Positions 1 to 61,339 of a stretch of DNA of 61,339 bases are shown here, piece after piece; position 1 is the first letter of the stretch, and every line of letters begins with the position of its first letter. The notes under the pieces are model-generated. The model saw only the letters and a list, made by a program, of their open reading frames with translations, was not told the origin of the DNA and did no database searches. The position numbers and the translations under genes were made by a program. Origin of the DNA: Polymyxa betae A26-41 (taxonomy: Eukaryota; Protista; Endomyxa: Phytomyxea); NCBI GenBank assembly GCA_003693705.1, contig RBZT01000774.1:1-61339 (forward strand), given 5' to 3'.

Positions 1-410
1 TATCAACACCCCCGCGTTTTTTTAAACAAGAAAAAGTCAACATTGTTTCAAGACAACCAAGGAGCGATATTCTTGGAGAACAACCACTGCAAAAAACAAG
101 AACGAAACACATCGACGTACGATATCACTTCATACGTGAAAAGGTCGCGGAAGGCCGGATCATAATCAGCTACTGCCCGACGACGGCGATGCTCGCCGAC
201 GCCCTCACCAAGCCGCTCAGCGAGCGAGTATTCAACCAACATCGTTCAACACTCATCAACTATGGCTCGAAGCGCAACCCAGCACCCTATGAGTCCCCAA
301 CTCAAACTGCGAACTGCGGCGCAGCCTCCAGCCTTTACTCACCAGCCACAACTCAGCTCGGAAGCACACACGATTCTTTAGCGAAGGGGCGTGTTGACAC
401 AAGACACTAA
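1..410 (+). pseudogene. Ty1/copia pol C-terminus (RNase H), frameshifted, cut by window start
   Basis: Frame 1 reads TLFQDNQGAIFL; after a slip in the A-run near 91-97, frame 3 reads RTKHIDVRYHFIREKV...MLADALTKPL. These are canonical copia RNase H motifs. Confidence 0.9.
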
Positions 411-518
411 CTCATGTGTGAATCAACTATTACAATTTACCTACAATGAGTTTACCTCAATAAAACTACCTCACTTCTTTAGATAATCATAATCTATCTC
501 CCATCGCCTCGTTTAACA
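381..518 (+). mobile_element. Polypurine tract and probable short 3' LTR of the copia element
   Basis: GCGAAGGGGCG is followed by TGTTGA at 392, AATAAA near 459, and TTAACA ending at 518 (TG...CA ends). The partner LTR is outside the window, so the end is unconfirmed. Confidence 0.55.
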
Positions 519-766
519 TTTGTTTTATGTCCGGATTGAGTATGTGACCCTGAATGAGTGTGAAGGAGCCTCATCTGCAATGCTATCGAAAGGCAATGCT
601 TCAGGTGGATTAGCTCTGTGTCAACTCGATTGATCTGTCGAATGTGGACTAACCGCTCTGATCTGTCGTCATGAGGTCTAGATTTTCGCACATGTTTCGT
701 GGAGATGTTCCTTCTAAGACCCGGAATCTGCTTTGAAAGTTTGTAAAAGGTGCCTCTCGCAGTTGG

Positions 767-2245
767 TCATAAAATCCGCATGATTTCTAGTTTTATGTAA
801 TCATTCAAAGATCTGCCATAGTCAATGCAGGATGGTTCTATCCCCGCGGAATTTTCCAACAGTATATTCACCAGCTTGGTTGAAAGATACAGCCCGTTCT
901 TTTCTCGATAGTCGTCCATGTAGCGGAAGCTACATACGGTTCGGAAATATTTAGTTTCAATCAGAAGCAAAAACTGCGCAAGTACACTGCTCTGTGGCTG
1001 TTTAAAAGAAGTTTCGGAAATTGTAAGCGCAGGATTGGTTCATTCGCCTTGTCGATTGCAGTTGTCAGAATTTTGATAGCATATTTTGCCCTCAATTCTT
1101 CAGCAATCTCAGTGTCTTATGTAAAATTGTCGAGTAGAAAGATTACCGCAACGGTATTTCGATTTTTTAACCGTCGAGGCCGATAAAATTATCTTGAAAA
1201 TTTACTTTCACCACGCAGTCCGGGCTGCTTTGTTTTTTGGTGCTATTTTTGTTCGATTGGTAAACACTAAACCGATTGAAGTTTCATTCTGCATAACATC
1301 AACAAAATGGCGATAGAGCGGGGACTGCTTGTACGATGCTTTGGAAGGCTCCACCTGGCTGCAAAAACAAAGGCTAACGAATGCCGGAATAGAGAAAAAA
1401 GCAATGGAGAATGGGGTAGTCGAAACCCCGACCTCGTCGTTGCTAACGACGCGCGATGACCAACTACACCAATTCCCCGCGGATGTGATCTAAGCTCCTG
1501 CTGCGCGGTTCTGTTAGACGTTGGGCCAACGCCATGCAGAAAGCCTGGTCTGGTTCGGCTCGCGGACGAGAGCGAAAAAGCTTTTCGGATGGGATGCATT
1601 GCTGTCTGCAAGTATTCGTTAGGGTTTGGAGCTTATTGGTTAAGTCAATATCGCAGCCGTCGGAGACCAATCAGAGCCGCCTCAGATGATCGGTGAGGCC
1701 ATTAATAGTGTCCGATATATGATGAAAATCATGAATGTATTATGATTGATAACACAATTCAGCTCAGATTACCGTTTTTCTGTAGAGAAATGTAAAATTC
1801 TCACAGATTTCAGAAACACCACGCCTTCAAAGCACCTCGTATTGCAATGTTTCGTTTCAAGTTACATCGGCAACCACTTACGTTTTGTAAAACTTGATGC
1901 GATCGTATGATGGTTTCATTCACAATCTGTAACATTACATGGAAAATTGCCCCTTCTACCAAACAAATTCCCGCATACAGCTAAGTTTCATGAACTTATG
2001 CCAACAGTGATCGTTGCCATGTTGTTACGTTCCGGAATGTAACATCAACATTACAGGAATCGTTATACTGAGGATGACCGATTCGCGCCTACTTCGCGTT
2101 CAGTAACGACGCCGAGACTAGGGCTCCCAGTCGTTTACGTTACGGGCCAGGGATCGCGGCGGCGGTCGAGTCAGTCTCAGTACCAGGGCCACGACCAGGA
2201 CGAGGGCGAGTACGCCCGTCACCGACCATATCCGAAGACGACCCA
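767..2245 (-). CDS. Possible spliced membrane-anchored hypothetical protein (internal exons unresolved)
   Basis: GC-rich first exon MGRLRIWSVTGVLALVLVVALVLRLTRPPPRSLA followed by a GTAACG donor. Candidate exons near 1430-1610 and 767-970. Confidence 0.3.
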
Positions 2246-2462
2246 TCTCAATGGTATGTCGAGCCGATCCACGAACGGGGACCCGCAACGCACTCCGTCA
2301 GTCTTGACCAGCCAGCCTGGAAGTAACGTAAAGTTCGTTTATGCTTTTGACGTTTCATCAACATACAAAAAATAGCAAAGTGAAGAGCGACGATTTCTTT
2401 CCAATTGATGAATTCTCAACCCAGCCTTGGACAGCCTGGTAACGGAACTATTGTGTGCGTTG

Positions 2463-2512
2463 TTAACGTTGCGCTGTAAGGTAACGTTGCGATGTAAGGT
2501 AACGTTGCGATG
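2463..2512. repeat. 18-bp tandem repeat, about 3 copies (taacgttgcg[c/a]tgtaagg)
   Basis: Directly visible in the sequence. Confidence 0.85.
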
Positions 2513-3165
2513 TTAAAGAATGTCGATTTCGTTTCATCTCCTTCTGAGCAATGATTGACCCCATAGCAAGGGGCGACAATCGCCTGCCAATTTGATCGTG
2601 ATCGCATCCGAGTCTTGACCGACCCAAAAGCGGAATCTTTGCTTCTGTTTTACGTCTCAAAGTATTTCGAATTCGTTACTTCTCTATGGTAACGTCCACG
2701 GAACGTTTCAAATAAGTAAGGGTGAAGTCGCTACTTTAATCACATGGACTGGTTGACCACACGCTGATCAACCATGAGCGAACAGACACTATAGTCGATC
2801 TATCAGTGTTGATTATGAGCGCATGTAGGACATCGGCCAATCTTCTCGGCCCGGTCGTGCCCGCCCCCAAGCTTATCCAAACACGAGAACTCATCACGAA
2901 ACGATTCTACGTTTTTTCCGAAAAATTCCGCATTCCATGGATAGACAGCAATGCCGTCTGTTTGATTAACGACCGAAGAGAAGGAAGACAGTCATACGGG
3001 TTTGCAGACGGCTTCGTTGATATGTAACGGAAACGAAAGTCGATGTCGGTAAGAGAAACGAAATTCGCGAGGTTTTGCTGCCCTCAAACAGACGGTTTGT
3101 ATTTGGCGACCATGCGCTTTCGAAATTATTTTTGGCGAACTTCGTAGAGGGAAGATGATGCGAAT

Positions 3166-3644
3166 TTGCTGATGGCAGAGAAGGAGAATGGGGTCCGTAC
3201 GGACCCCAGAGAGCCCCAGACCAAGCGCAAAGACCTCATGCCGCTCGATGGTCTCTGTCCAATACACGTAATCCCTAACAATCCTAAGCTCGCTGCAATC
3301 CCTGAAGATCCAGATCCCCACACCTGGAGAATCCCAACCAAGGGTTAGGGTTTTAGGGTTTGCTCTGCGAGCACTGCGACACCACGCTCGACAAATCATC
3401 GTCATCATTCACCTGCGCATTTCTCCCCAACACCACAATCGGCTCCAGCACCGTCGCCGTACAGACCGGCGGCGGTCGCCTTTTCACAACGCGGGCCAGC
3501 ACGACGCCGACCGGTAGCGCTGCGTTTTTGACAGGCCAGGCCGCATGGGGCGGCTTCGCGGGCGCCAGGGCCATCCGTCGCAGCGATATCGAAATGGCCT
3601 ATGATGGGACGTGCTGGCCCACCCACGACAGCCCCGGCGGGTAG
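3166..3644 (+). pseudogene. ORF split by a 14-nt telomere-like insertion
   Basis: Deleting TTAGGG+TTTTAGGG (3345-3358) fuses ORF 3166-3348 with ORF 3360-3644 in frame (PTKG-LLCEHCD). Product unknown. Confidence 0.4.
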
Positions 3645-4492
3645 CTGGCTGGCTGGCTGGCGGCTCTGCATGACCAGAACCGTCGCGGCTGGCGCAGGCG
3701 GTCCCAGACTGTGGGCCGTGTGCGGGTGGGGGGGGGGTTACCACCAGCCAGTGCCCCTGTTGAGTGTGACCTCCACCCCACCACCACCACACCACCACCC
3801 CATTACCCCACCACACCACCTCCAGCCGACGGTCCCAATAACGCGTCGGCTGGCGGGCTGCGGGGCCTGTGGGGTGGTGTTCGAGCTGGGCGTCCCGACA
3901 CTGCATTGGACATCGTGTGCTGCTGGCCTTGCCTGAATTTGGTTGCTATGAGAGTCGCGTGGTCGGGTAGAGGCTATCAGGCGATCATCATCGTGGCAAT
4001 TTAGTTGCGCAAACGGATCGTCACGCACGAGCCTCGTTAACAAAAAACGCAAGGAAACTTCAAAAACATTTCACTTTGCGAATCTAATCACTTTGATAAA
4101 TTATGATTTTTGTAGTTTATGTTTCGAAGGGAAATCAGCATTGACATGCCTCTGTAAGGGCAAAATCCTGAACCCTAACGATAACCGATCGCAGGCAGAA
4201 AAACGCAACTTGCGAATGACGGTTAACGCCAAAGAAATTGACCTTCGAAAACCATAACCTCATTGTTGGACCTTTTCCGCGTCACACACTGCTTCTCTCT
4301 CTCTACCGCAACATTACACTTACTTGATGTAACATTACACGCCAGGAACCTCTGTCGAAGAAGTTTCGCCTTCGGCCGAACATGATGGAAACGGCAAAAA
4401 CCCCGTGGCAGATCAATCACTGGCGATCGATCGGTCCCGGACGTTCAAGGCATCCGAAAGTTCTGGATAGATCGATCACTCATCATCCATCA

Positions 4493-7400
4493 ATGATTGC
4501 CAACCTCAACACAGCCGCCGCCTTGCTGGTGGTACTGGGCCTAATCGCCGCCGGCGCCCTGGCCAACAACAACGACGACGACATCAACGACGCCGTACTG
4601 GACTCGGAAACGCGCGCCCTCATTCACCTCTTTACCCAGACGATTCCTGACTGGTGCGACCAGAACCGGCAGTTATTTTTCCTTTTTTTTGTGTAAAAAA
4701 CGACAAGAGTTTTTTGTCATTTGAAAAACTTCAAAACTAGTTCAATTCCATTTTTCGGCGATGTTGTTCGCGACGGAATCGTCTGATTCGATTGCAGGAC
4801 GAGAGGGCCGCCGAACAAGACCCAGGAGCGCCACTTCTTCCGGCAAGTGTATACTGGCCCCTACGTCAAGAGCACGCAGGCGGACTTCCTGCACTGCACC
4901 GACACGAGCCCGAACCCCTCCACACAGTACAAGAATTTCTCGCGCGTTCTCGGACGCATCGACCTGGCCCTGGGCCGGCACGACCACGACCTGGGTGTGT
5001 ACGGCCGCCTGTTCGACCTGGCCCGCGGCTATTTCTTCGACGGACCGGATCTCGAGTTGACGCGCTGGCTGTGCCGGGCCGTACAGGCCCCCGACCAGGA
5101 TATCGCGCTGCTCGGGGCGCGCCTGGCCCAATGCCTGCCGCCGTCGTGGGCCGCGGGCCTGTACGACGCCCGCGCTGCGGACGAATCGAATTCCGTTCCG
5201 TTCGAGGGCCCGTCCGTGCTGCTGGCGATGGTGCTGTCGCCGTATTCGCCGCGAATGGCGGAGATCGTCCATGAGCTGGTCGAGACGCTGCCCGAATGGG
5301 TCCGCGACCAACCCTCTCTGCATCTTCACGATCTATTGCATGAAATTATTTGGTAACGAATTTGGTCTTTTTGCTTTGAAACGGAACTTTTTTTCTTGTA
5401 TTTTTACATTTTTTATAGTCGAATCTGCTCCTGTTTTTGTCGCAATTTACGACTTTGTGTTTTTTACGCAATTTTCGACGTTTTAGGCCATTTTCACTTT
5501 TCTGGTTTCAGATTCGACTTTATCTTGGACAATATTTTCGATGTTTGTCATTGCTGATTGATTGTCGTCTGTAGGGCGGATATCGAGAATAATGATACCA
5601 TCATGGCCTTAATCAATCGAATGCGTCCTGAGGATGTCGACGTGGTTCTGAAACGTGAAAGTCAGGTTCCGCTCTATGAATGGCTGCAATATTTTACGAT
5701 GCATCTGGTCCGCGGCATTCAAGATGGACGACTCGATATGGCCAAGCTCACGAGAATCTTCGCCAGATTTGATGACTGCCCGAAACGATCGAATCAGTTT
5801 TATATCTGCGCTACCATGCAATGGAATGTCGATTGGATTCGCGACTTCCTCTGGGAACAAACTTTCAATTGTCGCGAGTAAGGAGAATACGCATTTTTCT
5901 CGAATTGAAAAATCAAGTTTTTTCTGTTCTGGAAATCTTGTGGTTTTATTTTGTGAGGGCAGTTTGCTTATCAATGTTTTCGAGAAATACTTTGAAAGTT
6001 TCTATCGATTCCTGCTTTATGAAGAAAGTTTTCCTTTTTTTTCGTTTCGATTTTGTTTTCTGAAAAACACTTTAAAATTTTTCCATTTTTTAACTTTTAA
6101 GGAAAAATTCACTGTTCTCTCTATTTAGCGTTTCAGGACATTATCGTGTCTTGGTTGCGTACTGACCCAATGGGTTCTGTCTCATAGTGTCCCGGATTGG
6201 ATCTGCGTCGAGCTTGTGAGCCGCTGGAAGCGAAGCATCGTCGTCGCCGACGACTTCCTGTCGACCCTCTCTCAGCCCAGCGACGCTGCTGTCCAGTTCC
6301 GCCATTACCTCCTGCCCGAATGGTAACGTTAATTGGTGTAACGTTGCCAGGACATGCGGGCTGATGCGATTGGTTTGCGCAGGTTGAAATACCAGAAACA
6401 GCAGCAATGGTCGGGCATGACCTATTCGATGCGCGAGGTCACGATGTTCACGTGGCTCTTCTATATGATCTGTAACGTGGAACTCGATATCGTAACGTTA
6501 ATTGGGCGCGAGGACCCCGTCTCGCCGTCCGATCGTTCCGCGGCCGATGCCCTGCGCACGTTATATACGGCGCTGGCGACCGAGTAAGCACGCCAACTGT
6601 CCCAACGTTAGGGATTAGGGTTTCTCACCGTTCTGCAGTCTATTGGATGCGTGCTATCCGCGTCTGATGGTCCCGATTGATCTCAGCCCGACCTACCTCT
6701 TGCCGTACTGGCTCATGCGGGCCAGCCGTTCGGACCTCGAGAACGAATGTGACTGGCGCGGCCGCAACCTCAATTGCCTGGCTTGCGCGCTGATCTTCTT
6801 AACGCTGCAGACCACCCACGACACTGTCGCGGACCTGCTGCCCATGCTGAAACGTGTCAGCAACGTTACCGAAACGCTCGGCGACGCAGCCCCGTTCTAC
6901 GGGCCCGTCCTCGGTTCGGCGCCCGACGCAATCGGGATCGTGGACCCCAACCAGGTCGCCGTACTGGCTCTGCTCCATGACCCGGACCTGCGTCACGATG
7001 CCGACACGCGCAAGCTGTGCCAGGCGCTGGATGCGCTGGCCCCGGACGCGGTCCGGACGCTGACCTGGTTCGCATCGGAGCCGTCGTTGTATCAGTCGAC
7101 CATGCGGGTGTATCTGGCCCAGACCATCATGGCCCTCGAAACGGGTAATGCTGCCCCAGCCCCCTTCTGTTGTTGTTGTGCTGATTGCGTTTGTGCGTAG
7201 CGAATTTCTGCTACTCGTTGATGGATTGTATCGTTCCAAAGAAACAGAATCGGGTAAACGCACTTTTAATAATGTTTGTACAATTTTCTGGTTTTTTTTG
7301 TATCCAAACAACCAAAATCTGGAATTTTTTTTCTATTAATCAAGATTAATTGGTCTGAAATATTTCAGTGAAAGTTTGTTGTTATGCGTTTAACAGTTAA

Positions 7401-7783
7401 CTTGAACAATTTTATTGCATCAAACAATTCTGGTCATTTTTCATCTGAAATTCTGGAGAATCATCATAGTGTAAAAGCACTTTGCATTTTCTGAATGGTG
7501 TTTGCAGAAGAGGAAAAAGGACGACCTTCCATCATGCGCTGTCTGCCTCAACTCGGTGTTCGGTTCTACCAAGACGGTTCGTCTATCGTGTGGTCACCTG
7601 TTCTGTCTGGATTGTATCCAGGCATGGTTCGTCATTAAAGACTCCTGCCCCATGTGTCGTCAGCGACATGTTCATCAGCTGTCTAGGACGCGATTCATCG
7701 AGATGGTTGATGCCAGGATGCAGCTACCTGCTGATTGGATGTACTGGCCTTCAAATTGGCCGCGAAGAAGAACGGAGCAATAA
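4493..7783 (+). CDS. Secreted RING-HC (C3HC4) E3 ligase-like protein, 8 exons, about 752 aa
   Basis: Exons 4493-4671, 4798-5352, 5575-5877, 6137-6322, 6383-6583, 6639-7144, 7201-7253 and 7508-7783 splice in frame via GT-AG. Signal peptide MIANLNTAAALLVVLGLIAAGALA; basic PKKQNRKRKK; RING CAVC...CGHLFCLDC...CPMC. Confidence 0.75.
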
Positions 7784-8114
7784 ACTTATATTGTATCTTG
7801 CTTATCACGAACACATCTCAGGAACCCTGAACTCAAACAATTCGATCTTCTTTAGAGCTCCTGGACGCTTGATCTTCGCTTGGTTTTCGGACCTGTGCTG
7901 CTATGTCGTTTCGTAAGGTTTAATAATATCGTAGAGCAGCAAATTCAGAAAGACAGTTGTTTTATTCTGATAGTAGGACAATAATCACAGATTCCGGCGT
8001 TTCGCAGAGACTCAGGAGAAACGTCAAAACATATACTTCTATAAAACATTCCGAATTACAATGACCAAAATAATTCTTGAAAGGCTGAATTTGTTGAGCT
8101 TTGAAAACTTGTTG

Positions 8115-11100
8115 TTAAAGACTTGCCGTTCCAGACAGCTTTACGTTCTCAACACGTTCCCCGCCTCTTTCTAAACGAAGCCTGGAACGTTTAGTTTCTA
8201 TATCCGGTTGAAATTCCCCGCGTTCCATATGGTAAACAGAGCGTGACAGATATTCCGGCGTGTATGGATGCTTTGGGAAGCGTAGCTGTAAAGGGGATTC
8301 CACGGCGTCTTGGATGAACTTCGCCTTTAACAAATCTGAAGAGCAATAGCGCTTTGACGCATTTCGGTTCAGGAGCCGTCTCAAAAGATAAGTGACTTCT
8401 TTTGGGGCACGAGTTCGTGACAGATCAAGTTCGCCATTCTTCGCCTAAGCTATTGTTAAGTTAAATGCCAGAGCAACGGACATGTCATACAGCGTTGACA
8501 TCAGCCAGAGTTGATTCCGGCGTTAATAGCCGATATAGTATGGCACCAACGCTCCACATGTCGCATTTTGGACCGATACGACCACCTTCCTCGACCTCCG
8601 GGGCTATAAAAGATCGGGTCTCGTCATCTAATGCCGAGACGAAAAACTTCCTCAGTCCGATATCAACCATCTGCACAGTTATTGGTCGAAAAGACACTGC
8701 AGTGAAGGAACAAAAAATCGGGGAAGCCATAAATTCAATTCAACGGAGGCAAATCACTCAAACGTAACTAGATTCAAAAGTTTGAACTTTTCAGGGGAGT
8801 GAAAACAGTTAGATGGTACAATCAAAAGCATTGCAGCAGCTCTGACCTGAATGCGATGCTTTCGTAACGATTCCAAGCATAATACGATATTAGCAGGTCC
8901 GAACGCTCTGAGACAGCATTAGAAGACAGCATTCATGTACCAAGTGTCACACCCGAGTATCATTCCTTGACTATGCAAGAACCTCAGCCCAGAGATGACT
9001 TGGCGCATGATCAGAGCCACAGTATTCAGTGACATGATCCCTCGAGCGTTAATAATTTCATCTAAGCGGACCCAATCTGCAGGTGATTGAGAGAAATCCA
9101 AGATTAACCCACAACCAACGGAAAGACCATCCAAACATCAACAAATATTAAGACTCCTAAGAAATGGGCACTTACTTGGAATGTAAGGTCTCAAAATATA
9201 GATTCTGTCATTGTCTTCATACAAGGCCGCAGATTTCGCAATGTTGTGATCATCAACGAAGCGAAGAACCCCGGATTCGATTCGCAGCGTGAGCAAATCA
9301 GAATCTTTAACCACTATTGTAACACATTTAGAAAGGCGTTCGTTGAAAGCAAATGTACAAACTGATCTTGTCGATGTACTTCATCATATAGTGCTGGCCG
9401 GTATACGCTCCTTTACACTCGAACACATTAGGAAGGCAGGGGTGCACTACACTGCTAATTTGATAATGCTCCTGTGAAAAAATTCAGAATTACATTGCTT
9501 GATTAAACCATATGAAACGAACAAACATGAAAACCGAGCAAAATGCGACTACTCAAAGAAAAGAGTAGAGCACAATCCCTTCAGAGATGAGATATTTGCC
9601 TAGATTACAGCGAAAGACCAAATTAGCCTGTAAAATTAAAATTGGCCAATAGTACCGGTAGCTTAAAGTCTCTCGAAGCAATACGAATCGCTTCAACCCA
9701 TCGATCGCGTTGCTCAGCAGTGTCCAGGTAAATGATACGAGTAAGACGGGATATTGTTGACACAATCTGAAAAGCGAATTGCGCCCAATGATGACTCCTG
9801 CCATTGGAAATATAAGGATTGTCATCATCTGCGATCGGGTTGCAGATAGCTCCATGCAGTGACAGGACAATATTCGGTTTCGTCGACGACTGCCTATGGT
9901 ACGAGTACAGCATATTGTTGCTGATGACCACCCAGCGACGCTTCAAGCGCTGCAGACACCAGATGAAACCACATCGACAAAACAGCAAAAGCTAAATGGG
10001 AACAACTGCAAAGAGGGAAATTATAGGAGAGATTACGTAACATAAGAAACTGTAGGGCTTGGCCTCGTTCTGTCATAACGGGGCCTCCTTTAATGTGAAG
10101 GAGTCCCTTTGAAATGGGACTCTCATAACCTACTTTCAGAAACCATGTCTGCTTATAGACGTAACCTTGCATCGAGATGCAACTCAGATCAGCGCTGCTC
10201 GAGCGGCCGTCGTCGGAGCTCAGTTCGAAATCGCACATGCATGGCGCTTTTCCTTCAGCATTCGAGCTTTTAAAAAAGTCGGAAGATGATCGCTCATTGA
10301 TCCTGTAGATCAGGGTCTGAATGCACATCACGGATGCTGCCTAATCATTTACATACCACGATTGGGCGGCTACTGCCTCATCATTGGAGGCGAAGCTTCC
10401 TTTTGGTGGCCCGGAGACCCTGAGAAACTGTCAAATTTTCACGAATAACACATTACACTTCGCACCAGAATTCAGGGAATAAAAATCGATGCAGGTATTT
10501 GAAAATTCTTCGTCTTGAGCATGTTTCAAAGAAGTCGACTCCATGAAACAACCCCTCTGCGAAGCTTGGAATGCCATCAGGCTGAGCTGTGTCATCAGGA
10601 AGGTCTCCCGGAATCTGCGAAAAAGGAGAAGGATCGCGGCAATCACGAAGCCACTTTGCAGGATTCACAGCAATATCAAGGACGAAAGCTCGAAGCCCTG
10701 TGAAAGTATCATGGCTATCGACCTGGAAAAGTTGACTTGCACGAAAGAAAAAGGACGAGGACCATCACCAGCTGAACAAGGTCAGTGAATGATATCCGAT
10801 CACTAAAGCTTCGGTCCGATTTCTGATTTAGGAGAGCATCGACAGTTTCTTTCACCTAGGTACAGGGGCATGAGACCGAAGAAGCAGATCTCGTAGAGAG
10901 TTGACGAAAGCTCAACAGAAAGCCAAAGAAAAAAGCAGCAGCAGACGAAGACAGAACTTCGTTCTTGAGATGAAGTTATAACGATTGTCATACCTTAATC
11001 TCAGTGATCATGAGATAGACGGCATTATGGACATCGACTCCCATTAAACTGCAGGCACAGTCTATGACCAGATCGACAATATGGATATTCTGGCCGATAG

Positions 11101-11612
11101 ATTTCACGTTCGTGACCATCACAAACGATGTCCTTCAATAATTCCACCTGCAAGCCATTAACAAACAGATGCAGCAAAGAATTTCCGGATGGAAATGCAA
11201 GCGACTGCTCATGAGAAGCGACTCAAAATTGTCTAAATCTTCCAAACCTATCGGATAAACACACAGAAAGAAGCTAAACAAGTCTCAGTCAGACCTTTGC
11301 TGCATTCTTGGAGTTGGAAAAAACGCTGAACCCCAGAAGAAAGTTATTGTAGTTGATGGCATCCCGTTTATAGTAGTCAAACATTTTGAACACATTCTCG
11401 ACTAAGTCGGGTGCTATCGCAAAAAGCTTCAGAAAACTTTCCCTGTCGATATTGCGCTCGACGCGGCGCCACGAGATCTCCTGAAATCGTCGTCGTACAT
11501 TGACAAGATTATCGACTCCACAAACTGCATCTAATCAGAGCCGCATGATTACAGCATAAATTTACTGACAGAGTTTGCAGAATTCTATCGACTTTCTCAG
11601 AACAGAACTCAT
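8115..11612 (-). CDS. CDPK7-like EF-hand/PH/pseudokinase, paralog of 49976-53666
   Basis: Degenerate EF region (VFKMFDYYKRDAINYNNFL); PH domain (MQGYVYKQ..KRRWVVISNNMLY..RDRWVEAI); kinase fold with YMMK, LGAFGPAN (in place of HRDLKxEN), DIG, APE and DMWSVG. Middle exons not fully resolved. Confidence 0.8.
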
Positions 11613-12742
11613 CCAGGGTTATCTAAATGTCCAAATACTGTAAAAGCAGGCCGGATCGGCAAAGCCAGAGATATTCATAGATTTTATTGCGCAGTCGACA
11701 TACAAACTTGCGCGACTGATCGATGCGACTTTGCGCAACTGAGGATCGCGATATTGCGCGACTGAGGGATCGCGACAGTTGCCCTGCCTGGGAGGATTCA
11801 TCGGCGATAGCCTGACGCCGATTGGATATCAACTTATAGAGGAGGTAGAAATGGTGGCATTGGCATTATCGTCACCAGCGACGCTAGCAGAACATGGGTG
11901 TGGCTTGCTTAGGAAGCTTCCGGTTTTAAACAGAAATCATCTCGGCGAGCTCAACGTCCAAACTTGCCGATTGCCACATAGTCGCCGCTCTGGGGACTAA
12001 GTGTGATCAGAAGCGGACGGTGGTGCTGCTCCCAGCTGAAGATGGCAATCCTTTTGTAAAGCGGGTCACAACGGATATCAAACTAAACACCGGCGCTCTT
12101 TATAAATGGCGAAAACTTGAATTCATAAATGCACATGTTCGGTGTTATGGCATTCTAGAAAACGTTTTGAAAATCCGGATCGAATAATTTATCATATTGT
12201 TTTCGGAGATCTGACAATGGGTGAATAACGAATGCATAAGAGTCTGAAAATCATTGGATATGATGGCAAGCAGCTGCAAATTTGTCATAAGAATCATTTA
12301 GGACTATCATCGAGAGGATTTGTGGTCTGACGTGTGGCTCTTAGTTGTGACGGCTCATGCAATTTTATCGATTATTGCAGGAGTGGAATGATGCATGGTG
12401 CACCCATTTTTGAAGTCGCCAGAGATGGTGCGAATTCTGGAATAATATTGAAGGAATGTCTGTAGAACTTTCCAGGTTTCAGGTATATGACTCTAAAGCT
12501 GTCGGCCTTCATCCATGCGCTGTTCCGTTTATAAACTTCGATATGAAATATCATAAGTCAGAACGTGCCAAAAGAATAGCGGTATTTCAATGCAAAGAAT
12601 TGCTCCACGAAACTGCGGAACTCACAATCTGAAAAATTTCTGATCCGCAATAATTTTCACTTACGGTGACAGTCTGTTAGATCTTCCAAATCGCTGCTTT
12701 TAGAAATGTGCGCAGTCGCAGTTTCCATCGTTGTTTTTATAG

Positions 12743-13882
12743 ACATGCCTGATATTTTATCACATTTTTGAATGTGAGAATCTGTGGCCGGCGGACGACT
12801 ACAACATCTATGGTCGGAAATGGACCGAGGAATCCCTGGACGAAGCCGCCTATGCCCGAGTGAATGCTACCTCATCTATAGCCATGTTCTACATGTGCAA
12901 ATGCGGGCCGTCTGATGTGCCCGACAAGGATCATAACCTGATCGATATCGCCGACCAGATCGTCGACAGGCGCCTGCATCGTGACCCCCGCCAGAAAAAA
13001 AGTAACCTTGATATCGCTCTGAGTCTTCGATTCCAGGCCCAGGCTTCGGAAATTAATTTGGATGCGAACAAGCTCGAAGCCAGAGAATTCGAAAACGCCT
13101 TTAAGATTTGGCCAGAATGGAAACAGCTTCATCGCGATGCCGTTTGGCCGCTTCTGAAGCCGTATCTGCATCCCGAATCGCCTGTGCTAACGCTCGTCAT
13201 CCACCATACTCGGCTCCGTCTTCAAGAGAAGCTTCCCGAATTTAATATCATCTTCAAGGATTACGATTGGGCAGGTACTTCCCATTTGTATGCCCTATAA
13301 GCTTACTGTTGTTTTTTATAAGCAGCTTTATAGGCTAGTACTACCTTTTTGTAAGCCGTTTAAGGTTTGCTTTTGTTGTTTCTTTCAATAAAAAGTTTTC
13401 TTGGCAATCATAACTCATTTGGTGGCCGTGTAAAGCTGGTCTTTTTTATCCACAGTTTGTTTTCGTGTTTATTTGTTTGTTTAAGCATTAATGGAATGTC
13501 GGAAGCTCAATTCTGTGCTCAATATGAAGTTCAAGCGTCAGCAGATTGTCGTTTCGAGTTTTTGAAACTTTTCTGGATGCTTATTGCCCATTCAGAGTCA
13601 GTGCTACGAAATTCCTTGAGAGTGATGATGCACGTCGCCGAGCCGGGGATGGAAATGTCCCAGGAGCATCTGGTCGAAAAGCTGGAAGTCTTAGGCCATC
13701 TGCACGTCAATTACATCGGCAATATAAAATGGGAGCCGGTCGGGCGTGCCTTGACCTATGCCATCAAGCTGGTCGGCGGCGTGTACTTCACCAAACCGCA
13801 TCTGCAAGCGTTCTGCGAGCTGTTCTCGTTCTGCATGCATTACATGCATCTCGGCATGGAGAAGGGGGCGAAGCTCGCCTGA
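12743..13882 (+). CDS. Globin-domain protein with N-terminal extension (more 5' exons likely at about 12220-12560)
   Basis: Intron 13275-13595 joins LQEKLPEFNIIF (C helix/CD1 Phe) to LEVLGHLHVNY (F8 His), WEPVGRALTYAI (G helix) and FTKPHLQAFCELFSFCMHYM (H helix). Confidence 0.72.
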
Positions 13883-14174
13883 TGCAACCAGCTCTCCAGT
13901 TCTTCCATCTTGGGCTGGAATCAGCGATTACTAATTTTCTCTATCGAGTAACTAAAGTCAACGATGGTACTTTCCGAAACAGCTCTGGAAAGCTACGCCG
14001 GTAAATTTCATCATCAGCATCAAATCTTTTTATTTTGTTAGATGATGACAACGTTATAGAGTCTTGCTTATCAGTACGTTAACTTTGCAGAATACTTTAC
14101 GCCTTGAAGTCAAGCTCTACGTCCCCTTTGGTGATGATACTGTTAAATAGCATTTAGCAGGGAACATGGCATTT

Positions 14175-14820
14175 TCAGGCGTCTGGAACGGTTTGCGATT
14201 CGGGATCCAGTATGGAGAGCTGAATATTTAGGTAACGAAGATGTTCGTCAAACATCTGATCATCGAGATCCTATGAATTTCTTAGTTCTCATGAAGATGT
14301 AGCCTGACGACGCCTCCAACCCTAAACGAGTGCGATAGATGCCGAAGCCATTGATATTCGGTGATATAGCCTGCATCTCCTGCCTCGAATTCTTGCAAAA
14401 TCTGTTGACAAGTTAGAATCGATTCGCATTTCTCCCATTCAAGCATCGAGAGAAAGCTGGCTTGAAAGCTAAACGGTGAAAGTATCCATCAACATTGTTG
14501 AAAAACGATCGAGGAGCGAAATTTTCAACGCTGTGATCTCATTTGCAAACAGAAACATGAAATTTGTAAAATCTATCGAATATGGTTGCCGCTTTCGTTC
14601 TCTATTCCATGAAATCGGGAAATCGACAACATGCTGTTAGCAACAACTCAATCCCGACCTCGTTGATTCGGTGATCGGCATCGTTGAAGCTTCGACACAC
14701 CAGGCGAAGATCATCAGCCTCGAGCTTCCCGCTCCGATTCACGTCGATCAGGGCGAACGCCGCCCGTAACGCCCCGATGCGAGCCGCCCCGTCCCGATCA
14801 TCAACGCCCTTGTCCACCAT
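14175..14820 (-). CDS. Divergent calmodulin-like EF-hand protein (spliced)
   Basis: AFALIDVNRSGKLEADDL EF loop; downstream exons give SIDFTNFMFLF and FEAGDAGYITEYQW. Confidence 0.6.
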
Positions 14821-15160
14821 GGCGCCAGCTGGCTCGTCAGACCGTACCAGTGACGATTGCATAACGAAAGCGTTTTCTTTTTTTCAATTTCGCGGTTTTA
14901 TTTCAAAAATGTTCTCGATTTGTATTGAATTCGATTCGCTGCAGATTTTTTTTAAATTTCTTATGAAAAGCAGGATAAAATCATGACAAAGATCTGTCAA
15001 CCAATATCACGGCTAACATATCAAGAAGTCAAAGCATGACGATTGATGTAAATCGTCGAAATTGCTGAATTAAGGCATTTCGAGCACTTTGAGAGAATAG
15101 GAACCTTTTTCTGAGGGAGAATATTTCATTTTGATTGAGGCCGGGTCGTCTGCTGGATTT

Positions 15161-15418
15161 TTACGAAGCTGGAGCATGTGCTAATGCTGACCCATGTGTA
15201 GTTGTCGGCGTTGAAACATGGCTCGACGGCGCCCTGCTGGCCCCATACGCCAGCATGGTATAGCCGGCCAGAGCGGCCAGGCCGCCGATCACCATCACGA
15301 GCCAGATCAGAGCGGTGTTGCCGCTGGAGATATCGGCCCAGACGGCGACGATCACGAGAATTGTCCCGAATAACGCCAGGCAGAATGCGGCAAGTCCCCG
15401 TCGTTGCATATCAGGCAT
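15161..15418 (-). CDS. Small two-transmembrane protein
   Basis: GC-rich 85-aa ORF with two hydrophobic segments. Confidence 0.55.
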   Translation of the reverse strand: MPDMQRRGLAAFCLALFGTILVIVAVWADISSGNTALIWLVMVIGGLAALAGYTMLAYGASRAPSSHVSTPTTTHGSALAHAPAS

Positions 15419-16279
15419 GTTCGACGTTCAAGTAATTCATATTCGGAGACACGTCTCATATGCGATGAACGAGCTTCGGCCTCAGATCACCATTTGAAGG
15501 TCAGCTTCATTCTCTAACAATCAATATCCGCAACTTTGCCCTTCTTCGTTTACATAATCTGCAATTACATCAACTGTTCACATTCATAGAAGCACGTGGA
15601 GAGATCCTGTTTAACACTCTCCAAGCTTTCGATTCTTGTGTTGTACGTCAACTGGTCATGAAAGAAGGGAATCGAAGTTCTGCAGTAACGAATAGGTTGT
15701 CAGCATCTTCCAAGTTTGCGATGGCTGTGTACGATCTGCCATTTGGGAAGAGATTCAGCTGTGAGATGTGTGAAAGAATCCTGTTAAATTTGCAATTTTG
15801 TAATACGCTGGCCCAACCTTTTCTGATGGGAAAGCTACAAACTCATACAGAGTCGTAGGAAAGGAAACTTTCAGCATTCAAAGTCGCGATTTCATTCCAC
15901 ATTTACATCAGAGGTTTATTTGAAGGGATTGAATGGAGATCTTGGCGAGTTCAGCATTGCTGAAAAGCCACGAACCCATGCAAGACCTTATAAACATACA
16001 ATCCTGTGTAGACATCCTGTGAATCGCGAATTTGCTTTTCGCTTCTTATTTGCAATACATGTGCTGTTCATCTGTAGAAAGAACGAAGGCGCTTCTGTGA
16101 AGCTTGTCTAAGCATTCTTCAAGTCTAGAATCCGTTCTACGAATAGTTTACACAAGCTGCATTTCCTTCAGTTGCAAATTTGTAAAAAACACATTACGTC
16201 AAAATCTTGCCGATGCATTTAGTAAATTGTTGTAAATGGTCAAATACAGAATTTCTGGAACATTCGCAAAGCGGTTGGG

Positions 16280-19200
16280 TTAGACTGATATCGAGACGGG
16301 ACCTCCAAGACGAACACGCCTGAATAGTTTCCAAGCAATGCCTGCGGCAGATAAGACGCCCACGGTCACCCCCGATGACATTACGATGGTTTTCCAGCAA
16401 CAGCACTTATGGCTTACAGCTTTGGTATGTTTCGGGTCGGATTGCTGATGATGATGACAGGACTTATCGTCGGCAACAACCTTCAGCGCAAGCAAACTCT
16501 TTTCAGCTTTAGTTTCTTCAACAGTTGCCTGTTCTTCCTCATGTCTTGAAACAGAGCCGTCAGAAACAGAACTTTTTTCTTGATTAGTTTCTGAGGGCGA
16601 AGCTTCGATTTGCTGATGTCTTGAGATCGAGCGGCCAGAAACAGAATCAGCCTTAGCTTGAGCTTCTGACTGAAGATATTCATCGTCCAGATTTTTTGTT
16701 GTTGTTGAACCATCAAGATCAGAATCTGACTCAGCGATAGCTTCTGTCTGAGAAAGGGACCGGCGACATGTTAGGTTAGCGTGCATCACGGCCATAGCAG
16801 GATGCGAGCGAATCTTGATAGGATTGACAGCTGTCCAGTGGGTTTTTTCGCTTTGGTCAATCTTGCAGTCTTGGTCAGCCATTTCGGAATTAGAGAAGGC
16901 AGGAGGGATTGATTTCATTGGATTCTGAGGAGGCCGGAAACGTCTTGGCTTCGATGACGCTTCTTTGACACAGTCTTGAGCAGATTGAGGACCAGCTTCG
17001 ACGGGCTCAGCATCGGGAACAACAGGACTTGAACACAGAACGTCAAGAGCACTTTCTTTGGTCAGCGAGGCTGAATTAGAATGATCATTCGCCGGCAGCA
17101 GATCGCACTCGTTGTCGTTCTGGTTGCTTGCATTCGCCGAATCGGAAGCATCACCCTCAGTTAGGTTCCTTTCCACAAACTGCTCGGAATGATGAGAAGC
17201 AACCTTGGCCGATACCAAAATCGCATCCAATGCTGGCAGGTCCATTTCTCCAGTCTTCATTTGCTGCACGCTGCTGAAGAAGTTGTCATCGTCATCATCA
17301 GCTAACGGGTTGTTGTAGATTTTCATTGAAGATTGAGAAGACGCAGAGCATTCAGGAACTTCGTTGGTTTGATCGGCGAATTCCTCATCTGAATCATAAG
17401 CAAAGGCGGAGACAGACTGAGAAGGTAAAGAAGAGCTTGGAGCCTGGATTGTTTCATTCCGGGTATACCTGAAGGGGGCCTTCTTATCAAGTATAGACGA
17501 ACTTGGAAGCTCGTTTGCTTCATCGCGGGCAGAGCTGATCGGAAAGGAAGGAGAACCGGAGACCTCCAACGATCGACTTTCAAAGCTGGAAGGAACTTCG
17601 ACTGAGTTTGAAACTTTAGCATCCCGAGATGCATTACCAGCGAAATTGTTAGGGATAAGATGCTCTGGCATTGGAAATTAAAAACTGTAATGTGAAGAAA
17701 TTGGTAAAATTACCATCAGAAACGAAAGCTGATCTGCTTGACTCTTTGGAAATCTTTACATCATCGTCAGGCGAATCAAGAACTTCTGTCCTTTGGAAAA
17801 GCAAAATCGGCTCTGAGCACTGGTTCTCAGAAGTGACAGCAGAATCCTGAGCAGCAAAAGCAGGCTCTTCAATCACAGAAGCGTAATCAGCAAGACCCTC
17901 AAACGGACGAGCAGGAGCAGCATGGTCGTCAATTGAAGGAGTGGAAGGCTGCATCGGAGACGCCAAAGAAGCAGCATCATCCATTTCAAGACTTGGTTCA
18001 TCAGGAATTGAGCCCAGCTTGCCGTCTGAATCGATAGAGTTGGAATCATTCGCAAACGAAGAAGAATCGTCAGAAAGCGAATGGAGCGAGGCGGAACCAC
18101 TCTGCAAAACTTGAAGCCTTTCATTGGCGCGATTATACGAATCTTGCAAATAAGCGTCACGCAAGACGGTCGTAGGCGACGGAGGAAAGGAATCAAAACT
18201 GCACGAATCGGAAGATTCCGAAGCAGGTTTGGCTTTCCGCTTTGGAATCCTAAAGACAAGATTCAGATTGAACATTTGAGCAAATTTTCAAAAGACGAAC
18301 GCGCTTGCTTTTGAAGGCTTTGGCGAAGATTTGGCGAAACTCGAGATGGACGATTTCGAACTTGCTGTGGTCCGGCTGGAAGGAGCCGGTTTTCTTACTG
18401 GCTCTTTTGGAGGTCTGATGAAGCAGTTAGAAGCAGTTGAGCAGCAGCTGGAGCGGTCTCGTACCGAGGTTGAGCTGATAATGGAACGCCAGGAAACTAT
18501 ATTAACAACTTTCAGACGCGAATAAAAGTTTCTGTTATTGTTACCAGATTGGAAAGTTCTGTCACTGAGTTCTTAATCAAGACTTTTAACCAGCCTTCTG
18601 CCGGAGACTACACAGATAATTAAATCAGAAATCAAACACTGGCTACGAAACTTTAACTCGAATATTGAAGATTCGATAACTTTCAAAGAGCCAAATGAAA
18701 CTTTAAAGAAAGAAGATGTAGATGAGCTTACAGGTTTCGGAAAGCGTTTCGATTTGATGCTGCGAATGATCTCCTACGAAGACAGTTATTTTAATGCATC
18801 CGAATCCATTTGAGAAGCAATTACGGCGATCTCATATTTCTCGTCTTCTGTGTAGCAAAGTTGCTGCGGCTTCAAGGGTTTCAGATCCTTCCACATGCTC
18901 TAATAAAAGAATACGTTAGCAATCCCATAAGCAAAAAAAAACTGCATGAACTTTCCTGAAACAAATAACGTGCACAATTGTTTCTCAAACGAAGCCATGA
19001 ATGTGAAACGTTTCTGGCCAAAAGCTAAAAATAGCAAAGCATGCTAAAAATAGAACAAGATCTACGAATTTCGAAGGAGAAATTCAACAAAGAGGCTGTT
19101 TCAGAATCGAAAGATAACGAACCTGGAATAGACGTTCGACACGGCCTTGATTCGTCCATTTCACGTTTTCAAGATTTGAAAAGATTTTGTTCAGTTCATC

Positions 19201-19325
19201 GATCACAGGCTGTCATGCAATGAGCAACATTGCCCTGGGCGCGCACACCAGCATCCTACCTTATTCGGGGATGGAGCTCCTAAAGCGCAGCATGCCAACG
19301 CTACGAGGACGACGACCAGAGACAT
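16280..19325 (-). CDS. Large Ser/Asp-rich, largely disordered protein with C-terminal TM and probable N-terminal signal peptide (multi-exon)
   Basis: Long S/D/E-rich exons 16280-17670 and about 17720-18250; C-terminus CCCWKTIVMSSGVTVGVLSAAGIAWKLFRR. Small upstream exons lead to MSLVVVLVALACCALGAPSPNK|gtagga; 5' linkage uncertain. Confidence 0.6.
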
Positions 19326-20203
19326 TTGTAGATGCTCGGAAAAACTCTCAAGATGGATTGAAGCGAGATCATGGCGAGACAACGCCGCAGCCCGCGGATC
19401 AAGATGAAAAGGGATACTGCACAACGAAGGCTGCGCTGCTGTTGTAATCTACCAAGGCTGACAGAGAGGGCTTGCCGCAGGCGGTTTCTGGCATCTGGTT
19501 AACCAATACCCCTATGGAGGTCGAATCGTCGGGTCCCGCAATGGGGGTGTTAAGTGACTTAATTGCATCGATTCCGTTGGCTTAAGGACAGGAGATCAAA
19601 GGAAGTGGTACTTAATGACCAAATATAGATTTCGTGTTACGAATAAGAGAAAGACTACCGATGATTAAGAGAAAAGTTCTTGGGAAGCGGGGGCGTTTTG
19701 AATCAACTTTCGGTTCGACTGAAGAGGCAGGCAAGGATATCTGGCTGCTTAGAAACCGATACAGATACATTTCAAAGATGCGTTGAGCATTATTCAAAAG
19801 CCGAGAAGCGAGGTTGAAGCACGGCGTTGATCAATATCAGCGTTAACAGAATGATTAATGACATTGAATGTGTTTTCCAATACATCAATTATTTGCTGCT
19901 TGATGATTTCGTTTACTATTTCGCATCAGCTGACGTCGATGATCGTTTCATCACCATCGAGGCTGTTCTGGAAACAATCTTCGATATGATTTTTAATGAA
20001 AATTCACAATCAAATTGCATATTTCAGCAAATAAAACCGCTAAATGCAAGCTTAGAGATTGATCTCCAATTCTTCAATGGTTTTATTGGAGGGATTCCAA
20101 GATTCAACCAGCAATTTGCTTTTGCACCCTGAGCAAAATATCTAGGCGCTTGAAACCAGTCAACCTTCAACAAAAAGAAGAGTTTAGATATCGGCAAAAT
20201 CAC

Positions 20204-22415
20204 TCAGTCTGTGATAACTTGCAATTCAGTATCCTTTCTGCGAACGTTTCGATTACGAATCGATTCGATGTCATGCCGGTATTCTTTCAGGTTGCTTCCA
20301 CGAAGTACATTGCCAAAGGCGAAGATCACGATGTCATCGATAATGGGATTAGGAAGGTCCAACCGCTGCAGCGAAACAACGGCCCTGCAGATGCCTTCTC
20401 GTTCGCGCCTTAATCTCATCAAAGCGGTTCGTAACGTCGTCTCTGCACGACGCCCGACGTCCCGTCGCATCGTCTTGATTTGGACATGAAGCTCTTGCAA
20501 GCGAGGGCCAAGCCAGCCTCCACGCCAAAGAAGTTCTCGAGCCGTGTTGTCCCTTCCGTATTGCAGCGTTTCAAGCATGATGCTGAGGTTACTAGCAGCG
20601 GCCAGCACGGTCGCTGAGCTGTTCAGCAGCAGACGAACGAGTTCTTTGTGGCCCTGCGAAGCAGCATAGCGCAGAGCGTTGTTGTTGTTCGCCGCAAGAT
20701 CGATTCGTCCATCTTCCAGCAACAGACGAAACTTGCAGCACATCATTTTAGTTGGAAAAACATCTTCATATAGCGAGGCTTTTAACGATTCTTGCAGATA
20801 AATATTTTGAAAACATTAAACAATAAGAAAGAGTAATAAACGTACAATAAGAAAGAGTAATAAACGTACAATAAGAAAGAGTAATAAACGTATGAGAATA
20901 TGAGGCAAAGTTAGGTCTCAGACATTCTAAAACTTGATCAGAAAAAGGATTGAGAGTCTGATACGGAAACACAAAATGCAATAAAAAACACATTTTTCAG
21001 TAAATACCATGGCAAGATTGTTCGGCTTCAAAGCGGCGTTCAGGACAGCGTTATTTCTGGCAGCAGGATCAGCACCAGGAAGGGCCAACAAAGCTCGCAT
21101 GAGCGTCACATTCCCTGATTGTGCAGCCGATTTCAATGCTGCCGGAAGAGCAGCAGGAAGCTGACTCAGCATGGTTTCATCACCTGAATTCAAACTTGAG
21201 TTTCATGAATCAAATACAAAACCAAACGCCTCATATCGAAGAATTTGATTCTTTTTTGAAACGGGAATCGAAAGACGAATTCGAAAATAGAAAAAGTGCT
21301 TTGAGCTTACTATGTATTCTCGCAAGCATTAGTTTAGCGATCGTTTCATGGCCATGAACACAAGCTTGAATCAGGGCCTGGAAACCATCTGCGCTTGGAT
21401 CAACATCAGTCTGAACAAGCAGGACCCGAACGATGTCTGAATGACCAGCGATGCCCGCCAATGAGAGCAAAACGTCCATATAAACGGTAGCTCGAACCAT
21501 TGGCACCTGTTCGTAGTTGAGAATGAAGAAGCTTAAATTAAAGTAACAGAAACAATGAAAGCTCTTTAAACCAGACTTAGGTAACGCTGGCCGAAGTTTA
21601 GAATAGCCAAAGACAAAAGCGTAACAAGAGACGGGCAGGCGATGAGAAAACGGCTTCAATAATAATAATAAAGTTGTTAACGAAATCGAGAGAAATATGG
21701 AGAAGCTAAAGATATCGAAGAAGAAATCTTGAAAACGGAAATGACGGGAATCGAAAGAGCGTGCGTAACAAGAGACGTGCCAAATTACTTCATGGCGATG
21801 AGAAAACGGCTTCAATGATAATAATAACGATGTTAACGAAATCAAGAGAAGATATGGAGAAAAAAGATATTGAAGAAGAAATCTTGAAAACGGAAATGAC
21901 GGGAATCGAAAGAGCGCCGTAACAAGAGATGTGACAAATCACTTCATGGCGATGACAAAACGGCTTCATCGATAATAATAAATCGAAGAAGAAATCTTGA
22001 AAACGGAAATGAAGGGAATCGAAAGAGCGCCCTAAAGCCAGTATTGTGCTACCTTCAAAAGTAACAAAACAATGTTTGTATGCCCGTTAGCGCATGCCTC
22101 TCTAATCGCTTCATTATCACAGCTGATGGCATCAACGCTGCTATGCTGAAGCAGAACTTCCACGACGCCGACATGGCCGAAACTACAAGCGCCTCGAAGA
22201 GCAGCTTGCGGTCCATCTGCTGTCCAGAACGGAGCTGGCGACGACCCGGTCCAGCCCGCATCGACCCGAACTCGAGAGTCGGTTAGCAGCAAGAAGATAG
22301 TATCAAGATCGCCACAAACAGCAGCTTCAATAAATGCGTTGTTTAAGCGATCATTGTCGATGGTGGTGGCCGCGAAGGGAACCACCAACGGCAACGCCTC
22401 GACTTCCATCGACAT
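20204..22415 (-). CDS. Ankyrin-repeat protein (at least 4 exons)
   Basis: Repeats ALRGACSFGHVGVVEVLL, DNEAIREACANGHTNIVLLLL, ALIQACVHGHETIAKLML, NNALRYAASQGHKELVRLLL. Confidence 0.85.
20821..20892. repeat. Intronic 24-bp tandem repeat x3
   Basis: (caataagaaagagtaataaacgta)3. Confidence 0.9.
21620..22030. repeat. Intronic imperfect tandem triplication (about 110-155-bp unit)
   Basis: aagaagaaatcttgaaaacggaaatga.gggaatcgaaagagcg recurs near 21718, 21873 and 21986; gcgatga.aaaacggcttca recurs near 21639, 21795 and 21948. Confidence 0.85.
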
Positions 22416-22740
22416 TGTTTTACAACAGGCACGCGTTCGTGGCACGAGCTTGACATTTTCGTTCTGATCATTGCTGCAACTTTTCCGAAATTTTCCGAAC
22501 GGAAATCCACAAATCCCAAAGTGATTCGTTCAAGACAGTTTCGATGCTGTATTGCATTGATAATCATCATTTTGAGTCATTAGGTACCAACGCCTGACAA
22601 CTTAGAAGCAAAGCGTTCCTGACAAATCGATAGACCTGGGTTCCTATTTCAAGTGGAAACAAACATTCGTTATATTAGTCACACCAAGGCTTAGCTACCG
22701 TAGGCTCGAATCTCAATAGCCATAATTTAAGTCACCAAAA

Positions 22741-22961
22741 TTTGCGCCTGGTACGCAAACGATTTTTGTATTTGCGCCTCTTACGCACACTATTTGTATT
22801 TGCGCCTCTTACGCACACTATTTGTATTTGCGCCTCTTACGCACACTATTTGTATTTGCGCCTCTAACGCACACTATTTTTATTTGCGCCTCTTACGCAA
22901 ACACTATTTGTTTTTGCGCCTCTTACGCAAACACTATTTGTATTTGCGCCTGTCGCGCAAA
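22741..22961. repeat. 28-bp minisatellite (about 7 copies) in the divergent ankyrin/Get2 intergenic region
   Basis: Unit tttgtatttgcgcctcttacgca(c/a)acta; ends about 22 bp before the ATG at 22984. Confidence 0.9.
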
Positions 22962-22983
22962 CTTGAATTTTCCAAGTTTTAAT

Positions 22984-23858
22984 ATGGCTGACGAACAGCT
23001 GACCGACGCCGCTGATGTCAGGAAGCGTCGTGCTGCTGAGCGTCGCGCCCGAATCTTAGCTTCGTCGACAGCGCGAATGGCTGTCGTCGAAGGCCTCGCT
23101 GATTCCAAGTTGGTTCGCTCGGAACTTGCTGACGTGTCGCCCGCTCCTGATGCCCTGGAGCCGTCTCTATCTACACAGCCTGTTAAAAGCTCAACATCGT
23201 TCGTCAACTACGATCGCCTTCGACGACGACTTGATTTTGCCTACTATTTATTTTTAATGGTGCTTTGGGCGGCCGTCGGTTTTTCAGGAGGAGCTGTATC
23301 TTCGCTGCAGCTGGTTCTTGTGCAAGCCGTTATCGCAGCATTGTTTGCTTTAATCTATCAGGCGTTGGCGAGGCGCATCCCTGGAAATGTGGATCTTGGC
23401 AATATGGAAGGTTTCTTGTCTGCTGCTGAGATTCTTGTCAGGTTAGGTACCATTCTGCTCTCTGTTATTCGTGAGATTTCGATTGCAGTTTGACAACGTC
23501 GTTTCTTATAGGCTCTGCGTTTTCGTTTTTAGTTTCATTTATTGCTTCTGTTTGCATGACTCAAATTGCTTTTGTGACTGTCATCTCGTATCAAATTGAA
23601 TCTTTTCGTTTTTAAGGATTACCTATGTTTTTTGTTGTAAGATTATCATTGCTTTCGGATGATTTCATTTCGCTTAGATTTTCTCTTGCTTTTCTTCGAT
23701 ATATCACTCAACGTTTGCTAATGTATTGTAGGTTGCAGAGATTCATTGGAGATGTCATCAACGGTCTGGCTGTCGTAGCCTTTATCTACGTGTTGCAGAC
23801 AGAAAATTCCCTTTTGAAGGCGGTTTTCTTCGATGTTCTCGACGACGCGCCAATATGA
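22984..23858 (+). CDS. Get2/CAML-like ER insertase subunit (2 exons)
   Basis: N-terminal RKRRAAERRARILASSTARMAVVEG resembles the Get3-binding motif of Get2/CAML; three C-terminal TM segments; intron about 23442-23731. Confidence 0.6.
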
Positions 23859-24954
23859 TCCATCTCCAGCGTTTTTCGTTGGTATAAAATGTAAATCTAT
23901 TTTAGAATAATCTATCTGGAATCAATGAGCGTCTTTTACTATTGATTGTGATCACCAAAGAATTGCCAAAGTCTCTTATGATGGATAGAATTACACTTCT
24001 TGCTGGTTTTTTCATCACATTTCAGAATCGCTTCTTTGTTTGTTTGTTCGTATTCGACAACAAGAATTGCTGCAACAACTTTTTGTCTGAATTTCCTTTC
24101 GTTGGCTGTTAAGGGAATTCTCTTCGGACGGTCACGCGCAGGACTTATTTTCGACTTCAGCTGTTATAAACCTTTTCCAGCTTTCCAGGTTGGTCGCCTC
24201 GATAGAGTCTCTTTCTACCGGCTTGGTTTCGACATCTCCCGTTATATGAATGCTGTTTCATGTTGATGACTTTGATCGTGATAGGGTTTCTGAGACACCA
24301 ATGATCAGCATGGTAACAGCTCGGTTTGCTGCTAATTATCCAGACGACCCGATTCTCGTCGAATGTTTCATCAAGGTCTTTAGACACTGTTTCGATTTCC
24401 TATAGGCTGTATCAGGCGGTGGGACAAAGCAAGCGAACTCTCCCTTCTAACGAACATAATGTTCGACACTCCGAGGCAGCGCCTTATTCATCTGCAAATT
24501 CTCTTCTTTTGATCGTAGTTTACGCCACCCGGTATTTCCGGCTCATTCGAGAGGAAAACCCATCGAAGAGATTGCCAATTGATTCGTTTTTCATTCGCGA
24601 TCGAGCGGCTAAGCGCTTCGATTTGCGCAGAGCCTAAGCCCTAACGTGCTCTGCTGATTGCAACCGATTATACGAAACTCATTGCATTCGAGCTGCTTGC
24701 CACTAAACGGTCTTGCAAGGAGAGAATCAGCTCGCTGTACTATCCAGAAACAGGCTATTGTTCGTCGTTCCAGACTATACGAGGCCGAATTGAACCGTCC
24801 GAACAAACTTAGGTAGGTCTAGCAGATCGAATCCATTTCGCCACAAATGTGATCAAGTTATGCCAATTTACGTTACGCAAAAGTTAGGAAAAAAAATGAC
24901 AAAATATTTGCGTCCATGTTGGCCGCTGTCTGCGACAGATGTTCGGACGAATGA

Positions 24955-27624
24955 ATGGGCGCCGTATTCATCATCATCGCGATCATGATCGATCCATATC
25001 ATCCCGCCCTCAAGATCTGGTACATCATCGTCCTCCTCGCCTCCGTCTTCTCGGTCGTCTATACGCCCTTCGCCCTGATTCTCGGCAGTTTCTGGGACGA
25101 CGGCCAGCTGGTCGTACTGGACGCCGTCTTCGTCGCCTCCCTCGTCGTCAACTATCATACGAAAGTGCTGCGCGGCGACGGCCAGATCGTCACCGGCGAC
25201 TACACGCGCCGCCCGGAATTCACCGACGACCTGATCTGCGCCGTGCCGCTGGAGTGCGTGCGCGCCGTACTGGCCCGCGCCCTGCGGGGGCGCGGGCCGG
25301 TCATCGGCACCGGGCCTCACACGCTGACCGTGGCGCAGCCGGTTCTGATGCTGAACATCTTCCGGGCGCTGGCCTTCAACGATCGCCTGAATGCGTTCGC
25401 GAAGGTGACGACGATCGGGCCGCTGTTCTTCAACCATTGCAAACTGGGTAGGTCGTACTGGAGCCCAGGCTTGGCCGCGCCTTTTCATTTCGAATTCTGT
25501 TGCTTTTTTCACAAAACACTGTGCAGAGGTCGTTCGATTTGTTCAGCTTCCACAGAGTGGAATTTGCTAGAATTATTTCAAAAACTGCTGGAAAAGCTGA
25601 TTTTTTTCAAACGATTTTGATCTTGTAAAAAGGCTGATCCGATATTTTGAATAGTTGGGGTCCTGCTGCTATTGATCCACTGGCTGGGCGTCGGGATCGC
25701 CATCGTATGGTCTTTTCGGGTCGCCCATCCCTTATCGTACGTTACATCAAGTCGTACTGCCTCTTGTTCGAGATGCTCCATTTGTTGGACGGACACTCGT
25801 CGTCACCGCAATTCGATTTTTTTAGTTTTTTACCGTTGTTTCTTGACTGACAAAATCAAATCCCTTTGTATTTGTATTTTTTTTAGGTAGATTCTGTAAA
25901 AAAAATTCAAAATAGGTTCAAATTCAGTTTAAAAATAGTTATTTTCTGTGACAGAATATGGGTGGAAGCCGTCTATTGGTCAGTATCTACGATAATCCCG
26001 ATCGGGTATGGTAACATTACCGTATTTCGCCCCTACGTGATGGTGACCGCCTCTGCGATCATGCTCATCTCCGTTGTCTACTTCTACTATGTCATTTTAC
26101 AGATGGCCGACGACGTATTCCGCTTTAGTCGCGTTCGTGGCGCTTTCTCCAGAGCGTTAGAGGATATCACCGATTATCTCGAGTACGCTCTTTCCTTAAC
26201 AAAACTGTTTGCGAACGCTCACTTGTTTTTCAAGAACTCTGTTCCGAATGCAATTTTGCAATATTTACGGACGAAAAATAACATTTTTTTTTGAAAACAC
26301 CGTTTTTCAACATGTTGCCAGAAAATTTCTTTTTCGCATTTTCAAAACATAATTCACTGAATCGTTTTGGAGTTTTTTTCAAAGTTCAAGGAATCTGCGG
26401 GTCTTCAATCAACAGATTGTTTTCATCGCTCAGTTCAGCAAGCCCTAAACCCTAGCCCCCTAGGTCGCGTCATCTGCCCGTCGACCTGCACGCCGCCATC
26501 CTCTCTCTGTTTTACGCCAGCGAAACGACGTTCCGCGCGCTCAGCTATCACGAGCACGATCTTCTTAAAGACCTTCCCGTAGGCCTGCGACGGGAAATCG
26601 GCCTGCACGTTACCTCACCCCGCATTCCATGGGCCAGTACGTTCACACCTGATTGCAGATTCATCGCAACCTGCTGACGGTCGGCCACATGCCTGAGATG
26701 CGGATCGATAGCGAGCTCGTGGCGCAGCTCGCGACCGAAATCGACGGCGTCCGGTCGTACCTGCCCGGCGCCGTCCTGCTGCAACCCGGGCAGCTGCACG
26801 CCGGTCCCGTCTTCCTAGGAATCGTCGTGAAAGGCCTCGTACGTAAGCAACATCTGCCCGTTCTATGATATCTTTTTCAAAAAATTAAAAAAAAAAATTC
26901 TGGCGTTTTATAGTTTTTATTGACGTTTTTGGATTTTGATTTTGCTGCCTTCTTTTGGTTGTATTTTCGTTGCTGTCAACATTGCCCAGTTTCTTTTGGC
27001 CTCTGCTCTGTTGCAATGTTTTGAATTTTTTGTCGAAAAGTGCAAAAGATGCGTGTTTACACGTTTCACTTTTCCAAAAGTTCTTTTTTTCAATTTGGAT
27101 TTTTTCATCTTTTTAAAAAAATTTCTGTTTGCTATTGATACATCTGGTAGGTGGAGGCCACCAACCAGATCACGGGTCTCTCGCGGCTATTAACCGAAGG
27201 GTCCTATTTCGGAGGTCCGCCGCTCTTCCCGACCTCCGACGTTCTATTCCGAACTTTGACGTTCGCCGAGCTCTACCTGCTCGATTACAACCGCCTTATA
27301 ACGCCGCTACGCCGCGCCCCCAACATACATTCGCAGCTGACACAACTGTTGCGGCAGCGAATTCCGGAATCCGCTGCGGACCCGGACTTCCTGGCCAGTA
27401 CGGCCCTGAAAGATCCGCGATTTGAATCTTTCCAGAAGAGAGGGGATGTGGAGGATTTGGCGCCGATTCTGGCGGTCGCTAACAAATTGTCACGTGATGA
27501 TTTGGAGTCTGTGCTGGTCTTGGCTGAGTCGTTGGTGAAACGTAAGCAAGTCCGTGACGGAATTGCGCTCGCTGTTAACGACCTGCTGATGCGTCCAGCA
27601 GCTTCAGATCCAGACAGACAGTAA
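24955..27624 (+). CDS. Cyclic-nucleotide-binding-domain cation (K+-like) channel, 6 exons
   Basis: TM segments; pore AVYWSVSTIIPIGYGNI; C-linker LLKDLPVGLRREI; CNBD YLPG..GIVVKGLVE..LTEGSYFG..TFAELYLLDY. Confidence 0.85.
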
Positions 27625-29529
27625 TTGTTTTCTTGTAACGAAAAATGAACGGGAACTGTAACGTAACACCTTTAACGGCAAGAAACGAAATCAGTAACTC
27701 GTCTTTCTTAACGACAATTGACGCCAACTGTAACGTGTCAAAGTTGTAACAGCATGCAACGGACACTGTAACCCCTGCGTAATAACGACAATTCGCGGAA
27801 ACTGTTATAATGCATCGTTTGCAACGTCAATTATCAGCAATTGTAACATAACAATTGTTCGGGCAAATAACCGAAGCTGAAACGTACCGCAAGGTCGCAA
27901 ACACACAAAACAAATCGATAAATTTCGGACAGTATCAGGGGCCGCAGTTTTTTATTTACTTTTTTATTTGTGTTTCTGTAATTTTGTCTATCTCCTCGAG
28001 ATCTATCGACTTACAGAGAGAAAACCCTAATTGGGCCTCCCCTGATACAATTCTCCACGGCTCCTATCAAACCGTCTCTTCAAGGGGTCTTGAGCTATAG
28101 TTTGCCAACACTCTTGAATGATCCTCAATACACTGTAACGTGATTACTTGTTTCGAAATGTTAACAAGATGGACTGACTACCCCAGCGATGCATCTCGCT
28201 ATGTTCACGGCAGGGTCGTACTGGCTTCCGATGTTACTCTCTGTCAAATCCATGGCAAACTGGCTGTAGCAACGCCGTGATTGCCAAAGAGGGCCCACGA
28301 CTATCCTGCCATTCTCGGCAAACCCTGAACCCTAACCCCCTGGGTGCGGGAAGATGCTCTGATTCGATGTTGAGCTGGATCAGGATTCCTCGGTCGCTGC
28401 TCTGTCACAGAGCTCACTCACATAGACGATAATCCGACATCAGAGCCGAACTACATGTAGGATTCGTGTACGACCGGAAATACTGGAACCCAAACCCTAA
28501 CTTGTCAGCTGATCGTTTCTTGATATTGTGCATAATTAGGTTACGGAAAGAGATTGCCAACTTATACATTGATGATGGCGATGAGCAGTAAAAACTGTGA
28601 AGATACAACGTGGAAGAGAGTGTAGGCTGGGCTGGATGCGGAATCGATAAGCTTTTGCCGACATTTGAAGAGCCGACTCGAATTGAACGTTTTGTAACAT
28701 CGCATGAGGGAGAATCAATGGATCGCTGATAGAATAATATGCAGATTTTCCTAGATGCTTGAAAAAGGGCTCCATCATACAGCAGCAAATTTGGTGGCTT
28801 TTACTCTAAACGGCGTTTTTCGCCATCGAATGGTGATGGCAGGAAAATACCGCGACTCGGCTGAGCCTGTTTAAGATTCAGGGAAGCATGACCAGCTGTC
28901 TATTCGAGAGGCCTTTGCGACCAGATAACAGAAGCAGTACGACCTGATCACGTTTCTGTGCTTGATGCTCGGTCGCCGTGATTCGACTGGCTTGAGATTT
29001 GGGCTCCAGAACGCTGGTTGTCTCTGTTTCCAATGTCGATGTGAGACCGAGGGCGCGTCTCATCCTTGATGCGATCTCAAGTTCGCATTTTCTCTGCTCG
29101 AGACATTGATGACGGCGAACAGCGGTCATTTGATTATTGTTGGGTTCTGGAGAACCTAATGCGGCGGTTCTGCACGCTGCTGCGATCTCTTGAGTGCCAA
29201 ACGATCTTTCAACCTGACATGATCCGACAGGAAGTAAAGCTGTCTGATGTTGAATTTGTAGTCGATAGTACAGCTTATGGGCTTTATTCTCAAGCTCCAG
29301 GCAACGGAGTTCGCTTGAAACAGAAACAGGTCAAGCTGCTGATTCTCAGAGTGCTCGTGAGAGAATAGACTATGCGTAGAGCAGATTGATTCGCTGATTG
29401 ATACGTTGTGACCGATGACAAAATCGGAGTCGTCATTCATACAAAGCCGTCATGAACTGCAACAACCGTACAGGATTGAAGATTTCGGCGTTGTTTGGCG
29501 TCATTAATGGCGTGATCTGCGTGGTCTGT

Positions 29530-29928
29530 ATGATCTGGGTGTCCGTAATGACGGATCAACAATGGTCCGAGGTGGCTTCGTCAACATAACTGCAGCGACG
29601 ATATAACAAACTGGAACAGCCGCTGATCGGATTGAATGCGGCTGGTGCCGCGGCGTTCCTTTTTCTTGCCCGAAAGTTCTGGACGCAGGAATGTGAGTCT
29701 TCCGCAGATCAGGCCTTCAGGCTGGCTTTGTCAGGCTTCACCGCCATGTTGAATTCTACCGTTATCAATGCTGTTCGAGACTATGATCCGACTGTTACTG
29801 CTCAACTGGCGATCGCCATTGGTCTCTGGTTGATGGCCGGGGTCTTTATTTATCGAGCAGCGAAAGACGCTGGCATCAATGTTGGATTCAAAGTCACCCG
29901 AATCGTGGACCGTAACTCCGACTCCTAA
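29530..29928 (+). CDS. Small membrane protein
   Basis: Hydrophobic ORF 29632-29928 that extends 5' through a possible 24-nt GT-AG intron; AATAAA follows. Confidence 0.45.
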
Positions 29929-30004
29929 TCGTTGACATCGGTGTCCTTGATTGACAATAAAACGTTCGCGTTTTACGTGGTGATTGTGTATTGTGCATTG
30001 TTCA

Positions 30005-30150
30005 ATCGTTTAAAGTTTAACTTATATAGCAATTTGTTTAAAGTGAATTTATACAAAAAATTGTTTAAAGTTTTAATTTATACAAAAAATGTTTAAAGTT
30101 TATTTTATATATATTTTTCAAAGTTTGAATTTATTCATTTCAAGTTGAAC
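30005..30150. repeat. AT-rich imperfect tandem repeats
   Basis: tttaaagtt...tttatacaaaaaa unit repeated 4-5 times. Confidence 0.65.
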
Positions 30151-30691
30151 TGACATAAAAAAATTAAAAAATTATATCGATCGGCGCCTTACATGATGCA
30201 GCATTCGACACTCGCAATGGGCTGCTCAATCTTCATGTTCGGACCCATCTGCACGCCAAATCCAGCCACAGTTGCTGAAACACGATCGACGCCATCTCCC
30301 ACGCCCGTTTGGAATCCCAAATCCACATCCACACCCATTCAGCAACCTTACACTCGGCTTTGCAACGTTCGGCGTGGCGAACGCCATGGTAATGACTTAA
30401 TTGCTGAAAGAATTTCGAGTCAGTAATGGGCGCTGTGCAACTTGATTGAGAATCGCGTACGACCTGATTAATGAACTCCGAAATATCACGGGGATAATCA
30501 AGCGTATGACGTTTTAAGTCAGCGTCTGCAGCGAGGCTATCAGCTACTGCCGTTCCTTCGAAACGCTGAAGAAACCTTTCCCAGTTGATGGTAGGTTCGG
30601 GCTGTCAACAGTCAGGTGTCTTTTCATACTCAGAGAGTGAGTTGATTCTGGCCATCTCGCAGATAGAAATCTGATGTAAGTTTTTTACTGA

Positions 30692-32530
30692 TTAAGTACT
30701 TTGGGTAGAGTTTAGTGCTGATTGAGCAGGACATTGTCCAGCATGTCCAGGACAGAAATTCTGTTGAAATTGATAATGATCTAAATAATGTCCAAATATA
30801 TGAGAGAAATAATCGACATCATTATTACAATGATGTTCAAGACAGTATAGTATTGGATTTAGAGAATGTTCGAGGTAATCGCTCAGACCAGATGATGAAT
30901 GCAAATTCCACTTCTTCACGTAATTATTCATTTGCTGAAGACACTCGAACATGAGCTTCTGTGATAAATTCAGAAAATACAATATAAAAATTGAACACAG
31001 TAATACCGTCGCGAATCCTTTCATAGAATATAACAATAGACATTGAGCATGGAATTTAATATCAAAAACTAGCTGCGATTTGATGGAGTATTTCTTATTG
31101 TCAGAGATAATGAGAGCCTCAAATCCGCACTGTTTACTCTCGCCATTGTGTCTAGGACAAAGCGTCTGAAAATGCGAATGCGAAAACGGATTCCCCCATC
31201 GCGATTGAAAAGTCCGAAGATCATTCTGACAGCATATTCCAACACATGACAGAACGGAGTAACATGTTCGCTTCAGCCAGTTCTCACATCCACCACGTTT
31301 CATGCTCAATTTCGGATCAGCAATCTTGGCCCGAACTAATCTCAGACATAAACTGGCCACCAATATCAACTTCTGTAACGTGGTCTTGAAAGTTGAGATC
31401 TCCGAGGTTTCGGTCAATATGAGCTGATCCTCGAGAACTTTGATAATAATGGGGTCTCTGGCAGGGTAGGCGTTGGCCTTTGATGGAAACAATATGTTCG
31501 TATTAGTAAGAAAGGCGTATTCGTCGTCATCAGGCTGCTTTTTCTGAATGAAAGTTTTGAAGAAAGATTCTCCCTTCAATATGAATAAATCTCACCAGGA
31601 AAGCACACAGAGTATTGTAGTCTGTGATCTTCTCAATAATAAAATCAAACAATTTCACAACTTCAGGCAGAGTGGTAAACACTGGCAGAACGAGATTCTG
31701 TGGCTTTGGACAAAACTTCATCCGTTTCACGGACGGATTTTCGTCAATTTGAAGATCCGGAAGGTCAATAGAGATGAAAGAACGGAGATTCATTAACTGA
31801 TCGCCAGCTGCGAGTTTAGATCGGAATTCACCTCCGGAACATTCTTTCTCAGGTCTCCGATGATTGAAGGATTGAAGGGATTCCCCCAGAGGGTCTGAAA
31901 TCTCCGGAGATCTTTTTGACAGCAATCCATGACACATCGTAGTACAGGACGACACACCTGATACATCCAATTCCGTATTTTCCAATCCACCTTGCTGTAA
32001 ATCCATTCATATTTCCGGGAGGACCAGATCAATTTCCGATACAGATTCGCAATCAGAATCAGTTTCTGTAATGTGCTCTGAGCAAAACGGATTTGTTGAA
32101 TTTCGCTCATATCCAGATCATGTCCTTTCACATTGATAACAAAATGAGGGTTGATCTTGGAGCATTGATCTGCATCATCCGCGGAATTTGAAGAAAGAGA
32201 AAGAAGTTCCTCATTATTCGGGTCTTTAATCTAAGATAAAATGAATATACAGAAGGACAAAAAGCTCCTCAAAATTCACCAGAAATTTGCAGAGACTTTT
32301 ATAGTCATTGATATCAGTCACATCGGGATTGAAGGAAGACCGAAGGTTGGCTGGCGATGATGTCTCGTCAATACGAGGACGTTTCCGAGAGATAGTTTCA
32401 GAGGGTTCATCATTCTGATTGTGAATATCTCAGCGATTTTCAAGACTTGAGAATTGATAGGAAACATTACATTGATAGTCTCCTGAATAGGTGAAGCTGG
32501 AACATTATTTGTATCATGTAATAAAGACAT
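30692..32530 (-). CDS. Hypothetical protein with two copies of an unrecognised domain (spliced)
   Basis: TLQKLILIA..VLRCVMDCCQKDLRRFQTLWGNPF and TLQKLILVA..VLSCVGICCQNDLRTFQSRWGNPF; plausible GT-AG introns join the frames. Confidence 0.6.
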
Positions 32531-33260
32531 CAGCGTTGATAGCGTTTCAATATCAGGTAACGAAGATGTGATTTGTTTCTGAGAGCTTTGTCACTTGTGT
32601 GTCTGTGAGGTCGGGAGGATAGACAGTCCATACCTGAGAATCTGTAACATTACTAAGCCCAGGACTGAATGCAGCAAAGCAGCACTCAGATAGGCTCAGT
32701 ATCAGGAAGGGAATCGCTCGGCCAAACATGATCAGGCCAATGGAGAGTCGGAATGTCGGACTTCGGGGTTGCCGAACTTGCGCGGTTAGACATCTTCCAT
32801 GACACGCACTTCACGTCTGTGGCTCATCAGGCACGAAAGCGAAGATCGGAGGAGACGGGGCTCCCAGGGAAGGCTTAAGTTTCCTGCAAGATGGGCTGGA
32901 TGGATTGGCAGGGCCGAATCCAGACATCTATGATCCAGGAAGCAGTACGATCATATTCCGCTCTTGGGAAAGATCTTTTAATAGAGCCTTTTTCAGCTTC
33001 CATTTGTCACTTTTCATCAATAGTAATCTCATAAATCGTCTGGCACATAACGTTTCCCTAAATTTTGCTTCTGTTGTGGTCCACCGCTAGAGCCATGCCC
33101 GTGGCTGCTATTCCTGCATCGCAATCATCCGAAACATGATGCGAAACCTGCTCAGACACCGACCCGGCTGCTTCGTCGTCAGCAACAAGAAGTCTTGGGA
33201 CGACTGTTACAAGACAGACAAAACATCGACAATGGTGTCTATTTGGAAATGAGAACTGCT

Positions 33261-33549
33261 CCAGTAGAGATAATCACGTTACCTCTGGGAGGCTGCGTCC
33301 TCCTCCCCATTACATTGCTTTCATTTGTGGAATCAGTAGAGATGATGACGTTGCCTCTGGGAGGCTGCGTCCTCCTCCTCATTAGATTGCTTTTATTTGT
33401 GGAACCAGTAGAGATAATCACGTTACCTCTGGGAGGCTGCGTCCTCCTCCTCATTAGATTGCTTTCATTTGTGGAATCAGTAGAGATAATCACGTTACCT
33501 CTGGGATTCTGCGGCGTCCTCCTCATGATATTGCTTTCATTTGTGGAAT
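33261..33549. repeat. 72-bp tandem repeat x4, open on both strands
   Basis: gtagagat at 33264, 33336, 33408 and 33480; minus strand encodes (NESNLMRRRTQPPRGNVIISTDST)n. Confidence 0.9.
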
Positions 33550-33772
33550 TTACTTTGGAATCTTGAGCTGCCCATAATATGCAAACTAATTTTTTTTATT
33601 TCCTGCTCAAATTGAATCTGGGTGATGCAGGGATCAGGAACAGATGTTCGTATCAACTTCATGAAACATCCGCTTCATGACCAATAAACCTCGAGCCAAA
33701 CTCATTCGACTTGTGCTAAAACCAACCAAGAAATTTGTTATCTGTGGTTCACAGGCGATTTACTACGGCTTT

Positions 33773-34657
33773 CTAAATCTGCAAAAGCTGTTTAAAGCTC
33801 ACAATGACATCTAAAAAAGTTAAACCCGGCGTCATCGCATTTCCCGTCAAGGCGCTGATGTAGTTCCAGTGATCGCCCCAGTCCCAGATCCCGGGGAATT
33901 CCGGGAGCGGATCCGGATCTCCGACATGAATCTCCGGACCGGCTTGTCTGTAGCCTGTAAATGAGGGCAGCGCCTTGCAGACGGGATCGCAGCGATTTTT
34001 AACGCGCCACAACAATCCCACATACTGATTGCATTGATTTGCGAACTCTTCGTTGCCGACCGGAGGCGACCCGATTGTCACGTTCCAGATCTTGTCTTGT
34101 TTGTATGTGCCGTAATTAAAGGCGGCGATGGTGCTGACGGCTGCTCCCAGACTGTGTCCAACAAACATGACGACGCCTCCTTTGTCCAGGAACTCGCCGA
34201 TCTTTTTTCCCCATTGCCCGATCAAGCTCTTGTACTGCCGTAGCCAGCCTTTGTGGACTCGGACTCCATCAAACCGATTACCATAGGTGTTATTGCCGAA
34301 CTCGACCTGCTCGATTTGGGCAGGTTGGAAAGCGTCAGCGATTTCATTGGTGTCACGAACAATCATCGCGAGGACTTTCTTCGCATATCCGGTCGGCTGA
34401 TACTCGCAGGCGAACGCCTGCAGTCCCGCTCGACGATCGTCCAGAATATCCGGCTCATCGAGTCGTTGGAGAACGTCGTATTCTTCCGGGACGGGTCCGG
34501 TTCTGGGGCCAGTATGATAGCTCTCCCAACGTTGTTGGAGATCAACGCCTTCCTTGTAGGCCAGCACGGCCATTTTGGCCGCATCGAGGAGCAGGCTTTT
34601 ATCGTTGTCTGTGAACAGGCCTGGGTATGACACAGCGGACGTGATTCGCGTAAACAT
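33773..34657 (-). CDS. Class 3 lipase (Lipase_3), intronless
   Basis: VHKGW, GHSLG nucleophile elbow, TIGSPPVGN, NRCDPV (catalytic Asp), DHWNY (catalytic His). Confidence 0.9.
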   Translation of the reverse strand: MFTRITSAVSYPGLFTDNDKSLLLDAAKMAVLAYKEGVDLQQRWESYHTGPRTGPVPEEYDVLQRLDEPDILDDRRAGLQAFACEYQPTGYAKKVLAMIVRDTNEIADAFQPAQIEQVEFGNNTYGNRFDGVRVHKGWLRQYKSLIGQWGKKIGEFLDKGGVVMFVGHSLGAAVSTIAAFNYGTYKQDKIWNVTIGSPPVGNEEFANQCNQYVGLLWRVKNRCDPVCKALPSFTGYRQAGPEIHVGDPDPLPEFPGIWDWGDHWNYISALTGNAMTPGLTFLDVIVSFKQLLQI

Positions 34658-35771
34658 TATCACAGCGAAGCGAAATTGAACTTTGCATGAATCGGAAACA
34701 TTGTGTGGAAGGTGAAGTTCAGAATAACGAATGGCTGGAAACCCTAACAACGGACGCAGCAGGCGCATTTTATGCGCTCGCGAATCGACCTTCAAGTTAC
34801 GTTACAGTGTCTTCCGAATACAGATTATTGCCGCCCTGGAAGACGATTGCTTTCATCGTCCACTAACCTCAGCCGGATCTAATTGTTTTTGAGCAGCAGA
34901 ATCTGCATTCCTTGTGACTCGGATATTGGAAACAGGTCGTTCTGCATTAACGAGATTGGCCGTCTGACACTCGAAGTGAAAGGCAGATTTCATCAATGTA
35001 ATCGCAAATATGCCTTCGTAAGATGATACCAACATACCATTGCTCTTTTATAACTTGAATATCTTCCTCTAGTATGATCTTCTCCTCGGCTGGTGAGTCT
35101 TATATTTAATTGATCAAAAATTTCAGGGTTATCAAGTTGGTCCGATTCTTTTTCGGCTTCAGAGGTGTTGATCGTCTGGAGATTTAATCAGACATGGTCG
35201 TTCTCGTTCGATCATTCTATGAATTTCAGCTCCTGTTCGCACAATCGTTTCTCATATTTGCATTCACAAGCTGCCTTTTTCGCGTTTGGTAACATCTCAA
35301 GACATCTTCGCACACAGTTCATATCATTGGTACGGTTCTTTCCGTGTCCTGCCCCTTCTTTCATCCTGGTCGTGTAGCACAAAACGTTGCATCTCAAGCT
35401 GTCGTCTCTGCTCAATCTCTGTTCTAGCTTTGCCAGATACCTATTCGGTTCTAATTCTTCAATCTCGCTTCTTTTATCTATTGTTCTGTTACGATCCACG
35501 TCGCTGTATGTCTGACTATTTTCGTGCTTCTATTATCATCTTTGTATGACGATTTTGCCAGCTGAATATCGCTTCGTGTTGGGCAGTGATATACTGGTGA
35601 ATGGATATGTGCGTGGCTCCCTCTCTTCTTGGCCAACCCCATAAAAAAGTCGTCGACCTCATGGAACCCCTTCAGGACGCCTCTGCGACCGACTCCTCTG
35701 CTTTTACATTACGGGTTACAAGACAAACTCTCATGACGAATCCAACCATGAAAATCGAGAAAAAAAATAAG

Positions 35772-35843
35772 TTCCGATACGGGGACTCGAACCCCGGTCT
35801 TCAATGTGAAAGACTGATATACTGACCCCTGTACTATATCGGA
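35772..35843 (-). tRNA. tRNA-Glu(TTC)
   Basis: Full cloverleaf: TCCGATA acceptor, TCAGT-CTTTCAC-ATTGA anticodon arm, GGTTCGAGTCC T arm; poly-T terminator downstream. Confidence 0.95.
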
Positions 35844-36140
35844 AGATTTGTGGTTGTTAGCATATGAGCGCTGTTNNNNNNNNNNNNNNNNNNNNNNNNN
35901 NNNNNNNNNNNNNNNNNNNNNNNNNNNNNNNNNNNNAAACCCTCTCCCGTCTAACAGTGGTGACAAATGTGCGCGACCATTCATCAGATTTGTTGAAGCC
36001 CCGAAACTAGGGAATGCGAGAACCGCCATATTGCGACACGCATTAGTTTTTTTTGCGTGTCACTTAATTTTTTTTCGTCTGATTATCTCGTCGTCGTTAT
36101 GGTGATTTCGTCGTCGTAGTAGACCCTACAGGAGGCTATT

Positions 36141-37765
36141 TTGCTCGCGCCGCTCTTTACCCCGCACCTTATCAAGTCTTATCGTTTCGGGGTCAACACT
36201 GCGATGTTCTGTCCACGATCTGGGAAGCCGGACGGGCAGTGTGGGACCGATTGCCCCTCCAGCCAATCTTTGATCCAGCAGACGATCAAAGAACAGCTGA
36301 TACAACTGGCTGGTTCCAAGATCGTTGCAGAAAAACGCCGACGTTTCGGACGCCCTGCTACGACGATCAATCCAGCTCTGTCCAAAATTCACGTCACCGC
36401 ATTCCCAGCGGGTATGCATCCTGTTGACCTTAAACCGATGAAACTTCCTAGAGGAGCCCCTGTTAATGTTGTCTTTATGCTCGACTCGTCATATGATACA
36501 GTAGTGACAGGCCTACAAGAATTGCTGTTTCCATACCCAAAATATAAGATTGCTGATTATTCGCTTGCAGCTGCTGACGGTGCTTTAATCGTCGAAGGGA
36601 TTCCTTTTGCCGAGTTTCCTTTTAACCTTGGCAAGGGCGGCAAGAAAAGTTTATGGCTTGTCTGGCAAGAGAGAGACGAATCTGCATCAGATAATCATTA
36701 TTTATCAGAAAATGACTTTAATGATGTCACAAGAACTGACGTCGACGCTGGTACTACAGAGGGAAACACTATCACCAACCTTCTTCCAATTACGCAATCA
36801 AGTAACGGGAACGAATTCTCATTTTCGCTTTTATCATGCCCAGCATTCGGTGATACGACTTCTCTAAAATTCGAGGAAACTTATGATCTGGCAAAAGCAG
36901 ATGTGGCGGTCACTCATCAATCAGTGGCGATACTCCGCCGAATTGATCCGGTTGCTAAGCAATGGACCGAATGTTTTCTGAAAGGCTTTGATGTTCCAAA
37001 TATGGAGGATCCGATAACTGATGGACAATTCAAAACTGTTTACAGAAATGCATTGTTTCCTTATGTTTTCAAGCAATCCTCTGTGGTTTTCAAAGTCGCA
37101 ACGGATTCTTAAGATGATCGATTGGTTTCAAATTGCAGGGCCGTCCAAATGGCTGCACTCTGCAGCGCTGCTTCCGAGGAATTCAATTCCAATCTTCCCA
37201 AGATTACCACATTTCATTCTGCGAGTGTGTAATTGTTGAGCTTCCTGAAACGATCGACATTCTCCATTCGACTAGCTCACAGCTCAGCATGATGGCGCGG
37301 AAAGGTTTGATATGGCTGGTGGAGAATCAGATTAAAAGCCGACGCTTCGACAAATATGTTGGAAATACCGGAGAAATCGTCCCCATCGAGTTGTGCACAG
37401 GGGAACGCATGAAAAAAGACCGCTTGTTAGCCACTGCATTTACTCATTGGACGTATGTTCGATCTAATCAGAAATGCATGGTCTTAGATTTGCCAGGAGG
37501 AGGGGGTCAGTTCACTGATGTGGAAATTGTAACAGTTGAGGAGCCTGACACCAGCTTCGAATGCGGCAACCTGGGGGCCTCATCGATTACGAAATTCTTT
37601 CAACAGCATCAATGCAAGCTGATCTGCCAACTACTGAGTATCTCGTCAAACCGGCCATTAGTGCCCATATCACTTTTTTCGGATCAAAACCCTAACCCTA
37701 ACGATTGTGGCAGCGAAGATTTACGCGATTTGCCAGCGTTTATCCCAACCCCGACAATGTTCTGA
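36141..37765 (+). pseudogene. Alpha-kinase (MHCK/eEF2K family) with one stop (37110) and one frameshift (about 37197)
   Basis: GQFKTVY, VVFK, EEFNSNLP, LVENQI..FDKYVGNTG, AFTHWTY..S..MVLDLPG, FTDVEI, GNLG..ITKFFQQHQC..IC. Confidence 0.88.
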
Positions 37766-38139
37766 GGAGGAGGATTCACTCTCAAAGGGCAATGAATCTG
37801 AGAGCGATGAAATTGACGCCGCAAACGATATCATGAAACCAGGCCAGCCAGACGGACCGCCTGGTGTCACAGTTGACATTGCTGCCAGTTTGAAACCCAA
37901 TATTCAGGATCAGTCATCCTCACTTAAACGCAAACGTAAACGCTGTGAGCCACTCGTTACGATAAAGCGCAAAGACCACACACTTAACAATCAATTGTCG
38001 ACGCGCCGTAAACCTGCGATGGCTAGAGACGCACGCAAGGATCAAATAGAAAAACAAAGTTTAATAACAAAAAACCTTAACAATATCAATAAACGTCAAT
38101 TTGAATCTTGAAATTCTCAAGATTGCATGCATAACAATA

Positions 38140-38565
38140 TTTACAGGTCGATCATGAGTGGCTGCAAGGCATCACGATGTTCACGTAAATGTAAATATGC
38201 ATGAGCCATATTTTCCATTGTTGGTGGAAACAGACCGACGACTGTGAGAGCAGCTGTAAAACCGGACGGTCGCGATCCGTATTCAAAAGATTGCCAAGAT
38301 CAATCATTGCAGATGATAAACAATGTCCTTTAAAGGAACGTTGCGCTTGATAAGATTTCTAACGTCGCTGATCCAATTCAGAGCTTCTCTCAAAAGCCGA
38401 ACAATAAATTGGTCGATCAAATCCATGAATTTTTATCCATCGCTGTAGGGTTCGGATAGAGATATCTGTGTTATAGTGTAGTCTAAGGCTTTCCACGATC
38501 TCTTCGTAGCTCTGACCAGCTTCAAGTTGATGCTGGACGAAGCCAAGGAGCTGCTGTGTCGGCAT
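38140..38565 (-). pseudogene. Internally deleted transposase remnant (N-terminal Clr5-like HTH plus C-terminal tail)
   Basis: SYEEIVESLRLHYNTDISIRTLQRWIKIHGF HTH; tail PPTMENMAHAYLHLR; no DDE core present. Confidence 0.6.
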
Positions 38566-39569
38566 TGAGAGCTAAGGGGCAGATGGCGTCTCCCGGGACG
38601 GCGAGATATTCAGATGCAAGTGTATCGCTAAGCACAACGACGACGAGATAACCAGACGAAAAAAAATTAAGTGACACGCAAAAAAAAAAACAATGCGTGT
38701 CGCAATATGGCGGTTCTCGCATTCCGTACGAAACAGATGAAAAAAGTCACGGACTCAGTCGACTCTCGAGCTCTGGCCATGCTGGTCCATGCCTTCGCCC
38801 GACCCGGATGCGGAGTTGTCCTGCACGGTCCCAGTCCCCGACACATCATCTCCGCTCGGTCTGATCGCGCCCATACTGGACCCGCCCGTATAAAGTCCCG
38901 ATATCTCTAGATCGACTTCTGGTAATTCGAAACGAGGCGCCGTACCCCTTAGTAATCCACGGTTTATACAGGTCCGCTTTAACCGACAATTTTTATTGCA
39001 AAGATCTTGTATTGTCCCTTTTTGAATACTGAATTTTTACAGAAACTGCAATAGAGAGAATATTTATCTGCAGCTGCTGAAGCCAGCCAGCACTTTCAAT
39101 CTCTTCGAGTTCTTGCAGAGGCCATTAAAGAGTGAAATTGCATTAACGTTCCAACCCGTATAAAAAGTAGGTGTTCTTACTATTATCATCATAAATTCAG
39201 CTTGGAAGCGTTTTTCCGATCACATCGTTTTGGAGATCCAGAATCGTGACGATTTAATTGGGGAATACCTTCAATATTTGGAATTTCTATGCTCGTGACG
39301 ACCTATATGTGGATGTAATGATTGAAATCTTCCAGTTGAAGAGAGATTCCAACAAACTCCGAGCATCAGACGATTAAAAGAAACATCACGACGGCAACAA
39401 AATTAAACCCTGCAGAATTGATACAACCCTAAACCCTAGTAACAGAAATGTATTCTGGTACAGATGACGTTTTCCCTGGGAGATGAGGTAATTTTGACAC
39501 GAACGGTTTTCTTACGTCTTGTGATCTCATAGGAACGTTTATTTATTATTATAGTCTTGTTACGCTATA

Positions 39570-40500
39570 TTACCATTGGATGTCCCACAAGCGATTTTCG
39601 GACAGATCCAGCTGAGTAACGTTAATAACAGCGGCGAAACATAAGAAATGATTCTCATCACTGTGCCGAAACGTTCTTAAAACGTTAAACTGCTTCATCC
39701 GCTTGTTTACCGACTCGGATCTTGCCATCACCTTTTTGTGTTGCCTGTTAAAACTTATTTCCCATTCATTTTTGGGGTTCATAAATGGTGTCAGAAAAAA
39801 TCGGCCGCCATCTCGGTACCCTTTATCAGATAAAACTTTTTCCCCAACTTCAAGAATTTCAGTGAAGCCTGATCTTGCCAAAGCAAGATCTGAAAACTTC
39901 CCGCATGGCAATCCTCCAGACCACCAAACAATTTTTGAATCCCCCAAGCTCACTCCGATTTCGTATCTCAGGCCAGCATGATGTAGCTTATGTGAATAAT
40001 AATCTGCATTGCATCGGTGAGGCTCCTCGATCCAACAGTCAGTCCCGTCTAGAGTACAGCAAGGCACGGGATGATTCCAGTTCGAATAGCGATCATGGAA
40101 ATCCACCTGCAGAAAGAATACTATCTTTTAGAGAAAGAGTAATGTTCAAACTTAAGATTTCTACCAATTCCAGTTGACCGATTTGGTGAATGGCCATCCA
40201 AACCCATTTACGAAAGGTTTTCGCAGTGCACTGAAAAAAAGAGCATGCCACATCCTCGGTAGGATAATTTTTTAGAAAAAACAGTGCCCATAACAGTTTG
40301 ATACGTGTGAACCCTTTCTTATCAGCAATTCTTGGTAACAATAGATTCCACAAGGTTAGTGTGACATTCAAACTCGCTCCGAAATGTGCTTTATACTGAC
40401 GGTGCCAATAATCTGTTCCATAACCAGACGATTTGATGACTTGGGACGCCAGTTGCTGGAAGCTCATGGCGTGTCCACATCGGCTGACTGTCTCGGCCAT
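39570..40500 (-). CDS. Harbinger DDE transposase (DDE_Tnp_4 family), one intron, apparently intact
   Basis: LLWALFFLKNYPT; DGTDC, YSHK..GLRYE, SD, DKGY, ARSESVNKRMKQF; phase-0 intron about 40164-40107. Confidence 0.9.
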
Positions 40501-41102
40501 AGCAAAGTGCAGCTAAAGCGCAGTGAATATCGAAATTTACGCAGCTCGCACTATTTTTGTTTTTTATGCGTTTCTTATCAAACCACCCTCATCTTTCTAA
40601 AAAATACTAAACATCGTAATTTTTGTTTTTCGGGCTCCGACGACGGCGTCGGAGCGCACCTGGCTCGCCCGCTTCACCGTCGATTTGACCACCCTGGGAA
40701 GCGCTTTCTGGGTGACCCGCAAACGGGTGGACTGAATCAGCCATTTCCGAATTTTCGGGGGTGATTCTGCTGAAGATGAAGCAGAGAACGAATCAAAAAA
40801 CAGAATCGCCGAAGAAGGCTTCATTGTGGAGATTTTGGCAGCCGAAAAGAAGATACACCCTAAACATCGTAAATTTGGGTGATCTTCGTAATTTACGATG
40901 TTTAAGGTGGTTGCGCCAGATGACACTGAGAAGGCCGAGCACGAGGGTCCCTTTAGGTAATGGTTTAGCATTGCCCCATGCTCCATGGGAGAAGACTACG
41001 TTACAATCGGGGCTCCAGTGTCTCCACTTTTACTCTATAGACCGATGACAGAGACAGCTATTGGTGTTTTTGCCCTTTTCCTTTCGCTTCATCGTCCTGA
41101 CG

Positions 41103-41929
41103 ATGCCAAACCTTGGCGTCGAGCGAAAGTACGGCTGGCGACCGGAACATTCGGAAGCCCTTCACAAGTACATGTCTGAGCATGATCATTCGGGTGCGCT
41201 GACCGGCAGCGTCGTGAAAGAATGCTGCGAGATATTTCGAGATATGAACTGTAATTACTTATCCAGCCGAATACGCTCAATGCGAGCGAAGCTCGCAAAA
41301 GGTATTATGGTCAGCTCATTCATGCATTTATATAAAATGAATCATTACCCTGTGTATTTATATTTCATCTGTTCAGACCCAATTCCTGAGAGCGCGTCTA
41401 TATTGGTGAACGGGTCTACGACATCTTATGGAAAAGAAAATGCAGACATGGCAATTGTTCGTGCAAGCAAGAAACAGAAAGTCGACGACAGTCAAGGCCT
41501 CATTATACTTAAGGATCATAGCTCGGATTTCGTGCTCCACCAGACAGCAGAATATACAGATCGAAATGGGAGAGAAACAATTTTGGTAAATCTCGCCCAT
41601 CTGGGGCATTTTTCGATGAAGTTTAAAGTGTCAGAATCGGGTTCCGAACTTATCGTGACTCTTTTGAGTAAGTTCGCGGATGCCACGCCATTTCTGGATC
41701 CCGCTATCAAAACGATTTCTGAGGCGATGGTCGATCCGGAATACAAATTCTGAGCGCAATGCTAAACAAGAATCCAAAGCCTATGACATACACTATCCAT
41801 CTGGGAAAGTTTGTTGGCTCGAATCCTGCAACACGTCCTGTGAAGAGCCCTGATGGCTCGATTGTGAGCACACTGATTCTTCTGAATGTCCGAAAGGATA
41901 ACGATGATGATGATGTGGAGATGATGTAA
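41103..41929 (+). pseudogene. Harbinger second ORF (Myb/SANT-like N-terminus), frameshifted near 41750
   Basis: WRPEHSEAL..LSSRIRSMRAK; reading continues in the adjacent frame to an acidic tail DNDDDDVEMM. Confidence 0.6.
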
Positions 41930-42004
41930 AAACACAAAGAGTTGCTGATTTTCATTCAATTCTGAATTTGTGCGATCTGCTGATGTAGTTATCTCATCTC
42001 CCTG

Positions 42005-42876
42005 TCATTTAATCTCTCCTTGCTTGCTGTTCTTTTGCAAATTTGCAGCCCTTTTGTCACAAACGGTGCTTCCATTACAGCGATTTCTGGGGAAGCTCAT
42101 TATAGGCAAGGTGTCGTGAATCTCTGCGAACTTGGCCACATTCTTATCACAATGATCCTTATAACATCGCAGCATTGCAGTTAACGATTGGTTTACAGAA
42201 TATAACGTCCTTTTGTTGTGCTTTCTTTTATATTGCTTGAAATGTTCATGAAGTTTACCAATCAACCACATCTTGTGATCATCAATATTTCGGAGATTGA
42301 TCTTACGTTTGGTCACATAAAGATCCGGAATCCCAACAACCGGGAATTTGTTGATCTTATCTGCACAATAAGCTTCAATACATTCTATGAGATTCGAAAC
42401 TTCCGCATTGATATTATTACAATCTGAACACGTTTTAAACATGATCAGAAGCCGGATTGTATCAGTTTCAAACCTTCGGAAAGACGGGATGATTCAGCAT
42501 CATATTCTTCATTATCTTCAATGTATAGAACGGGATCGCTGGCGCTGCTCTCTTTGGAAGCTGTTCCATCTTTCATCCGAACATCCTGAGAGTGTTCAAC
42601 TGCAGGTTGGGAGTTCAACATCCTCATATCAACATCATTGATATTATGAAGGGTCCTTTCTATCTCTAATTCATTCGGATTCAGAGCGAATACAGATTCT
42701 TGAAGGGCTTTCAGCAGGTTCAACTCGAGATCAACATCTGCAGTCTCCATCATCTCCACAGATGATGGATCCGAATAGGGTTTTATCCCGCCTGAAGAGC
42801 GAAACCTACGAAGACCAGGCGCTGCTGCTGCTACGCTGACCGTTGCGGACAGGGCCAGTATGGACACGAGCGTCAT
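42005..42876 (-). CDS. Secreted protein family, copy 1 (intact, altered C-terminus)
   Basis: Signal peptide MTLVSILALSATVSVAAA; a phase-1 intron of about 50 nt joins the acidic exon 1 to the basic Cys-containing exon 2. Confidence 0.8.
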
Positions 42877-43434
42877 GGTTTTTGTTACGGGTGTTGGAAT
42901 ATCGGGTAGGGACGCGAAGTGGAACTTGACCTTTTAGATTCCCGAAAATTCTGCGTGGAAATGATTAATCTGGCATTTAAAAGGGATTTTGTCAATCCAG
43001 GCGATTTTCCTGCCTACATGTTGAATCTGAGAGATTTCAAAGCTAAGTTCTGCAGGAGACAGCTGATCAAGATGTGTCAGATATTTTCCCTCTGCTCACT
43101 CTGCAGAGCTCCTTCTCTTGATTATAACGACACTCTTTGAAACGATTTTCTTTGCGCGCACTATTTATGTATCGAGTATAATAATAGCAAAAGGTGGCGG
43201 CGCAACCTGCTGCTGTCATGATCATCAGATTCAGCTAAGTCAACACAGCATGTGATTTTTGTAACAATCTGCCACATCAGAATCTGCCACTGCCTGATTC
43301 CAGGAAATCCTTATTGGATATGGAAGAGATATATCAACAACTCTGAGCATCAGACCAATAAAGGAAACATTACGACGACAACAAAAGTGGACCTTTCAGA
43401 CTTGATCCAACCCCCTAAACCCTAGTAATAGAAG

Positions 43435-44287
43435 TTTATTCTGGTACAGAAGACATCTTTCCTGTCATTCTATCTCTCTGCCTTGCAGCCGTTTTGTCAC
43501 AAATGGTGCCTCCATTACAGCAATTTGTTTGGAAGCTCTTGATAGGCACGGTCTTGTGGATCTCTGCGAACTTATCCACATTCTTGTCACAATGATTGTT
43601 ATAGCATCACAGCATTGCAGTTAACGATAGCTTCGCAGAGTATAACGCTTTTTGTTGGGATTTCTTGTATATTGCTTGAAACGTAAATGACGTTTACCAA
43701 TCAGCCTCATCTTGTGATCATCAATGTTTCGGAGACAGAGCTTACGTTTGGACACATAAAGATCCGGATTCCGATCAACAACTCTGAGTTTTTGAAAATC
43801 ACGTGCACAATGAGTTTCAATAGTTAGAAACTTCCGTATTGAAAGTATTCCATTTTAAGCAATCTTTAAACAGGATCATAAGCCAGATTGTATCAGCTTG
43901 ATACCTCCAGGAAGACGGAAAGACTCGGCATCTTTTTCGATGTTATCTTCAGTGTAAGGAACGGGATCGTTGGCGCCGCCCTCTTTGTAAGATGTTCCAT
44001 CCTTCATCCAAATCTGCTAATTGCAGGTTGGGAGTTCAATATCCTCATACCAACATCATTGGTATTTTGAAGGGTCCTATCTAGACCCAATCCATTCGTA
44101 TTCAGATCGAATCAGATTCATGAAGGGTTTTCAGCAGGTTATCAACATCTGCAGTTTGCATGATTTTAACAGATGATGACTCTGAATAGGGTTTTAACCC
44201 GCCAGTTGAGCGAAACCTAGAAAGACCAGTCGCTGCGGCTGCTACGCTGACCGTTACGGACAGGGCCAGTATGGACACGACCCTCAT
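43435..44287 (-). pseudogene. Secreted protein family, copy 2 (degraded)
   Basis: Homologous along its length, with deletions and early stops. Confidence 0.8.
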
Positions 44288-44875
44288 CTTTATTGACAGG
44301 GCTGTTGGAACATCGGTTCGGGATCCGAAATGGAGCAAAACCCCACGAGACCTTTCAGTTTACCGGAGTTTTCGCCTTGAAATGATAAATCCGTCTTTCA
44401 AAACGGATTCTGTCAGTGTCAATCCCGCCGCCTTTTTTGCATACAAGTTGAATCTCAGAAATTTCAAAGCTGAGTTCTACAATGTATTATAAACACTCTG
44501 CAGGAGACAGCTGAATATGATGTGTCAGATATTTTCACACTGTTTCACAGCATACCTCTTTTTCCTTTATAGAGTCATGACAGAGGTGCGGCGCAACCTG
44601 TCTCCTTTTTCTTTATAGAGTCATGACAGAGGTGGTGGCGCAGCCTGCCTCAGTCATTACCATTTTATTCAGCTAAGTCAGCACAGGTTATGATTTCTGC
44701 AACCTTTTGCCTTATCAGAATCTGCCGCTGCCTGATACCAGGAAATCCTTTGTGGATATTGAAAAGATATCACAACAAACTCCGAGCATAAGACCAATGT
44801 AGGATACATTACGACGGCAACAAAATTGGAACACTGCATTGTTGATCCAGCCGCCGAAACCCTAGTGATAGATGT

Positions 44876-46029
44876 TTATTCTCGTGCAGATGACGTTTTC
44901 CCTGTCATTCTATCTCTCCGCCTTGCAGTGTTTGACGCCTTTTTGCCACAAACGGTTCTTCCATTACAGCGATAGGTGTGGAAGCTCTTTATAGGCAAGA
45001 ACGTGTGAATCTCTGCGAACTTGGCCACGTTCTTGTCACAATGATCGTTATAACATCGCAGCATTGCAGTTAACGATATCTTCACAGAGTATAACGCCCC
45101 TTTGTTGGCTTTACATTGCTTGAAATGTTCATGAAGTTTACCAATCACACTGATCTTGTGATCATCAATGTTTCGGAGAAAGAGCTTATGTTTGGTCATT
45201 CTTAAATACGGAATCCCAACAGCTTTGAATTTGTTCCGAGCCACTTTGAATTTCTTAATTTTTTTGCACAATGAGCTTCAATAAATTCTATGAGATTCGA
45301 AACTTCCGCATTGAACTTATTCCATTCTGAACACGTTTTAAAATATCATAAGCCGGATTGTATCAGTTTCATAGCTTCCGAACGACGGGAAGATTCAGCA
45401 TCATATTCAACATTATCTTCAATGCATATCACGGGATCGCAGGCGTCGCCCTCTTTGTGAGATGACCCATCATTCTTCCGATCCTCCTATCTCCACAGCC
45501 TCTTGAAGGTACAGGGTTCAACTCCCTGTAGGATTGGGCCAACAGGTGGCTGCCTTCACTGTCAAAGTTTCTAAGTCCTCTGTAGGGCTGAAATACGATA
45601 ATTATTCATGGGCTGGATTATCTCCGAAAATATTAAGTATGAGAACCTGGACCTCGGTTCAGGCCCCGCACTAGGGTTATTGTGCCGCCCACTCTGCCGA
45701 AAGGTGCGAACAAATAGTGCAATCCAATCCAATCCAATCCAATCCTTCCGATCCTCCTGAGTGTGTTCAATTACAGGTTGGGAGTTCAATATCCTGATAT
45801 CAACATCAATGATATTATGAAGGGTCCTATCTATCTCTAATTCATTCGTATTCAGATCGAATACAGATTCATGAAGGGTTTTCAGTAGGTTCAACTCGAG
45901 GTCAACTCCTGCAGTCTCCATCATCTGTATAAACCCATCTGAAGAGCGAAACTTAAGACCAGGCGCTGCTGCTGCTATGCTGATCGTTACGGACAGGGCC
46001 AGTATCGACACGAGCGTCATGGTAATCAT
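44876..46029 (-). pseudogene. Secreted protein family, copy 3 (disrupted)
   Basis: 256-bp insertion in exon 1, donor GT changed to CT, frameshift in exon 2. Confidence 0.82.
45489..45744 (+). mobile_element. 5'-truncated SINE/LINE-type retro-insertion
   Basis: 14-bp TSD CTTCCGATCCTCCT (45475-88 and 45745-58); (CAATC)5 3' tail; tRNA-like T-arm CAGGG-TTCAACT-CCCTG near the 5' end. Confidence 0.85.
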
Positions 46030-47252
46030 TGAGGCTGTTGGAATGTCGGCTCGGAATCCGAAGTGGAACGAGACCCGACGAGATTTTTCTGTGATTGCCG
46101 CAAATTCTGCTTGGAAATGAAAATCTGGCTTTGAAAACGGATTCTGTCAATCCAGCCGCCTTTGCTGCCCACAAGTTGAATTTGAGAAATTTTCAAGTTG
46201 CGTTTAGCAATGTATTATAAATGTCCTGCAGGAATCCGCTGAGTAATATATGTGAGATATTTTCCCACTGGTCTCACATCATACAATGCTCGTTTCATGC
46301 AGGCATTTGAAATCGCGCACCGACTTGTCGACTCTCGTTTCATTTCATATTTACATTGATGCGAAAACGTTATTCATTTAGGCAGAGATTCTATTCACCT
46401 TGAGAAGCTGTTTTTCTGTCGAATATTCGAAAGCTGCAAGCGCCTACCATGCAGTAACATATCGCTCGTGGTCGTTCTGGCCCGTACATGTGCAGAGAGA
46501 TGGTTCGTAACAGACTGAGAACGCTTCCGCTTAGTCGCAAGCATCTTCTGCATCAAATAATGACAAACAATGTGACGAATTGAGTGGAAGCTGCGACTGT
46601 GAAGCAGGACACAGGCGTCACTATTCCGTTACGACAGAGTGACGTTACGCATCGCTGCGGTTCAGCACGGGCCAAAAACTATGCATTACGATACAGAGCT
46701 CCTTCCCGATTATAGTGACCCTCTTTGAAACGACAATTTCTTTGCGAGCACTGATAATGCTACATGTAAATAACAGGCCCTTTTTCTTCTTTATAGAGTG
46801 ATGACAGAGGTGGCGGCGCAACCTGGCTCCTTTTCCTGTATACCGGTAGNNNNNNNNNNNNNNNNNNNNNNNNNNNNNNNNNNNNNNNNNNNNNNNNNNN
46901 NNNNNNNNNNNNNNNNNNNNNNNNNNNNNNNNNNNNNNNNNNNNNNNNNAGAGGTGGCGGCGCAACCTGCCTTCTTGTACTTTATACTCTTTATAGGGTC
47001 ATGACAGAGGAGGCGGCGCTTTCTGCTTCTGTCATTATCATCATATTCAGGTAAGTCAGCACACCCTGTGAATTTTGTAACATTTTGTCACATCAGAATG
47101 TGCCGCTGCCTGATTACAAGAAATCGTTATTGGATATTGAAGAGATAATACAACAAACTCCGAGCATTAGTCGAATAAAGGAAACATTACGACGGCAACA
47201 AAATTGAAACACTGCATTGTTGATGAAAAATCTAAACCCTAGTAACAGAAGT

Positions 47253-48123
47253 TTATTCTGATGCAGATGACGTTTTCCCTGTCAATCTATCTCTCCTCCT
47301 TTTACCGTTTGACGCCTTTTTTTCACAAACGGTGCTTCCATTACAGCGAGTCGAGTGGAAGCTCTTTATAGGCAAGGTGTCGTGAATCTCTGCGAACTTG
47401 GCCACATTCTTATCACAATGATCCTTATAACATCGCAGCATTGCAGTTAACGATTGGTTTACAGAATATAACGTCCTTTTGTTGTGCTTTCTTTTATATT
47501 GCTTGAAATGTTCATGAAGTTTACCAATCAGCCACATCTTGTGATCATCAATATTTCGGAGATTGATCTTACGTTTGGTCACATAAAGATCCGGAATCCC
47601 AACAACTTGATATTTGTTGATCTTATCTGCACAATAAGCTTCAATACATTCTATGAGATTCGAAACTTCCGCATTGATATTATTACAATCTGAACACGTT
47701 TTAACATGATCATAAGCCGGATTGTATCAGTTTCATACCTTCAGAACGACGGGAAGAATCAGCATCATATTCTACATTATCTTCAATGTATAGAACGGGA
47801 TCGCTGGCGCCGCCCTCTTTGTGAGATGATCCATCTTTCATCCGATCGTCCTGAGTGTGTTCAATTGCAGGTTGGGAGTTCAAAATCCTCATATCAACAT
47901 CATTGATATTTGGAAGGGTCCTTTCTATCTCCAACTCATTCGTATTCAGATCGAATACAGATTCATGAAGGGTTTTCAGCAGGTTCAACTCGAGGTCAAC
48001 TCCTGCAGTCTCCATCATCTGTTTTAACCCATCTGAAGAGCGAAACTTAAGACCAGGCGCTGCTGCTGCTATGCTGATCGTTACGGACAGGGCCAGTATG
48101 GACACGAGCGTCATGGTAATCAT
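47253..48123 (-). CDS. Secreted protein family, copy 4 (intact)
   Basis: Signal peptide; GAAG|gtatga...ttcag|AT intron; open reading to GKTSSASE*. Confidence 0.82.
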
Positions 48124-49975
48124 TGAGGCTGTTGGAATGTCGGTTCGGAGTCCGAATGAAACGAGACCTTATCGATTCCCGGAATTTCTGCGTGGAAATG
48201 ATTAATCTGGCCCAGAATGCGGATTCTGTCAATTCAGCCGCCAATCCTGACTACAAGTTGATCTCAGAGATCTCAGATCTGTCTTATCAATGTGTTATAA
48301 AGGCCCTGCAGTAGTTAACTGAATAAGATGTGTCAGATATTCGCACTGTTTTCACATCATACAATGTTCGTTTCATGCAGGGTTGAGTTAGGGTTTAAAT
48401 CGCCGCCCAAACTTGTCCAAAGTCGTTTCATTTCGTATTTACATTGAAGTCATTCAATCAGGCAGAGAGTTAGGGTTTTAACGGATTACAGTAATGGTAT
48501 TAAACGTAAAAAAGTCACGAAATCGGCCAGCACCTATTCCGTTACCATAGACTGACGTTACGCATCGCTGCGGTCCATCACGGGCCCCACACTATGCATT
48601 ACGATACAGAGCTCCTTCTCTTGACTGACTCTCTTTGTTACGACAATTTTTTGCGAGCACTGATAATGTTACATGTAACAGGCCCTCTTTATCGAACATC
48701 ATGACAAAGGTGGCGGCGCAACCTGTCAGTATCATCATATTCAGGTAAATCAGCACAGTCTGTGAATTCTGTAACCTTTTGCCCTATCAGAATCTGCCGC
48801 TGCCTTGATGACACAACTTCGGAGGGCTCTTGAAGAGGTGCGGGCGGCGCTTGGAACGCGATCGCCTCAATGCCTTAACAAGCCGCATGTAACGTTAGGG
48901 AGTCCTGAGTCGAATGGCTGAATACAATGCTGTTGACCTTCAAAAGATGCATTTTCTGGTCAATTCGTAAAGTTCATGTCAGCGCCACTTCCAAGAACAT
49001 CTTCGTTGTGAAGCAGAATCTAGCACAAAACGAGTACAAATGGTTGTTTTACCAAAATTGAAAACAGAATCAACAACAAATTTGAAATTGAAACGGCGAT
49101 CGCAGTGTTGTAAAGGAAAGCTTGAGCGGAAAGGTCTTCGATGAATACGGCACTGTTACGAAGATAAAGCGTTTCTCGGTAGCCATTCGACGATTGATGG
49201 CATTCGCAATAACGCTCTGCCGGTATATTAAAACTGATGGGCAGTTGAAGGAACGTTCCGCGCGAACACCATTCGGCGTCCAGAACAGACAGCAGCGGAC
49301 ACCAAGACACCCTGTAAAAACGCAGCCATACAGAACGAGACCAGCCCTATAGCGAAATAGCCCAAAATGCTCCAAGAAGCATTAAAAAGCGCTTTGCAAG
49401 CGAAACAGGGGCGAACAGTCGTTAAAATTTAAAAAGACGAGCAACAATCAAGAGATTTGCAAAAAAATGCAAGATAATGGAACTAATGTGAAAATTGCAG
49501 AAAAATTCCGAAACTGTCAACGATGAAAATCGACGAAATTCACGAACAGGAAGAAGAGTCGACATGAACGAGCTTGTATGAGGTCTGGATAGACAGGACG
49601 CGGCAGGTCGATGGCCGAATCGATCCAGAAAGGAGACTGTCTGCGTCGGCTGCGCGGGACCAGTACGTCCCCAGATTCACATTGAGGATAATCTTGCTCA
49701 GATTGGATGGTCGAATCCGATACGAATCTTACAAAGGTGGAAATCGCCTATTGATCCATTTCAGCCTAAGATATGACTGTAAAACAGAAACCCTAACCCT
49801 AGATGCTTCATTCAATTCGTGACATTATGACGCCATTCATTCGTAACGACAGGTAACGCAATCTGTATCATTAGCAGCAAGTGATAGGCGCTGTGACTTT
49901 GAGGACATTCAGCAGTGATTGTTTATTGAATTGATTAGAACATAGTGGAACAATATTAGCGCAGACTCCACATAA

Positions 49976-52900
49976 TCATCCGGGACCAGTCACTGCCAGC
50001 CACGGATGCTGCAAGGCGTCCCGAATCGTCAGACGTAGATTGGGCTGCGGCTGTAACAAACACCGAATCATATCCTTGGCGTTGTCCGAAACTCCGTCCC
50101 AGACAGGCCCAGTCAGATCAAAACTGCAGCTCAGAATCTACAGAGGCATTCGAAACCCTAACCCTAGCAAACCCCAAAACGAACACACCTTTCGACACGC
50201 CTCGCGTACATTAGACATTGAAAACGGCATGCGCGCACTCAGCAGGGCGTACAGGACCACGCCGGCGCTCCAGGCGTCGACCTCGCGTCCGTAACCGGTC
50301 TTCATCAGGATTTCGGGCGCCGCGTACTCCAGGGTCCCGCACGACCGCATCATGGTCTGGTCCGGGGCCGTGAACTTGCTCAGGCCGAAATCGACCAGCT
50401 GCGAGGCGAGGACTCAGTCGCGTGCTGGACCAACGGGCATCACGGATTTAGGGTTTACCAGGATCCGGTCGTCGCGATCTTCGGACTCGACCATGATGTT
50501 CTCCAACTTCAAATCACTGAACATTCAGTGTCAGATTGAATCATTTTAAGCCTTTATATAAAAAAAAAAAGGAAACTTCAAAATTTTCAGTGCTGTTCTT
50601 TGGTTTTGAGATTCTCTATGAAATGCTTCCAAATGGTAAAGCGTTTTTCAAATGTTGTGAAATGTTGTGTCTTGGGCAATTTCAAATGAAAATGGATGAT
50701 CAAAAGAAAGATTGAAGTTACCGATGGACGATTCCGCGCTCATGCAGATGCTGGATGGCTGTTAGGATTTGTACGAAAATGATTCGGGCTCTGGGCTCCG
50801 AGTATGGGCCCTTGGCATTCAAGCGTTCGCAGAGATCGCCGCCTGGAAAATCGGTAACATTAGCCACAGTAACGTAACATTTAACATAAAGAGACGCTCT
50901 CCGCAGACCAGAAACACAACTTGAAAGATAACAAGAATGATCTGAATGAAGAAACGTAAATCCGTAACGAATGCTGACGTTACCGACCCGGAATGAACTG
51001 CATAATCAGCTGAATGCGCGTCTGGGTCTCGAACACGTTCTTCAATGAAACGATATTGCTATGATGCACGAACTGATGGATGGCGACTTCGTTACGCAGC
51101 AGCGGGCGCAGATCCTCGCCGACCGCTACAAACCCAATCATCAGACACCCGCCGGTCGTACAGCCCCGCGGCACGATCCGCCACTCACTCGACTTATCAA
51201 TGACTTTCAGTGCGAAGACGGCGCCGTCATCGCGACGCCGACAACGATACACCTTCGAGAAGCGCCCGTTGCCGACTTCCTCTCCGATCTCGTAATATTG
51301 CTGCGCAACGGATTCAGCCGGAATCTGGGCCTGCACGACGAAACACGGACCTCGAGATCAGTGTGCTTGGCGGCGTTGCGTAACGCCTGGACCCAGCTAT
51401 CGCGTTCGTCACGGGTGGCGCAGAAGAAGACGCGCGACACGTCGCAGATGGGCGAGTACAGCTCGAGGCCCCAGCGCAGGCGCGAGCGGCCCTGCCGTTC
51501 GGGCAGCGGTTCGGCGTAGCAGTTCTCGAGGCAAATGACGTGCGACGGGCGAATCGATTTCCTGTTCCCGAACGTGTGCAGGAAATTGCCCTGGATGACG
51601 CACCAGCGCTGTTTCACCACCTAGACAGATAGATAACGTGTCATAAGAAACGTAACATAAACAGTCAGAGAATTTCAAAAAGGTCCAAAGAAGTTTAGAA
51701 TTGAGAAGAAGCGCGGACTGGAAACATAGCACACAGTGAGAAAATTTAAGACAGCGCACTTAAAAAAAAGAAAATTGGCTTATAGAAACCATTCATTTGA
51801 AAACGTTAAAAAAAACGTTTTGAAAAATTGGTAAGCTGCGAACTGATGAACCACGAAATTGCAAAAACAACAAAAACAACACGTTTTTGGAATATTGTGC
51901 GCACTCTGCGAAAAATCTTGCCAAGTTTCCACAGGTGGCCCTTCATAGTGGCGCGGCCTGCGCTATCCTTCCTATAGAACAGCAAGTATGAGCCCCCATT
52001 TGGCCCCATCACCCCACAACCCTAACCTGTGCCCGAACATCGGCTCGATCGGGTCGCTAAATCGTCGCCCGCAATGGACACAGAAGTGGCATTGGACTCG
52101 GCAGCGGCACGTGTCGCAGGCAAGTTGGACGACGCCGGCGGCTTCGACGACGTACTCGCCCAGCTCGGTGCCGCATTGGGGGCAGTAGCAGACCCGCAGG
52201 GTGTAGTGACAGCCTTCGCAAGGCATTAAGATAAAATTCCTGCAAAACGGCATTAATAGAGAAGATTTTAAAAAGTTTTCGATTACCGATTGCAAGGTTC
52301 GTCGGCGGTGCAGGGCGACTCAGACGTTGCCGTTTGTTGGGACGGACGTTTACGAGGGCTGGAAGCGAGACCCGACCCGGGCGTACGGTCGCTGCGTGAT
52401 GATCCTCTGGAACTACAGCATGACGAATCAGACAACTGCCGGTGCAGCAGCTGCGAGACGAATGTTAACACAAATCGACTATGAAGACGTAAAACAACCT
52501 TAATTTCTGAAAGCAACCGATAGCAACAGAAAGCAGCAAGCTTGAAAAATGTTTTAATTGAAATTTTAGGTTTAATCAGGACACGTTGTGAAGTGTTACT
52601 ATTCGAGAAATCCATAAAAAGTTGATTGAATCTCTCAGAACAATACTTACAACAGCCAACAAAAAGCTGAAAAATTGCTTAAAACAGTCATAAGCCAGTT
52701 AACCAAAGAGTTTTGGATTCACATTAAAATCCTCATGCAAAAGGTGGTCGAATCACATCGAAACCCTACCCTATCTAGCGTGAGTTGCGGTTCAGCTAGG
52801 ACGGTGCCGCAGCGCTCCTGAAACGCGACCGTCTTCCGTTCGCGGATCAGGAACGAGATGATATCGCCGACCGTATTGTGCTCGCGGGCCTGTACGCTCA

Positions 52901-53666
52901 TCAAACCCGATCCGATCATTTGATCCCCCTACACATACCCAGGTGGCGAAATCGGCTTGACCCAGCAACCCGCTGTCGCAGCCGCGGAACGCGTCCTCCA
53001 CCATCTCGTCGGTCTGTGCGTGTCAGGGTCAGCACGACTTTGCCAGGGCCAGTACGACACACGTACGCGCCGGTCGATCAGCTCCTGGGTCTGCGGCGTC
53101 AGCTGCGACCCATCGTTCTGATACGTGATGATCAAGTAGCCGGCGAACATGACGGAGCTCAGGACGGTTTTGAGCTCCGCGCGATTGATGGAGCCGCGCC
53201 CACCCACGTCGTAGATGCGAAACAGGAACTTCAACTGACCAGAGCGGGTTCAGCGACAGCGATCGAGAAACCCTAAATCCCCAGATCGGGGGTATCAAGT
53301 GCCCCGAGGCTAAAACTTGATGGGATCTTTGACCTCTGTACCTTATGTTCGGGAGAGCCGCGAAGCTGGCAGGACAGGCCGCGAAGGAACGCATCGAAAT
53401 CGATGGCGCCCACACGATCCACGTCGAAGGCGTCGAAGATGCGCTCGGAGAGAATTCCCGGCAGGTCGAACACCTTCCGGAACGTGATCTTATCGATCAT
53501 ATGGCGGTGCGAACTGCCCTTGACCATGGCCTCGTACGTTCGACATAGGACGGCCAGCTCGGCGGCGTTGACTACGAAGCGTTAGACAGCTTTGAAGGGC
53601 GAATACGAAACGCTGACATTTGCTCTGGAGCTCGATCAGCTCGGATTTACTGTGCCGAAGACCCAT
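49976..53666 (-). CDS. CDPK7-like kinase: N-myristoyl motif, EF-hands, Cys-rich zinc ribbon, PH domain, CAMK-group kinase
   Basis: MGLRHS; FDVDRVGAIDFDAF; YDVGGRGSINRAEL; CxxC x4; PH (MKGHLWKLG..QRWCVIQGNFL..RDSWVQAL); GNGRFS, ALK, HRDLKLEN, DFG, GTLEYAAPE, DAWSAG. Confidence 0.92.
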
Positions 53667-54267
53667 GGTCGCTTGGAGGACGCCAGATCCACCGAGGCGA
53701 CCAAGGTGCACTGTCGTCCGGCTTCAAGACAGATAACTAGCGGGAAAGGGGCCTCCAAAACCGATGAATGGTCAGCCGGGGCCCGGAGCGCGGCAAAAGC
53801 CCGGACTTCGGCCTCCATTAATGCCAAATATCCGCAATAACAGTTCGCTCGACTTTTCTGCCAGTTTTAAAAAACCGCGCCCAGGCCCACTTGACTTTTC
53901 GAACAGGTCGTTTGCACTGAATACAACAGTTCAGCCGCGTAAAAAACTGCGCAAATTTCACAACTTCTTTGCCGGACTGGGCCTGTGCTCTTTTGTTTAA
54001 TCGCTCACTGTTTAGAGAACCGCGCCAGTTGCGCAAATGTTGTTTAGCTGGGTTCCCTCAGGATTGTGTGTCTTTCCCACACTTTACGAGACTTCTGTAA
54101 TCAGAATATTGCGTTAAAAATTGTGTCGAGCGTGAGAGCGCCATTCAGCTATCACTTCCAGAATCAGTAAAAAAAAATGTCAGAAAAACTGCGCCAGTGT
54201 GGCAATTTTGTTCTTCGAACCCAAGACTTGATTTTGTTCTCGTTTGAGCATGCGTGCTCAGGACGCT

Positions 54268-57200
54268 ATGGATGTCCAGGCGCTGCAGCGCCGGGTCCTG
54301 ATGGCCATGCTGGCCATGAAGGCTGGCGACCCCGACCTGCACGATGCTGCAGTTGCCTCTGCAACCGGGATCACGACCTGGAAAATTCTCGTGTAATGCC
54401 GCCTTGTTGTTAGTTATCCAAGCCTTATCGTTCGTTTTCACTCTTTTTATAGCTGGAAACAGTTTTTGAATTTATTGTTGCTTTAGATATGACGATGTCG
54501 GTCGAGATATCTTGGCTCCAATTCTCCCAATTGGAGAGCTTAGGTCATTGGGCGTCACATTGAATCTGCCGATCAAAAGTCGACGAGAACGTGTTCCTGG
54601 GGTGCCTGCCATCTACCTATGTGCCCCTACAGAAGAGAATATTAACATTATTGCCAACGATGCTGCTAATTCTCTCTATGACCAGCTCTTCCTTCACTTT
54701 ACAACGTAACTTTCGATTTTTCTTACGGTTTACTCTGCATTTTTGTTCTGTCTCCTCTATGATCAATAGCAGTTTTCGTAGTTTGTATTCTGTTCTTGCT
54801 TTCGATTTTCATATTGGACTTGATTCTATCTTCGTATGGGGTTAGGTTCTTAGGTTTTTTTATGCATTCGATGCCGCCATCCCTCGAGTTTACAACGAAC
54901 TTCGATTTACTTGTCTTGTTTCCATATTTTTTGCCCGATTTTTGCTGTTTAATTGGGTCATTATGAGTATTTTCTGATTACAACCGATTTTGGTGTTGGG
55001 TTTCGTATCTCTTTATTCGCTTTTTCCATTTTTTTCGGGGGCCCATTACCCAGGATGCTGACAATGACGAAGCTTTACGTAGTGATAGTCTGATGGCGTT
55101 TTGTTCTTAGGGCATTGCCGCGCGTCTTATTGGAAGATCTCGCATTGAAATGCATCGATTCTAACTCGGCTTCGCGAATTGCCAAGATCGTCGACTTGAA
55201 CAACCAATTTGTCGCATTGGAGCCCTCATTGTTCACACTCAATATTCCGAATGTAATTTCCTTTCTTTTCTTCGCTTCTAAAACTTAAAAATCTCTTGAT
55301 GATTTTTGTCTTCATTTTCGCCAGTCTGGAGAATGTTTTTAGATTTGTGTTCCCCTTCTGCATGAGTGCTTGGTCTAACATACTTCTTAGTCGTATACTC
55401 GGCTGAGCTCGCACGACGACGCTGACATCATGGCCTGTGTTGACTCCATCACGGCTGCATTATACAGCCTGGTCTGCTCATTGGGCGCCGTCCCCATCAT
55501 CTATGCGCGCCAAGGTGAAGCCGCAGAAATAGTCGGCGAAAAACTCGAGCAACGAATCCGTATGTAGAGCTCTGTTTTCGAATTCTTAAAGCGCGACGTC
55601 AATTTGCAGACATTTTCTGCTAAGGGTTTTATATCGTTACGAATTCTTAAGGATTTATATCGTAACGAATCCTTCTTTAAAATCGTCGTCTTAATATCAT
55701 TTCGCAGTAATTCTCTATCAGATTTTCACTAACAGTTGTTTTTTGTTTTTTGTAATGATTCACTATACGTCATATGACAACTTTTTGTAGGCGAGACTCT
55801 GCGATCGCGTCCCGGGACGTTCCAAACAGCTGCGACATCCTCATTCCACCGGCCCGCCCTCATCATTGTGGATCGCAATCTGGATCTGGCCACTCCCCTG
55901 CAGCATGCCTGGACATATCAGCCCATGACCCACGACCTGCTTGGACTTCATGCCAATCGTTGCACATTGGAGCTCAAAGGACCAGGTCAGCATTTTGTTA
56001 ATGCTTTTTGGCATGCCATCGAGCGGCTTGTTTTATAATGCTTTCATATAACTTTTCGCAAGTTAGCTGTTAGTTTTGCTGCGATGTTCTTTCGGGAGAA
56101 GCTGCTAAGCTCGTGATTAGGAGGGGTTCCTAGGCGTGAAGATATCTATCTGGACCAAAGCGACGACTTCTGGGCCGAAAACCGCACCCAGACGTTCCCG
56201 GAAGTGGCAGCCCGTGTCGAGCAGCTCATGAAAGAGCATCACACCACTATGCAGGTACTCTAATCTGTCACAGATTGTTTTCCGTCTTATGCCACAATCT
56301 CGCTTCCTGCAATGGTTTCATCCCGGTGTTTTCTCTTCGCTCTAATGTCGTTTCTGTTCAGCTCTTTTTTCTGCTCTTTAAGTAACATTTTGCAATGATG
56401 TTTTCTTTTTGCTCTGAGATTCTTAAAGTTTTTTTCTTCGTCTTTTTTGTTGATTCAGTTTCAATCTTTTCGGTCTTGTCTCATTGCTTGTTGTGAAGGT
56501 TCGAAGCGACTAAATGCCATTTTTAGGGATTGAGGTCCAGTGGAGATCCGAATGACGTTGATCTGGATTCGCCCGCTGTCACTGCGCAGCTTGCTTCCAT
56601 GGTCCAAGATGTGCCCGCCATGCTCAATCGGAAACGCCAGCTCGACATCCATACTAACCTTGCCACATCGCTAATGCGAGCTGTAAGATCCAATTCATTA
56701 CGTTTTTCGTGACCTTTGAGACTCTTTTTGCTCTATCTTACTCGATGTCGTTCATGTTTTTAATATGCATCTTTCAGGTTCAAGAACGCGGCCTGGATAC
56801 GTATTTCGAGACTGAAGACCGTATGGCAGCCTCTGGGCTTTTGCCTGACAATCGCGCTCTGTTAAATCGTCTCGGACCAGACGCCAAGGTTTGTCATTGC
56901 TTTTATAGCGTTTGCAAGCTTAACTTTTTCTTTACTATTTTTTACGATTCTTTCTTCTCATTCCTTTGCTTTCGACATTTAAAGATAATCGGCTTCCATA
57001 CTGTTGCTGTGATAATGATCTGAAACTGTTTCAGGGAACGGCTGACGATAAATTACGCCTTCTGTTGTCGTACTATCTCACGAGTGACGAAGTCCCAACC
57101 GCTCAGCTATCTTCGTTCGCTGATGCTGTCGCCGCATCCGGAGCGTCGACGCTGGCGCTGGATTACGTGCGTCGCGTCCGCATGATGCGCCGTATCGCCA

Positions 57201-57692
57201 TCAAAGGCCAGCACGACGACACCAAATCGCTTCTCCAGGACATCGCCAAATCCACTGCATTCGGTTGGCTGAAAGGTAGCGTATTCTAGGCCAAGTTTCC
57301 TCTGCTTGTTGTGATATCGTCGTACAGGAAATGTTCGCAATCTGTTGCCGTTGAAGCATAAGACGCCGCTAACACGAGCGGTGGCCGAAGTGCTGCTGAG
57401 GCCTCCAGGCCCCGGTGGCTTCCGCGTGTTCGATCCGCGTTCTGGATCCAGTACGGCCGCTGCCCAGGTTCGAGCGCCGAAGTCGCGCGACGCCATCGTG
57501 GTGGTTTGCGGCGGAGGATCGTATTCTGAGGCGCATAACCTGTTTGAATGGGCGCGCGACGTCTCGGCCAATGCGCCGTCGCAGGCGCCGATTTCGATCG
57601 TGTATGGCTGTTCCGATCTGGTCAATCCAAGCTCGATGCTGCGGCAGATGGAAACGCTGGCCGATTCGTCTCCCGAAGTCGATCTAAAATAA
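54268..57692 (+). CDS. SLY1: Sec1/Munc18 family protein Sly1 (SCFD1)
   Basis: WKILVYD..DILAP..ELRSLGVTL..R..VPAIY..PTEENI..LYD; DRNLDLATPLQHAWTYQPM; DIHTNLAT; AIVVVCGGGSYSE. Confidence 0.92.
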
Positions 57693-58054
57693 ATCTCATA
57701 ATGTAACAACGTTTTTTTACAAATTGTAACGAATCACCATCTTTGCCTAAACTTTCAGGCGTTTCTCCCCGTTGTTAGGCTGATTTCAATACATTGTCAT
57801 TAGAACCAGCTCCAATATTAAAACTGACTCATTATACAATGTTTTGTATATGGATTTATATCTAAAACGGATTAAGACTGTCAGGTTTAAAAAACTCGTT
57901 CAAATCGCTAATCTGGCATTCAAGCTGCGAATTTACGTATTCCGGTCCAAAACGAATGTGAACAACAACGAATCTCGTACTAGCCTGTGCTGCTCTAGAC
58001 AACAACAAGACAAAATTCAGAAAGAGATAGCGACAATCCGAATGCCAAAAAGAA

Positions 58055-58127
58055 TCGCTCGGCCAAGCTTCGATCTTGGGACTTCTGGGTTATGGGCCCA
58101 GCACGCTGCCAACTGCGTCACCAAGCG
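58055..58127 (-). tRNA. tRNA-Met(CAT), initiator-type with atypical C1:G72
   Basis: CGCTTGG/CCGAGCG acceptor, CTGGG-CCCATAA-CCCAG anticodon arm, T-loop ATCGAAG, oligo-T terminator. Confidence 0.9.
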
Positions 58128-58481
58128 CGAATCTTCTAGTGTAGCCATGCGTTACTATAATGACTCGCATTTAAGTATGTGATTCAACAGTCGCTTACCT
58201 TTCCAACTCTTCCATCACCCAATACATAACTTCCAAAAAAATTCATGTTGAAGACGGTTTTACTAAGTAAAACTACCCCTTTAGCCATCCCGTTCTACCA
58301 TTCTATTCAACATACTTTTACACAGCTGTCATAAACCGCCTGACAAGTTACTTCAGAATTGTTTTGATGTGGGTCGTACAACCCTGAAATCCGAACGTTG
58401 ATAGCGGGTTGGGAAGTTTCAGCAACAACAATTTGCTGTATGGTGATTGACCGGGCTCGTGCTGCCCCTGAGATTGCACGA

Positions 58482-58828
58482 TTAGAAGCGATCACCGCGA
58501 ACTCGTCTGGCTAATTGGATGTCCTTGGGCATGACTGTCACCCGTTTGCCATGAATAGCGCTCAGATCAGTGTCTTCGAACAGCGATACTAGGTAGGCTG
58601 TACTGGCCTCCTTTAGGATCAATACAACGGCGTTTCCGAAACCGGATGTCAATCTTGAAATCCTGGGCGATTCCTCGAACCAGGCGCTGAAACGGCAGCT
58701 TGCAGATCAGAAGCTCGGCGGATTTTTGATACTTTCAGATATTACGCAAGGCGACGTTCCCGGGGCGGACTCGATGAGCTTTCTAGCGGCCCGGTTTGTT
58801 TTCGCGCTGTCTGCTTGTTGCGAACCAT
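58482..58828 (-). pseudogene. Histone H3 variant pseudogene
   Basis: MVRNKQTARKQ followed by a tail deletion; stop in NI*KYQKS; frameshift after DIRF; ends [24 protein letters not shown]. Confidence 0.9.
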
Positions 58829-60116
58829 CTGCGTGATTTGTATGCAATGAATTCAATCATATCAATGGCTGTCAGCGATTGTGTGTTCGTTCTGCTCCAT
58901 CTTTTTATAAGGAACATAGTATACAGAAGAATCCTTGTAATGTCACACGGCAGTATTCTGTAGGACGTCATTGACTGTAAAGCGGCGCGGCCTACCTCTG
59001 TCAGATCGCCCGTAAGATGGTCTCATTGTCCTCGATCTTCACCGTTCGTTTTGCATAGGGTTTTAGTTCGGCGCGGCGTCACTCTGTCCTATTCTATGGT
59101 CAGGATCAGTTCAGGGCGCTGTCGGGGCGCTAAGGGAAGGCGGATGGATTGGATTGGAATCGAGTCTGTCCCGCCATGAAGATCCAGCTTATTTCCCAAG
59201 TAAACTTCCAAAGCATCCCAGACATCGTTCTTCAAGTCCTTACTAGAACATAGATTTGGCTTCCAATGAGGCTGCAAGATTATATTGTGCTTTCATGCTA
59301 CTCTCTGATGCGATTTAACTCTCATTGTTTTTTATTTACGCCAAAAAATCGAAATTGTGACTTGTTTTTGGCAACGTTTAAGATTTAGTCGATGTTAGGG
59401 CTGTTAGCGGGTTCGTTTTTCCATAAAACTGGTGCAGTTTATCAATTGCGCTCACACCGGTATAAATATATTTTCTGAAAGTTTTCTACTGTCTCTATCG
59501 GGATACAATTTGGTTCATCCATCACAAATCCTATCATATCCCTAATCACACAATCTACCTCAGATTAATAACACAGATTAGATCTGTAAAGTATGAGGAT
59601 CTTAATGTGTGCGGGCGATGCACCTGTCCATAATGCTACATTGAGAAATTGTATTAATAACCCCGAAGAGACCCATCAATGGGTTTTTCGGAAATTTTTC
59701 GCACTTTCCTTATCGGCATACAAATTGGTTCATCAATCACAGACTCCTATCAGATCTCCATGGATCTCCCATTGAACTTATGCTGTATAAATCGCAACAA
59801 TTCCGTGGATCTGTACTGCAGACCAGGCAGACAGCGTTCGCACGGCAGTCGTTCAGTAAGGTCTGATTAAGCATCAAATCGTGCGTGACTGCGAGAAACT
59901 CTGCGCAACTAACGCATAAAATGTAAAGTTGAGCACTCAGCAAACTCTACAATTCTCAGTCGTTGCTGGAGACCATCTTCCTATACGATCGCTATGCAGG
60001 AGGTCCTACAAGCCCTGGAATCACACGAACGGGTTGTTCGGATATTTTCCAAAAAAAAAATCACAATTTTATAGTTCGGCGATTCGATCGGATCATCGGG
60101 CGTACTGGCCTCCTGC

Positions 60117-60530
60117 CTAGAAGCGATCGCCTCGAATTCGCCTGGCGAGCTGGATGTCCTTGGGCATGATCGTCACCCGTTTGCCGTGAATCGCACAGAG
60201 ATTCGTGTCCTCGAACAGCGACACCAAGTACGCCTCGCTGGCCTCCTGCAGGGCCAGTATGGCGGCGTTCTGGAATCGGACGTCGATCATGAAATCCTGG
60301 GCGATCTCGCGGGCCAGGCGCTGAAAGGGCAGCTTCCGTATGAGGAGCTCGGTGGTCTTCTGATATTTGCGGATCTCGCGCAGGGCGACGGTCCCGGGGC
60401 GGAATCGATGCGCCTTCTTGACGCCGCCGTTGCTGAGGGCGGTCTTCCGGGCCGCCTTCTGCGGGATCAGCTCCTTTCGCGGCGCCTTTCCGCCCATCTG
60501 CTTGCGGGCGGTCTGCTTGGTGCGAGCCAT
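60117..60530 (-). CDS. H3: Divergent histone H3 variant, intronless
   Basis: Complete H3 from ARTKQTARK to LARRIRG. Confidence 0.97.
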
Positions 60531-60919
60531 GAACGCCCTCGTTGATCAGGTAACAGATTAGAGATCGCGACTGAATGGGAGAGTACGACAGTCGCTGCGA
60601 CCAGGTCGACCTCACGAGTGCGCGACGGATTCCGTGACACACAATTTTCCAACCTTCTACTAGCAGTTCATTGTCCCATACTGAACGAGATCCTTCAAGC
60701 TCAGTCCGATCTCGTAACCTATTAATAATTTTATTTTCTGAAAAAACTTTGTAGAGTTTTCTCGAGTAACATGAACGCTGTTGATAGATCAGGTCTGTGA
60801 TTTTCATTTGGCGCAAAGATTATACTGATCGAGGCTTGGAAAAGACCCGAATTGAGCTGACGACATAGTATAGACTATAGACATTAACATCTTATAGTAT
60901 ATAACATAAACATCTGGAC

Positions 60920-61339
60920 TTAATCGCCGAAAATCCTCAATAATGCAGAAACATTCGGCGCTTTCATAGAAATCGTGACGATTACTCTTTGAATACGTTC
61001 TTGAGAACGGACTTTTGCTGCATTTACAAATGATCTTTCTAAGTTGATTTGGTGAGATTCCGACCAGTACGTAAAGTCGAATGATATTGTGCTATCAGCT
61101 ACATCCAGATAATACTGCATCATTCATAAGGACCAGCATTATCTCACAAAAAAAGTGCGTGTAGGTCCGACGTCTCGTTGTGGGGAGGGAGGTCGTGAGC
61201 GACGATCTGATCTGGGCGACGACACGCTCACGCGCTGGGGTCCACCGTTTGGTCATGGCATGATTCCGAAAGTCTCCTTACTGACACCGCCGATAATAGT
61301 CGAGCGGGCAGAGGGTGGCCCCGCCATGACACTATTTGG
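60920..61339 (-). CDS. Probable 3' exons of a gene extending past the window
   Basis: Terminal ORF 60920-61123 and a GC-rich exon-like block at 61160-61339. Confidence 0.3.

Follow-up and report, generated by a model that had tools for sequence, protein, structure and literature searches.

Described parasite effectors include secreted E3s of the RING type, namely PbRING1, PbE3-2 and SPRING. PbE3-2 of Plasmodiophora brassicae carries a signal peptide and a RING finger, is secreted, is active as an E3 and has the host protein RD21A as its target (bioRxiv 10.1101/2022.10.26.513834; Li et al., Plant Physiol 2024). In the same species, PbRING1 (PBRA_000499) has a signal peptide that functions in a yeast invertase assay and is active as an E3 in vitro, and it belongs with a group of E3 ligases that are putatively secreted (Yu et al., Curr Genet 2019); RING-bearing secreted proteins also figure among the P. 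brassicae effector candidates (PMC4471660). As cited in PMC4471660, SPRING of Trypanosoma cruzi is a secretory RING protein reported to reach the host nucleus (Hashimoto et al., Cell Microbiol 2010). Thus, the argument of the initial annotation of the locus described here, that a signal peptide joined to a RING makes little sense unless the protein is delivered to a host, is not new reasoning, since secreted RING E3s are a class already described. The Polymyxa betae gene presented below is a candidate member of that class.

P. betae is an endoparasite of sugar-beet roots and the vector of beet necrotic yellow vein virus (rhizomania). We found no paper on effectors of this species in the literature searched. 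The stretch of DNA analysed, referred to as the window, comprises 61,339 nt of the A26-41 genome, whose assembly consists of 1001 contigs (27.09 Mb, N50 61,339). Within it, positions 4493-7783 of the plus strand correspond to one expressed, spliced eight-exon gene. Logan transcript contigs from two independent studies (run X1 of P1, run X2 of P2) matched this region in eight exons connected by seven GT..AG joints, all on the plus strand, and the contigs of both studies showed zero differences from the window sequence. The contigs come without a library record, yet they are RNA-derived because they are spliced; expression is understood here as transcript contigs from two studies, not tied to infected roots. 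The raw RNA runs X11 and X16 contributed 0 reads and carry no weight either way. The 5′-UTR extends over 4319-4492, its upstream limit being the start of the X1 record 1 contig, and the ATG at 4493 opens exon 1 (4493-4653). Contig joints then delimit exon 2 (4798-5352), exon 3 (5575-5877), exon 4 (6188-6322; joint 5877/6188 seen in both runs), exon 5 (6383-6583), exon 6 (6639-7144), the 53-nt linker exon 7 (7201-7253) and exon 8 (7508-7783), which ends in the stop codon at 7781-7783. The intervening introns occupy 4654-4797, 5353-5574, 5878-6187, 6323-6382, 6584-6638, 7145-7200 and 7254-7507. The resulting coding sequence of 2190 nt encodes a precursor of 729 aa.

This structure agrees with the initial annotation in the placement of the features and departs from it at two borders: the end of exon 1 is 4653 (joint 4653/4798) rather than a later GT, and exon 4 begins at 6188, its acceptor being 6187/6188 and not the in-frame AG upstream at 6136. 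The central proposal, that the 53-nt exon links the signal-peptide gene to the RING exon, was confirmed by the joints 7144/7201 and 7253/7508 in the contigs, the small exon being entered in phase 1 and left in phase 0. Moreover, a single X2 contig of 2157 nt covers 4510..7767, and therefore exons 1 and 8, with the predicted signal peptide and the RING, share one mRNA. The opposite case, in which transcripts would end at the TAG at 7198-7200, did not hold, as the contigs splice across this stop, intron 6 was retained in no transcript contig of X1 or X2, and read depth across the intron 6 bin was consistent with complete splicing.

Pfam, fold, homology and hydropathy analyses were run exon by exon, and the segments crossing junctions were judged by eye. 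By its sequence, the protein end encoded by exon 8 is a complete C3HC4 RING-HC finger, and hence a putative ubiquitin ligase. The finger (C-x2-C-x14-C-x-H-x2-C-x2-C-x10-C-x2-C) maps to 7535-7657, that is, exon 8 residues 10-50 or residues ~648-688 of the 729; all eight zinc ligands are present, with spacings inside the C3HC4 rule (C-x2-C-x9-39-C-x1-3-H-x2-3-C-x2-C-x4-48-C-x2-C). Just as the initial annotation had read it, the RING scored above the Pfam gathering cut-offs of zf-RING_2 (E 2.7e-12, 47.2 bits against 27.3), zf-C3HC4 (31.2 against 21 bits) and zf-C3HC4_3 (33 against 27). The best PDB sequence alignments were to active RINGs, namely those of RNF4, RLIM, Arkadia and RNF13. Read by eye, the RNF4 alignment places a V between C1 and C2, a W after C6, a P after C7 and an R after C8, positions that in RINGs correspond to E2-contact and linchpin residues. 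Downstream of the finger, a conserved, family-specific tail ending in LP.DW occupies 7661-7762.

The ~600-aa region ahead of the RING, described initially as unrecognised, remains so, with no match in a Pfam scan and no confirmed relative from profile search. It contains two conserved blocks, exon 2, the best-conserved stretch, and exon 6, which share 48-51% (over residues 10-117) and 33-39% identity, respectively, with the paralogs introduced below. The AlphaFold model of exon 2 is all-helical (pLDDT 64), and the middle region is probably alpha-helical and ARM/HEAT-like on that basis. Searches with this model gave a best E-value of 0.24 against the PDB (Foldseek), Z scores of at most 6.8 in a VIA-wide fold search, below the threshold that this search sets for helical proteins, and TM scores of at most 0.51 in an atlas fold search, so that the modelled matches indicate only a generic alpha-solenoid, ARM/HEAT-like arrangement. 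The exon 6 model (mean pLDDT 45) was too poor for searching. Scores of the ESM-Atlas feature search with exons 2 and 6 fell in the chance range (0.83-0.89), internal repeats were not significant, and neither profile nor fold searches gave a significant match that would place the middle region among ankyrin, ARM or HEAT proteins.

Comparison with the rest of the genome revealed that the window gene is, at sequence level, the divergent member of a family of ~10 collinear loci, several of them pseudogenes, with a tandem cluster on contig C83. The loci have in common a predicted signal peptide, a helical region, a small exon and a RING; in several paralogs the frame is broken by stops or shifts, or a zinc ligand is missing. 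Among close paralogs, dN/dS was 0.6 for exon 2, 0.84 for exon 6 and 0.39-0.44 for the RING exon; the catalytic end is therefore under constraint, and the rest varies. An exon 2 profile run against 1.84 billion representative proteins found no credible relative, its sole match being a 2252-aa ankyrin-repeat protein (E 1.5e-6 over 5 stretches). We rejected this match because hhalign assigned it a probability of 3%, and consider it an artefact of summing over repeats. Alignments of exon 2 and of exon 6, scanned against JGI metagenomes, found no relative, and the protein collections searched contained no protein of this family. In paralog C360, a 370-aa open frame over exons 2-3 gives a false impression of being intron-free, as it crosses an intron-like stretch rich in F, N and L; its use was therefore restricted to a Pfam scan, which found no match. 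Judging from these sequence comparisons, the family appears to be fast-evolving and has so far been seen only in the P. betae genome.

At the N-terminus, a signal peptide of 24 aa is predicted at 4493-4564, with an n-region of 7 residues, an h-region of 12, the c-region AGALA and cleavage after A-L-A; the call was made from hydropathy, hand criteria and paralog comparison. An acidic stretch and then a conserved D.ETR.L..LF motif follow it in exon 1. The N-termini of the paralogs begin MPTRTVLVLATLLAVVWRQSVA, and six of the seven examined carry a textbook signal peptide at the very start, exon 1 being frameshifted in the seventh. A 19-residue Kyte-Doolittle scan had its maximum at the N-terminus (2.18) and found no second transmembrane-grade segment outside it, the next best window (1.54) holding E and D, which bears out the earlier reading of a protein with no clear transmembrane segment. 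There is no transmembrane helix ahead of the RING, where the junction region holds E, D, N and Q, and the C-terminus (...RRRTEQ) is not a KDEL/HDEL-type retention tail; paralog ends are not KDEL-like either.

On these grounds we propose that this helical/RING protein with a predicted signal peptide is a secreted E3 ligase effector acting on host proteins, a reading that we consider about evenly balanced between right and wrong. Following the action, done or presumed, of PbE3-2 and PbRING1 in P. brassicae, the protein would leave the intracellular plasmodium by the default secretory route and enter the host root cell, where its RING would recruit host E2~ubiquitin, while the choice of host proteins for ubiquitination would fall to the fast-evolving helical region. 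Unlike the gene model, its expression, the domain content, the family and its pattern of rates, which are observed, the cleavage of the signal peptide, the secretion, the ligase activity and a role inside the host are inferred. The idea gains support because of the family expansion, the pseudogenes, the raised dN/dS and the precedent in a sister genus. A Cys-rich, Zn-dependent RING must survive the oxidising secretory lumen on such a route; PbE3-2 shows that this is feasible.

The predicted signal peptide is itself open to a different interpretation. The initial annotation was right about a hydrophobic signal, which is kept in the paralogs, and missed a pair of in-frame start codons (ATG ATG, 4382-4387) located inside the X1 contig, with A at -3 and a stop-free frame to 4493. 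Initiation at 4382, in this good context, would add 37 residues upstream and place the hydrophobic core 44 residues into the protein, where it may act as an anchor. The parasite would then make a membrane protein of the signal-anchored kind (type II), its hydrophobic stretch uncleaved and both the helical region and the RING exposed exoplasmically, either in an organelle lumen or at the plasmodium surface, which would still face the host cytoplasm. An apolar run uninterrupted over 17-18 residues fits this arrangement, and a net positive N-flank combined with a strongly acidic C-flank favours the N-in orientation. Nevertheless, in most paralogs the signal peptide itself forms the start, with no in-frame ATG upstream, GC3 jumps from 0.49 in the 5′-UTR to 0.81 in exon 1 exactly at 4493, and G at -4 with A-L-A at -3 to -1 makes a good signal-peptidase site. 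In addition, a minimal upstream ORF in the 5′-UTR (ATG TAA, 4327-4332) could promote re-initiation downstream. We hold membrane anchoring to be unlikely. Much less probable still is an ordinary housekeeping E3 of the parasite cytosol whose N-terminal hydrophobic stretch has no targeting role. RING proteins are mostly cytosolic, and the P. betae genome holds >40 RING matches, but the signal-peptide-like N-terminus is kept in position and character among paralogs that differ by 50-60% elsewhere, and the family is multi-copy, fast-evolving and restricted to this genome, unlike housekeeping E3s.

High dN/dS and pseudogenes are also compatible with a family in decay, in which this gene would be transcribed while its protein has little or no function. 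The stops, frameshifts and lost zinc ligand of several paralogs and the exon 6 dN/dS of up to 0.84 point that way. Yet the window copy preserves an intact frame of eight exons and every RING ligand, its transcripts are identical to the genome in two studies, and across the family purifying selection acts on the RING exon. We hold decay of this gene to be very unlikely. As regards the secreted E3 effector, the further suggestion that it acts in the host nucleus is a weaker sub-hypothesis and, in our opinion, doubtful. The last six codons of exon 7 (7236-7253) encode PKKQNR and the first codons of exon 8 (7508-7519) encode KRKK, so that splicing does create the basic patch PKKQNR|KRKK before the RING, as first noticed; KRKK fits the monopartite K-K/R-x-K/R core with PKK flanking it. 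Short basic runs adjoining RINGs are common, and the patch occurs in none of the seven paralogs compared: the first 13 codons of exon 7 recur in every paralog, where the exon measures 50 nt, and the same junction is acidic (...INQ|APDEE(G/D)P). As a nuclear localization signal, the patch is consequently unique to this copy rather than a family feature, so that a nuclear destination depends on a basic stretch specific to one lineage. Its analogue would be SPRING, which sets a precedent for a signal peptide and a RING leading to the host nucleus, as far as PMC4471660 relates it. Hence, of the host-delivered nuclear E3 effector initially put forward, the effector part is plausible by family pattern and precedent, and the nuclear part depends on that single patch. 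A more speculative extension, quite improbable as a whole, is that the family represents genus-specific, tandemly expanding and diversifying secreted alpha-solenoid/RING ligases, of which this gene would be the oldest member, having acquired a nuclear localization signal and ubiquitinating sugar-beet nuclear proteins.

Set against the known systems, the protein resembles PbE3-2 in several respects: both come from plasmodiophorids, lack a transmembrane segment and have an unannotated body with a RING toward the C-terminus, and the N-terminal signal peptide of PbE3-2 has a predicted equivalent in P. betae. The two differ in the finger, which in PbE3-2 is a C3H2C3 (RING-H2) near residue 423 and in P. 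betae a C3HC4 at the position given above, and in that E3 activity and secretion are demonstrated for PbE3-2 and predicted for the P. betae protein. Homology between them outside the RING is unlikely, a judgement based on the exon 2 profile search. With PbRING1 the protein shares the parasite order and the secreted-RING E3 concept; in contrast to the set to which PbRING1 belongs, the P. betae proteins form a family of multiple copies that includes a tandem cluster, and the likeness considered here is one of concept. SPRING is a secretory RING protein of an intracellular parasite, as the P. betae protein is proposed to be, and would follow the same logic as the nuclear proposal, but its organism is unrelated and the candidate nuclear localization signal of P. 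betae is not conserved; we know of no sequence relationship between the two proteins. Finally, PA-TM-RING proteins such as RNF13, and ZNRF3/RNF43, follow a similar plan, with a signal peptide (predicted in the P. betae protein), a large domain at the N-terminus and a RING at the C-terminus, and the RINGs of RNF13 and ZNRF3 were among the PDB sequence matches of exon 8. Those proteins keep the RING cytosolic by means of a transmembrane helix that separates it from the ectodomain, whereas this helix is absent from the P. betae protein and, by eye, from its paralogs.

The present analysis provides a transcript-verified gene model together with a defined signal-peptide/RING family of ~10 loci with a variable, recognition-like region, loci that are candidates for hijacking host ubiquitin in the way shown for PbE3-2 in clubroot. 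If the more speculative extension above were true, the protein would be to a plasmodiophorid what SPRING is to T. cruzi, and the conditioning of root cells for the parasite, and for the viruses that it transmits, could be among its effects. Taken together, two plasmodiophorid lineages seem to use unrelated bodies for their secreted E3s, and their comparison would show whether or not such ligases have arisen repeatedly.

Polymyxa betae, a plasmodiophorid, is an obligate intracellular parasite of a crop. Between positions 4100 and 8300 of the window, GC-rich open stretches alternate with AT-rich or short GC-rich gaps bounded by GT..AG. Alignment to this region of transcript contigs from two runs of different studies defined seven splice joints, each present in both runs with 0 mismatches, and a 2157-nt contig covering 4510 to 7767 crossed all seven. 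The joints place introns 1 to 7 on the + strand at 4654-4797, 5353-5574, 5878-6187, 6323-6382, 6584-6638, 7145-7200 and 7254-7507 (phase 2 for introns 1-5, then 1, then 0). The eight + strand exons are exon 1 at 4493-4653, opening with the ATG at 4493, exon 2 at 4798-5352, exon 3 at 5575-5877, exon 4 at 6188-6322, exon 5 at 6383-6583, exon 6 at 6639-7144, the small exon 7 at 7201-7253 and the RING-bearing exon 8 at 7508-7783, totalling 2190 nt, that is, 729 codons plus the stop. The initial annotation had joined the 53-nt exon to its neighbours through junctions 7144/7201 and 7253/7508, and both were borne out by transcript contigs of both runs. The opposing outcome named there, retention of intron 6 with the frame ending inside it, was checked, and no transcript contig of the two runs retained this intron. 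The observation is confirmed.

The introns (4654-7507) are bimodal, three of 55-60 nt with a GC content of 0.52-0.54 and four of 144-310 nt with 0.29-0.38. GC3 is mosaic, 0.76-0.82 in exons 1, 2, 4, 5 and 6 and 0.53-0.59 in exons 3, 7 and 8. Three of the phase-2 introns 1-5 (4653-6639) interrupt a Trp codon (TG|G) that immediately follows [ILV]P[DE], and five instances of the short motif [ILV]P.?[DE]W are spread over the protein, RING tail included. No significant internal repeats were found in the protein by blastp. All searches, folds and scripts were run exon by exon.

Per-exon hydropathy located the sole transmembrane-grade stretch at the N-terminus (2.18); a second such segment was not found, the next best stretch reaching 1.54 and containing acidic residues. 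From the ATG at 4493, the predicted signal peptide has the canonical layout of a 7-residue n-region, a 12-residue h-region and a c-region with G at -4 and A-L-A at -3 to -1, and is directly followed by an acidic run. The C-terminus lacks a KDEL-like ending. The 5′-most transcript contig starts at 4319, and the interval 4319-4493 holds an in-frame ATG ATG (4382/4385), with A at -3 and no stop before 4493. Translation from 4382 would place the start of the hydrophobic core about 44 residues in, where it could act as a signal anchor. Two features argue against use of this upstream ATG, namely that most paralogs open directly with the signal peptide and that GC3 changes precisely at 4493, from 0.49 upstream to 0.81 in exon 1, so that 4493 is the likelier but unproven start codon. 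The paralog N-termini read MPTRTVLVLATLLAVVWRQSVA and then FNESS, a textbook signal peptide. The 5′-UTR also carries a minimal uORF, ATG TAA at 4327-4332, 50 nt ahead of the ATG pair. The best-conserved part of exon 1 in the family (L020-L026) is D.ETR[RA]L[MI][RH]LF, at 4595-4630 in the window and about 10-40 residues past the predicted cleavage site; it resembles an RxLx export motif, except that R or H stands at its fifth position instead of E, Q or D.

Exon 8 was the only exon with a Pfam match (zf-RING_2, E 2.7e-12; several C3HC4 models also exceeded their own cut-offs), and exons 1-6 gave none even at E 1. All eight zinc ligands of the finger are present with RING-HC spacing, and among PDB sequences it matches active RINGs best, for example RNF4, RLIM, Arkadia/RNF165 and RNF13. 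PKKQNR closes exon 7 and KRKK opens exon 8, forming the basic cluster that had been proposed as a nuclear localization signal. At the equivalent junction all seven paralogs compared are acidic (...DQINQ then APDEE(G/D)P), so the basic patch is private to the window copy. It may be a genuine acquisition by this copy, but it is no family property. The nuclear localization part of the effector proposal is weak.

The predicted model of exon 2 contains helices only (pLDDT 64, pTM 0.63). Its top shape matches (Foldseek, VIA-align and ESM-Atlas shape search) were ARM/HEAT-type solenoids, including the SARM1 ARM domain, beta-catenin, Pds5, coatomer and HspBP1, all scoring below the tools' significance bars. 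With low confidence, the body between signal peptide and RING is read as a probable alpha-solenoid, a common protein-binding scaffold. The exon 6 model was unusable. Searching 1.84 billion cluster representatives with a HMMER profile built from exon 2 (alignment A1) found no family members or plasmodiophorid proteins; the sole match was a repeat-rich ankyrin protein, a kinship rejected by profile-profile comparison (3%). Since the family's own products went unmatched, that collection, which was built from public genomes and probably includes the P. brassicae and Spongospora proteomes, contains none of them from any assembly. Metagenomes scanned with the exon 2 and exon 6 alignments yielded no relatives.

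Six-frame searches of the genome contigs with exons 2, 3, 6 and 8 all recovered one collinear set of loci. Contig C83 bears five of them (one a fragment), C360 a complete one and, where the contig ends, a second RING, and C201 and C655 one each, the C655 copy having a stop in exon 2. Also in the set is a more distant relative, L027 (C221:11412-12455), which has in common with the others a block like exon 6 and the tail behind the RING, with a RING-H2 (C-x-H-x2-H) replacing the RING-HC. Damage is seen in several copies: besides the C655 stop, the C83 copy at about 32 kb has a frameshift in exon 1 and an exon 6 stop, and that at about 16 kb has Ser in place of the Cys that forms the second zinc ligand. 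Within the family, the window gene is the outlier (exon 2 identity 39-51%). Pairwise Nei-Gojobori dN/dS among close paralogs was 0.6 in exon 2, 0.84 in exon 6 and 0.39-0.44 in the RING exon, indicating a constrained ligase end and a fast-evolving body. The small exon is kept in all paralogs, at 50 nt, with nearly identical flanks between copies. C83 (L020-L023) and C360 (L025) carry a tandem cluster of copies in both orientations, in which identity between copies is about 98% over the 50-nt exon with its intron flanks and only 75-85% in the adjacent exons, a pattern that points to local gene conversion or to constraint that is very uneven.

Plasmodiophorid plasmodia dwell inside the host cell, and default secretion from the plasmodium would therefore bring the RING to host E2 and ubiquitin; in a signal-anchored form, the RING would still be exposed, on the host-facing surface. 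Reading the gene as an effector, as initially proposed, appears reasonable and gains strength at the family level. The idea of a secreted RING effector is not new in kind. In work attributed to Yu and colleagues in 2019, PbRING1 reportedly has a functional signal peptide and E3 activity. A 2015 list of candidate P. brassicae effectors already included secreted RING proteins and took T. cruzi SPRING as the precedent (PMC4471660), and PbE3-2 is a secreted, active RING-H2 E3 with the host target RD21A (bioRxiv 10.1101/2022.10.26.513834). The predicted window protein follows this logic and layout, but differs from PbE3-2 in its RING subtype and in an apparently unrelated body. PA-TM-RING and ZNRF3-type ligases, in contrast, are defined by a transmembrane helix, which the window protein lacks.

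Follow-up and report, generated by a model that had tools for sequence, protein, structure and literature searches.

Positions 36008-38728 of the analysed window, which is a stretch of 61,339 nucleotides from Polymyxa betae A26-41 (GCA_003693705.1, RBZT01000774.1:1-61339), are occupied by a 2,721-bp element with long terminal inverted repeats (TIRs). It is bracketed by a 6-bp target-site duplication (TSD) and contains what is left of two genes lying tail to tail, an alpha-kinase gene on the plus strand and a transposase gene on the minus strand. In order along the window, the features are:

36002-36007, no strand: left target-site duplication, CGAAAC, identical to 38729-38734
36008-36101, plus: left TIR, beginning TAGGGAATGCGAGAACC, from the repeat finder; the terminus is common to all copies
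36141-37112, plus: N-terminal portion of the kinase gene, 323 codons, Cys-rich at its beginning and closed by a TAA specific to this copy (37110-37112)
37133-37765, plus: alpha-kinase catalytic piece, 210 codons, Pfam match at 37193-37627, in a different frame from the N-terminal portion owing to the A lost at about 37200
37707-38111, plus: C-terminal tail of the kinase gene, 134 codons, acidic then basic (KRKRKR, NLS-like), frame-shifted
38153-38260, minus: remnant of the transposase C-terminal tail, matching residues 407-442 of protein P0009 (E 4e-4)
38261-38306, minus: deletion junction, at which about 310 transposase codons are absent, including the entire rva_4 catalytic core
38307-38565, minus: transposase N-terminus, with a first helix-turn-helix (HTH) at 38377-38565 and a second, frameshifted one at 38307-38366
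38633-38728, minus: right TIR, ending ...GGTTCTCGCATTCCGTA, from the repeat finder
38729-38734, no strand: right target-site duplication, CGAAAC, identical to 36002-36007

The repeat finder reports the inverted ends as two overlapping pairs of arms, 36008-36054/38682-38728 (47 nt, 94%) and 36047-36101/38633-38687 (55 nt, 96%), which combine into one TIR of about 94 bp with a single indel. The element begins with TAGGG and ends with CCGTA, its right end being the complement of TACGGAATGCGAGAACC, and the left TIR contains a short internal palindrome as well as a tandem TCGTCGTCGT-type motif. Both the TIRs of about 90 bp with TA..TA termini and the exact 6-bp duplication CGAAAC were thereby recovered as the original prediction had described them. 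That prediction had further held that removing the element restores a continuous frame. With the element and one copy of the TSD subtracted, the flanks indeed read in one frame (FVEAPK / QMKKVTD); the status of this stretch as a gene, on the other hand, is doubtful, as it spans only about 80 codons, runs into a stretch of N and, with the flanks searched unjoined, yielded no family match above the cut-off. This stretch (60 N at 35877-35936) interrupts the upstream flanking ORF and lies between the insertion site and a tRNA-Glu gene (TTC; 35771-35843, minus strand), which is separated by 165 bp from the element's left end. This neighbourhood is specific to the window copy: there is no tRNA gene near nine other copies, and hence no sign of tRNA-targeted insertion. 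The occupied right junction is present in public contigs of two studies (X1, X6) that bear the same organism label. The empty site, which the prediction had proposed to seek in other isolates, did not turn up as a joint of 36007 to 38735 in the contigs of four runs, absence from such short-read contigs being weak evidence.

The plus-strand gene is a single gene that appears in the ORF listing as three successive open pieces of 323, 210 and 134 codons. Searched separately and unjoined, these pieces gave a match of the middle one to Pfam Alpha_kinase (PF02816) with an E-value of 2e-26 and 93.7 bits (Pfam gathering score, 21.3), covering profile positions 66-185; the N-lobe of the kinase sits in the preceding, frame-broken piece, which has no score on its own. 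The catalytic piece also aligns to the kinase domains of TRPM7 (1ia9), MHCK A (3lkm) and eEF2K (7shq), which together with the profile match confirms that this is an alpha-kinase. Conserved are the HWTY His, the Asp of the DxxG motif, the subsequent TD and the H-x-C-x3-C zinc motif. Of the alpha-kinase motifs claimed earlier, the Asp, the TD and the His/Cys zinc module are in place, and the Gln of DLQG has become Pro in the window copy (codon 37493-37495), as the prediction had also noted. Among the sister copies, the one on contig C74 retains DLQG, and that on C383 has a 13-bp deletion at this site.

The gene is decayed in all the ways that had been predicted, and in one more. The codon at 37110-37112, a sense codon in the sister copies, reads TAA, and a run at about 37200 is short of one A; on both lesions, the copy alignment and the public contigs concur. 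Besides the substitution in DLQG, there is an additional frame change in the kinase tail near 37733-37760, a hot spot for indels, where extra bases are found in C383 (about 89), in C105 (about 18) and, numbering 11 or 95, in public contigs. Kinase domain and tail share one reading frame in the C74 copy. With its kinase gene broken in this manner, the window copy cannot make an active enzyme.

Less can be said about the N-terminal part of the kinase gene. Pfam finds no known domain in it, and AlphaFold2, given the 323 residues and a 5-row alignment, arrived at a mean pLDDT of 32, too low for a usable model. This part (36141-37112) is 64% identical to P0001, a sequence from an ENA contig, and a protein homologue search with it produced one match only, which is not enough to build a tree or to survey the genes nearby. 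The Cys cluster at the start of the gene (C-x2-C ... C-x3-C in C74 and C69; L057:2054-2110 in C74) is partly retained in the window at 36141-36260 and may constitute a small zinc-binding module without a family match.

On the minus strand, the first HTH is encoded by an open reading frame of 68 amino acids with its ATG at 38565 and has weak Pfam matches to HTH_23 and Clr5. A profile built from the HTH of seven copies and searched against 1.84 billion representative proteins retrieved mostly short fragments, plus two proteins of substantial length, P0009 (444 aa, E 1.9e-17) and P0029 (449 aa). These two are homologous over their entire length and consist of an N-terminal HTH followed by an rva_4 (PF24764) integrase core (E 4e-31 and 5e-39, respectively). 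Only residues 10-72, 76-95 (frameshifted) and 407-442 of P0009 are found in the window; its rva_4 core (residues 181-353) is unrepresented, which means that the core has been deleted. By homology, then, the minus-strand HTH protein is the N-terminus of an rva_4 integrase-core transposase, in agreement with the prediction of a transposase remnant that has lost its catalytic core.

The C74 copy keeps more of the transposase (residues 10-104 and 362-442 of P0009, the tail matching at E 6e-13), and stop-ridden relics of the rva_4 core persist in sister copies on C786, C69 and C133. Throughout the assembly, P0009 and P0046 match HTH, tail and stop-ridden core fragments only, so that no intact transposase was found, nor any copy with the intact DDE transposase and alpha-kinase ORFs for which the prediction had proposed to test. 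Scanning the genome with rve (PF00665) gave 150 hits, which were taken as mostly retrotransposons; none was correctly placed beside an HTH match. Outside P. betae, UniRef attributes one relative of the transposase core to Spongospora subterranea. In the atlas, P0009 is neighboured by rva_4 clusters that occur most often in Chordata and Basidiomycota and in some cases have a Clr5 HTH, which we regard as a lead only. The transposase homologue search returned two to four matches, again too few for a tree or neighbour-gene survey.

Is the window element one of a kind? Searching the genome (1,001 contigs, 27,085,814 bases) with the TIR and the whole element uncovered about ten further copies or fragments, all of which carry kinase pieces, HTH pieces or both, in the same converging arrangement. 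Two of these copies are complete at both ends: C383:22178-24702, 93-94% identical to the window element and flanked by CCCTAC, and C932:31213-33022, 83-88% identical and flanked by CGTCAC. A pattern search with the terminal 14-mer revealed a second subfamily with the same termini in otherwise unalignable DNA. Its members with matched ends are C74:8984-11996 (3,013 bp, TSD TTTCCG) and two deletion derivatives, of 1.3 kb on C387 (TSD CGTGAG) and 1.4 kb on C953 (TSD CTTTGT); C74-type and window-type elements have only the terminal 30 bp or so in common. Across copies, the termini read TAGGG, TACGG, TATGG or TAAGG at one end and CCGTA or CCCTA at the other. Five elements besides the window copy thus have perfect duplications and, with CGAAAC included, all six of these 6-bp sequences differ from one another, which cannot be due to chance.

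Relics of the kinase gene reside in at least eight copies and, as judged by a genome search with the Pfam model and the window's kinase piece, nowhere else. The proposed family of mobile alpha-kinases hence exists in this genome, although the suggestion that it seeded expansions of host kinases found no sign in its favour, since no kinase was detected outside the elements. Nor does the assembly contain an intact kinase gene, every copy having stops, frameshifts or deletions. Wherever both genes are visible (C74, C69, C133, C392, C360 and C961; several of the HTH loci were viewed as 3-kb loci), they converge. C105 covers the deletion stretch as a single contiguous match and shares the deletion of the window copy. 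That close copies have the core deletion in common indicates that the window-type subfamily was amplified as a non-autonomous element.

Two loci are more complex. On C69, a pair of termini 3.65 kb apart was considered as a full element and rejected because of unmatched flanks and a nested Copia-like fragment; the locus is a rearranged or nested relic, whose content (L058, G000:C69:2000-6200) includes an HTH, a core fragment, a kinase start and what by eye resembles a fragment of a Copia-type integrase zinc region. The C74 copy, in turn, lies inside 61-nt inverted repeats that are 80% complementary and about 4.2 kb apart (L057:1924-1984 and 6203-6263), and may represent a nested insertion into a different element.

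Comparison of the two subfamilies is informative as to selection. Blastn detects no match between window-type and C74-type elements, yet tblastx similarity spans the full length of the kinase gene as well as the HTH region and tail of the transposase. Over 255 codons of the N-terminal part of the kinase gene, identity is 46%, with pS at 0.87 (saturated) versus pN at 0.37; in the HTH region, where the proteins are likewise about 46% identical, the values are 0.72 and 0.40, all of these being derived from protein-guided alignments, which favour conserved stretches. Since the DNA can no longer be aligned while the proteins remain about 46% identical and silent sites are saturated, both genes were selected while the family was active, and these substitution patterns argue that the kinase and transposase genes were under purifying selection as the subfamilies diverged. 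Within the window-type subfamily, differences are distributed near-evenly over codon positions, as expected for copies that decay neutrally after insertion. Repeat-induced point mutation was considered as a source of these differences and rejected, the copies showing a moderate excess of transitions only and no strong C-to-T/G-to-A skew.

How does this element relate to known transposons? IS3EU elements have TA..TA termini and 6-bp TSDs and form one lineage with GingerRoot (Kojima and Bao 2023, PMC10045372); typically, they encode two proteins (PMC8232023, PMC10853768). Those described from fungi, namely rust fungi and Tuber, possess a 6-bp TSD, TIRs of more than 30 bp, TAYGG..CCRTA ends, and genes for a DDD/E transposase and an alpha-kinase in opposite orientation (Kojima 2025, PMC12730594). 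The P. betae family has the same hallmarks, that is, 6-bp TSDs, TA..TA ends (G or A at position 3 of the termini being slightly off the Y), long TIRs and an alpha-kinase gene opposite the transposase gene, and its partner gene belongs to the rva_4 transposase family. The assignment to IS3EU made in the original prediction is thus supported. The equation of rva_4 with IS3EU is supported by these matching hallmarks, by literature likening IS3EU transposases to rve-type integrase cores and by the lead-level atlas neighbours, Repbase IS3EU elements having been compared by description. Against the fungal families (of Puccinia and Melampsora, and IS3EU-1_TuIn), which are alike in TSD, TIRs, termini and two-gene layout, the differences are that the host here is not a fungus but a rhizarian protist, that the P. 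betae element lacks a TET/JBP gene, and that the window copy and its close kin are devoid of the transposase core; the P. betae sequences are not close to any of the fungal matches returned by the searches.

Among other relatives, GingerRoot (Cerbin et al. 2019, PMC6839031) resembles our family in its 6-bp TSD, its mostly TA..TA termini and its integrase-related DDE transposase, whereas the paper mentions neither a kinase nor a second ORF. REP9, or Styx, of Zymoseptoria (PMC8232023, PMC10853768) is a distant IS3EU relative that likewise has TIRs, 6-bp TSDs and extra genes, but differs in being active and much larger and in having four genes, with no alpha-kinase reported in these two papers. 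With respect to cellular alpha-kinases (1ia9, 3lkm, 7shq), the catalytic C-lobe and zinc module align (E about 3e-10); those enzymes have no counterpart to the N-terminal 270 residues or the NLS-like tail, and the gene here lies within a transposon.

Might the resemblance to IS3EU be superficial and the element belong to another superfamily with duplications of about 6 bp, such as Dada or Ginger? The missing catalytic core of the window copy, and the fact that likeness to Repbase IS3EU was established by description, leave some room for this; nevertheless, we consider it highly improbable, because TAYGG..CCRTA termini, long TIRs, a 6-bp TSD and an opposed alpha-kinase gene are what has been published for IS3EU, and the core of the relatives is of the rva_4 integrase type, sometimes joined to a Clr5-type HTH in Basidiomycota clusters.

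An intact counterpart of the two-gene arrangement is available from outside the assembly. On L065, a 3,440-bp Logan contig of run SRR29999185, an open 454-aa Alpha_kinase gene adjoins the 449-aa rva_4 gene encoding P0029; both genes are intact, oppositely oriented and 330 bp apart. No TIRs were found within this contig. Of the relatives encountered, the pair is the strongest candidate for an active one. Its genes are arranged head to head and those of P. betae tail to tail, which implies that gene order is not fixed.

This pair also bears on whether the kinase was a one-off capture, in which a non-autonomous element took up a fragment of a host alpha-kinase gene (Pack-type transduplication) unrelated to the lineage. 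A window copy without transposase core, and close copies derived from one deleted master, are the pattern that transduplicates would leave. The kinase, however, occurs in the divergent C74-type subfamily and other relics as well, was subject to purifying selection between subfamilies, recurs in the unrelated intact pair on L065 and in fungal IS3EU families (PMC12730594), and has no host alpha-kinase donor that could be found in the genome. Such a capture is thus largely refuted, and we give it a slimmer chance still than membership of another superfamily. Slimmest of all is the chance that these are domesticated kinases, i.e. host genes in old transposon shells: all alpha-kinase matches of the genome do fall within elements and the window copy does keep a 210-codon open catalytic piece, but the kinase gene is interrupted by stops, frameshifts or deletions in every copy, shows little codon-position bias between close copies and has lost the Mg-binding Gln in the best of them.

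Together, the evidence makes it very probable that the element at 36008-38728 arose by deletion from a cut-and-paste transposon of the IS3EU (IS3EU/GingerRoot) group and is itself dead and non-autonomous, and that the kinase is a regular, selected gene of this lineage rather than a chance capture. As neither gene is intact anywhere in the assembly, we infer past activity and ancestral structure from relics and from relatives elsewhere. The ancestral element would have measured about 3.8-4 kb and had long TIRs ending in TAYGG..CCRTA and two intronless, converging genes. One would have specified a protein of about 650 aa, made up of the N-terminal region, the alpha-kinase domain and the acidic/basic NLS-like tail, and the other a transposase of about 445 aa, in which two HTH motifs preceded an rva_4 DDE integrase core and a C-terminal tail. 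In keeping with the known biology of the family, the HTH motifs would bind the TIRs, and the DDE core would make cuts staggered by 6 bp, giving rise to the 6-bp duplication. The comparison of copies shows more directly that the window-type subfamily lost the core through one internal deletion and was then copied several times; given that a core-deleted subfamily multiplied, transposase must have been supplied in trans. Neutral decay of each copy followed, amounting in the window copy to one stop, two frame changes and the Gln-to-Pro exchange. As for the kinase itself, our best guess is a nuclear kinase, in view of its basic KRKRKR tail, that may have favoured transposition by acting either on the transposase itself or on a chromatin or repair factor of the host.

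What, then, does the presence of a kinase mean for the transposon? Protein kinases are unusual cargo for a DNA transposon. Their pairing with the IS3EU transposase is not new, having already been recorded for fungal IS3EU (PMC12730594), but has so far been mentioned in passing and for fungi only: a literature search for an IS3EU kinase led to that single passage in Kojima 2025, and one for IS3EU in phytomyxids found nothing. New here are the host, Polymyxa betae, the evidence for selection and the retention of the kinase in non-autonomous copies. The window copy itself is a dead relic, and no effect of it on the host is evident. The same two-gene design reaches a rhizarian parasite of plant roots, and this, along with purifying selection and the retention of the kinase in core-deleted derivatives, suggests that the kinase matters to the transposon and is not baggage. 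A bolder reading, which we put forward tentatively and think somewhat less probable than its opposite, is that the alpha-kinase would be an ancient and functionally required partner of IS3EU transposases across eukaryotic supergroups (fungi, Rhizaria and perhaps animals), a nuclear kinase that controls transposition or blunts host silencing and is kept in non-autonomous derivatives because the encoding copy profits from it. If true, these transposons would be the only source of alpha-kinase genes in Polymyxa.
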